Assembly (NCBI RefSeq): GCF_006345805.1
Contig: NC_043007.1
Coordinates: forward strand, 60,326,001-60,390,000
DNA length: 64,000 nt
DNA from: Octopus sinensis
Taxonomy: Eukaryota
Direction: 5' to 3'
The notes beneath the pieces are model-generated. The model saw nothing but the letters and a program-made list of their open reading frames with translations. It ran no database searches and was not told the origin of the DNA. Made by a program: the position numbers and the translations under genes. Positions 1 to 64,000 of the stretch are shown here, piece by piece; the first letter of the stretch is position 1, and every line of letters starts with the position of its first letter.

Positions 1-604
1 AATGACATCTACCTGATCTATGTGCCCCACATGGTTGTCTGAATTTGGTACAGATTATCTGCATTATTACATACTTAATTCAAAATTGAAATTTCTAGTG
101 AAGCCTATATATCTTGTAACAGCTAATTCCAATTATGCTCATCAAGTTGACTAGAAAAACTTGGTTTCTACAAGCCATCTAACTCCTGTCAGATACAATG
201 AACATTACTCTATGCTAGTTATTTATGGTGTAAGGCCAGTCCAAGCTGAAGTGGCAAATAGGTATCTGTGGTTCAAGAAAACTGCTTTATTCCAGTTGAT
301 GCATCTACCAACTATAACCCAAACACTTAGGTGGTAAAGTGTATATTATTTTGTAGATCAACAAGAACTTGTATATCGATTGTGAAATTTGTTAACTCTG
401 TTTTTAATAAGTTCTAATTATAATTTTTTTATGGTTTTCATTTCATTGTTTTAATTAACTTTATAAGTAATAACCAATGTGAAATTGAAACCTGAAATAT
501 CTAATATTGTAATCGTTTAAAGTAAAAATAAACAAATAGGATTCATATTTTAATTTACCCAGTAGATAATAATAAAAAAATTTATAACATGCTTATCAAA
601 ATAC

Positions 605-955
605 ATAAATGCTAACCATGTGATTTTGGGTTTAGACGCACTGTGGGGTACTTTGGGGAAGTGTTTTCTGCAATAACCCCAGGCCAACCAAAGTTTTGTG
701 AATGGATTTGTTAGATAGGAACTGAAAGAAGCCTTTCACATGGATGTATTGTTTCTTTGATGGTATGTGATAGTTATAAACAAGCATCACCATCATACAA
801 GCAGCATCTTCCATTTCCAATCTACTTCACGAGAAATTGATATTACTTTGTTTGGAAGCAGCTGGGAGTTGTAACAAGAACATCCAGCTGCAGATGATTT
901 GTCTCAATCAATTCCATTTGATTCTTACAGGCATTGAAAAGTGGACATTAAAACA
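605..955 (+). mobile_element. Decayed tRNA-derived SINE (head A with RTE-type 3' body D)
   Basis: Degenerate versions of the head, body and tail seen at 3665-4145. Confidence 0.7.
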
Positions 956-1044
956 GTGACTACTTAACCTTAGAAATAGTTATCCTTTATACCTTCTTCC
1001 AGTGATGGCTGCTGACAGTGTATTTTTTTCCAAATTGATTAACA

Positions 1045-1215
1045 CTAGCTTCTAAACTGGCCATATCTGGCTCGAATATTCTACATATTTCATGTTCAAA
1101 CTGGCCAGATCTGGTCACTCACACCTACCCTACAATGTTATTCTAAATGTAAACAATCATATCATCATAATTTTGAGGTTTCAAGATAATGTATGATTAA
1201 TTCAATATAATGTGT
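1045..1215. mobile_element. Partial copy of piggyBac-type MITE family 1
   Basis: Shares the ggccatatctggc..aatattctac..atgttcaaactggccagatctgg core with 57966-58185. Confidence 0.65.
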
Positions 1216-2224
1216 AATAATACAAAACTAAATGTACTTTGTTTCACATTATTAAATATGCTGTTGCAGATAAATGGCTGGGAGATCAACAGTCAAACAG
1301 AAAACCTATCACTCTGCATCACATTATTGTAGTGCCTGCATGGCACAATATGGTGACAGCAGTAAAACAAGATAAATATATTGAATCGAAAATAATCAGA
1401 TTACCTGCACATTATTATCATTAGACTTTGCTCAATGCTACCAATGTACCAGTATTATCACTGAACGTGACGTGACACAAAGCAAAAGAACAAGAAGAAA
1501 ACAGATACACAGTAACAAACTGCAGGAATACACATGTTTAGCTGGAGGTATTGCTACAAATTTATATACAAGACTATTGTTATCATATCAGTTACACAGT
1601 GCATGTTGTGCCACATAAAATAACCAAATCATGCAGTGTTGTATTGCACAAGAAAAACAACAATAATATGGCAACAGTTTGGTCTTGGCAATTTGGATAA
1701 ATTACACATTATAAATACTAGTACATGACCTGTTGTTTTATACCAGACCAAAATACATATTAGTTTACAAGTGTTTTATTTCCATATACATTATATACCA
1801 CAAACAGACAGACAGGAGATTTCAATAATTAAACAGTGTCTTTGTATGCAATATTTTTACTGAATTTAACACTTTCCTAATAGTAATGCCTGCAAAATCC
1901 TCTTCATTCATGACAAACTGTTCAATAATGAAATTCATTTCAAGATGGCTATAACCTTACAATGGGTGGATGGATGAATGGATGGATTGATACATGGCAT
2001 TTCTTATTGCAGAGAAAGTAACTTATCAAAATTTAACAAATACTTATCAGTAAGTTTTAAGATAAATTTAAAGTACAGATTCATAATTTTTTTTCCATTT
2101 TGTAACACTTATTTTTAAAGGAAAAAATTTTCTGTTTTCAAAAGAGGAAGTTTAATTCCTTTAATGACCATGTTGAAGAATATATATGAGCCTGTATACA
2201 TACAGACATACAGAGGAAGACTGT

Positions 2225-2360
2225 GAGAAATGGGGTGGGGGTGTATTGGGTGAGAGATTTAAATAAAAAAAACAGTGATGGCACTCTGCCACTGCATCAC
2301 TGCTTGTCCTTGTGAAATTACGTTCTTCAGAGGAAACTGAAGTGGACAGAACCAGTGAGT
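2225..2360 (+). promoter_or_regulatory. Candidate upstream 5'UTR exon or promoter-proximal region of PMCA
   Basis: GGGGTGGGGG box at about 2232-2241, TTTAAATA at about 2258-2265, then an exon-like segment ending at CCA|gtgagt (donor 2355). A possible acceptor ttcttcAG ends at 2330, which would give a 24-nt exon. Confidence 0.3.
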
Positions 2361-3664
2361 TGTCTAGGTTATATACATACATTCAGAGGTGGGGGAGTTG
2401 CAAACCAAACCAGAAATTATGTTACAGGCAGATAGATTTCACAAAAATTATAATAATTTGCATAATAGATTTATATTATATAAATTCTCACATGCATGCT
2501 GTTCCACAAAATTTGTAAAGTCATTAAAAACTTATCAATAGCAAAAGACATTTATTCATAGGATCAGATCTGGAAGGAAGATTAAAGCTAGATGATTTTC
2601 TAGATCAAGATGAATGGATGGCTGGGCAGGGCAATAACGTAATAATTATGGTGGCATATGTAAAAAAAAAATGTATTATTTTCTTCATGAATTAATTTCT
2701 TTCATAACTATTCTATTTGTTTATGATGAAGAACATCAGAATCTCACTGAAAATGAATATTACATTGTTTCGACTGATTGGTACTGTAATAAAATAGATA
2801 GTCCTAACTTACTTGAATTGTATCCAAGTCATATATGGTCAGTATACTTAGCTTTATCTGTCTTATGCTTCTTATTGATCTTGTAGTTGGTATTGAGTAA
2901 GGAACAAAAATAAATATAAGAGAATACAAACATCATTCTATCCTATTGAAAATTAATATTTTGAGTATTTACTTGGTGCTTCTTTAGTGACATAAGAATA
3001 AACACAGATTACAGAATCATAGTTTAACCATTTGAAAATTCTTCGTCTACACAAGGAATGAATTAGAGCTAAAATTTTGTTTTTTCCAATTTTTTGAATT
3101 AATCAAGTATGGTTATATTTGATATACACTTACATTCCATGACATAATTGGGGAAAATTGTGGTCCAAAATCAACAAATATTATACAAATTAAAGCAAGG
3201 AATAGTTTCTCCACTTATGTAGTCATCCATCATCATTATCATGTCCTTTTCATTTCCTTGCTTGAGTGTTGAACAGGTATTGAAGTGTTTCAGCTTCTCT
3301 TCTATACCTTTGCTACAAAGGGTTTTCTCTACCTTGCAACAGTTACTATTCAATTTAAAAGCATTTTGCTGTCTTGTGTCTATGAGATATTGGTTTGCAA
3401 TGTATACTCTTGTCTATTATAACCACAGATGTCTCTTAGAATCTATGTTATGTGTCATAACTTAGCAATAAGAAAGTTTTTTTTTATTTGTTTAGTAATC
3501 ACTGATTAAAAAAAAACTAGACTCCCTTTAAACAATTATTTAAATATTTACTGAAGCTAGCACTCAAAACTACTAATCTAATCAGTATGACAAAAACAAT
3601 AGGACCTAGTATTTTGGTATATATTGGATGGAGAAGTTATGGTGGTAGTACACAATAAGGATAT

Positions 3665-3821
3665 GAGGAGAGTTTATATGTTTTAGTGCTTCCCAGCACA
3701 AGGTATTAGGTTCAATCCCATTTCATAGCACTATAGGCATGTCTTCTACTATAACCCTTAGCTGACCAAAACCTTGTGAGTGGATCTGGTAGATGAAAAC
3801 TGTGGAAGCCCATCATATAAC

Positions 3822-3878
<57 letters not shown>

Positions 3879-4145
3879 TAAGCAATAAGGGTTTATACAT
3901 GTGTCTGTACTATGTTTGTGTCTCCTTGACATTATGTGATATTTGTAAATGAGTGTCACTGTCATACAAGCAACATCATTCATTTCCAATATTCTGTGAA
4001 AACATCTCTGGGCATGGAAAATTATTCCCTTAGTTGGAAACAGGTATGGGTTGGTGACAGCAAGGGTATCCAGCTGTAGAAAATTTGCCTCATTAAATTC
4101 CATCTAAATCATGCAATCATGAAAAATGAACTTTAAAACAAATGT
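3665..4145 (+). mobile_element. tRNA-derived SINE: head A, (TA)n, RTE-type 3' body D
   Basis: B-box-like GGTTCAATCCC, then gtgagtggatctggtagatgaaaactg, (TA)n at 3826-3877, then ...gggttggtgacagcaagggtatccagctgtagaaa...catgcaatcatgaaaa tail. Confidence 0.85.
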
Positions 4146-4599
4146 TTGTGTGTGTGTGTGTGTGTGTATATATTCCAGATAAAGGGGAATAAAGTATGAC
4201 TACATTGGTTGTCACTAATCGACACGAATCCTTTTCATGTGTTCATGCACACACGCGAACATGTTCTCTGCTTTTTATAGAAAATTTGTGATAATGGAAA
4301 GTCAACATGATTCTGTGAAGCTGACTTTATATAAACAAACAGGGATATTTTATTTCACATGGATATTTGCTTTTGTTTTTCCCCATTTTACAGCACTTAA
4401 TGAAAAGAAAGCTATTATATGATATATATATATTTCAGCACAAATACTATTTTCTACAATTCTATTTAAACAGGGTTTTAGTTCAGTTTTCATTTTAGCT
4501 CATGTTTTGGTATTGAGATATTTTTGATATAGGAAAGCTGCATTTACTTATTAAGGAATGTATTTGAAAATTCTATCTAAATAATGTAATCCAGTGTAA

Positions 4600-4765
4600 T
4601 AAATTGCTTGTGTGGTTAAGAAGTTTGCTTCCCTACCACATAGTTTCAGGTTCAGTCCCACAGCATGGTACCTTAGGCAAGAGTCTTCTTTTATAGACTC
4701 AGGAAGACCGAAACCTTGTGAGTGAATTTGGTAGATGGAAACTGAAAGAAGCCCATGTGTGTGTA
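4600..4765 (+). mobile_element. SINE head A copy
   Basis: gtgtggttaagaagtttgcttccctaccacatagtttcaggttcagtccca...ggtagatggaaactgaaagaagccc. Confidence 0.8.
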
Positions 4766-5932
4766 TTTATATTTGTGCTTTATGAAAGTTACTTGCTCTG
4801 AGCAGTGTTGTTGTTGTTGTTATCTGTTAGCAAATTGTCCATTTGCTTTACACCTTCAAAAGTGCATAAAATAAGAGAACCCTTACTTGAAAACAAGTAA
4901 GGTTTAGTGACAGGAAGGGCAAACAATACCTCAAATAGTATAAATGAGTAACACATGTTAACATGGAAATACACATAAGACAACATACAAGGTTAGCATT
5001 TTCTGGAATTTGATAGAATTTTATTTTCTCAAGTTTATTTACTGAAGCAGTTGTATAGGGTTACACTTACAACTATTATCAATTACAAATAGAATTGAGA
5101 AGATATCCCATGTCATAATTGTTGTAATAGAGCGCCCAAACAACTGTAATTTCTTGGTGCTTTAACATTGTTGCAAGTTAATTAAAACAATTATTTCAGT
5201 TTTGATTTAGGTCATAGATCTGTTTGATTGGAGCCAAGATGGTATCTAAACAATGACAGATACATTTACCATTATGTAAAGATATATCAAGTTTATGTTG
5301 AAGCTAGTAATCAAGTAGCATGTGTATGTGTGTGTGTTGGAATTTAATGCAGTCTCTGCATCATTATCTAAGTTGTGGTACATAAGTGTATATTATTATT
5401 ATTATTACTACTACTACATGGGCTGTGAGATGGTTCATAAAACAGAAAATTAGTTCAAATCCTGCTGCACTATGGATCCAAACACTTGTTATTCCCTGTT
5501 CTCTATTTCAATTAATTTACATGATCCAATGGAATCTAATATCATATTTCCATTTTCCATGCTGGTAATTCTAGCCACTTTACAGAGTGTACTGGATGCA
5601 TTTTATCCTGTTACCAACACTAGAGATTTAATTGACTAAACCTCTCTCCCAATTTTCAGGTCTTGTGAAAGCATCAAATAAAATGCCTTGCAGTATTTAG
5701 TTCCGGCTTTTTTTTTTCTCCAATCTTGCCAAACTTTACCTTTTATCCTTTCCAGCTCAATAAATTTATTACCAATCAAGTGCTGGGGAATGATGTAACT
5801 GTCTGACCCTGGCCTTTCAAAATTGCTGGTTTTGTGCCTAAATTAAAAACCATTGTTATTGTTTATTTGTTTTAAAGACTTCAAGAGTGAATTATAATGA
5901 TTAAATATTTTCCTCTTTCTCTTTTGTTCTAG

Positions 5933-5961
5933 TGTTGGACATTACGCTATAGGCTGCAATC
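5933..5961 (+). other. ATP2B: 5'UTR part of the first coding exon of PMCA
   Basis: Pyrimidine tract tttcctctttctcttttgttctAG ends at 5932, 29 nt before the ATG. This implies a non-coding exon further upstream. Confidence 0.7.
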
Positions 5962-6124
5962 ATGGGGGATGAGGTTGACGGCCACCCACCTGAATATGGG
6001 ATAACACTTGAGGAGTTACGGGATTTAATGCAAATAAAAGGTGCTGATGCTGTAGAAACAATTAGCAAAAAATACGGTGGTGTATTGGAAATTTGTAAAA
6101 AATTGTATACTTCAACAAGTGAAG
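5962..6124 (+). CDS. ATP2B: PMCA coding exon 1 (N-terminus)
   Basis: Encodes MGDEVDGHPPEYGITLEELRDLMQIKGADAVETISKKYGGVLEICKKLYTSTSE(G), matching the PMCA GITLxELRxLM...YGGV..ICxxLxTS pattern. Donor GAAG|gtaaat, phase 1. Confidence 0.95.
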
Positions 6125-6269
6125 GTAAATTTAATTTCTATTTTTCTATGATGATTATGATTTTAAAAATATTCATTTTCAGAAGATAGACCTTTCATAT
6201 TGAAATTCAATCTTACTATTTCACATGTCTTTTTTCAGTCTTTAAATATCATAAGTGTAGACACAGTAT

Positions 6270-6890
6270 AAGTGAATGGTTTGCAACTATGAGGTCTAGG
6301 ATTTGATCCAACTATTTGGCATTTTGGGCAAATGCCATTTTCAGTAGCCTCAGGTTGACATGTATCTTGTGAATGAAACTAGGTTGAAGGTAACTGTATA
6401 GAGACCTATCTGGTGAATTATACCTGTAAACACTATATCATGCTGATTCTGTCTGAGAATTATGCTAAGGGTACACATATCTGTGGAGTACTCAGCCACT
6501 TTCATATTAATTCAGGAACAGGTAGCTGAGTTGATTGAAACCACTGAATTGCCATTATCAGATGACAGAGACCTACTACAAGTATATTACAGGTACCATT
6601 CATTGACAACAAGTAGCACTTTTCACCCAGCATATGTCATCCATTCACATGGTATTATCATTACCAGAGTGCAAGGCAGCAAGCTGGCAGAATTGTTAAC
6701 ATGTCAGGCAAAATGCTTAGCAGTATTTCGTCCATCATTACGTTCTAAGTTCAAATTCCACCAAGGTCAACTTTGCCTTTCATCCTTTTGGAGTCAATAA
6801 ATTAAGTACCTGTGAAACACTGGGATCAATGTAATCAACTAGTTCCCTCCCATAAAATTTCAGGCCCTGTGCCTTTAGCAGAAAGAATTA
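6270..6890 (+). mobile_element. SINE cluster: head A (about 6270-6420), intervening repeat, family C SINE (about 6670-6890)
   Basis: ggcagcaagctggcagaattgttaacatg...ttctaagttcaaattccaccaaggtcaactttgcctttcatcctttt matches the family C copies at 13145-13960. Confidence 0.75.
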
Positions 6891-6929
6891 TTATTACCAG
6901 AATTCCTCTTACCTACATACATCAGCTGA

Positions 6930-7830
6930 TTCTTTAATATCCAGTTCACTTGTCCTCTGCCTTGCACATCCAATGTATCATATTTGATTAAGTTTCCTTT
7001 CTGCTCTCTTCACAATCTCTATAATCAGTGCCAATCTCTCACTATTTCTGTACCTTCACTTGCCTACATGTCCTTCATACAGTCTATCTTTTTATACATA
7101 CATACAGGGTAAGCTTTAATTACTAACAGAATAGCACCTATCTGAACATCTTTCATATCTTCTTGTAACCTCTACAACATTCTCACTACAATCAGATCAG
7201 TACTAAATAAGTGATTTATATATTCCATCAAGCAAGCTATCTAAGCAATTCATCAGCTTAATTGTGTACATGTTTCTGCTGCTAATTACTACTGTTAATG
7301 ACATCAGAAGTCTTGGTTCTCTGTCAGTCTGCCAGAGATCTAACTGCAACATTCATTTACCCATTGAGTGCTCACTATTAAGTCCCTTCCTATTCCCTCC
7401 TATTAAAATCACTTCTCAAATGCATTAAGATATTGTGTTCTCATTTAGTTAAGTCTTTACCATGTTGACCTTTAAGTTTTAGGGCTCCCAAACATTTTTC
7501 AAGTTTGGAAATTTTTTTCTACAACTCTTCAACAGATTCTGCAGTGGAACACCCATCTTTAACATGTAAAAAAAAACTCTTGTATTATTGATCAAAAATT
7601 ATAATGAAAAGATGGGGTCTAAGAACAGAGCCTTAGATAAACTCATTTATGATCAATTCTTGACAATTCTACACTTATTTACACCAACTTTATAGACATC
7701 TTCAGCTGTATTCTCAAGCTAATCATCTCTACCTAACATTCATAGCTTCTAACAAAGTAGAAAGCATGATACTGTCAAAGGCAACTAAAGACATGTCAAT
7801 TTGTTTTTAGTTAACTCCCTTTGCAGCTGT
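6930..7830 (-). mobile_element. Highly decayed RTE-clade LINE reverse-transcriptase fragment
   Basis: Minus-strand remnants of LQEK..KNK...AFD, QGSVLSP and AESVEELxKKF...LKVNMVKT, broken by many stops and frameshifts. Confidence 0.65.
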
Positions 7831-7959
7831 CACACATTGAAGACATCTATATATCCATAACCATATCTTGGAAAACTTCACTGCAACTCTCTCAGCTAAT
7901 TTTAATAGATGCCTGGCCATACTGAAGAAGACCCATACCCTGCAGCAAAAGTCTTAAGA

Positions 7960-8240
7960 CTGATCCTTCTGGCTACATAAAGTGCCCGTGTAGTGCCAAG
8001 TAGAAGCACCCATGCAGCAATACATAAAAGAGCCCATGCAGCAACATGTAAAAGCACCCATGTAGTATCACACAAAAGCATCTATGCAGTGCCACGTAAA
8101 GACATCCAGCACACTATGTTAAGTGGTTGGTTTTAGGAAGGGCATCCAGTTGTAGAAACCATGCTAAATGAAACTTGAGTCTGGTGAAGCCCCCTGGCTT
8201 GCCAGTATGGACAATGGGCTTTAAATTATGATGATGATGA
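7960..8240 (+). mobile_element. RTE 3'-tail-type short repeat with a ~21-bp internal tandem
   Basis: About 5 imperfect units of GTGCCACGTAAAAGCACCCAT, then ggttggttttaggaagggcatccagttgtagaaa and an (ATG)n tail. Confidence 0.75.
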
Positions 8241-8959
8241 CAGTACCTGATGATTTCTACATAAGTGTTTATTTGTGAAGTACCTGTAGTTTTCCCTACT
8301 TTCATCTCCTTAATTGCCTTAGTAACAATGTAAAGAATAATCTGTATAGCTGGCTCTTCTGTTACTTTTGTCTCAGGGAGAATTTTACTACACCATTCAT
8401 ATTCAAATGTTACTGAGGTTTTAAGGAGACATTTCAAAGAGAATCCTTAATATCTGCATATTTACAAATTTATATTAGATTTAAATTATTATTTTATATT
8501 TATTATAGAATATTTTTCCAATAAATTCTAAGGCTCTGTGCATGTCCTATCTCACTATAAGAACCCAATAAATTTGATTTCTTACACACATAATTTCTGT
8601 ATTAATAACAACTCCCAGAATACATATCTCCAGTACAGCCTTCAAACTAGTATTGGATCTCCTTCCCAAAATAACATTGAAATGAGAACTTAGAAATTGA
8701 TAGAGGTAAATAATAATGCAGTTAGTTTCTGTATCTAAAGAAAAGTCAATGCTCCTGTCCTTTGCAAGCCATTCTAAACTCAGGAGAGACTAATACCATC
8801 ACTGTTTCTCTTATATTGTTGCAAGTCAACAAAGATATAAGCAGGGAGGGAAGAACTGAGTGAAAGACTGAGAAATAGACACAGCATAGGTGATGAGATA
8901 AAACAACAATGGATTCAGAAATTTCCACATGGATGTGACTTGATCTCCTATATACAATA

Positions 8960-9360
8960 TACAGCTGTCACTGAATGATAATAGTTTTGCTATTAAATAA
9001 ACAATGTACACCTATCATTCAATAGTGATGAGTTTGTTACTATCAACAATGTACCCTATTACTCAAATATGCTAGTTTTGCTGTGATATATATCAGTCAA
9101 TGGTGAAATTCTTGCTAGTAAATATATTTGCTACTACATAACAATGTACACTAATGATGATAGTGTTCCTATGCACCTCTTACTTATTGATGAAATTTAC
9201 CACTATATAACAATGTATATCTCACTCGATAGTAGTTTTACTATGATCATATCACTGAACAGTATTGTTTTTACCTATTACATAAACTGTAACCACTATC
9301 TTTCAATGGTACCAGTTTTCCTACTATAAACAATATACACATGTCATTCAAATGTGATAG
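8960..9360. repeat. Degenerate ~45-bp minisatellite, continuing at 9897-10025 and 11625-11860
   Basis: Recurrent unit close to ACTATATAACAATGTACACCTGTCACTCAATGATGATAGTTTTGCT. Confidence 0.65.
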
Positions 9361-9623
9361 CTTTGCTGCTGTTTCCCCTTTCAAGTCCTTCATCCATCTG
9401 TGCACATTACTCTTATCAATGATGTCATCACCATAAACAAGCCTTCTGTGGATGTTAGACCCACCTGTATCACTCCTTTGTCAAAAACTCAGTGACAGCA
9501 CATTGCTTCTGTTTAGCATATTAAATTAATGCATAACATCTTCATTAACACTGCCATTGAATTTAGGACATTTACATTAGTTATGAAATTTCTATATTTT
9601 TCAGCTACAGTGTAGTTAGGTCT

Positions 9624-9896
9624 CAAGGGGGTGGTACAAACCTAGCAATATGTGTTTTATAGTGGAAACAAAATTTCCATTCAAATGGTAATTACCAGAT
9701 GATTTTCTGTTCAAGTCTAACCATTTTAAGTCATAGTAGAAATGTGACCTGTCGCAAGTAGGCATACAAACATTGTATAACTTTTATAATTGAAAAATTT
9801 ACTATATTTTGTACATATGAGTATATCAGCCTGCAGGCAAAATAAAATGGGCTTGTGGGTGCAATTGCACCTGTGGGCGGGGTTTCCGCACCCCTG
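9624..9896. mobile_element. Possible hAT-type MITE
   Basis: Right end reads CAGGGGTGCGGAAACC on the minus strand; left end is caagggggtggtacaaacc. No 8-bp TSD found. Confidence 0.35.
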
Positions 9897-10029
9897 ATGT
9901 ACACCTGTCACTCAATTATGGTAGTTTTTGCTCTGATAAGCAATGTTTACTTTTTGCTCAATAATATTAGCTTTGCTATTTTGTACTGTACACTTGTACT
10001 CAAATATAGTTTTGCTACTATAAATATGG

Positions 10030-11628
10030 TGATCACTTAACATCTATGTTCCATGCTGGCATGGGTTGGCTGGTTTGACAGGATCTGACAGGTCCATTGT
10101 CTACATTGGAATGGCTTCTGCAGCAGGATGCACTTCCTAATGCCAACCAACTTACAATGTGTACTGGATTTTTCATTTTTATACTACCAGCTCGAGCAAG
10201 GTACATGCAAGACTACAAATCCCAAGACAGTGATTTAATTTAGATGAGGGGTTTAAATTATGAGAGAAATATGCCAGAGTAAAACAGGTTTCTTATCATG
10301 GAGGGAGTCACAACTTAAAGGAGAGGGTAGGTGTGAGCAGGGTGGATCAAGGGAGAGATAAAATAGTGGTGATGAGGCATTAATGTAGACCCTCAAGTTT
10401 CAAGGTGAGAATAAGTAAATTGGAGAAGAACCAAGAGTGAGTTGGGATGAGGTTGCTACAAGTAGAGTGAGTGATAAATATGGAAGGAAGGGAAGAGTAT
10501 GTGGCAACTGTAGAGATTGGATAGGTGTGGGGTGGGTGTAGTGAATGATGGATCAGAATGAGGCTGACAAAATTTTGCATGGAGTGAAGAGTAGCAGAAT
10601 AGTAATGATGATGCAATAGACAAGGAAAGAATGAGAGAGAAAGAGAGGGATAGTTAGCAAGCATATGAGAAGGTGGCAAGAGTGTAGGGATAGAGAAAGG
10701 CAGGCATAGTGCATGGAGAGAGTGAGAGACATATGGATATCAAGTGAAATGATTCCAGGTAGTGAAAAAGCTTAGTGGTATCAAAGAAAAGCTGCAGTTA
10801 GAGAGATGATGGGTGGTAGGAGTGTCTTGGTGAGGAAATTTGTGCAAAGGGTTCAGTTTTGAATGTATCTGTATACACACATGCACAGCATTTCCAGGAC
10901 TTAGTGTTGTTGAGTTGGGTGAGTTCTTCTCAAAAACTGCATATAATCATTGGTCATCCTACTCTCTTCTCATCTTCTCCATGATATTCAAGGTCCTGGT
11001 ATCAGTCTTTACCACTTCCCTGCATGTCCTCCTGTGTCTTCCTCTTCTGCAAGTTCCCTCCAAGAGATTGGCACTTCTTTTTACACCTGTTTTCCTCCAT
11101 ATACATTTCAAGTCCATATCACTGCAATTTTCTTTCTTGCATACATCTGATTCTTTTATGCCCAGTTTTTCCTGAACACATTTGTAATATGTCTTTCATG
11201 TGCATTTACTTTGCACAGTTCAAGTTTTCTATATTCAAAGTCCATATTTCACTACCATGAAGCATCACACTTCTAACACATGTCATACAATCTGCCCTTC
11301 ACTCTGAAAGAAAGCACTTTTGTTGTTCAACAGCAGCAGTAGAAGCTCCCTGGACATTTTCCAACCTGTTCTTACCCTGGCTACTATACGTTCAACATAT
11401 GAGTTCATACCTGATCCTTTCCTCCAGATCAAGCAAAGCTGTTTCCCTGAAGATAGCAGGGTCCTGTCTTCTCTCCATACTAAAACCTCAGTTTTTACTA
11501 AGTTTTCCTTGAAGTCTCTCAATTCTAGGTTTAGCTTCAATGCCTGGAATTTCCTCTCCAAATTCCCCTTTAGATTCAGGCATGAGAATTATGTCATTAG
11601 CAAATAGAAGTTCCTATGGAGAGCAATG
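10030..11628 (-). mobile_element. 5'-truncated, decayed RTE-clade LINE (RT C-terminal part, 3'UTR, terminal tail)
   Basis: Minus strand gives CSP*ELLFANDI (decayed PWELLYADD), ERKFQALKLNLE..VKTEVL, IVARVRTGWKMSRELL, GRLYDMCVRSVMLHGSEIW and EGTCRRGR. A long 3'UTR ends in CCAACCCATGCCAGCATGGAACATAGATGTTAA. Confidence 0.88.
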
Positions 11629-13144
11629 TTACTGTTACTACTATATATCTGTCACTCAGTTTTGCTTATTGATAATGGTTTTGCTCAATAATGATAGTTT
11701 TCCCGCTATAAACAGTGTATACCTGTCACTTCTAACACTAGTTTATCAACTATAACTATTCAATTGTCACTCATGATGGTATTTTTGCTACTATATAACA
11801 GTGTACTCCTGTCACTCAATGATTATAATTTTACTACTCTATAACAATGTTCTCACAAGGTAGTATATAACAAATGTCATTTAAATCAAACCAAACAGAA
11901 GATATAAGATAAATTCAGATTTGTTGTTTGTGCCTGATATACCAAATATACAAATTAGTTAAAGTATCTATCTCACTTGGGTTCTGGTATGTGATTGATT
12001 TAAATAGAGATTATCTTAAGTTCACCTTGTGAGCAGAAGAATGAGGGGTAGTTACCATCTGACAAGGGGGTCAACCAGCTATGAAGCATGTATGATGATT
12101 TCCTTTATTCTCTACGAAGAAAATAAAAGATGTGTTTACATCTGTTTACACAGATTGTGTGTTAAAAACTCATTTAACTACATTAAATTTATCTTAGATT
12201 TTCTAATACATGCTTTGTTGTGTATAAAATATTTCAGTATTTATTATAATCTTAATATTAAAAATGATGGAAAGCATATCTAAAGGCAAACTCTCAATAA
12301 AATGAAATTGAGCGATCTTGAAGATAATGTTGAAATTTATATGTTATTAAGCTACAGTACAGTACACTTTTTAAAATTTGGCACTCTACTTTAAGATTTA
12401 TTGTGAAAGATTGAAACATTAACTTTCATCTTGTGTGGGTGTAAGGAACAAAAAGAAAAGACATGGACTTTATAAGCCACATGAAGGCAACCCCTCTAAT
12501 AGAGCAGTAATTCTGAATACAAAGCAAACTGATAAAGAATAGAATGGACACTGACACATTATTCCTATCGCAGGCAATCTCTCTAGTACTTGTGATATAA
12601 GGTGCACCCAGCTTTAAATCTATGCCAAAAAGTAACATGACCTGCATGATGATAGAATAAAAAAAAGCAGCATGGCAGAGATGTTGTAAAGCCTATCCAA
12701 CTCATACCAACATGACGTGATAAAATAAATGTAAAATCGTGATATTGTTGATAATGGTGTCAGATTTGCATGGCAATGGTTGTATGGTTTGCAATATAAC
12801 ATGATTTTGCTATAGGGAATACATCCCACTTCAGGCTATACCTATGGTAAGATTCAGGCATAACATAGGTTATACAAATGCTCTCACAATTTTTCTCCAC
12901 ATTACCTACTTGGACACTGTAAAACTTGATGATGGAGGGGAACATCAACTGTTCGAAAATACCACTTTATTCTATTTCATTTTATGTGTGGTGGAGAGAG
13001 AGAGAGAGACTGTGTGAAATTTTGATATTAAGTACAATACTCTTTTTATTGAAATTATCTTTGATTAGATAATAAAATAGCTTTAATGAGTATATATCAC
13101 TTCAATGAATATATTATTATTATTATTATTATTATCATCATCAT

Positions 13145-14100
13145 TATGACAGCAAGCTGGCAGAATTGTTAGCATGGTAGAAAAAATGCTTAGCGGCATT
13201 TCATCCATCTTTACATTTTGAGTTCAAATTTCGCTGAGGTCAACTTTGCCTTCTGTCCTTTTGGGGTTGATGAAATATGTACCAGTTGGTGTAAATGGCT
13301 ATTATTCCCTTCAAAATCCTGACCTTGTGCCAAAAAAATTAGAAAGAATCATCATCATCATTATTATTATTATTATTATGGCAGCAAGCTGGCAGGATCA
13401 TTAGCAGTATTTCATCCATCTTTACATTCTGTCTTCAAATTCTGCCAAGATCAACTTACCCTTTTGACTCTTTCAGGGTTTGATGAAATAAGTATCAGTT
13501 GCACCCCATGGTCGATGTAATCAACTAACTCCTCCCCCAAAATTTCAGTCCTTGTGTTTGTAGCAGAAAGGATTATTGAGCTTGCAGAATCATTGGCATG
13601 CCAGGTGAAATGCTTAGCGGTATTTCATCTGCGTTACGTTGTGAGTTCAAATTCCGCCGAGGTCGACTTTGCCTTTCATCCTTTCGGGGTCGATAAATTA
13701 AGTACCAGTTGCACACTGGGGTCGATGTAATCGACTTAATACCTATGTCTGTCCTTGTTTGTCCCCTCTGCGTTTAGCCCCTTGTGGGTAATAAAGAAAT
13801 AGGTATTTCATCTGCTATGTTCTGAGTTCAAATTCCGCCAAGATCAACTTTGCCTTTCATCCTTTCAGGGTTGATAAAATAAGTACCAGTTGAACACTGG
13901 GGTCAATGTAATCAACTTATCCTCTCCAAAAATACTGCAGCAAAATTTGAAACCATTATTATTATTATTAACAATGACCTTTGTTTTTCATCCCTTTGAA
14001 GTAAATAAGTACCAGTTGAGTATTGGGATTAATGTAGTCGACATGCCCCTACTCTCAAATTTGCTGGCCTTGTGCCAAAATTTGAAATCATCCTCAGCAT
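13145..14100 (+). mobile_element. Head-to-tail array of family C tRNA-derived SINEs
   Basis: Copies start at about 13145, 13378, 13580 and 13800, with a partial at 13970. B-box-like GAGTTCAAATTCC, core GGTCGACTTTGCCTTTCATCCTTTCGGGGTCGATAAA, and (ATT)/(ATC) spacers. Confidence 0.9.
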
Positions 14101-14229
14101 CATATAAAATATTTGAAAGTGGAAAATTATTAATAATTGATTATTGTAGCATTTTCAGAGTATATAGCACAACATGTACTTCTGAAATACATATCTAGAA
14201 TACATTTCTTGTGTTCTTATAGAATCTCT

Positions 14230-14670
14230 CCCAGGTTTTTGTATTAATATTATGTACCTTCATATTTCTCGTGCAGACATCTCTGTAGTGCTTTGTACAA
14301 TCAATCAATCTCCTTCCAGATGCTAGCTTTCTTTAGAAGATATCCTTTGGGATATGGCCATCTTCCATGCAGTGAATGTGATCCAACCAGTGCAGTCTCA
14401 GCTACCTGAGCTGAGTGCACATGCTGTGAAGTTCAGCAAGATACCAAAACTGCTGTATTGGTCACTATCTTACAAGGATAAATTTAGGATATGATGGATA
14501 CTTTTCATGTGTAAGATGTTCTCATACCTCATTGCCACCATATTGGTGTTTGCTGTCAGCTTTAGATTCATCCACACTTGTGATGAGAAAGAGTTAAAGC
14601 TGCCTATCCAATCCTCTGGTCAGTCTTCATGTCCAAAGAGAGGTTATCTGTGATAGAGCCAAGTAGTTAA
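14230..14670 (-). mobile_element. Decayed RTE (BovB-like) LINE 3' coding fragment
   Basis: Minus strand: RIG*AA..VWMNLKLT..T and RLHWLDHIHCMEDGHIPKDI..LASGRR...YRDVCTRNMK, matching the RTE motif RLRWLGHVxRMEDGRIPKDILYGEL. Confidence 0.75.
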
Positions 14671-16184
14671 GCTGGTGGATGACATCAAATGAAATAGTTT
14701 TAAATAATTCTAACTTGGAAAAAAATTAAAAGATCATAGTAATAGGAATATTATAAAAAGATTCTTGTAGCTATGCAAGCAAAAGTTCAGAGATTGTAGC
14801 TTACTAATTCACCTACACTAAAAACTAAACTATTGTTATAAGATGGTAATTATTTGGAAATCTGTGTAAAAAAGAGAAAAAAACCTACCTCAGTTGTGAA
14901 AGGAAGCTATATGTATTCTTAAGGAAACCAGCCTTTCTTCTTTCTGGTTCAACATTTGTGGGTTTATAAAGTGGACCATTGGTCTTATAAAATGTTAATG
15001 CTTAGAAGTTGAAGTGTAACACTGCAGAAACACGTCCTACAGTTATATGACATCATTCATAGCCCAGTCTGGTATTTTCACACACATTGTTTATAATGGG
15101 AATTTCTCTCCGGAGACGGTTTCTACAGCAAAAGTCTTCCCACATTTGAATTTACACTTACGCATTAAATATAACTACATGGCTGTATTATAAATCTTCA
15201 TAAATGTGCATGTAAAGGGTGTTATTTATTCAGCAACACAACTTTAACTGTATACATTGATCCATTATCGTGTAGGATATTGCAAAAACTAATGCATCTG
15301 TCGAATATATTGGCTTGAAGAATTTAGATAAAGTACCAACAGTCCTAGAAGAATAGGCTATATAAAACTGGGTAACTGCTCTCACCCTGCCAATTATTGC
15401 CCTCATTTACAATATCTCTCATAAACAGTAACATCTTTTCTAATCGCTCTCTCTCTCGCTTATCTCTCTCTCTCTCTGTTTCCTGAGAACAAGACTTGAT
15501 AAAAGTTTGCAGCTCTTCATCTTGTGGTATTTTTGCCCTGGACATAACATTCATTAGTGTCTAACATGAGGACCTCCTAGCTAATATACCCATATGTGGA
15601 CTCCAGTTGTTTCCCACCTCTTGGCGGCCTCTATTTCCTATCAGACTGTTGCATTGAATTATACACTGTTGGACTCACCCAACCCAGTGCTATCAATTCT
15701 TGTGTAACCCAAGTTTTGATTAAAAGAAGTGGGTATTTGCAACAGTGTTTTCTTTTCTGAAATAATGCATTTTGTGTCTTCAAAAAATCCCTGTTGCCAA
15801 TGTACTAGTTTATTGTCTTTAATCTTTGATGAATATTTGTGTTGAAAATAAAACTATTTTATAGTTGACTCTTTGACTAATGGCTAAGGCTTCTCCATCC
15901 AGAGAACATTTTATTTTGTTTATGAGTAGTTAATAGCACTGAAAAATAAGCCATAACAGAATTAAATTGCAGCAATATACCAAATATAGCCATCTCAGAG
16001 ACATCAGTTAGAAATATAAATATTTCAGATTCATCAACCTTTCTAAATGTGGTCTTAAAAACACAAGATTTGAAATTATTCCACTTGCATTTTTGTGATT
16101 CTACTCTTTGAATGATATGTAAATCTAGCATAGTGAAATAGTATGAGAATATTCCTAGTAACCCCGGAAGCAGTTGTTGTTGTT

Positions 16185-16345
16185 ATGGTAGCAAGCTGGT
16201 AGAATCATTAGCATGTTGAATGAAATGCCTAGCAGCATTTCTTTAGGCTCTTTACATTCTGAGCACAAATTCTGCCAAGGTTGACTTTACCTTTCATCCT
16301 TTTGGAGGTCAATGTAATCAACTATCCCCTTCACTCCAAAGATCA
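16185..16345 (+). mobile_element. Family C SINE
   Basis: ggtagcaagctggtagaatcattagcatg...aaattctgccaaggttgactttacctttcatccttttgg. Confidence 0.8.
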
Positions 16346-17164
16346 TCATTATTGATATTATTAGTTGCAGGGTGATAGTTGCTTATTTTTTCTAAACTTT
16401 GTGGATTTGGCTTTAAAATGCCAGAAGAAATTTCCTTTCAGAAAATACAGTTTGCATTTGTGTGTGTGTGTAATGGGGGAATGTATGTCTGTGTGTGCAT
16501 GCATGCTTACATATCTGTTTGTATGTACATATTTATACATGCTTCATTCTTTTGCCTTATAACAGTCTGACCACACTAAATTATAACTATTTACAAACCA
16601 TATGAATAAAGATTATATCTCATCCTATAACTAACTCCACCAAAGAAGAAAAATTACCTAAGACCCAAATAATCCTAATGAATTACACAAAAACAACTTG
16701 ACGTTAACAGCAAAGACACAATGACTGAACAAAATTCAATGGAACACAACTGGAGTATTTTCCTTGTCGGCTGTCTGATAGATTGTTAATATGATTATGT
16801 ATGTGTATACATGTGTACACAAATTTTTCACACCGTTATTCCCATCTAGGGTAAAGTCTTTGACAGCCTGGCTAAACTTACCTAAATTTTGGTTATGCTC
16901 TTTGGTTTATGTGCTCCAAGTAGAATATCATCATCAGTATAAGCAAATGTTGCATTTAAATTATTATATCTCTAATTATGGAAGGAACCTGTAGAAGGGG
17001 TAAGTAGACCCAGGAAGATATGGGATGAAATGATATGAAAGGATCTTTGGACATTGGGCCTCAAAGAGAAGATGGTAAAGGACTGAGATTTCTGGCAGTT
17101 TTCTGTGCTTGAAAAGACACATCAAACTAAGTAAAACTGTAGCCATCCATGCATACAGGTATGT

Positions 17165-17400
17165 CCCTTATGGCCATGGCCCCCACTCCCTCTCTTGGCT
17201 GGGAGATCCTTGTCTTGTGGGCTCGCAGATGTTGGTGCCACATAAAAGCACCCTGTACACTTTGTGAAGTGATTGGGGGGGGGGGGGGGCAAAACTATGC
17301 CAAAATAGACAATTAGAGCCTGGACAGCTCTCCGGCTGACCAGCTCCAGTCAAACTGCCCAACCCTTGCCAGCATGAAAAAACGGATGTTAAATAATGAT
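17165..17400 (+). mobile_element. RTE 3'-tail-type short repeat
   Basis: ggtgccacataaaagcaccctgtacac...ccaacccttgccagcatgaaaaaacggatgttaaataatgat. A poly-G run replaces the central motif. Confidence 0.75.
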
Positions 17401-18144
17401 ATCATCCATTTTTATTTGAAAAGCAGCTGCAGCACTCTTCAATATAAAAGGCATTTTACAAAACTGATATAATTTTCTATTACATTCAAATAGCTTATAG
17501 AGTTATGAGTATACAGTCAGAAATATAGTAAGATTGTCATATGTGTGTGTATGAATGAATGAATGGAGAGAAATGTGTGTAGGAAGAGATGTTAATTACA
17601 AGAGTTGAAATTAAAGGTAAGAAATATGAATCTGAAGGAATCACTTTAACAGTTTTTGAATAATACTACTATTCTTAATTTATTGGAGTTTTTTTTTCTT
17701 TCAAAATTCTCTTTACCAAAGTCCTTTAAGGTTTGTGAATGGTCTACAAGCACAGTAGTTAGGCCACAAATTGAAAGTATAGATGAAGTGCCATTATTTT
17801 TAATCACTATACTTTCATGAAAAGACAAAACCCTGTCATGCATTGTTGAATATTTGGTATTATTATAAATATTGTTAAGAGTAACATCACAAATGCTAAA
17901 ATTTCTTTGTGTGTGTTGAAGAAACTATAGGGATTTCAGAAATAAATTTAATAGGCAATTTCATATAAAAGGCAAAAGAAGTATGAATAAAAATTCTGTG
18001 TATTCCCTGCATCAATTAAAGCGTCAACACGTTTATAATTTATTATTATAAACAACTGACTTTTGAGTAGAATTTTGAAATAGCAGCCAATGTTGTAAAA
18101 ATGACACTTAAGGATATTTTTTTATCTTACTGTATGCACAGATC

Positions 18145-18330
18145 CTGAAATTTGGTGGGAGGGGGCAAGTCAATTATATTAACTCCAATGCTCAACTGGT
18201 ACTTATTTTATCAACCCTGCAAAGATGAAATGCAAAGTCAACCTTGCTGGAATTTGAAGTCAGAATGTAAAGCCAGAAAAAATGCTGATGAGCATTTTGT
18301 TCAACATGCTTATGATTCTGCCAGCTTTCC
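18145..18330 (-). mobile_element. Family C SINE (minus strand)
   Basis: Reverse complement of the family C head and core: aaagtcaaccttgctggaatttgaagtcagaatgtaaag...tgattctgccagct. Confidence 0.8.
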
Positions 18331-19994
18331 AACAAATATTATTATAAGAAAATGAGTTGTGGATTGGCAAAATCTTTAGAATATCAGATGGGCTGCTTTG
18401 CAGTATTTTTTCCAGCTTTGTCTTTCATTATTCTGGGGTTAAGTACCTGTCAAGTACAGTAGTTTTTTAATCAAGTTTCTGGCCTCTCAAATTCTGCCTA
18501 TATTAGAAACTAATATTAAATCAGTAAAGAAATGCATGATTGAAATAAAGAAAGCATGATTATTACTATTACTAGCTGGTTCCATGCTGTCAAAAATGAT
18601 AGCTAATTGTAGTATTTTATATATAAAAAAGGTACAAAACCAAGTTTTTAGTTTTATAATTCTTTTATTACCAAATTTTTTGTGAAAAATCTATCTGCAA
18701 CTAACATGCCTTGACTGCTTGTTTCCTTCAAAAGAATTTTTAAGTTTTTCTTCCTTCTTGCACAACTTAAGGCTACATAAAACTAGCCCTGAGTAAATAA
18801 AGGAGCTGGCAAGTAAATACCAACTTTTTCAAAGCTCTGTCCTTGCTATTTGTATATGGTCATGGCAAAGCTGGTATCACAGGGAACTGCTGCCTGCTCA
18901 TATTAAAAGGTAGATCTATTTCACTCTGATGCAGGTCAACTCGTGGTATGAAAGCTTCATTTCCCTTTGTGTGTCTGTAATTCTATTTTCTATGTATCTT
19001 TCTAAATAAACATACACAAACACTCACTCAAATATTATATATAAACATATTTTACAGAAACACACATATACACACACAAACATTCACATATACACATTTA
19101 GTCACACGGAGTTGAAGCGCTGTCTGATTTTTTTGCACCGTAGGATTTTCAACTTCCCACTTCCATCGGTGGATATATGAATATATTTTACACAAACACA
19201 CACACACATTCAAATAAACATAACAACCAATATGTGTAGCCAATTTGCTATACATATACACACACAGGCATCATTCAGTTTGCCATCACCCCTTCCTTCG
19301 TCAGTCATCTCTTGTGATGGACAAAAACATAGGAGAATTATATATTAGTAGATTGTTATTTTTATTATTATTATATCAGCATAGTTTGAATAGTGACCTT
19401 TTAATGAAAAAATTCTTTGCCAAGGCAATTTTGTCATTTATGAATCTTACTATTGCACAAAAAAAAAGAAAAGAAAAAAACCTTTATAATCCTTTGTAAA
19501 AGCAAGCAGGATGAAGAAAATCATTAGAATTACATTGATCTTGTAAAGGCTCTGATAGCGCATTAACAGAATATGTTGTTCATTGTGAAATATATGAGGA
19601 TTAGCATTCGTCTGTGCTTGTTCTTCTACTAGCACTGGCTAACAATTATTGCATCATATAACTTCAGCTTATTATTTACAAGTAATCTTTGACATATAGC
19701 TTTAATTGTGAGTCCATCCCATGTCTTCTTCACAATATTCAACAATCTTAACTTAAAAATCGCAAACCATGAAAAAGTCTATGATGGTTTGTTTTAATGT
19801 AGAGTGACTTCAGTTTATTAATGGCTCTCAGTTGTGACAGAATATATTCATAGATGTTTGGAGAAATACAGTTTATTGAGAATTTATCTTCCTTTGTTGT
19901 TATTTTGCTTTCAAAAATTTGGGAAGTGTTCTGCCAATGCAATCCTCTTTGTTTGAGCTTGCAAATCAATGAGTTAAAAATATCCTTTCTATTG

Positions 19995-20180
19995 TAGGCA
20001 CAAAGCCTGAAACTTGGTGGGGCAGAGTTAAATCAATTACATTGACCTCAGTATATAACTGGTATTTATTTTATCGACACTAAAAGGAAAAATCAACCTC
20101 AGTGGAATTTGAACTCAGAACAAAGTTGAATGAAATGCCACTAAGCATTTTGTCTGACATGCTAATGATTCTGCCAAAGA
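19995..20180 (-). mobile_element. Family C SINE (minus strand)
   Basis: tcaacctcagtggaatttgaactcagaac...gctaatgattctgcca. Confidence 0.8.
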
Positions 20181-21440
20181 GAAATATCAATAATAAATAA
20201 ATCAAATAGGTTAATATTACCTGTAATATATCAAACGTAGTAAGTTTTTGAAATAATGTTCATCAATTTGTGCATGTAGTTAGCTGGATAAGGTTCATGT
20301 GTGCAAGAGTGAGAAATTATGCAATTTTTAATTGCATTATATTTTAACTCACCTTCATATATACAAGGGTGGGTATAGAAGTAATGCAAATAAAAATTTT
20401 ATTACTTTCTGACTCACCCTCATATTTCCTTACACTTGTTGCTTCACTTTTCTATCCTGGCATGGTAGGACAAAGATCCTTTCATAATACTACATGCTCT
20501 TGTTTTAAAGAATGCTTTCAATTCCTGAGTACCAATAATCAAATCAGTTTAGTTGTAACAGTTACATAAAACACTTACAGTAATAACAGAACTAAAACTG
20601 ATTCATGTGGATCCATTGGAATGTAAAAAAAAAAATCAATGAATAAATTGTTATATAACCAAGAAATACTTCCAGAAGTTTTATTCAGTGATTCAAGACT
20701 ACTACCATTCTTATGTTTTATTTGGCTGTCATACCAGTACGTGCACACTAAAACACTTGCATTTTAAAACATGAAGACAGTATTAAAACATACACACACA
20801 CACACATGGCAGATTTCATATTTCATAAGTCTTTCTGGTTCACCCACCTCTCCTTCTTTTGATATCCTTAGAGTGATCATGCCTTAGATCCACATTAAAC
20901 CCGTTAACTAATCTGTTTTCCCCAGAACTGTTCCCCTTTGTAATCTCCAACTTGCCAATATGTTTTTATGATTATTGCAACCCCGTAGACATTCATCATT
21001 TACTGCAAAATAACAGGTAAAACTTGAAAAGTCAACTTGAACAATGGGCTGAAAATTGATTGAAGAAAATGGATCAACTTTTCTATAAAATATTTTAGCA
21101 ATATTTTTCCTCTTTTGTGCTTGAGAAAAATTAACAAATTACATAAAAGATGGCTTCCTGCAGAAATTTGAATAGCAATTATCCATACAAAATGATGACA
21201 AAATAGTCATTTCAACTGTCTACTTGAATGTCTTTTTATTTCTTCTTCATTTGTTTGCAAATATATCTGTACTTCATTTAAAATTTATATTAACTTGAAA
21301 CTTCTTCATGCAAAGAAATACCTCCAGTCTTGTTTTTCCCTGAAAGAAATTGGCAAAATTTTCTGTGCCACAATTTATTGTCTTCTGCATTTGTGTAAAA
21401 TTTTACCTTTATCTTATTTATTTTTTTGTTATCTCCCTAG

Positions 21441-21635
21441 GTCTATCAGGAAATCCTGTTGATCTCAATCATCGCCGTGAAGTATTTGGTTCCAATATAA
21501 TACCTCCAAAGCCACCAAAATCTTTTTTACAACTAGTTTGGGATGCATTACAAGATGTCACACTTATTATTTTGTTAGTAGCTGCAATTATATCATTAGC
21601 ATTGTCATTTTATAAAGTACCTAAAGACCCAGATG
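21441..21635 (+). CDS. ATP2B: PMCA coding exon 2 (cation ATPase N-terminal region and TM1)
   Basis: Acceptor ctccctag|GT. Encodes [65 protein letters not shown]. Donor GATG|gtaagt. 195 nt, phase 1-1. Confidence 0.97.
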
Positions 21636-21789
21636 GTAAGTACGTCTTTTCATTTTTAAGAGAAATATGCAAATTTATGATTAATTTGAATTAGATTTTT
21701 AACACCTTTTTTTTTTCTCTTTTTGTCAAGAAAAATAACTTCAATTCTTTATATGTCATATTTGAAATAAATAAAAATATCATCATCCA

Positions 21790-22080
21790 TCTATCTATCT
21801 ATCTTTTCCAGCCACTATTCCTGGGGGGGGGGGTCAAGGGAATGGAGTCCTCAAGCATCTCCTTCATCAGAAGCAGCCCTCATAAGATTATCTGGCTGGT
21901 TTCCCAAACATACCCAATTAAGACTATGGGCATTATCCAACCATCTCATTCTTGGCCTATCCTTAAGTCTCCTGCCAGTTGACTTGGCTTGAAGAATCTG
22001 TCCTGCAGTTCTTTTCCTGCAACATTCTAATCACATATCCATAGTTCTGGAGCTGCAACTTCTCAATGCTTCCAGAAAAT
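21790..22080 (-). mobile_element. Decayed 3' end of another RTE-type LINE (Expander/Rex3-like) with a (GATA)n tail
   Basis: Minus strand: EKLQLQNYGYVIRM..ILQAKSTGRRLKDRPRMRWLD, ending in gatagatagatgg. Confidence 0.6.
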
Positions 22081-24439
22081 ACCTTGATTATTTACCACCA
22101 CCACAACCCAAAAAGAATTAACAAAGTATACCAAATTTAATCAAAAGCTTAAATTAGTTTATCTGTTCAGAAAATCTTATTGTTATCATGTCTACTTTTC
22201 CATGCAGACATGGGGTGGATTGGGCTTTTTGAAACGATGTTTATCCCCAGTTGCTCTACCTGACACCTACACCTTCAGTCATCTCTTACAACAGACAGGG
22301 ATATAGTGAACCTATTTCTAAAGGCCACATTACACATGGTAGAGATATTCAAAAGAAAATATGGCGGCCTCAAATCCTGCAAGAGCAGCATCTATAAAAC
22401 AAGAGACAGTGAGTTTAGACTGACTGCAGTTCTAAACCAGATTCTATAATACGTTTAGGTATTATGACATACAAAAATACATACACATAAAGTCTCTTTC
22501 TCTCTTGCACACAGCATTTTACATCTATTTTCCATGATGACACAGGTTAGGCAGGTCATCACAATTCAAGTCAGTTTTCGTTTTAGGTTACTACCCTCCT
22601 AAGCTTGGCCAGAGATCACTTCTCTCATCCATTTTCATTCTAGTTGCTCATTTCCATTACATCTTTCTACATTGTTACTTTGATACTGTCTTTGACTAGT
22701 ATACACTAGATTTTATGTTGATCATTTTGTGTGCTCTTTTACTTGTGTATGCTTGTGTACATATATTTGTTTGAGTGTATATCTACAATACTCTTTATTG
22801 CATACATATATGTAGAAAGCATTGCACACTTAAGAAAACCAAATATGACATCAACGGTACAATATTGAGTATGCAATGGAAAATCACATTTTCTAGAGCA
22901 GAAATATTGGCTTGTCCTGTGAAATAGTTAACATGTTCATTATTTCTTGTGATATGATATCATTGGCAAAACTGCTTCTTGCTTTTAACAAAAATGATAT
23001 GTAGTAGTTTTAACTGAAAATTATCTGTACAATTGTAACCTTTCAGTTTTTGTTAAATATTTTAAGCAAAAACAATATAGATATAAGAGAATAAACTCTG
23101 TACATGATAGATTTTTAAATCTAGTAAGACCTAAATCACATAAATACATTGACAGTTACTTTACTTGAGTGTTCAACAATCTTAAGAGCTTGAAACATAT
23201 TTATTGAAACACCTGAAGTTCTTACAATAAATATCTCTGGACAAAGCAATATTTCTGGTTCCATGTAAAGAAAGAAAAATGCCACCATTACACCTAATTA
23301 CAAAAAGAACTTGCTGAGCATAAATATATCTACACAGCCTTGACCTTTATAATATTTTAAATAGGTCAGTGAACATTGAGTTTATTTAAGAATTGTCGCC
23401 ATCTTCTAGCTAAGAATAATACATAAAACGGTTTTTATGTATTGGTACTGCTTAAATCTGGTATTTAGGCTCTAGGTGGAGACCAGACATAAATTATATC
23501 TATTCAACCTTGATTTTTTATTATAGCAAAATTGACTTCTCATGTACTTTTATAATAAAAACTGAACATTCTTGACAAACAAGAAGGCTGAAATCTGGTT
23601 GAGAGGTTTCATAAACAGATATTATAAGTTTATTACTACATGTCACTTCACTTAACGTTATGATGTCAAAATGCTTGTTTGAATATATTATTATGTTTTT
23701 AATAATGAACATCCTTTAATGTATAGAGACAATGATTTCAATCTTGCATATTTCATATCAGTAGCTGTTAAGTTTAACGAGAGCTTCTCAAAACATTTTA
23801 CTTGAAACACCCTCATAACAAAATTTTATTTCCATATCACCTTTCCACCCACTCACCCACCTCAAAAATAAATTATAATCATATATTATATTCTGAAACA
23901 TAACCAATTTACTAATCTTTTTTACAAATTACACAGGAAAAGAATCAGTCTACTATAAATGCAGAAATACCTTTAATGTTTGAATTATTTTTTAATTGGA
24001 AGGATGTGTTTAATGGACACAGAGATCTTCAATATTAGGTTGTAGCTTTGTGAGTTTGTGCCACATATTGTATGTTCAAAGTGCTCCTGCATTTGATGAG
24101 TAAATAATGTACATGATTAAATCTAGATTCCACCATATACATGCTTAGAAAAGTTTGTAAAGTGGGTTTCACAGATGTGCAAGCTCAGAATATTTTGCTT
24201 GGAAAGTTCTTTTCAAGAGGACCCTCTAGGTTTTTATTCACTTCCAGTGGTCTATATGAACCACTCTGAGAAGCCTTGAGTTAAACTGTACAAGCATCTC
24301 TTCCAAGAAAAGCAACTTTTGGTCCATGAAAACTAAATTGTGACTAAGATCCTGCTTCCTAACATTTCTTACTATATTTCAGTTTTGAGATTTATGAAAA
24401 GTTTTTACATGAACATAATAATAATAATAATAATCCTTT

Positions 24440-24600
24440 CTACTGAAAGTACAAGGCCTGAAACTTGGGGTAGAGAACTAGTCGGATACATTAACCGCAG
24501 TGTTTCACTGGTACTTAATTTATCAACCCCAAAAGGATGAAAGGCAATGTCAACCTCAGTGGAATTTGAACTCAGAACGTCAAGGCTGACGAAATGATGA
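24440..24600 (-). mobile_element. Family C SINE (minus strand), about 260 bp upstream of exon 3
   Basis: tttatcaaccccaaaaggatgaaaggcaatgtcaacctcagtggaatttgaactcagaacg. Confidence 0.85.
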
Positions 24601-24863
24601 AGTCCCTCCTAATCAGAATATTAGATGACATAAAACAATCTAACACAAATAATGCAATTGTCAGACATCTTACATTTATTATCAACTTAAGTTTCAAGTC
24701 AACAAACATGCCCATTATTTTTATATGCAAAGTCATTAAATGAATGGACTCAATTTGCTCAGTCTTACAATGTATATCGTAATGAAAAGTTTGTGTGTGT
24801 GTGTTCCATTCATTACTTTTTAGTCGCCATTAATAATATGATCTTTATTTTTTTTGTCTATAG

Positions 24864-25106
24864 CTGAGGAAGATGTACATGAATCTTCTGATGAAGCTGG
24901 ATGGATAGAAGGTTTAGCAATCTTAGTAGCTGTCATTGTAGTTGTATTAGTCACTGCCTTTAATGATTGGCGAAAAGAAAAACAATTCAGGGGATTACAA
25001 AGTAAAATTGAACATGAACACAAGTTTAGTACAATACGTGCTGCCGAAGTGATTGAGATTCCTGTTGGTGAACTTGTTGTGGGAGATATCTGCCTTGTTA
25101 AATATG
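24864..25106 (+). CDS. ATP2B: PMCA coding exon 3 (TM2 and start of actuator domain)
   Basis: Acceptor tttgtctatag|CT. Encodes [59 protein letters not shown]...VGDICLVKY(G). Donor TATG|gtaagt. 243 nt, phase 1-1. Confidence 0.97.
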
Positions 25107-25759
25107 GTAAGTTCACTTTTTATTTATTTTCATCCATCTCTATCACATCAAATATTCACTTTAAAAAATAACATATACTTTATATTTTCTTTCTTTTCTC
25201 TTTTTTTTTTCTAGTTTCCAAGTAATTTAATTTAGTTTCTAATTAAATCTTTTGTTTAATAGTTTTAGTTTTTATGTTAATCATTATTTTTAAAAGTGGA
25301 TAACATGTAAAATTTCCATTTTTTTGTTTACATTTTAAATCACTCAAAATTCTAGTTCTAATTTAATAACTATGCTTTTCATATGTCAAATCATAAATAC
25401 TTACTTCAATTCTTGTAAATATCCTTTACAAATCTTGTCCTTCATATTTGGAATTGTTCAGTCAGCAATAGAACCAAAATAATACTTCTCAAAGCTTGCA
25501 TTGAAGCAGTTCTGTTCTGCAGCAGCAAAGGTTGGACCTTTACATAAACACAAAACAAAAGTCACAAATGCAGAACATGGCACTCTTTTACAATTTGTTG
25601 CTCAAAGAACAAATAGTGAATGGATAAATACAAGAGAGCAGACTTTCTCAGCTGATAACATTTTATGCTAAAAAATATTGATTTTGACTGGGCTTGCTTG
25701 GAGATGACCAAATATTCATATGAGATTGACTACTTTCTATAATCACACAATTAAAGATA

Positions 25760-26190
25760 CATCATCATCATTGTTTTAACATCCACTTTTCCATGTTTAC
25801 ATGGGTCAGATAGAGTTTATTGGAGTAGATTTTCTACAGTTAGATACCCTTCCTGTTGCCAAGCCTCATCTGTTTCCAAGCAAGGTAATGTTTTTGCAGA
25901 ATATTGGAAATGAATGGCACTGCTTGTCTGGCAGTAACACTCATTTACAACTATCATGTTATGTCAAGGCAAGCAGATGCAAGCATAAGCACACTTACCC
26001 ATACATATACATGCATATATAAATATATGATTGGTTCCTTTCAGTTTCCATCTACCAAATCCTCTCACAAAGCTTTCCTTAAGCCAGGGCTATAGCAGAT
26101 GACACTTGCCCAAAGAGCCATGCTGTGGGACTGAACTCAAAACCATGTGGTTGGGAAGCAAACTTCTTAACCACGCTGTCATACATGCAC
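25760..26190 (-). mobile_element. SINE head A with RTE-type body D (minus strand)
   Basis: Reverse complement of the architecture at 3665-4145, starting with an (ATC)n tail. Confidence 0.85.
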
Positions 26191-26334
26191 CTAAACCATA
26201 CCTGTGCAACTTAGAGTATTACAATGTTCGAAAGTGCTTTGCAAAAGACAGATTTTCCAAGTTAATAACAGTCTAACCAGATGAAGTATAAAATTTAGTG
26301 AAGTTGCCATGGATAGGGATCAATGGTCAAAGTA

Positions 26335-27188
26335 CAGGGTGGGGCAAAGAGGACAGACGTTTTTGAAAAATTCACAAAATCATTAACTTTAGCTGCAAAC
26401 AAATTTTATTGACATCAACATGTTTGTACTGAATTAGCATTTATCAAAATCAAGTGTGGAAAACAACATCCATCAAAAGGTGTCCATTTTCATTGATGCA
26501 TTTCTGAAGGCCATCTTGGAAGTTGGCTTCCACTCTCTCCAGCATTATTCTGTTGATTTGGGTGACATTGCTCTCTCAGATTTTCAAGACCCAATAACAA
26601 CAGTTCTGTTGATTCACCATGCCATTGAGATGGAAATGAGCTTCATGCGTTAACAAAATGAGGTTGTCATTTGCCTCAAAAATTACTTTCATCTGACATG
26701 CAAAGTTAAGCCACTGTGCATAGTCCCATGTTTCAACTGTTGCCCAATGACCAATTTGTACAAGTAAAAATGCAAGTCTTCATGCAAAATACACTTTGCC
26801 GATCAATTACCGATGCCAAGTTCAGTGGAATGCCTCCAAGCAGAGCAAGTCAGACTCCATTATCAAAGTTTGTCTGACATATTCCACATTTTCCAGGGTC
26901 TGTACCATTCATAAGGTTTTGTTACAAGTGGGAACAGCCTAATTTCGGTGAATGTTGAAGTGGCACTAAAACTCACACTCAACTGCTGTGACAGACTCGT
27001 TATTCTTTATGTAACTGTTGTAGGCAAACACACAATGCTCTATCATTCACAGTGCCATGGCTTCACCTGAAAATAAAAAAAGTGCTAAGACTCCACAGAC
27101 CAAATGGCACCTGTCAGACATGTGTCCCTCTCCCTGGGGCTGAGTGATAGCCATTTCAAAAACGTCCATCCTCTCTGCCCCCAGCCTG
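26335..27188 (-). mobile_element. Internally deleted IS630/Tc1/mariner DNA transposon with both TIRs and TA duplications
   Basis: TA|CAGGGTGGGGCAAAGAGGACAGACGTTTTTGAAA on the left; the right end reads TA|CAGGCTGGGGGCAGAGAGGATGGACGTTTTTGAAA on the minus strand. Transposase remnants: EHCVFAYNSYIKNNESVTAV..HFNI, LHEDLHFYLYKL, EAHFHLNGMVNQQNCCYW, MLERVEANFQDGLQKCINENGHLLMDVVF. Confidence 0.9.
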
Positions 27189-27754
27189 TAAATAGGCCAG
27201 TGTTGAATGCACAGTAACTGTTACATCATAGACTACTCTTTATGCACATGGGAGAAATATGGAGTAAAATATGTCAAAATTGTGCATTTGTTGTATATGA
27301 CAGAAAATCTTATATTCCACAATTATTTTTTTTCCTTCTTACTATCTCCACTAGCTGATGATTTGCTGAATTATTTACCTACCAAAGACCTTGTCTTATG
27401 TCAGATAGTGATACTGTTCCTTCTTTAGGTAGTTTAAAAAGGAACCTATTGCTTGTTTCAAACTGTCAGTTATATGGCATTTCTTGTAGCTTTTCCAAAC
27501 AATCATGTAGTCTTTCATATGGTTAATTTCAAACAATCATACAGTCTCACATGTAGCTTATTTCAGTCAGTTGTGCAATCTTTAATGTAGCTTATTTCAA
27601 ATAGTGAGTTGTGCTATTTTACATAAAGTAGCAATCAGTTATACAGTCTTTCAGGGTGCTTGATTTAATCAGCTGTGATGTCTTTTAGGTAGAATTTTGC
27701 TATAAATGAAGAATGTAAACAATATTTTATTATAATCATTTTATAATTTATCTA

Positions 27755-27970
27755 ATTAACCTAACATTTAATCCAGCCCAAATATTCTACCTGTTTTATG
27801 CTCAAACTTATCAGATCTGGCCTCTCACATGTACCCTGCAATGTCATTCTAAAAATAAATAATCACCTCATCAAAATATCAAGGCTACAAGATAATACAT
27901 AATTAATTCAAAACAATGCTAGTAAATAAGCATTACATTTGACAGAGTAACCTGAATGCTAGTGTTAAAC
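27755..27970. mobile_element. piggyBac-type MITE family 1, decayed termini
   Basis: Internal sequence matches 57966-58185; ends taacctaacattt...tgaatgctagtgttaa. Confidence 0.7.
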
Positions 27971-28614
27971 TGGTTTCTTGTCAGAAGTACTTCACATATC
28001 GAATTATACTTCCAGTGATATATCGTAAACAGAAATGTTATATTTGTTCTTGTAGAGTTTTTTTTTTAAGTCCAATTAATATTATTCAAATTGAATTAAA
28101 AATAAAAGATCATTCTGAGCTTCAGGCAGTTCAATGTTTAACTCTAAATATTAAAAAAAAAAATTACATGTAAAATAATTTACAAATACACCTTTAATGG
28201 GATAATTAGATTATAAAATGTTATTTTTTATTCTTTCAATGATAACTGAACTTCCAAATTTCTCCCTATTTCAACTTTGCATGAATTTTGTTTTATTTTC
28301 TGTTTTTTTTAATCTGTGTAACCTTTTCCACATGAGTTTTTTTTTGTTTTTGTAGAAATATATTTTTACTGTGTTGTACTGATGTTGAATTTATTTAGTA
28401 CATGTTCTATATGGCTATATACATATGTGCACATAATGGAGTAAATCGTGACAGACTCCTTGTCTTTGTTGAGATATCCCTTTCTCATTGCAAAGCCAGA
28501 AATCTTGCTCTTGCTTGTTTCTGGACTACTTGGCTTTGTTGGTGGAAGTCTTAGAAAGGTTTTGTATAAGCTTCAAATTTCAGCTCAGGCATTACTGATA
28601 GCCATTACCTTTAA

Positions 28615-28955
28615 AAAGGATAAAGACCCCCTTTGGCCATGAATGACCATGGGATTGCACCTAGAAAGTTCCCCTCCAAGGTACAAGTCTAGGCAAGTTT
28701 GTTTACAGAAGACCAGCAGTCACCCATGCATACCAGCTTCCCCTCTCCATGCTACCAGTGTTATCCAAGGGAAAGGCAAAGGTTGATACAGCTTGGCACC
28801 AGTCACATCGCAACTTATTTCTAGAGCTGAGTAAGCTGGAGCAACATGAAATAAAGTGTCTTGCTCAAGAACACAACACACAGCCTGGTCAAAGAATCAA
28901 ACTCACTACCTCATGATGTGTGAGCCAGACACTCTGACCATTGAGCCATGCAAAG
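28615..28955 (-). mobile_element. tRNA-derived SINE of a further family (F)
   Basis: Minus-strand head GCATGGCTCAATGGTCAGAGTGTC...GAGTTTGATTC, then TGTGTTCTTGAGCAAGACACTTTATTTCA and a distinct 3' body. Confidence 0.75.
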
Positions 28956-29011
28956 ATGATTTTTCAGTGATGGTCATACTCCTTTTTTGAGTTGATAGCC
29001 ACCCATGTATG

Positions 29012-29051
<40 letters not shown>

Positions 29052-30419
29052 GTCTTCTGAGAATATTAGATGATTTACTTGTGAAAGTGGCCCCTTCTAA
29101 CTAAAATACCAGCATTTTTTTTTTCTTATTTAATTACTATTTATATAGAAATTAGTTATATCCATATAGTTATCACAACAACTCAGAAGTCAGATCTCCT
29201 GCATATTACCTACTAATTAATAATTTCCTTTGCACATTTTGAACCCAAACCCTACATGTTTTTTTTTTTACCACCTTCTTTATAGTAGTTACCCATTGGA
29301 ATAGTTTTGATTTTGTTGCATATCTTTTAATCATCATGGCATCACTGACATACCATTCTTAGGGACATATATCAAATTGTGAATATTTTTGTGTAATTTT
29401 CTTCTTAATAATAAAAATCATATTAAATTGACACTTGTATAAATATTTCTGTCTCTCGGATTCTTTGAGAGTTATGTGTACATATGTAATCAAGTATAGA
29501 TGAATAGATAAATGTCTTTATACACTGTCTCTGTTCATCAATTGCTGCAATTATTAGATATAATGTTTTGATATTTGTAACAGCTGCAAAATAATTTATA
29601 ATCTTGTAAATTTTTCCTCCTGGCAAGTTTTATTTCTAAACTGATGCATTTTTGTAAGTTTCTTTTATAGCACAAATACACAATCATTATAAACATGAAG
29701 AACATAGTTTTGTACCCAGCTGTTTCTACTTGTAAGGAAGACAGTTAAAACCTTCAAAAATCATTTCGAATGTTATGCCTTACAATTTCTAAAGATCTTT
29801 CAACAACTTCACATTACCACTCCCAAAACAAGGCTTCATCTTCAGAACCAGAAAATACTTCAGCTCTAGCTTAAGTAGGATTCATATTGGAATACTGCTC
29901 ACATATATTATTGGATAGTTCTGCTTGTATACACACATACATTAGTCATTAGCTTGCAAACATACTGTTTTTTTAAATATTTTTTTTCCTTTCTACCTTT
30001 GTTGTTAAATACTACCATTTTCTTTTTCAAATCCATTGCAAGAATTTTGTTGTAGTTATAGGCATGAAATCTTTTGGTGTAAAGTGGCAAACGCACACAG
30101 TTTCTGTCTACCAAATTTCATTCAAATGGTTTTGGTTGACCCAATATAGTAGCAAGCAGAATTAAACTCATAACCACTGGGTTGCAAAGTAAACTTCTTA
30201 ATCATATCACTGTGGCTGTACTCTATGTCTGGTGAAGTGTAACAAGTGGTATTCTTTTCTCTGCCTTGATGTTAAGATATAACAAACATTTCATAAAAAT
30301 ACAAGAAATTTGCCAATTTATAAATTAAAGAGAGGAACTAGATGACAGAGAACCAAGGTATGTGGTGCATTGCTGTTTTCAAAAAGACCTGCTCACCACA
30401 ACAGAGTTAAGGTCCTAAA

Positions 30420-31015
30420 ACCAAGGTGCTATATAAAAAGCACATGTGTGAGTGCTGGTGCCACATAAAATGCACTGGTGCTGGTGCCGCATAAAAGCAC
30501 CCAGTACACTCTGTAAAGTGATTGGTGTTAGGAAGGGTATCCAACCATAGAAACCAAACCAAAACAGGCTATGGAACCTGATGCAGCCCCTGGCCTTGCC
30601 AGTTCCTGTCAAACTGTCCAATAATTGCCAGAATGGAAAACAGACATTAAATGATGATGATGATGATGATGAACTAATAGGAGATTGGTTGCTTTGCATT
30701 CAGAAAAGCACAGTCATGGCTATGTGGCAAGAAGCTTGCTTCCCAACCACGTGGTTCCAAGTTCAATCTCACTGCGTGGTACCTTGGGCAAATGTCTTCT
30801 ACTATAGCCTCAGGCCTTGTGAGTGGCTTTGGTAGATAGAAACTGTTTGTCCCGGTGTGTTTATGTCCCTTTAACTTAGGAGTTCAGCCTAAGGGACCAA
30901 TAGAACGAGTACTAGACTTAGATAAGTACTAGGGTCGATTTGTTCGACTAAAACCCTTCAAGGTATTGCCCTAGCATGGTCACAGTCAATTGATAGAAAC
31001 AGGATAAAAGATCCT
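30420..31015 (+). mobile_element. RTE-tail repeat (30420-30670, (GAT)n tail) followed by SINE head A with body E (30715-31015)
   Basis: ggtgccgcataaaagcacccagtacactctgtaaagtgattggtgttaggaagggtatcc...ttaaatgatgatgat; then ggctatgtggcaagaagcttgcttcccaaccacgtgg...gggtcgatttgttcgactaaaaccc. Confidence 0.8.
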
Positions 31016-34000
31016 TGATGATGTTATGTAAAGAGAATGTTGTGATAGACTGTTAACTAAAGTTTAATAACAGTCTCCAGGAGTATTGGAAATATTCTTA
31101 AAGAGTGTGTATAGTGGTGCTTAGTGTTTAGATTATGCTATGCCCCCCGCTTTTTTTTTTCTCTTAAAGATTAGGGAGTAGTAGTAGAGCTTGGAAGTTA
31201 TATAGTGTGCATGTATATACACAAATATATATATATATATATTGTTGGAGAGAGCTATTGATTTGTTAATTTGAGAATATACCATTGTAGAATCAATGGC
31301 GCTATATGTATAGGAGAATAGTATGTCTACAAGAAGTTACTTTAATAAGATTTCTGTAGATTAGGGTTTGTCGGTGGGAGTATTTGAAGATTGCTTGGGG
31401 GCCTTAGATGCTTAGTCTAACAGGTTCAGTGCCACATTCTGTGGCTTGAGATTGTCTTTTGTTTAATCTTCTGGTTGATTTCTACTATTAAAGAGACTGT
31501 TCATTGTAGGATTAGATGTATGAGTTTGAAAAGTGTTTCTTGGTTGCTTGTTAGACAATGTTACTACAGAGTATTATTAATATGGTATGGCTGTTGTTCA
31601 AAATGGCTCTACAGAGTTGTGGTTAATTTTGTGATGTTGTTTTAATATAAATGAAGACCATTTCTGAATTTTTTATTATTTCATATTTTGTCTATTTCTT
31701 TGTTTAGTTGCTTAAGGTTTGTTTTATTTTTATAGTATGTAGCCCTGCTTTGTTTTAAGAGACAATTTAGTTTATATTGTTGGGATTGTTACACTGTCTC
31801 TGTAATTGTTTTATTAAATGCTTTCTTCTGTAATATCAAGGTTGGTAATTGTAGAATTCATAACAACTAATTTACTTTCAGTCTATTGGTTTCAAGGTTG
31901 GGCATGGATGAAGTCTTGTAATTAATGAACAGGCTTTTTCTTTCATGCATTAATCTGTTAAGATGATGATTGATATATAGTCTAAAGCTATTTCAGTGAT
32001 TGTTTTCCATACAAAGAATAAGTTTGTTGCCCAAGAACTGATATCATAGTGAAAAGTATGGCATAGAGTTTAGTTGGGGTACTATTGTACCCCAAGCAGA
32101 CACATAGAATATGATTGCATCTCTTGCATTATTATTATTATTATTATTATTATGCTGTCCAGTTTTCAGGTTTTGTTTAATTTATGTAATTGTATTTTTG
32201 GTCTATTTAGTTAAGGTTGATGGAGTGTGTGTGTGTGTGTGTGTGTTTGAAAAATATATGCATGTGTGATGATGATGAGTTTAGATCAGTTTACTAGTGT
32301 AGCAATGTGAAGTCACTGTATCAATATAGAGTACAGAGATAAACAAACTTGGTTAGTATATGGTCTTTAACAAGTCCTGAATGAAAACCAAGAAATCTCA
32401 GCAATAAAGACCAGCAAAATCATCTTACACACAACATTACAAGTATGAATATATTTGAATTAAGCAAGAAACTCGTGACATTCAAGGTTCATAACAATAA
32501 CTATTAACTAACTTTTGGTTAAAAATGACTAAGGAATATAAATTCTTTAATACTCAAAATACCAACATTAGTATCAAAAACCTAGAGAGAAACTGTTGTA
32601 AGCTTTACATTCTGGCAAAGTACTCTATGTGAGCTGTAAAACTTTTGTTGTTATTTTTCATTGATTGGTTTTTCATATCCTGCTTGTGTAGATAACTTCT
32701 CAGAGCTAGTCCTGAGTAAATTAACTTGTATGTTCAGTTTTTCTCAAGTAGCAGTTATAAATACTTAGGTAATATATTCACTTAGTGTAGATGTAACAGG
32801 TATTCTGGAATGTCTCCTATTCTTTTGTTCTAAATCTTCCATTCCTCTCTCCAGCTAAAATAGAAGAGTTATTTGTAATGGATAACTATATAACATAGAT
32901 AACTTTAAACTGTGTTAGTCAATATTTCATGCATTAAACCGGAAAATTTTGTCAAAATGCAAAAGAATACCTATTTTGAAAGAGGAACCATGAACAGAGT
33001 TACAATCAAATTATAATACTAATAATAGAAAATTCCTTACATTTTACTACCTCATCAAAATCCTAAACTGGACTTAATTTTAAACTTAAATTTGTAGTGC
33101 CTGATATCCAAAATCTCCCAACATCTCTCCAGAGTTGTTACTAAAGACTTTCCACAGACACACATAGATAGGACATTGTTATTACTCCACTGCATAAATT
33201 ATACGCCATTTCTGCTCATCATAACAAATGTACTTTAGCCTGAACATTATTTCCCTGTACCCTCTCTACCAGCTCAGTTATGTTAACAATGTTATTTACG
33301 ATTCCATTTTAAGTGGCTGGATTGACATTGCATTTGAGATTATCAGGCTCAAGTATTGGTTTCAGCACTCAGTAAAGTATTTTCTTTTACCAGATGATTT
33401 GGTAACACCTTTTATCTCTTCAGTTCAAAACATGTTAAATTCTAAAATTAAACTCTACCAAATATGTATAATTTATAATATCTCTAAAGTCCTAGTTAGC
33501 TTGTCACCAAGTGATCCCTATCATCTTTTGAAACTTAATTTACAAGGAAAGGCTTAGTGCTTTGTTTTAGTACAAAGCAATTTTTACCACTTAGTCTTGT
33601 AACTCTTCACTGATATAAATTTGTTAATTGTTTCTATAGGGTAAAAAGAAGCATTTGATTAATGGTTGCTTTTATTCTGTTGAACCTAAGTCAGTCCAGT
33701 GATGAATGATTCATTCCTACAATTTAGTTGTGTTGGCAGAATGTAAGCAATGGTATCCAACAGCTCCAATAGAGCTGGTTGACTACAATTATATAATGTA
33801 CCACAATGACTATGCTAAACTATTGATCATATTGGTGATGAGTTCAAACCCAAATTATTGCTAATTTGCTTATACATTACTATTCTATCTTGCCTGAGTG
33901 ATAAATTGATAACGTATGTTGCATTCCAACTTAATCAAAGGTCATCCAACTGTAAAAAGTAATTGCTACAACAAAAACCATTCTACAATTTGAGCATGAA

Positions 34001-34789
34001 AAACCGGCATAATTCTTTTAATTGCTTTAACAGACTTTCACAATCAACAAATTCAGTGTTTGATTCTGGTTTTAGTTACATTAAGTAGATGAGTCAAATA
34101 TCTCCCATGATAATACACTAGTTTGTTGTTGATATTTCTTCTTGCAGGTAGAAATATCAGTCAGTACTGCAAATCAATAAATCCCATGTTAATTTTACAG
34201 TGAGGTTGCTACTTGCATAAATAAATTACACAGCTCTGCATTACTTAATTTCAACTAGATAGACTTAGTGATTGCAAATTGTGTATCTTTTCCTCAACCC
34301 CAGTGCAGTGATGTTATATGAACTACTAACCACAGGAATTGCCCGTTATTGGTACATTTGGAAATGGATATAAAATTGCATCTGTGACTGATACAAAAGT
34401 ACATAAATGTTTATTTCACAGTGTACCTGGCTTATAACATGTACTTTTATTTCAATATTTAGTAGTTAGTGTTAAGGGGTTTCAACTACCTAAATCTCAG
34501 CTATATAAACATGAGACATTCATATACAATAATATATGTTTATTAGCAATAATAACTAAAACATTATAAATAAACAGAAAAATAAATCAGTGAGAAGAGA
34601 AACAAATACACATGTCTCATAACACCTCAGCACATTTCCTTTCTACCACCAATTTTTTACTCTTTTGATTGTTTTTCTTGCTTTATACTTTCATCAGTAA
34701 AGGCATACATTCACAGTTCTAGCTTGTTAAAACCACATAGCTTAAACCAGCTAAAGAATAAATAGTCAGACAGTTACTTGTTGCACTCA

Positions 34790-34960
34790 CTCAGAAAATA
34801 TTAAGTTCTGTTCCCAACCACATAGTTTCAGGTTCAGTCCCACTACACAGTACTTTGGGTATGTTTTTTTTTTGGTTTTTTTTTTTTGTACCGTGGCTCT
34901 GGCCCAACCAAAGCTTTGAATGAGATTGGAAGATGAAAATTGGAAACGTGTGTGTGTGTG
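34790..34960 (+). mobile_element. SINE head A copy
   Basis: gttcccaaccacatagtttcaggttcagtccca...ggcccaaccaaagctttg. Confidence 0.7.
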
Positions 34961-35879
34961 CACATGCATATAAAAATATGCTTGCACTTATTAGTTGATA
35001 TTGACTATTTATATTTTAATCACATATTGATAGCAAATGCGAAAGATCTGCAGTAAATAAAGTAAAAATAGTCATGTCTACTCTCTCTCTCGTGTGTGTA
35101 TAAGAGAAGAGGAGAGCAAGCAAGAGAGAGGAAAAGATGGTAGAAATTGTTCCATCACCTGCATGATTCAAACACCTAAAGAATTCAATCTCCAGGCATC
35201 CTCTTCTCTGTGTGATGTACTAAGTGAATAACATTACAAGAAATAGCACTACGTTCATCAGCAAGGAAATCCAAATGTTCTCAGATATTTGGATTTTTTT
35301 AATGTAAATTCTAAGACTGTGCTAACCACTACACCAAAGTGACAACCCAACATTGATTGACCAAATTAAGAGTCTTAACCTAAGTAGCTAAGATTACATA
35401 TATCTTTCAATTTTGGTGGATTTGGTATGGAGGAAAGTGTTGTGTCCCTGGCCATAACAGACCCTCTGAGACCTATGAGATCAATGTGTTTAACATTCCA
35501 CATGAACAGTTACAACTCTGTTGAGAAAATCTGTGCAGGGAGCTCAAGAAAGTTGATGTTTTATTGGAAGGATTGTGATGGTTGGTATGGAACTGAGAAG
35601 TTGGAGATCTATATACTTGGGTGTATGATTCATGGAGATATATGATCTTACTTAAATGTTTTGTGTACACCAGCAAAACCATATTGTACAAAATTTACCA
35701 TAGGATGCAATAAAGGCCAATTCATAAATTTGTAATCATTAGTCATAAACATTATAGATGAGAAACATGGATGAAACGCTTGTCTTTTTGATATACCTGA
35801 TAATTATTGTGACTAGAAAACAACACTTGTTAATATAAAAACAATTAGATATAAACAGTTAACATTTGAAAGTAGTTTT

Positions 35880-36560
35880 AGCATGCTTAACTGATGGTAC
35901 AAAACTTGAACTAATGGCAATATTTTTACAAACATTTAAACAGAAAGTAAATGTTCCCAAGTGGAGTTACTATTCAAAGTGATGGATGAACAAAACATTA
36001 TCACATATTTGGCTGGATAAAAGGACCAGGGTCTCTTCTTTAGTCAAAATCATTACTTACATGGTACCAGTCCCATTTACAATTGTGTGAATCTGTAAAG
36101 ATTAAATTTCAGGAAAATAAAACCATGCAGATAATGATTCTTGAAGGTTGTCCATCATTTCTATACTGGTTATATGTTTCAATGAATAAGCCATTTAAGA
36201 TACATATAAGTCATGGAAACCTGGTACATGGAAACAAGAAACTAACAAAGTAGATGGTACTACAAAATGTCTTGGTATTGTTGTAAAATGAGTGAAGAAG
36301 GCATGGGAAAGTATTCCAAATGAAATAGTGATGAAATCTTTTACATTGTGGAATTTCCAGTGCAATGGTTGGAACAGAAGCAGAACTGCTGTAGAAGTAA
36401 CTTTTAAGACAACAGAACAAGCACATACCTAACCTACATGACAGATGGGAATTATTATAAAACTGATGTTCACTTTTGATGTTGATGATGATAACAACAT
36501 TATTATATGTTCAAGAATGGCAGTGATGACAAGTTTTAAGCTTTGGTAACAATGATTAAC
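35880..36560 (+). mobile_element. Decayed pogo/Tigger-like (DDE_1) transposase remnant
   Basis: Remnants of WMDE, VSMNKPFK and VKKAWESIPNEIVMKSF..GISSAM..GTE, with stops and frameshifts. Confidence 0.65.
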
Positions 36561-37685
36561 TATAGATTGTCCCAAATAATTCTATGGATTCATGAAACCA
36601 TCTCTGGGTGATGCAAATGTATTTTTAAAATTCATTCATAAACAATTCACAAATGTTTATCTCATTCTTGCATGGTGTCATAAATTTAAATATACATGCC
36701 TTCCACACGTGTAAACACATGCACAGTTCTATATCTGCTGTCTGTAAGTTTAATATTTATTAGAGCTGCATCTATTATCAATCAATCGGAGGTGGCAGGT
36801 ACTGCTAAGTCTATTCTAGGCATAGATCTCAGAAACACATTGTTGTAGTAGCTAGGTTTTCAGAACAATATTGGCAATGATTAGAATTATATCAGCTAAA
36901 TGTGTTTAAACATAACCAAAGTGTTAACAGTATTCATGAGAAGCAATATGAGATCTATGTACAGGTCAATAGCTGAAGTCAAAATATAAACATAAAGATA
37001 CTAACTCTAATAATTCATATAGTAATTTTTTTTACAACAGATATTTATTTATTCTTTGTGTACACTGATAACTTTCTCGCAATTACTTCAAACCATGCCT
37101 ACTCCTATGTGGACTATACACCTTTCACTCCTCTTCATCCTTCTATACACAGGTGTATAAATTAAAGTGCAAGAGTTATCTACACTGCATGTGGGTTACA
37201 TGCAGCATAGATAACTTTCATCACACATACATTATTCTTATGAATATTCTGCAATTTTAGATTCATTTGCCAGAACAGTCACAACACACTGCTCTACTCA
37301 CATATCTGCAACAATATAATTGCCATTCATATCTATTTAAAAATACATCCAAATGAAAGAGACGTCTTCACTCAACAAGCTACAACCTTTGTATCCACTC
37401 CCTTTTTGTTTCCTCTGAACTATCCTAAACCTACTTAATATACTTGCACTTCATTCTTTTATCATTCCTCCTCATAAAATTTATCTAATTCTTCATCTTC
37501 AAATCTGCAATCTTTTGATGCTTGCTTCCCTATCAATATCCCATAGTTGAATTCCATATATATCAGCCTCACTAATTTTGGCAATCGTTTATATGAACAC
37601 TGCTGCCCATCTGACTAACAAAAAAATTATGTTATAGTTTATCTCTTTGTTTCTTAACACTAAATAATTTGTATCATTTTTACAG

Positions 37686-37811
37686 GTGATTTGCTTCCCT
37701 CTGATGGTGTCCTTATACAGTGCAATGATTTAAAAATAGATGAAAGCTCGCTGACTGGTGAATCAGACCATGTGAAAAAGAGTGTAGAGTGTGATCCTAT
37801 TCTCTTATCTG
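37686..37811 (+). CDS. ATP2B: PMCA coding exon 4 (actuator domain with TGES motif)
   Basis: Acceptor ttttacag|GT. Encodes [42 protein letters not shown](G). Donor TCTG|gtgagt. 126 nt, phase 1-1. Confidence 0.97.
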
Positions 37812-38374
37812 GTGAGTTTTCTTTTTATAAACCATTTTCTAATTTCATTACATCAGTCTCCATTATGATGGGTTCTGAAATTTAAAATGAAAAGATTTTT
37901 TCCTAATGGTATTATGTATGATGTTTTGCACTCAACTACATAATGGAAGTTATTTTGACTGCATCAAGCTTCAGTATCCTGCAGTTTTTATCACTAAAAA
38001 TTTATATCATGCCATAAAAAATATGAGTCCTCCTTTATCTGGCTAATTCTTATCAAAGGTTTTTATCTATATCTTAGCATTTTATAAGGTGAAACATTTT
38101 GCTTTCAAGGTTCAGATAATTTCTGATGTTGCCTTAATTCTTCTTAAAATTACTTTGTAGTAAATCTATAATACTGTATGGTTTTATATTTTGACAGTAT
38201 ACAAACATTATAATTATTTGTAATCTGTAACTACAAGTTCACTTTCATTTTATATATATATATTTAGTGATATATATGAGAATTCCATGCATTAATTTAA
38301 AAGTGCAGCTTTGAAACTAGAGTTTAACTATCTAAATATTTTGTTTAAAAAAAGAAATGTAGTTCAGCCATTAA

Positions 38375-38591
38375 CCCTTTTGTTACCATATTTCTGTCAA
38401 CATATGCTGTCTTTGTTTCAATTAATTTTTAAAATGAGGTATTTAGTAAAATAACTTTCTTGTTATTAAGCTTGGATCTGGAACAAATTAGCATAAAATT
38501 TTTATAGAAAATTATAATTTAGACAACTTTAAAACAGTAAGTTTATGTCATAGAACCTGGAGCAGTCTCATGTAGGTTGGTATGAAAAGGG
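38375..38591. mobile_element. piggyBac-type MITE family 2
   Basis: TTAA|CCCTTTTGTTACCA ... TGGTATGAAAAGGG|TTAA. TIRs match at 12 of 14 positions, TTAA on both sides, 217 bp. Confidence 0.8.
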
Positions 38592-38814
38592 TTAAAGATA
38601 TAAATGAGGCTAGTTTCTAAATAAAATTCTGAGATTGCCTGTATTTTTTTTTGTAGATTTTAGATTCTCATCCAAAATGAAAATTTTAATTTTGTTAACT
38701 AGAAATAACTATCAACATTTCATTTATAAAAGACAAATAGCAGATTGTTACAAGCCAGATGCTGTAATTTCTAAATCATTTTAACCCATAATTCCCAATA
38801 TATATTATAGATAT

Positions 38815-39255
38815 AGACATGGCTATATGATTAAGATGTTCACTTCACAATGTCATGGTCTTGGGTTCAGTTCCATAACCTGGTTAAAAAGTTTGCTTCA
38901 CAACCATGTGGTTTCAGGTTCAATTCCATTATGTGGTATCTTGGGCAAAGGATTTCTATTATAACCTGAGGCCAACTAATTCATTGTAGGTGAAACTAGT
39001 ACGCACAACCATGCATAAAGTGTGCCACATGTAAACAAGACAGACATAGATATACATGCACATGGGCGTGTATTTGTCTCTTTATTTTGGCTTTATATTG
39101 ACCATATTTTCGAAAACAGAATGTGTTTATGTCCCATAACTTATTTTAGCAGATTGCAAAAAGTAAGTATTAGAGCTGATATATTTGGCTAAAACCCTTC
39201 ATTGTGGTACCCCAGCATTGTTGCCCAGTGGTTGAAACAAGTCATCAACTAAAAG
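38815..39255 (+). mobile_element. SINE head A (partly duplicated) with body E
   Basis: catggctatatgattaag...cttcacaaccatgtggtttcaggttcaattcc...aaaacccttcattgtggtaccccagcat. Confidence 0.7.
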
Positions 39256-39426
39256 AGTAGAAAAATCAGAATATGATATGCAATGTTTGGACTAATAAAC
39301 AAGCCACAAGCATTTCTGAACTGGTAATAATAACATTGCATTTATACATATCACTGCTTTATGCTCCTACTTCATAGAATATATTATGTTATATTAATGA
39401 AAAAAAATGTTTTTTTCCTTCACTAG

Positions 39427-39570
39427 GAACTCATGTAATGGAAGGAAGTGGTAAAATGCTAATTACGGCTGTGGGCATTAACTCTCAAACTGGCATCATT
39501 TTTGCTCTGCTTGGTGCATCTAATCAAGATGACAAAGAAACAAAGAAAAAGAAGAAAGGTGAAGAAGGAG
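39427..39570 (+). CDS. ATP2B: PMCA coding exon 5 (end of actuator segment, Lys-rich loop up to splice site A)
   Basis: Acceptor ttccttcactag|GA. Encodes [44 protein letters not shown](GEEG). Two in-frame donors: AAAG|gtgaag after 39558 and GGAG|gtaact after 39570. This exon is absent from the ORF track. Confidence 0.93.
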
Positions 39571-40015
39571 GTAACTTTATATTTTTTTATGTAACACAAT
39601 ACAGCTTGCTTTTTTAAAAAAAAATTAAGATTTATAGATTCTACTGCTTTTTGTATGCTCCAAAAAGTACTTTGTTCCTGATATCTTAATATTTTTCAGG
39701 AAATACATCAGTCGAATTATATTTCTTTGTCAAAACTTTAAAACCGTTATATGGATGGATTGTGTATATATTGAAATTTGTAGTAAGTCTTCATTAAAAA
39801 AAATTGAGACACTAAGTTATTGTAATTGTGCAAAATACATAATTAGTGCTAATGGATAAAAGTTCATTCTTATCCTTTCCTTCAGGTTTGTTTTTATGGT
39901 AGTAGCGGGTCTCCATCATTCAACCATGAGGTTTTAGTTGTTAAATCAACTGAATTGCTTGCTCCTGAATTAATGTGTAAAAGATTGGGTATCCCATAGA
40001 CATGGGTACTATTAG

Positions 40016-40400
40016 CCCTTTAGCATTTAAACTGGCTATATCTGTCCAAAATATTCTACCTGTTTTATGTTGAAATCAGCTAGATCTCACACTTAGTCTA
40101 CAATGTTGTTCTAAAATTAAACAGTCACATCCACATAAAAAGCACTAAGCCCACTCTGCTGAGTGGTTGGTGTTAGGAAGGGCATCCAACTGTAAAAATC
40201 CTGCCAAAACAATCACTGAAGTCCAGTGCAGGCTTCAGCCTGGCCGGCTCTTGTGGTACCATCCCATCCATGCTAGCATGGAACACAGACGTTAAATGAT
40301 GATGATAATGATCACTGAAATCTCCAAGCTACACAAAAATGTATTAATTATTCAAAACAATGGGAATAAATATGAACATAATTTACAATAGGTTAAACAT
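40016..40400. mobile_element. piggyBac-type MITE family 1 interrupted by an RTE-tail repeat (about 40131-40312)
   Basis: Left end ttag|ccctttagcatttaaac. The MITE sequence resumes after ...gttaaatgatgatgataatgat, collinear with 57966-58185. Confidence 0.8.
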
Positions 40401-41353
40401 AATTTACAAGCAGAATAAGTGTAAAATGGCTATTCTTTTAAAATTTTAAATCAGTTAACATCACCAAATTGTCCTGTGTTCAGAGTACTTACTTTTTAGA
40501 AGTAAGCCTTGAGATACAGTTGCTGTATGTTAACATTGATCTCCTAACCACAATCTTGAGTGTCATCCGTCAACCATTATATTGTGCTTTGAGCCAACAA
40601 ATGTAATCCTGCTTGTAGCAGTTTGATTGATTGATAAAGAGGTCTACTCCTATTTACTGGGCTGGATTACTGACATTCTAAAACTCATCTTGTTGGAAAG
40701 ACTTCAAAAATATCTAAATTCTAAGAAAAAAAGATCCTTACAAAATAAGCTTAAAATACATATACATAGATATAAACATTGAAAACCTACCAAAATTATT
40801 AAGATGCATAGCAGTAACTTAGTTACATTTGGAAGTTGCTTATAAATAGGGATGTGCATTTAATAAATTAGATATTAATGATAGCGACAATAACAAAAGG
40901 TTCAGATAATATACAAAGTACCAGCATGAATTAGTAGTGATGAGGAAGTCTCTATACAGATTTCTCATTTCCATCATCATAAAAAGGCAAGCATTTATAT
41001 AGACATCCTGATTTCTTGGTCAAACAACTACCACATTCACTGACCATATTTAATGCTTCAAGGCATTCCGAAAGAGAATACAAGACTGGAACTTAGCATG
41101 GAAAGGAAAGAAATAAAGGAAATCAAAAGCTAAGACTGTTTGACCAGGTGAATTTTTGTTGTTGAATTTGGACACTATTGTGAACTTTTAATAAAATTTT
41201 AGTTTCTTATTGACCTAACTGAAATATTCAAGATGTTCACATATTGGAAATTTACATAAATTTCAAGAAAATACATACTCCATTCTAAACAAGCAAAAAA
41301 GTAGAGATTTTTTTTATCTACTTATAGTCAAAATACCTGTATGTTAATCTATA

Positions 41354-41385
<32 letters not shown>

Positions 41386-44244
41386 AACATATATATATAT
41401 ATGTATATATGCATATATTATATGTATATAAAAATATTGTTAGCATAAAATATATTAAACTGACAATGTTGTATGTAGCTATGTCTATGTGCATTGATCA
41501 TATTTGCCAATTAGCTTCATAAATACTTGTCATTGATAACTTATCAGATTTCTCTATTTCAGCAGGAACTTCTAATTTCACTTGTTTCTTTCAATTTAGG
41601 TGTATTGAAGTGTGTCGTCTGCAGCTATTCATGAAACACATTTCTAAAGAGTCTTCTTTTTCAGGTCCATTTTACAGCACCGCTTCCTTCTCAAATTTTT
41701 CTAAATTTGATGATTTTAGTAAGCACACGCTCAGAGATTGATTTAAATTTCTAGTTGCCTCACTTTAAAGAAAAAATGCTGTCAAGTCTGATTCCATCTC
41801 ACTCCCACTTTAAAGCTAATTATATAGAAGCTTCTGGCAAAGCCTTAATATTAGAGCACCACATTCTTTAAAATTCAGCATCCATAGTAAATATCCAGAA
41901 ATATGCATTGAAACAGTTGAGGCATGTTTATTCAGATGCTCTGGGTCAGAAAAAAAATTCAAAGAAGGATGTGGATTCCAAAAGTTCATGGAGGGTTAAA
42001 GTGTTAAGAAAGAAATGTGAAGAATTTTAAAGAAAATAAGACATCTAGAAGAATGACATTAAATATTGGGTTGAAATACTGATGAAAGGTTGTTATAGAA
42101 GGTAAAGGCTATCTAAGGTCAACATATAAATCAAAGATGATATTGGATTGAATTAGAATCAGTTAACCTTAAATTATTTGTTCCTGTCACTTGAATGTTA
42201 ATTTTAAACTATCATTTTCATGGGAGGTGGGGGAAAATCCTCACCCCTCCACTTATCTCTCTGTATTCAAATGCTAGGTTTTTCACATATTATGGGGAAT
42301 TTCCTAAGGTTATATCAGCTGTAATAAAATCTATTGACTTATATTTTTACAACAGTGGTTGATGTAAACTTTTCTTACTGAAAATTACCAAAACTTGCTT
42401 TTATTTTTAAAATACGAGTTTCAAAATTAATTCCAAAACATCACTGAGAGCATGTTGACCCTTTTAGGGGTTCCAAATAGAATATTTTTCTTTCATTTTT
42501 TTTCTCTACTTCATAAATCTTTACTAATTTCATATTAAAATTAAGGTATTAATTTATTAACATATGAAAATATATAATTAAGATAAATAAATTGTATATT
42601 GCTGCATGTTTTGGTATCTTTTCTGTTAATTGCTTTATTGAATATTAAATACGAATGTCCCATACTCTTACCTTTATGCTACATTTAGTCAAAAGCTAAA
42701 TGAATAGCTGACAAGAAAAAATAATTTTTGTCTAAGAAACAAATTTCTTTGAACTCAGTTAAACATCTAAAAAAGAATTAAGCACTATTGATTAGCTGTT
42801 TAATCTTTTTTTATTGTTTTTTTTATATAAGACCAAAGGTGAAATGAAATAGGTTTCAGAATGAACAAGTTTAGAGCCAATCAAATCAATTGTAATCTAC
42901 TGACTTAGAAATAGTCGAACTTACAATTTAAGAATTAGTTAAAGATGTTTCTATTTAAATGATGAGGAAATAATTTTTTTCTCCACTCCCAGATGCATAA
43001 ATGAATTATTTTTCAGTTTCCTTTTTATTAGTTTTTTTTTAATTTCATATTTTATTTCAAATGTATTGTGCATGTTATTCTTTTGAGCTTGTCTTCATGC
43101 AGGTGAATTTTATTGCAAATTCTTTTTTTTTTTTTTATTGACAAGCATGCTTAGCATCCTAAAACAACTCTAAGCATCTCAATTGGTCTGCACTGTGATT
43201 TAAAATTAGCTCTTAAAATATAGAAGTATTGATTAGTTTGCCTAATATAAAATCTTTAGAATGTTGCCATTTAAGTACCTGCTAAGAAATGTACAGATTT
43301 TAAAAGAAAAAAAAAACGATAATGTAATTGGGAAAGTTTGATCCAGCAGTTTTATGCTGACTTTAATGCCAGTTTACCATTTAGCTTTTTTTTTAAAAAA
43401 AAAAATCTGAAATCTAAATGTTTGGTATTATTTGTTACCAAATACATACATCAGCCAAAATATATTAACCTGGCTACTAAACTCTGCAGGTTTTTCTGCA
43501 CAAAATTGGTATTTTTATTTTTAAAATCAATAGAATAGTATTGTTATTTATAGATTCATAGTATAAAATATTCTCATCATTGATATAAATGATTATATAA
43601 TCCAAACATTTAATATTTCATACATCTGAGTTGTTTCTAAAACAGTCAAAATGTTGAGTAACTTTACATGCAATTGATGGGTAACCTACATATGGTCATT
43701 CAATCATCTAGAAATAATAAGCTAAATCTTCCCCCCGGATCATATTTGCTTTGCTATACCATGTTAAGAAAAAAAAGGCCTGTCCTTAGTTCCTTGCACA
43801 TAGAAAAAATATGAGATGGTCATGACTGGAATGCCTTTTGATCATAAGCCTTTTTGATCAAGGCTTAGAGCTAAACAAAAATAACTGTATATTCATAGGT
43901 TATAGTGCCTAACTTGCAATTATAGTCTTTTTATTTCTATGAAATGAATATATTATGCACACCTACATACCATATAGTCATACAGAAATTTTTTAAAATA
44001 TTCTTCTATGTATGTTAATACTTAATTTTTAGTTCATAAATTTACAGTGATGGCAGTTATTTTTCTACCTAAACAATATTCTTTGACAAACTCCTTAACT
44101 TACTGGCTGCAATCATGCCATTATTATAGCAACTGTAAATCCTTAAAAACTAACCAATTCGTTTTATAAGTTGTATTTGATAGTTAAGCAAGAGAACATT
44201 TCAATTAATGGCTTGTATTTATACAAATTTTAATTGAAATGCTT

Positions 44245-44655
44245 CCTTATCATCATTTTAATGTCTACTTTTTCATGCTTGCATGAGTTGGACAGAGTAT
44301 ATTGAAGCAGATTTTCTACAATCAGATGCCCTTCCTGTTGCCAACCCTCACTTGCTTCCAAGCAAAGTGTCTTTCTCCATGGCCAGACGTGATTTCATAG
44401 ATTATTGGAAATGAATGCCACAGTTTGTGTGACAGTGAAATTCATTTACAACTATCACATAATGTCATGACGAGGAGATGCAAACACACATTCACACACA
44501 TAATATGTATGTATATACACTACAAACCTGTTCCAGTTCTGCCAAATCCTCTCGCAAGGTTTTGGTTAGCTTAGGACTACAGTAGCTGTACAATGGGACT
44601 GAACCCAAAACCATGTGACTGGAAAGCAAACTTCTTAATCACACACACGCCTGTG
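44245..44655 (-). mobile_element. SINE head A with RTE-type body D (minus strand)
   Basis: Same architecture as 25760-26190. Confidence 0.85.
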
Positions 44656-47600
44656 TATGTATGTATGAATACATTTGTGTGTATGTATGGATAGTTACAG
44701 ATTGCTCAGATTGTAGTTGACACTTAAATTAATAGGTTACACTATCTCTAAAGTAGATAAATTCTAATGAAGAAAATATTAAAACTTTTATATGATCATA
44801 ATTGATTTACAATGTACCTGTTTCCTACATATTAGAAATAAAGAGAAAGATAGTCACATTCCAGTATAACAAAAAAAGAAAATTAATCATTTTAAGGTCA
44901 TCAAGATCAATTAAAATTATATTTCTCTTTATAATCGATCAGCAATCAAGATATAAAATCGTTTGCCATTGACAAACATAAACGCTTCAATACATTTAAT
45001 TTTCAAAATTTAACAGTTTATTTCTTCTTTCTTTCTTTTTTCCTACTATTTAACATAAAATATTTCTGCTAGAGACAATTAGTGTATCTCATCCAGTGCT
45101 CCCCTTCCCCCTTCTCCACCTCCAAACTTTGCATGTGTATATGTTACCCACCTCATGTATTTAACATTGTTTTCATAATAGGTGTTCTGCCAAGTTTTGC
45201 TACTGCAGCCAGACCTTGGTATATAAGTGTTTGTTACTTGCTAGTGTTTACATTTAATCTTATGGTTTGCTAGGAATCATTTCGGCAGTTTCTTGTTTGG
45301 ATTAACTCTAGAAATAGACAATAACCAATAATTGTTGTTATCGTCATTATTATTATTATTATTAATCTGTTCAATGATCTAAATGAACTTCCACATGTTA
45401 ACTTCACTGTATTGTTGGACACTGATCTGAATTCATATTTTCTATGAACATTTTTAATATATTATGAAATGTATGCTACAAATATTTTGTATTTAATTCA
45501 GAAGTCTTTGCACATTATATCCTGACTTTTACACCATTTTAGATAAATTTTAGAGAAATTGTTTGGTTATTCCAATATGGAATATAAATGACATTTTATA
45601 TAGTCCATTAGTCTAAAATCACAACTTTTTTTATACAAATAGTTTTTTTGTTTTTTCTTACTCTTTAGATTTTAGCCTATTGTTGTGCAGTAATTAAATT
45701 TATAAATAACAGAAATAATTTAATTTAGATGAGTTAATTGTATAATCAATGAATTTAAGTCAATATTTCTGCTTCATGTTTAAGTATGGAAAGTAACATG
45801 TGAAGATTGTTACTTCTGTTCCAGTTTTGACTGAAGGTATTTATTGCTTTCTTTAAATGACCAAGCCAAGTAATATAATTTTGTAGGTATAAACAATATA
45901 TGCTATGTCAATAAATATATAAATGTGGATAATGATAATGATGATTTAAATTTGACATGGATTTTTTTTGTCAATTTCAAAAGGAAAACTTTAACATGGG
46001 GTGGAACATTAAACCAACAAAGCACTACTCCTTCCTCTCCCAATGCTGTCATTCTTTGTTATACTGCTAAATCATTTTCACATCTTCTTTCATGGTTACA
46101 CAAATTTTTAAATGCCTTATTCATAACACAGTTCTTCTTACCCATTCTATATAGTCAGTTACTCTTGGCTAATATTCTCCTGTCCCTAGTGCATACCTCC
46201 CATCAACAATCATTTTCATCTAGATACTTGTGTCCAATTTTGAGAGCTGAGCTCCAATTATATTTAGTTTTCCTGAAGACTATTGTTTCTACACCATTCC
46301 AGATTGGAAATAAGGATGAGTAGATGAAGCTGGGGCAATTAGTATTTAAATTGAATTATTTCAGCTTGTCAGAGAGAAAAAGCATGCAAGCAGTAATTTA
46401 CAGAGGAATTCTTGTCTAAAGCAGAAAAATTGGACATAGTTTAGATGGAAATGTTAGCATTATTGAATTAAAGAGAGAAAAATAGTACCATATTAAGAAG
46501 TTTTGTTTGGGGATCATACAGAGTCTGTGGTTTCACTGATTGACAGAGAACCAGTGAGTGGAATTTCTCAAGGCTTTGAGTTGCTATGTTTTGCTGTTTG
46601 AGTGTGAATTCTTTCTACCTATTGCTGATTTCTCTCAGGTTTTGTTGGCTGATTTTATTCTCTACATAGCTACTGCCAACTTCTAATGAACTATTCCATG
46701 ATTTGGTTATACATTAAATGTAAGGATTGTTTCTCTCATTTGCTTAGCATTCTCAAAGGTGTTAGGAATGACACTCAATTAATGTCATAAATCGTCAATG
46801 GAACTGTTGTGGGGGGGGGGGGGTCCAACTAAATAACTTGAAAGTCAGTTTGTACATATCAGTAGTAGGATGACATCTATTATGTATAATTAATCATATA
46901 ATTTCTTGGGTGAAAACACCTTAACATTTGAGTTTGACATAATTTTGGAGTGTGGGAGAGACCAAACATGTTCAGAGACTTGGAAAACTGATCAAGACAT
47001 AAACTTAGTAAGAAAATTTGCTGCAAGTACAAGCTGTTCAGAATTGTACAGAAGTTTCACTTGTGCTTTGATAATCTAATTACATGCTTATAGGTGTTGT
47101 CGAATTTGGTTATCTGCTCAGTTCAGAAAAAGACTAGTTCAGCAGATGCACATTGAGGCATGAGAAAGTGGAAACTAAACCAGTGTTATGGGAAATCATT
47201 GTCAGAAAAAAACTTGATTCACATAAATACAATAATTTTCTTTTTAAGCCTTCAGTCAGCTCTGATCTAAGAGATTCTAACCAGGATCTTTCCTTTTTGT
47301 TTTCTGAGCTTAATGTATCTGGAATTATGTCCTTTATATCCTTTCTTTTCAAAGACTTGATAAAGATTTCTTCAACAGACCAAGTGACTCTCTTTGGTTT
47401 GATTGAGCAGTGGTTAGATTAATGCACCACTTTCAGAATGTGGGGTTGTTGGTTATTATGGATGTAATCAGTTACAAGAAGTGTGGTTTATGTTGCAGTC
47501 AAATTAATGATCAGGACTGTTTTTATAGATAAGGGGAAGATGTCAAGCACACTAAACCTGGAAACAGTAAACATAATTTATCCTTAATGATTATTTGTAA

Positions 47601-49115
47601 ATTATAGTAATCTTTCTGCATTTTCTTTCTCGCATTAGTTATATAGAATACTTTTATTTGCCTGCCATCATGTTGCTTTATTTTTCTTCTATACATTTGT
47701 CATTTGGAACAAACAGCTTGCATAGATTCTCACTGCTTATGGTGTTTAAAATTTTAGATGAGTAACTTACATTTAATCATTGAGATGTATGATATATAGG
47801 TTTGTCCTTTTACTAGCGACATGATATTAAAATATAATCTACAAAAGCTCAGTGTATCAGTATAATGTTAACTTGTCTATATTAAAAGCTTGTAAATCTA
47901 GAGTTGTTTTAAATACAATATACTATAGACATTATAGTAAAAAACTATTACATCCTTTTCTTTCTTTTGGTTTACATAAATAACATATTTATCTAGCTGT
48001 TATAAATAAAGACTGAAATAATTTCTATGTGATGTGTAACTATAACAATAACATCTGATCTACTGTCATGTCATTTTGTAATTCTTATCTACATTTAGAA
48101 TTTTCTAAATCATACGTACCATCTAAATATAAGCATAACAAATTAAAAAGCATTTCAGATATTTTTGTTAGTTGAAGTGTCAGGCTGAGAATAAATATTC
48201 AAAGAATATCTCTTCTAAACTTTCAAACCACTTTCTATAATTTCACTTATCTCCAAAATTTCTTCAGTTATTTTGTAATTTTCTCTCTAATACAGCATTT
48301 GGGAGAAATATTTATTATGTGCACTTGCACATACACACAAAGTTTTGTTATACCTGTACATTTTTTAAACAAATAACTTACAAACAAGTAGTTCTTGCCA
48401 CACCAACAATTCTTGTCTTATATTCATCTTAACCCCAATCATCTTCTGATGTCATAGCTAAAATTTACTCTTGTAAGAAAATAACTTTCTAGAGAAGTAT
48501 AGATTTTTTTCTTTAGCAGGAATATTGGAACTGTTTCATAAAAAAAAGTCTGAAGTGTTGTAGAAACAGTTTAAAACCTATTTTCCATTTTGTAAAGCAG
48601 CAGCAAGTAATTTGGTATATTGATTTTTCACCTTTATATGCATATTAACAATGGGTTTTAATTAAAAATAGTAAATCAAGTAGTTTGCAATAAAATTACT
48701 ACACTATAATCCCAAAAGGAATAGTTAAATAAATACTTATGTTTCTTAGTTAAGATTATATTATAAAGTTAACCTTTTCCAATTTGGGCATATTTAGTAG
48801 TTATATTTATTGTGTGTTTGTGTATTTAGTCAGGCTGAGAAATATACTGTGCAAAGCAAATGGTATAAATATAAATGGGAATTTTATGTTTATCGACTGA
48901 ATTTTTGAAAACTTGTAATTATCAAAATTTTTTATATTTTGTGGCTTTTTCTTTCTTTTTTTTTTAAATTTTTCTTTTACTAAAATGTAGTTGTCCAAAA
49001 GGAAGCTGCCGATGTTTAAGTCATGTTCAAACGCTTGTTCTTGGATTTGTGACTTGTGCCAAATTTTTTTGTGTGTCAACTAATTGTGTTTTGCTGCTTT
49101 TATCTTTGCTTCCAG

Positions 49116-49151
49116 GAGCACAGTGTAATCCACCTGGACAAAATGTACCAT
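49116..49151 (+). CDS. ATP2B: Candidate 36-nt alternative (site A) cassette exon of PMCA
   Basis: Branch-like ACTAAT at 49079-49084, tract ttttgctgcttttatctttgcttccAG|, donor |gtaagt. 36 nt, phase 1-1, open in the PMCA frame: (G)AQCNPPGQNVP. No transcript evidence available. Confidence 0.6.
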
Positions 49152-50438
49152 GTAAGTTTCTCACCCAATTTTGTGCTGCCAACAATTGCTGGTTGCCATT
49201 GCCAACTTTTGTGCTCTGATGTGATTGGTTGTATATGTCTGTGCGTGCTTGTTATGTATGATAGCTTCTGTAGCTGCCGCTGCTGTTTTGACTTAACTCT
49301 TGCACTGTTTGTTGTTTCACTGTGGTGGTTATATTGCTGTAGTTGTTCAAACTACTTTGGAAATAGGCATTCTTGTTCACTTTTCCTTAACTCTAATTAA
49401 AATCTCATCTGATGAATGGAATATCCATTGACAATGGTCATGGTTTGACTTGAATACATCAGAGAAAAACTAAACTATCTACTTCACTTTTTTTTTCACT
49501 TCTGACATAGGGTTATGAAATCCAATTATTTAAATAAAAATCTATTTAGAGTGTTATTGTGGCAAATGTTTATGAAGTTTTTACAAAAAGGTTGCCTCAC
49601 TCTAAAGCAAATTAGATTTTGGTTGTGGAGTCACTACTCTTTGCAATTCCACACTGATTTCCCCCAGCCCCCTTTTTTTTTTTACTTTTTTTAGTTTGGC
49701 TCAAAGTCACCTAAAATAAAATACTTAATACTATTTTAAACATACCACCTGCAGTTATTCTCCAATATCAATTTGTTGATATGTTTTACTTTCACATCTT
49801 GTATTTCAAGAATGCCTTCTTTTGCTCCAAATTAATGATCTACCTGTAATCCTTTTTACCTTTCTGTTTATCTTTTCACATTTCTAACATCTTTAGTTAA
49901 TTTTCTTTCCTTTTTTTTTCTGATTAAAAAAAAACATCCTCATCATTTTAAGTATCTCTAAAATAAATAGCTTGATAAGAAATGAAATTAGAATTCAAAT
50001 AAATTAAGTAAATCACTAAAACTATATTTGAAAACTAGTTATTTATTATCGGTAAATAATGCAAAACAAAAGCAGAAGTTGTGCGTAACTATTTACATAG
50101 AATTCTGTTTTGATATTGTTGAATTAATAACAAGAAAACTAATTTTTATAATCTTGTATGTGATTGATTGAAATTAAAACTTAAGACGATACAATCTATT
50201 ACAGATGTTATGCATGTTTCAATATAAACGTTATTATATATATATATATATATGCATGTCCATCTATGAAGAATTTTCTAATTTAATGTTTCTTTAAGTA
50301 TTCAAATTATTTAAGTTTCTTTTGTTGCTACTATTTTAAGATACTCTAAATATCCTCTTTGCTATTTCTGGTACATTAAACATCTCTGCTGCTTCAACAC
50401 TCATTTTCAATATTACATATGTCTGCCCTGCTCTTTAG

Positions 50439-50450
50439 GCTCAAAATGGA
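50439..50450 (+). CDS. Weak candidate 12-nt microexon
   Basis: gtctgccctgctctttAG|GCTCAAAATGGA|gtcagc. Frame-preserving, (G)SKW. The donor is weak. Confidence 0.2.
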
Positions 50451-52699
50451 GTCAGCTATAACTGAACATTCTTAGTGCTTTTTTGTTTTTTCTTCCTTCC
50501 CCATCCCTTCAAATCTCCATCACCTATCAAGCTTCTGCTTTAAAAGTTAACACTAAATGCAAGAGCTATGTCCTTAAAGCATCTAGGCTTACGGGTTTAA
50601 ATATTTTAGTTGCCTTTTTTTTTAATTTAAGAATATTGTCCACATAAGACAGAGAATACTAGATTTAAATTTTATTTCTTTTAATTACATCTGTATTTTT
50701 TTTTTGTTAATTTTTATGCCCTAGATATATTTCTGTATAGAAACAAACCTCAGCTAATTTTTTTGTTAGTTTGTTTCCTAATAAACATCTAAAACATTTA
50801 GACACACAAATTCTTTGTTTTAAAAATATTAAATTTTTTTTTTTTAAATATATTGCTAAACTATCTAGAAAAATTAATAAACCATATGCAATAAATTTTA
50901 AATGTTCTGGTTTTCACAATTTTAAGTAAGGAAATGAAACAGCCTAAAGTCATCAGCTAAAATGTTATATTTTGTTTATATAGTATTAAGAATGCAATCA
51001 CTTACTAAGTTTATTCACAGATCTCACTCATACAGACTAAGAAATTCTTAATAGTTGCTCCCTGTTAAAATGCCTTCAGGACTGGGTGCTCTTGTCTAAC
51101 TGTAGACTCCAAATTCTGTCATACTTGTATCTCTTGGCTTGTAGCTGCTTGCATACTAATGAGTTCTTAATACTTACCTGTGTGGCTGGCAAGGACTTTT
51201 TTTATTTAACAACTGCATTTTGCTTTTACTAAAGTTTATTTGAAGATTTTAAAATAATACAATAATATTTGATGTATTTGTTTTTACATCTTTTTGATCT
51301 AATTAAATTGACATTTAACTTCAATTAAACTTCTGGTAAATGCAAATAAATTCCTGGTACATGGGCATCACTTGTACTTTTACTGTTTATTTCACTGTTC
51401 TAACTCTTTTGTCTACAGATACCTGTATTCATTTGTTCATTGCTTCAAATGTTATTAATGTTGCTGTCATTCTGTTCACCATTGTTATATTTTTCAGACA
51501 AATTTTACAATGTATTTCATGAATGAATTTTTGTTTGTTTGTTTTACAGTACAACTTGTTGTTTGTGCTATATAGAAATCAATTAAATCATTACAAAATG
51601 ATTTTATATATATTTTTATTATAATATAAACCCTTAAAAATGTATGCCAGTAACTAACAATTTTTTTCTTTCATTCAAATATCATTCTCTAGCTTCTACA
51701 TTTTGTCAGCTGATACAAAACTTAGCTCAGCATAGTAAAAATAGTCAATACTACTTTCCTTTCCTAAATGCCTTCTTTTCTCAAAATAAAATTAGTGGAT
51801 CGTAAATATTCAACTAATGTTTGAAAGATTGACAAACTATTTAGTGAGATAGGGTAAAACATTCAACTCTATTAAACCTGACTAAGTATGAAGTTATTAT
51901 TAGTGGAAGGTGTAAGTCCTTGGTGAGCCATATCTACATATCAGTGTCTTTTCTTGTTTAGAGCCACTAACGCTTTGTCAGTAAGCATGAACATTGCAAC
52001 CTCCCACACCCTTTGAAATATCTAAAGTCTCATCTATATCAGAATCAATAGCATTCATTATTGTTATAACTATTATTTTGAAAAGCACAATGACTAGTTT
52101 TCGAATATGTGCATCACAGTACATATTTTGGTGTATACCATAGAAAATAGTACAATTTTTCTAAGTTTTACTTTATATAGAGGTTTATATCCATTTTTAA
52201 ATCATTCTCATCCTCATTATCATTATTATTGCTATAAAGTTTTGTATGATAACACTGGTCAACATTATTTTCATTGCCAAAGTTATTAGAATAATGTTTA
52301 TAGTAGGTTTAGGATGCTGATCTGAATATGGTATCAATTTTACCAGATTGGCACTAGTGCTTGACATAACTGAAGACCCCATATCTGAGAATTTATTATC
52401 CTTAGCTTTCTAATCCCCTATCATTTCTATGACAGTTGCTGAACTGATTTTTAGGTATTAAATCATCTAATTTCTTTCATAGTAAATAAAAGAATTAAAA
52501 ATATTATTTTTAATAAAGCATCAGAACCTATTGACATAAAATGTCAAAAAAAATACACTAAAAATCATGAAAAAAATAAGCAAAATGTTTTATGGCATCT
52601 TATATAGTAATAGTCTACAAGCCAATATACAGATACACTGGCTAATTGAATATTAAAATATACCAATCAATGCCTTAAACAGATTTTTTTTGTGTGTAT

Positions 52700-53830
52700 A
52701 TGGTTTAGCAGGACATTCATGCTGAAGGGTCTAGCACTAATCTGCCATTATGTGCCTGTCCCATCTGCCTTGATACCTTTCATTTATCACTCTTATATCC
52801 TGGTGGAATCTCTCTCTTTGTTCCTCATTGAAATCTTCAAGATTCTCTGGAAATATGCCCAAGTGGTTATTTCAGAAAACTATAGTCTGAGGAAGCAAAA
52901 AATATTCATATTCTTCCTTTTAGTTTTTTGATTCTCAAGTCAAGGAATGAGTTGAAAATGTACTTGAAGCAATCATCATCATTGTCCAAACCTCTGGCAA
53001 ATTGCTTCATCTGTTCAAGTCTGATATAGAAGGGATGAAAAATATTCTCTTTGAAGTAATGATTGTCTCCTTTGAAGGTCATGTCACTTTTTGTCAATGA
53101 TCTTGCTTTGCTCTACAATCTCATAAGCTTGTGAAATAAGGTTTTTCATGTACCCGGTTTGCTGTCCAAGCAACCAATTCACCATCCTTAGGTCAAAGCA
53201 AATAAACTACTGATGTTCATGATAGAGTTTCTACTAGACAATTACATTTTCATATTCTGTAAGCTTAATTGAATGAGTAATTGGTAAAGGCACCTAGCTG
53301 TTTCCATTGTGTAATAAAACACATTTCCATGTTCTGGTGGAGCTGTCTATAAAAAGCCACCCATCTTGTGGGTGATATTCTGGTAGTCCCATTTGGAGTA
53401 AAAGTCTAGGAGATGTTATTATCAAAGACAAAAATCTTCATCTTTGCTGAAGTAAGGAAGAAGTGTTTATTATCCCTTTTTGATAAGCTGTTACTTAAAT
53501 TTCTGATTTTTTTTTATCCTGGACGCTCAGATTCAATGAATTGCTTTGAAAAGCTGACGCTTCATATCAGATCATTAAGTTTTTTTGTTTTTTGCTTTTT
53601 TGAGAACTGCTTTGGTGTTATTTACTTCTCTGGTAAGCACCAAGTTCTGCATTTCACATTTCTTCAACCTCTGACAAAAGAATATCAGACAGAGGGGTAA
53701 ACACTTGTATGGGAATTTCATTGCTGTGTGATGCAGGCCACTTAACAGATTCCAAATCAGGATGCTCCCACATTTCTTGTAGCAATAGAAACCTTTCACA
53801 ACCACTGTGTTGGTTTTACAGTTCTTCGCA
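52700..53830 (-). mobile_element. Decayed DNA transposase remnant, probably Chapaev3-like (CMC superfamily)
   Basis: Minus strand: LFIDSSTRTWKCVLLHNGN, DLRMVNWLLGQQTGY and PFYIRLEQMKQFARGLDNDDDCFKY, resembling PLHIKLGLMKQFVKAL-type transposases. The family name is from recall and unverified. Confidence 0.65.
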
Positions 53831-54554
53831 CACCATAGGCACTTAAAAGTTTTAAGTTTTTATTTTTTTCCATTTGGCCATTGTCAAAAGGACTCTACAT
53901 AGATTTTTACATACTATTTAGTGAGCCCATGACTTATCTTACTCTCTAAGCTTTACTCCCAAATAAGAAAGGTGTGCTTTTTATTTATTTTTTTTTTATT
54001 TTGCTGTAAATATATTCAAGCAAAATACATTTGGATCATTTAAACAGGTTCTTTATGGTGGACTCATATTTACATCTTTACTTCCCAAAAATAATGAAAA
54101 ACTGATTATTAAATCTGAGAGACAGTTTAAAATTAAATTTGAAATAAAAATATGTAAACAATAACTTTGTTGCATATTTCACCGAGTATATTTGCTAATA
54201 TTCAATGATTCAGTGGTATTATCAAATATAGCATCTCTAGTTGGGCATCCCAAGTTAGTCAAGTTGTCAAGTGACCAAGGTATTACAACCTCAGACCTAA
54301 CTTAACTCCTAAACCTACATTTTGATCTGATTTAGAAAAATCCTTGTGTAACATTATAATTTTAGAATTCCGTTATTTCAAAAACTAGAGCCAATCTGGT
54401 AAAACCAACATCATTACCATAAATTCATTTGAATAATGTTGGCAATTAAATTTTTTTTTCTTTTTGTTGGCCAGAGTAATGTGACTATAAGTATCTCTTT
54501 AATATGGTTAACTGTAAAATAAGTCAAATGAAATACCATTTCTTATTGGTGTAG

Positions 54555-54617
54555 TCAATAAGTTACAAACTGGTATTTACCTCTCTGTTGCCACTCATAC
54601 TCTCGTATGGTTTGCAT
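54555..54617 (+). CDS. Weak candidate 63-nt cassette exon
   Basis: ttcttattggtgtAG| ... GCAT|gtaagc. 63 nt, open in phase 1: (V)NKLQTGIYLSVATHTLVWFA. Strong donor but weak acceptor and a rather hydrophobic peptide. Confidence 0.2.
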
Positions 54618-55971
54618 GTAAGCATAGCACCTGCTTTCTGCTGCAATTTATTGCAACTATTGCTTGTATCAGACTGCAGTATTTTTCACTTTGTTTTGTT
54701 TATGTATTTGTTTTTTGTTGTTTTTATCCAATTTTTCATATTTTAAACTTTTTAAATATTTTCTTTTAATTTTTTTTCATTGTTGTTGGGAATATGTACT
54801 TTGTTTCCCTGAGTTCTTTTTTATCAAGGTCTCAAGGGCACAAAACCTTATCATCAGGATGCTCATCATTTAAAGTGACAGATGTTGTACATGCTTTGAT
54901 TTATTTTTATATTGTTTTTGAACTTAATTTTCTATTAGCCGTTGTGAGGTTTGATATCACTTGCATTGGAAATATTCTGATAATCACAAAAGATCCAAAT
55001 GATGCAAACCAGTTAAGGATAGCTTTAAGAAATAACATATATCATAGCTTAACCTTCATTTCATTCTTAGTAGAAAAAAATCACTTCATAAACACCATTG
55101 GCAAAAAATAAACCATTCTGATTTTCACTAAGTTTACAAACTTCTTAGGTAATGTCATAAGGTATTTAATAAAAAAAAAAAAACATTTAAATTCAGCAGT
55201 TAAGAATCTCTAAGCCACAAGCTATTAAGGATTTAAGTTTCCAGTTTATAATACTTTATCCTAAAAGACACTATTGACCCTACAGAGTTCAAAGTAGCTT
55301 ATTCTCATAAAAATGTTTTTAGAAAAAATAATACAATATACAATAGCTCTATAAATAAAGATTAACCATTATCTTTTTTACATAAAACATAGAGATAAAT
55401 TGCCACGTTGAAAAATTAATGCAAATGAGCCCTCTACTACACTGCTTAATGTAAATCAGGGTGTCAGAAGACAAATGTTACACAACTAGGGTCTCTGATT
55501 TTTTGATTGCACAAGGACATAAGAACATCCTGTAAATATGAATTATCAAAAAAAAAAAAAAAAGAAAATAGTTCCTTTCTTACACATAAAGCCAAAACAA
55601 CTTACCTTAGCCAATATGCCACAAATATTAACATGTAGGGGTCACGTACCTGACAATAGTCATTACAACAGCAAAGGCATAAACAAAGTGCATACACTAT
55701 CTATCATACTAATGCTCATCAGTTTGATGGTTGTCAAAGGGTTGAAACATTGCTGAAAAGAAGCTCTGACTAATCAGATACATATTCAGAAAACAAAAAG
55801 AAACAAACCAGTCATGGTGGCACTGAAATGTATCTGAAAAGAAAGCTACTGGCCACTATGTAATTACATTAACGCTTATATACACTCTACATATATACAC
55901 CCAGTGAATCAGTCATAGACATATTTAAATAGTGTTACCTTATAAGATAATAGTGTGTGTGTATGTATGGA

Positions 55972-56011
<40 letters not shown>

Positions 56012-56314
56012 ATTTTTGAAGCATCATTGAAGCTGTAGAGTGATGCACAAGCACTCAACTATGAGTGCATTGCATCCTCAACACAAAAAACTGTAAGCTA
56101 AAGACATTCATGATGTGATGTTTTATACCTTTGTCATTTTACTTTTTTATTACTGCTCTCTACTTGACTGATGCTTTGTTCTGAACCATATGTATATTGA
56201 GTTCTAACACCAGGATATTAGTATCACTATACCTAAATGAAATAATGAAAGATAAATTAATAGATATGTATACACACATAATTTATATACTTGTTTCTGT
56301 GTCTGTATTTGTAT

Positions 56315-56347
56315 GTATATACACGTGTGTGTGTGTGTGTGTGTGTG

Positions 56348-56434
<87 letters not shown>

Positions 56435-56460
56435 GATACACACACACATACACATATGTG
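56315..56460. repeat. Compound microsatellite (GT)n(TA)n(CA)n
   Basis: Directly visible. Confidence 0.95.
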
Positions 56461-57599
56461 AAGCTGGCAGTACATCATTAATAGTTAAAATTGTATGTAA
56501 CTTTTCTAATAGATAAACATACACATGCACCTGTATTCTTATATATGTGGATATATATATTTACAACTTCTCAGTGTGGTACTTAATCACATGTAATAAC
56601 CTTAAATGTTAGAGGTCAATATTGTACATTGCATTTAACTATAAAAATCCACATCTTCAGTGCATTCCATGAAAGATGTTGCACATACCATGAAATAGGC
56701 TACAAATGAGAAAGAGAACAAAACACATTTAAAAGAATAGCAGAAGGAAAAAGAGAGTATTAGTGACATTTCAAGTATTCATTTCCTACAGATGTTTCAT
56801 TAATTCTTACATGATGTTTTATTAAGAACCATAAGTTACATTGTTATGATATGACTATATAATTGTATAGCTATGTAGGAAATGAATATGTGAAATATTT
56901 TCTTCCCTCTACCATTGTTGTTCCAAATTTGTTTTACTTTCTTTATCCATTGTAGCCTATTCTACATTATATACAACTTACTGCATGGAAAGGCAGTTAA
57001 GATGTGAACCTTTTGAGTTTCATGCAATGTGATATATTTTCGTATTTTTCATGCTTAATCTCTAGAAGTACCCATAAATATGTATATATTTGTGTGTGTG
57101 TGTATACACACATACATAGTCTAACGCATAGGGAGAAACCAAACTGCTTGTGAGATGATTCTACCACCATGCACACTATGGTACATTCATATTGATGAGA
57201 AAAATAATGTCATATCTGCAATATGCGTATGTTCCTGCAGAACAAAAGCTGGATTGAAAACCCACCTGTGAGCCCATGATCATGTAAGTTCAATGAAGAG
57301 AGGGCACTCTTCTGGCAAGAAGTAAGAATCGGCATGTGTGTGTGTATATATATATATTTTATATATATACATACACATAAGCAAGTTTTGACTCAATAGA
57401 ACAAACCCATGTTTCTTTATGCAGATCTTTCAATGCTGGAATTGTAGAATTGCAGATGATGATTAGTGTTACATTCTACAAGGTATAGAACTCTAGGTGA
57501 CTCTGTGCGTGTGTATACCTACACATGCATGCTCATGCACGCACACACTTGTGTGCCCTTGACATCAGCAAAACTTTTAGCCATGTCTAGAATGCAAAT

Positions 57600-58680
57600 C
57601 TTCAACCAAAACGGCCCACCAAGGTGATCAACATGCATCACTTCCAATTATATTGTACCTTTGTGTGTGAATATCAGTTCTTTATACCCCAGCCTCAAAC
57701 AAATTTTGTGCCCTTGGTTTTGTCCCCTCCCCCCACTCTCTTCCTTCTGTACATCAATGACCTACTTACCTCCATGTCTAACACTGCTCAATCTTATGTA
57801 GATGACACCAGCCTTCATTATTCCCTAACTTTCCCCAACCATGCATTATCCACATGCAACCATGACACTACATATCAAACCTGCATCAATTCCAGAAAGA
57901 AGCCTTTAGAGCATCCTACAGTGGGGCCATGCTAAGTTATCCCTTTTAACAACAATAGAATTTAGCCCTTTAGCATTTAATCCAGCCATATCTGGCCCAA
58001 ATATTCTACGTGTTTTATGTTCAAACTGGCCAGATCCAGCATCTTACACCAACCCACCAATGTCCTTCTAAAATTAAACCCTCACATCTTTGGAATCTCA
58101 AAGCTACAAGCTAATACATGATTAATTCAAAACAATGTGACTAAATAAGCATTACATTTGACAGAATAATCTGAACACTAAAGGGTTAAGCACTAATTAT
58201 ATGAAGGTACCACCAACACACCACATACCCTCTAAACATGTGCAGCACTCAACCTAAAGCTCTCATAGTCACTCCAATGCAGGGTCTCACTGTCACTGAG
58301 AATCTCTCCTGGCAAAAGCACTTCCTTAACATCCTAAGACTGCATCTCCAAAGACTGGTCGTTCTCTTTTGTGTGAGAAAATATTTCAGTCCTAATAGAT
58401 GCTGTCACTCTACAAAGCTCATGTGAGGCTCACAATGGAATACTGCTCCCACACCTGGGACATTGCTGCTGCTACACTCACAGATATTGCAGACCACATC
58501 CAGAAGAGAGCAACTTGCAGGTGTGTTTCTTTTTTCTCACTACTATAAAGGTGGCTGGTCTCATATCTCTATCACTCAGGTGCTCTCAGCCACTTATCTC
58601 TTTACCTCCCATCACTTTGCTACATTCAGTCTCCCTAACCCACACTAACCATTGCCTTCTTGAAATTTTTCCCAGCTCAT
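57600..58680 (+). mobile_element. Decayed CR1/Jockey-group LINE RT fragment, interrupted by a MITE
   Basis: VLSPPPTLFLLYINDLL..SYVDDTSLH; then GLTVTENLSWQKH and YKAHVRLTMEYCSHTW. Confidence 0.8.
57966..58185. mobile_element. piggyBac-type MITE family 1 (most complete copy)
   Basis: TTAG|CCCTTTAGCATT ... AACACTAAAGGG|TTAA, 220 bp. Confidence 0.8.
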
Positions 58681-58974
58681 ATCTTTCCTTCAAGAATGTG
58701 ATAGCCAAATGCAACATTAATAGCATCAGTCTCACTGGTTTCAAACCACCTACAAGGGTCATAATTGCTTCCCCTTCCTCTGGACCCAGCTAGTAAAAGA
58801 TACACTTTCACACACACACATGCATAGTATATGTGTACATGTAGTATGTGTATACACATACATACATACATACATACATACAGACACACATCTTCAAGCA
58901 TTTTGGTCATCATTGGTTGGAAACTAGCATCAACATATTTAATTATGTGTATACACACACACACACTGCGTTCA

Positions 58975-59610
58975 TTAGTGGGTCTTAAAATAACCCACGT
59001 GGAAACAAACTACATACTGTTGGAAAACGTAGGAATAGGCCAAATAGTGGTGGAGAATGATGAAATTCAGGAGGTGAAGAGGTACATTTTCTCAGAACAA
59101 ACAGTAAATATATGCTGAGACATAAACACTGAAATTTTATGCAGGGTAAGGGCAGGCTGGTAAACATTTGCCCCAGATAAAGCTATGCTCAGAATACAGC
59201 TGAACAAGACCTTGCATGCCAGTCTCTTCAATAGCACCATCCTGCTTGCACTCTTACCCACAAGTGAGTCAAGCTACTGCAAAGAAGGAAAACCAATGAC
59301 TGGGTGCAACACTCAGGATCATGGAAAGATCCATGCTAGAAATAGCATATCTGAAAGAAAGTTATTCAAAAATTTGAGTAGAGTGAACAATGTGATTGTG
59401 GAATGCTAAAAGCGCAAATTATGTCAGACTGTATATGTCACGAAGCTCACAGACAACAGGTGAAGAACCTGTACAGTTATCGAATAGCATCCAAGACTTC
59501 AGAGAAAACCACTCAGAAGTTCTCCAAGATGAAGAGATGACATGGTGTAACAATTCAGGCCCCAAAGGAAGAGTAAACTGGAAGCTCATTGTGACCAGTT
59601 ATGTATAAGG
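58975..59610 (+). mobile_element. Decayed RTE-1-like LINE 3' coding fragment
   Basis: ENDEIQEVKRYI, LHASLFNSTIL, MERSML and TDNR...HPR..RK remnants in shifting frames. Confidence 0.6.
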
Positions 59611-59644
59611 ACGTCTGATAATCCAGTCAATAGAGCCACATATA

Positions 59645-60015
59645 TCTCTTATCTTTTACTTGTTTCAATCATTGGACTGCAGCCATGCTGGGGCAATACT
59701 TTGAAGGGTTTTTAGTCAAATAGGTCATCCTCAGTACATTTTTTTAAAGTTTTGTACTTATTCTATTAATCTTGTTTGTTGAACTGCTAAGTTAGAGACA
59801 TAAACAAACCAACACCAATTGTTAGGCAGTAAGGAAGTAACACAAAGATATACACAGCAGGTTTCTACACAGTTTCCATCTACTAAATTCATTCACAAGG
59901 TATTGGTTGGCCTTTGGCTATAGAAGTCACTGGCCGTAGATACTACATAGTTAACAGAACCTGAAACTAAGTTGTTGCATAGTGACCTTAACCTGAGAGC
60001 CATGTCTGCACCTAT
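59645..60015 (-). mobile_element. SINE head A with body E (minus strand)
   Basis: tcttttacttgtttcaatcattggactgcagccatgctgggg...tttctacacagtttccatctactaaattc. Confidence 0.8.
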
Positions 60016-60029
60016 ATGTATCTAGCTAG

Positions 60030-60098
<69 letters not shown>

Positions 60099-60131
60099 CC
60101 ACACCATACACACACACACACACACACACAC

Positions 60132-60177
<46 letters not shown>
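60030..60177. repeat. Symmetric compound microsatellite (TA)n(CA)n(TA)n
   Basis: Directly visible. Confidence 0.95.
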
Positions 60178-60178
<1 letters not shown>

Positions 60179-60482
60179 GGCGCAGGAGTGGCTGTGTGGT
60201 AAGTAGCTTGCTAACCAACCACATGGTTGCGGGTTCAGTCCCACTGCGTGGCATCATGGGCAACTGTCTTCTGCTATAGCCCCGGGCCGACCAATGCCTT
60301 CAGTGGATTTGGTAGACGGAAACTGAAAGAAGCCTGTCGTATATATGTATATATATATGTGTGTGTCTGTGCTTGACAACCAATGCTGGTGTGTTTACGT
60401 TCCCGTCACTTAGCGGTTCGGCAAAAGAGACCGAGAGATACTGGGCTTACAAAGAATAAGTCCCGGGTTCGATTGATCGACT
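60178..60482 (+). mobile_element. Young (CpG-rich) SINE head A with body E, cut by the assembly gap
   Basis: A-box-like TGGCTGTGTGG and B-box-like GGTTCAGTCCC; many CpGs retained (ccccgggccgacc, tagacggaaac, ttagcggttcggc). Confidence 0.9.
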
Positions 60483-60582
60483 NNNNNNNNNNNNNNNNNN
60501 NNNNNNNNNNNNNNNNNNNNNNNNNNNNNNNNNNNNNNNNNNNNNNNNNNNNNNNNNNNNNNNNNNNNNNNNNNNNNNNNNN
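60483..60582. other. Assembly gap (100 N)
   Basis: Run of N; the true size is unknown. Confidence 1.
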
Positions 60583-61166
60583 GTCTACTACCACTCTAAA
60601 TGCTTTGCAATCGTTTGTTTTTCAAAGTAGTGGTTTTCTGATTGCAGCCCTCCCATGAAATCTGGGTTTGTGCAGCTCCCGGTGAACAGTTTTTGTGGAA
60701 ACTGGGTTCCCAAGGTGATCGTGAAGCTCTGCAATAATTTTGGAAGCTGTACTTTTGTGATCCTTTCTAACAATTTGCATAAGAGTCTAACAGTCCCCAT
60801 CTGAAAGTTTTGGTTTTCTTCCGGAGTTTTGTTTTGACAAAGAGGTTTTCCCCTCTTTCTCAAAGGCTGTCATTAATTTTGAGACAGTACTTTGTGATAC
60901 ACCAAACATTTTGGCTGTTTTCATTACACTGGCACCTGCCATATGAGTACCAACAATTTGACCTCTTTGAAAGTCTGATAGATGTGTCATTTTAATGAAT
61001 TTTAATTACCTTTTTCTGATGATATCTGAAAAGAACAGAAATTTTAGCAAAACATATTAAGCAACACTAATAATAAATCAAAAAACAAAAATAAACAAGC
61101 TTTTGACGGTTTTATAGATATTTCAAAATCAGGATACTAGGTGTTTCCATTATTTTGTCCAACCCC

Positions 61167-61168
<2 letters not shown>
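60583..61168 (-). mobile_element. Tc1-family transposon, 5' part (TIR and transposase HTH region), cut by the gap
   Basis: The minus strand starts TA|TAGGGGTTGGACAAAATAATGGAAACACC. It encodes MTHLSDFQRGQIVGTHMAGASVMKTAKMFGVS...NSGRKPKLSDGDC*TLMQIVRKDHKSTASKIIAEL..LGNPVSTKTVHRELHK..FHGRAAIRKPLL*: two stops and one frameshift. Confidence 0.9.
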
Positions 61169-61212
<44 letters not shown>

Positions 61213-61399
61213 TTATTGACCGCACGTACTTAGTGTATGGCAGTTTAGCACTATGGGAACAACTCCCTCATAGCATTAGGTATTGAAACACCCAAAAATC
61301 ATTGACTAGCAAGACAGTTTGCCTTTCGATCCCATATATATGTGTGTGTGCGTATATGTATGAAACTTCAAGTTGCTTGTAGCTGAATCAAACTGTTAG

Positions 61400-61785
61400 G
61401 TACAGAAGTGGCTGTGTGGTAAATAGATTGCTTACCAACCACATAGTTCCAGGTTCAGTCCCACTGCATGGCACTTTGGGCAAGTGTCTTCTACTATAGC
61501 CTCAAGCTAACCAAAGCCTTGTGGTTGGATTTTGTAGACAGAAACTGAAAGAAGCCTGCCATGTGTATATATGTATATATGTGTGTGTGTGTCTGTGTTT
61601 GCCCCTCCACCATCACTTGACAACCAATGTTGGTGTGTTTACATCCCTGTAATTTAGCAATTCAACAAAAGAGACCAATAGAATAAGTGCTAGGCTTACA
61701 AAGAATAAGTCCTGGGGTCGATTTCTTCGACTAAAAGGTGGTGCTCCAGCATGGCTGCAGTCAAATGACAAACAGATAAAAAGAA
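61400..61785 (+). mobile_element. SINE head A with body E
   Basis: gtggctgtgtggtaaatagattgcttaccaaccacatagttccaggttcagtccca...gtcctggggtcgatttcttcgactaaaaggtggtgctccagcatggctgcagtc. Confidence 0.9.
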
Positions 61786-62709
61786 TAATATATATATGAA
61801 TACAAATACATTCCATGTGTGCTTTTGTTGGGCAGAAAAAAGAGTGGTCTCCTGACAGATCATTTCGCAGTTTCTTGACCCTCCTCAGAAAATATATGCC
61901 CACTTTCCCTTTTTATCCAAGAAGTATAGTACATTCAGTGGCTATCTAGAATAAACATAAATAAAACTCCTACTGAAGTGGATAGCTTTATTTGCATATT
62001 TGTGTTTTTGACATCTATTTGGTGGACATGTGTCTATACATACATGCATACCTATATATATAAATATTTATATATCATCATTATTTTAATGTCTATTCTT
62101 CCAAGCTTGCATGATTGTAACATTTGTTTACAACAATTATCACGTGATGACATGGCTAGGAGACAGCAACACATGTACTCACACATATACTGATAGATCT
62201 ATATAGATAGACAGACAGACAGACAGACAATCTGTGTCTCAACATTTAGAGAGAACACATTGATTTGTTGTTTATAGTTTAGGATTTTTTATTACCACAT
62301 CAGTCAGTTGACCTGTATTATCCATTCTGATAACAGTTGTAACCCATAGTACTGTCAGGCAATCTTTTTCTAAATGATTTTTGTAATTGTAACTTTTCTT
62401 GATTGTTTAAATTTCTAAGTACCTCAGTATTTTCTAATAAATTTATATTTCCATCAATAGTTAAAATTCACATACTTGACATGATTTCATTCTCTTCATC
62501 CTTTAAAATGTTTTTTTTTTTTTTGTTTTGCCATATCACATGCATATAGAAATCAATTCTGTAGCACAGCTTTCACCTCTTATCTTCAATATTGCAGCTA
62601 AGTCTAATGCTTCATTGTTGATTTGTTTCTTTGTATCTATGAGTCTTCCTTGATAGATACTATCCATTGTGAGTTTATTTCTCCTATTCAGTTTTCATTA
62701 TATTTTGAT

Positions 62710-63310
62710 TTTGTCATCATTATCATCATCCTCCTTTAACATCTGTATTCTATACTGCTGTGAGTTGAATGGTTCAACTGGGCCTGACTGAAAGTTGTGT
62801 TGGTCTTTAGTGTCTGCTTTGAAAAAGTTTCTACAGCTGGATGCCCTTCCAATGCAAACCACTTTACAGATTGTACCCTGTGCTTTTTACATAGTACCAG
62901 CACTAATGGGAGTACCAAGTAATTCACAAGACTAGACTCACTGAGTGGGGTGCAAAACTGAGGGAGGTGGCTTTGTTCCAGGTGTAGAGAGGCTAAAGTA
63001 GAAAAGGGTATCCCAACAGAAAAGGGAGAAAGGATAGTAGAGATGAGATACGAGGGTGTGTCTTCAAAGTACAAGAAGTTGAATAGAGAATAGGGGCTGA
63101 GAATCAAGGGCAGCTGAGTGGGTTGGTAAAAGATATGAAGTGAGAGGGAGATGGAAGATACACAGTGTCAGAGACAGAAGCTACATATACATAGGAGAGG
63201 ATATAGTGAGTTACAAAAAGGAGAATTGATGGCACAGATGAAAGGGTGTTCAGGAGAAATGGACATTGAGTGGACACGTGGTGGTAAGGGATGATGTTGG
63301 GCGTGCACAT
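62710..63310 (-). mobile_element. 3'UTR and tail of an RTE-type LINE (non-coding)
   Basis: (ATC)n tail, ttctacagctggatgcccttccaatgcaaaccactttacag, then a purine-rich plus-strand tract like 10300-10850. Confidence 0.7.
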
Positions 63311-64000
63311 CCCTTATTCCTGTTAATTTCCTTGTGTGCTGTTGTCTTGCCTGTTCCTATGTTGAGTTGGAATTTCATTGTGTTTAGTTTTGAAAGCATT
63401 TTTGTTTTTATTTAAGTAAGTTTGTTCTGTAAGTGTAAGATTATAGAAGAATTCACTAAGTTGGTTTGCTATAAGGAGTGCAATGATGTAATTATGAGAT
63501 TGTAAAAATGTAGAACTCTGTAGCAGCAAGCTGGAGAACTAAGAGTAAATGTTTTTAATAGAATTTGCAATGTAGATCTTGTGCAAATAGTTTTAAATTA
63601 AGAATGACTAATTTAAAGCTGGCTTTTATTTTCATTAAAAATAACCCACTGTTTCTATTTACAACCAGTAAGCATCAGTCTTTTAGTTGTTTGCTCTGTA
63701 AGCTATGAGCAGCCTTTTTGCTTTTAGTCATTATTTTTATGTTATATCCTGCCAGATATGGTGCTGTGGTATTGCTTGTAACTTTTCTCAGAGAACCTGA
63801 TATCTATTCTCCCTCTAGATTAATGGAGATTAAGTGTCTTACTCAAGATTGTCTTACTCATAAACTGCAAAAAGGAACTCAGGACAATGTGATCTCATGT
63901 GATTATAGTCCTGTACTTCAACTATTGCCAGTTTTGTGTGAACAGACATATGAAATCAGCTTTGGGGTTGTTCACAACATAACTGGGTATGTTAATATAA

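Follow-up and report, generated by a model that had tools for sequence, protein, structure and literature searches.

A 36-nt cassette exon, probably alternatively spliced, at the site-A position in the plasma membrane calcium ATPase gene of Octopus sinensis

Does the long intron that follows coding exon 5 of the Octopus sinensis plasma membrane calcium ATPase (PMCA) gene contain a small cassette exon at the position of vertebrate splice site A, and, if so, is that exon used, conserved and related to the vertebrate one? The question was raised by an earlier note, made from the sequence letters, which had proposed a 36-nt frame-preserving cassette within a 64,000-nt stretch of genomic DNA (the window, G000:C11:60326001-60390000; C11 is contig NC_043007.1). 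We conclude that the segment at 49116-49151, here called A1, is very probably a real 36-nt cassette exon that undergoes alternative splicing, that it belongs to the one canonical PMCA gene (ATP2B-type) that O. sinensis has, and that it is the invertebrate counterpart of site A. Exon coordinates are given in window numbering, which is continued past the window end where necessary; addition of 60326000 gives the position on C11.

The products of the gene carry the domains PF00690, PF00122, PF13246, PF00702, PF00689 and PF12424, that is, the P-type ATPase domain set together with the PMCA-specific C-terminal calmodulin-binding domain PF12424, as is expected of a member of the PMCA/ATP2B family. 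Their top homologues are annotated as plasma membrane calcium-transporting ATPase, and the best matches among solved structures are human PMCA1 (6a69) and PMCA2 (9gsd). Exons 1 to 5 can be seen in the plus-strand open reading frames of the window. Exact letter-for-letter mapping of RefSeq isoforms (P0130, P0137 and P0128) to the genome gave the exons listed in Table 1. When the open reading frames of L002 were inspected by eye, the next PMCA exon was absent from them, because the next constitutive exon lies 59 kb downstream: the intron between exons 5 and 6 is ~59 kb long and extends past the window end. Exon 6 is preceded by ttttcag and begins with AT (L005). A probe of 720 residues, a human PMCA1 sequence used for location only, placed the next conserved exons at C11:60425248 onward, and PF00689 and PF12424 gave matches further along this contig, in the same orientation.

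Two further cassettes, A2 and A3, were located within the same intron; all three cassettes are phase 1-1. A degenerate DNA pattern for ANEPEGN gave 0 matches in the window, since A2 lies outside it. The earlier note had A1 followed by the next exon. The placement of A1 in the intron after exon 5 stands, but RefSeq mapping shows that the cassettes A2 and A3 come before constitutive exon 6.

Table 1. Exons, cassettes and splice-related features of the site-A region of the O. sinensis PMCA gene (window numbering)
Feature	Position	Strand	Description
PMCA coding exon 1	5962-6124	+	163 nt, starts at ATG; RefSeq mapping and ORF
PMCA coding exon 2	21441-21635	+	195 nt; RefSeq mapping
PMCA coding exon 3	24864-25106	+	243 nt; RefSeq mapping
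PMCA coding exon 4	37686-37811	+	126 nt; RefSeq mapping
PMCA coding exon 5	39427-39570	+	144 nt; ends ...KKKKKGEEG + G, phase 1, donor GAG/gtaact
A1 upstream intronic flank	49016-49115	+	5 YGCY; UGC at -24..-22, -21..-19 and -9..-7; polypyrimidine tract that runs up to the CAG acceptor
ACTAAT, branch-point-like	49079-49084	+	its A 33 nt 5' of A1
Cassette exon A1	49116-49151 (C11:60375116-60375151)	+	36 nt, phase 1-1, encodes (G)AQCNPPGQNVP
A1 downstream flank	49152-49251	+	donor gtaagttt, 7 YGCY, repeated CCAAYTTTTGTGCT 14-mer at 49164 and 49202
Cassette A2	84397-84426 (C11:60410397-60410426; L004), outside the window	+	30 nt, xLANEPEGNI
Cassette A3	86333-86410 (C11:60412333-60412410; L004), outside the window	+	78 nt, NNKVNTADSGKKASHVSKAWLNKSS
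PMCA exon 6	98820-99041 (L005 4820-5041)	+	222 nt; encodes (D)SDPSNIATG...KEKSVLQSKLTRLAIQIGYAG; RefSeq mapping

Two possible donors are present at the 3' end of exon 5 (...AAG AAA G/gtgaagaagga g/gtaac), one with its GT at 39559 and one with its GT at 39571, both in phase 1, and either 39558 or 39570 had been offered as the last base of the exon. In the mapped isoforms the exon ends at 39570. Use of the donor 12 nt further upstream (GT 39559-39560) would delete GEEG, which is present in every isoform, and this donor was rejected: 20 of 20 cephalopod sequences spanning the site read KKKKKGEEG. A separate observation concerns the start of exon 6 (98810-98826; C11:60424810-60424826; L005 4810-4826). 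Isoforms X1, X5 and X8 (also X3 and X12) read ..F/V-SDSDPSN, a reading that can be placed on the genome only with an exon 6 that begins at 98814, 6 nt upstream, after a non-AG 'AT' (non-AG site 98813). The canonical AG at 98819 (exon from 98820) yields ..Y/D-SDPSN. The acceptor sequence is a tandem TCAGAT TCAGAT, and the O. bimaculoides protein reads SDSVPSN at this point. The mismatch is due either to a non-canonical acceptor, to an allele difference or to an artefact of the models.

The context of A1, read from the window, is ...caACTAATtgtgttttgctgcttttatctttgcttccag/GAGCACAGTGTAATCCACCTGGACAAAATGTACCAT/gtaagttt, where the 36-mer GAGCACAGTGTAATCCACCTGGACAAAATGTACCAT is the exon. Its acceptor AG (CAG) at 49114-49115 is preceded by the pyrimidine-rich tract ttttgctgcttttatctttgcttcc, and its donor GT at 49152-49153 opens a GTAAGT that starts at 49152. 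In phase 1 the exon is stop-free and reads G/AQCNPPGQNVP/+T. It can be seen that the 36-nt string first proposed was exact to the base, with the same phase 1-1, CAG acceptor and GTAAGT donor, and that retranslation returns the same peptide; the ACTAAT was found again where it had been placed, and the distance of ~9.5 kb into the intron after exon 5 agrees with the mapped exons. This ACTAAT is the putative branch point of A1. As the length of the exon is a multiple of three, the frame is kept with inclusion as well as with skipping, as in a site-A cassette. On inclusion, the junction codons are GGA (Gly) on the 5' side and TTG (Leu) or TAT (Tyr) on the 3' side. The 301 nt spanning A1 are single-copy in the 2.72-Gb genome, so that A1 is no exonised repeat; a genome copy search and a repeat check gave no repeat or transposon origin for it.

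Evidence for the use of A1 came from gene models and from cDNA contigs. In O. sinensis, RefSeq isoforms X1 (XP_036363419-22), X2, X3, X4, X9 and X12 contain GAQCNPPGQNVP and map to exactly 49116-49151, while X5 and X8 skip the exon. The annotated cassette combinations are A1+A2+A3, A1+A3, A2+A3, A2 alone and A1 alone, and the exon that follows A1 is A2 (T/TG, Leu), A3 (T/AT, Tyr) or exon 6 (T/AT, Tyr). Full-length open reading frames of 1198-1298 residues carry A1. The O. bimaculoides gene is also annotated with both forms in RefSeq, its X3 being without the 12 residues. For O. sinensis the evidence of inclusion and skipping consists of automated RefSeq (Gnomon) models. Since A1 is present in the public RefSeq models of the O. 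sinensis assembly, as it is in those of other molluscs, it is already known, and the exon itself is not new.

Both forms were recovered as assembled cDNAs in decapodiforms. Logan contigs L010 (SRR5319790) and L011 (SRR8281694) contain A1, and L015 (SRR8281689) and L016 (SRR8281665) are without it; all four derive from decapodiform RNA-seq assemblies, of runs with neighbouring accession numbers. L011 and L015, from a cuttlefish-like species, show 99.9% identity and differ by exactly 36 nt at the GGAG/TGCT junction, the difference being located at ...GAAGAAGGAG/TGCTTGCT. A second decapodiform species likewise has an A1 form, GMQSNPPGQTVP (L012, L013; P0145), and a skipping form (P0010). Inclusion and skipping mRNAs are therefore seen within one species (L011/L015), and as models in both Octopus species. 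The RefSeq isoforms and the decapodiform cDNAs bear out the proposal of a frame-preserving cassette at PMCA site A.

Conservation in other coleoids, on which the earlier note had made its proposal depend, was found in Argonauta (GAQSNPPGQNVP; Argonauta hians isoform X8) and in two decapodiforms, a cuttlefish (GLQSNPPGQTVP) and the second species mentioned above. Among the cephalopod PMCAs retrieved by searching proteins around site A, that of the cuttlefish Acanthosepion pharaonis reads ...GEEGGLQSNPPGQTVPLLAIEPEGTID..., and O. bimaculoides X3 and a Logan transcript are without the 12 residues. The Argonauta and cuttlefish genes extend over more than 100 kb. The octopus and cuttlefish A1 exons are identical at 30 of 36 nt, and at 25 of the last 26. 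Along the whole gene, 42% (399/942) of the codons that encode the same residue in octopus and cuttlefish differ silently, whereas for internal same-residue codons of A1 plus A2 the figure is 0 of 15 (P ~3e-4); the sole silent change in the two cassettes falls in the junction Gly codon.

Similar inserts were found far outside the cephalopods. Oysters have the isoform pair GEEGNG/GTRTNTAGQNTP/LLSSDAD and GEEGNG/VLSSDAD, and Babylonia has the pair GHRKNNHGQAEP/LLSNEAGG and VLSNEAGG. The insert is GTRPNTAGQNVP in scallop and GSQTNTAGQTVP in Mytilus; an optional insert of 12 residues also occurs in Haliotis, Gigantopelta, Pomacea and Littorina, and the nemertean Tubulanus reads ..TPNNPGQSVP/LLSSEVD. 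The consensus of the insert in cephalopods, bivalves, gastropods and nemerteans is G-x3-N-x2-G-Q-x2-P. At the level of genomic exons, the comparison outside Octopus was made with the limpet Patella vulgata (L014). Patella exon 5 ends ...ACT G/gtaagt in phase 1. The Patella orthologue of A1, GTCCCAGACCAAACACCCTAGGACAGAATACACCAT, is 36 nt long and phase 1-1; it ends CCAT/gtaagttt, with the same 8 nt of donor sequence as in octopus, and has an ACTAAT upstream at a similar distance. The Patella orthologue of A2 has 30 nt and the same ttattag/TGCT...G/gtatgt context as in octopus. A3 was seen in Octopus models only. The insert had been thought to be the octopus gene's own; the isoform pairs and the Patella exon show instead that it is common to Mollusca and Nemertea. 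On this sequence comparison A1 and A2 are ancient exons common to cephalopods, gastropods, bivalves and nemerteans.

The junction behaves in the same manner across these animals. Inclusion of A1 before A2 changes the junction codon from Val (G/TG) to Leu (T/TG) and gives P-L-L-x-x-[DE]. Isoform pairs of oyster, mussel, Babylonia and cuttlefish show this Val-to-Leu switch as well, and the automated mollusc RefSeq/Gnomon PMCA models of O. sinensis, O. bimaculoides, Magallana/Crassostrea, Haliotis, Patella and Babylonia are alike in having the optional 12-residue insert together with this switch. The P-L-L that follows inclusion could be a conserved dileucine-like signal. Other small optional segments lie beside the 36-nt cassette in several molluscs, namely VTVVAYR/VTVVSYK on its 5' side in oysters and scallops, SSRNFEH on its 3' side in Ostrea, and PVDVKLIAVT in Haliotis. 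Such additional tiny segments indicate that site A, across molluscs, is a hot-spot with several microexons.

How does the octopus region compare with that of vertebrates? A1 sits between KKKKKGEEG and ...KEKSVLQSKLTRLAIQIGYAG, which is the position of site A. The Lys-rich stretch aligns with residues 296-308 of human PMCA1 and 300-311 of PMCA2, and the alignment resumes near KEKSVLQ; A1, A2 and A3 fall in the unalignable linker between these two points (against 6a69 and 9gsd). At this same place fragments of vertebrate PMCA4 x and z differ by exactly 12 residues, KKKK/GKKQGVPENRNK/AKTQDGVALEIQPL versus KKKK/AKTQDG... The vertebrate site-A 'x' exon has 36 nt in ATP2B4 and 39-42 nt in ATP2B1-3. 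The octopus A1 thus resembles site A of ATP2B4 (x/z) in being a 36-nt frame-preserving cassette whose 12 residues come immediately behind the Lys-rich stretch that follows SQTGIIFxLLG, in lying upstream of the KKEKSVLQGKLT acidic-phospholipid-binding region (before TM3), and in its opening Gly junction codon. The peptides, however, are unrelated, the vertebrate GKKQGVPENRNK being basic and the octopus GAQCNPPGQNVP uncharged, and the vertebrate ATP2B4 gene has one cassette where octopus has three. The earlier remark that the octopus peptide is unlike the mammalian ones can be kept and extended, because neither it nor the oyster GTRTNTAGQNTP has recognisable similarity to the vertebrate insert.

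Site A of ATP2B2 (PMCA2 w/x/y/z) offers a second comparison, as in both genes three small cassettes are combined in the same linker. The cassettes have 36, 30 and 78 nt in octopus, against sizes of reportedly 33, 60 and 42 nt in PMCA2, and are without sequence similarity to them. The optional residues come to 48 in octopus (12+10+26) and to 45 in PMCA2w (PMC5641333). The site-A inserts of PMCA2 have 0, 14, 31 or 45 residues, and in mammals apical versus basolateral targeting depends on insert length (PMC5641333); mammalian PMCA2 is the only pump for which the long insert is known to direct apical targeting.

The lophotrochozoan 36-nt cassette may have arisen independently of the vertebrate site-A exons, by convergence on alternative microexons in an unstructured linker that tolerates insertions and deletions, and we lean slightly towards this explanation. 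It agrees with the dissimilar peptides just described, with the different optional segment that arthropods have at site A (EAKKQRKK..GDSGEELIDANPNKQ), and with the annelid Capitella and the brachiopod Lingula, for which the sequences retrieved were of the insert-free form only. It is opposed by the length, which equals that of the PMCA4 exon (36 nt), by the shared place after a Lys-rich run and before an acidic ..EP/QP..EG.ID segment, and by the Gly junction codon that opens both inserts, in place of the Ala or Val found on skipping. This difference at the junction is compatible with a phase 1 common to both, behind a G that ends the preceding exon, the vertebrate phase being deduced rather than read from DNA. 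That A1 is the protostome orthologue of the vertebrate 'x' exon, so that site-A splicing predates the protostome-deuterostome split, is put forward tentatively and as the doubtful proposal it is. If it held, A1 would be among the oldest conserved alternative microexons, and the conserved Val-to-Leu recoding (P-L-L) would belong to an old switch in sorting or regulation.

Whatever its origin, A1 has the surroundings of a regulated exon. Within 100 nt on either side there are 12 YGCY motifs, against a background of 1.58 +/- 1.46 in windows of the same intron, of which 0.08% reach 12. Two copies of the CCAAYTTTTGTGCT 14-mer lie 38 nt apart just 3' of A1, and repeated UUUUGUGCU elements accompany the YGCY and UGC motifs. 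The last base of the exon is T instead of the usual G, which implies weaker pairing with U1. No unusually stable local RNA fold was found at A1 (z = +1.2), and no Rfam family within the window. A1 has the structural features of a regulated microexon: it is short and a multiple of three, has UGC/YGCY motifs beside its splice sites and is highly conserved in nucleotide sequence. Motif-rich flanks together with frozen silent sites would be the profile of an exon under trans-acting control, and MBNL-, SRRM- or CELF-like proteins are candidate regulators. The UGC/YGCY motifs are missing from the upstream flank in Patella, which makes their role in A1 uncertain. Compared with neural and other regulated microexons (SRRM/eMIC-, MBNL- or RBFOX-dependent), A1 is similar in being short, 3n, frame-preserving and located in a disordered surface linker, and in its strong nucleotide conservation, its UGC at -9..-7 and the dense YGCY of both flanks. 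It differs in that its UGC motifs are not kept in Patella and that, at 36 nt, it exceeds the classical upper limit for microexons of 27 nt. A GCATG (RBFOX-like) element was also noticed ~30 nt 3' of A2.

It might be argued that A1 is in effect constitutive, or always skipped, in octopus, that the alternative RefSeq isoforms are combinatorial artefacts of modelling, and that alternative use is found in other lineages only. Protein searches aimed at partial octopus transcripts recovered no octopus transcript fragments or contigs, and several RefSeq models need the non-AG acceptor at exon 6, a sign that some of the models are not clean. Against these points, independent annotation of O. sinensis and of O. 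bimaculoides gives both forms, both occur as assembled cDNAs in two decapodiform species, use is optional across molluscs, and strong silent-site constraint with motif-rich flanks is typical of regulated exons. We consider this explanation improbable.

Could the splice signals of A1 have arisen by chance? The 59-kb intron was searched for segments of 9-120 nt, divisible by three and open in phase 1, that follow a YAG acceptor with at least 70% pyrimidines upstream of it and are followed by a GTRAGT donor. A1 was the sole match to these strict criteria, and there were 0 matches on the opposite strand of the intron. In 200 first-order Markov simulations of the intron the mean number of matches was 0.45, with at least one in 36%, and relaxed criteria gave 25 candidates in the real intron, 22 of them without support. 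The splice pattern of A1 by itself is within chance and is suggestive rather than decisive; because it is expected in ~36% of such introns, the proof of A1 rests on homologues and transcripts. An exon-like segment with good splice signals and an open frame that is never spliced in would agree with these simulations and with the unsupported candidates. It is refuted, and retains next to no probability, by the exact coincidence of A1 with RefSeq CDS exons, by the same peptide in cDNA contigs of two decapodiform species, by an orthologous limpet exon that agrees in length, phase and 3' end, and by the constraint on silent sites.

A last concern, raised with the original proposal, was that A1 ends in T, so that a following AA, AG or GA would give a stop and inclusion would lead to nonsense-mediated decay; this is likewise refuted and close to impossible, because the three possible downstream exons begin with TG (A2) or AT (A3 and exon 6) and give Leu or Tyr, besides which the length of A1 is 3n and full-length open reading frames include it.

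We return to A1 as an alternatively spliced cassette of site A and to what it may do. A1 is the first of three phase 1-1 cassettes that lie between exon 5 and the one encoding the KEKSVLQSKLTRLAIQIG region. Its inclusion adds 12 uncharged residues, rich in Gly, Pro, Asn and Gln, to the cytosolic linker that leads to TM3; the insert lands behind the Lys-rich stretch and ahead of the acidic stretch LANEPEGNID, and the junction codon after it is recoded from Val to Leu or Tyr. In the mechanism that we propose, different combinations of A1, A2 and A3 would vary the linker by 0-48 residues, 12 of them from A1. The silent-site constraint on A1 and A2 in coleoids is what would be expected if inclusion were regulated through the sequence of the exons themselves and their YGCY/UGC-rich flanks. 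By analogy with mammalian PMCAs, variation of linker length may tune membrane targeting, the control exerted by acidic lipids and calmodulin, or both. The rule that ties apical targeting to insert size, drawn from mammalian PMCA2 (PMC5641333), may not hold in octopus.

These results bear on how molluscan PMCAs are read. Site A is a multi-cassette splicing hot-spot in molluscs, like that of mammalian PMCA2, in which A1 (36 nt) and A2 (30 nt) have kept length, phase and splice-site context from limpet to octopus, with silent sites frozen in coleoids. In work on mollusc calcification (PMC5641333, PMC6987452), apical targeting is deduced from a 'site-A insert' that is taken to be fixed. In these two mollusc PMCA papers the alternative microexon is not described, the site-A region being presented, by comparison with human PMCA2z, as an invariable insert; the inference of targeting should allow for alternative splicing of site A. 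No description of cephalopod PMCA microexons was found in the literature searched, and the conservation across molluscs and nemerteans, with its silent-site constraint, may be undescribed. Molluscan site A also offers a tractable system for asking whether site-A splicing is ancestral to bilaterians.

Some further features of the locus were recorded. The large intron is rich in (TA/CA)n microsatellites and contains a 100-N assembly gap (window 60483-60582). Beside the gap is a Tc1/mariner-like transposon remnant on the minus strand (60790-61005), in which an ORF fragment matches HTH domains of the homeodomain-like and Sleeping-Beauty-type transposase kinds (HTH_23, 7.6e-7; HTH_SB, 1.2e-5). Elsewhere in the assembly, the minus strand of a 230-kb unplaced contig (C8851:92351-95470, G000; L017) carries a divergent, intron-poor PMCA-like sequence with in-frame stops. 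It is near-collinear with the PMCA of the window over ~3.3 kb, with 38-76% protein identity depending on the segment, and could represent a second paralogue of PMCA, a retrogene or else a pseudogene.
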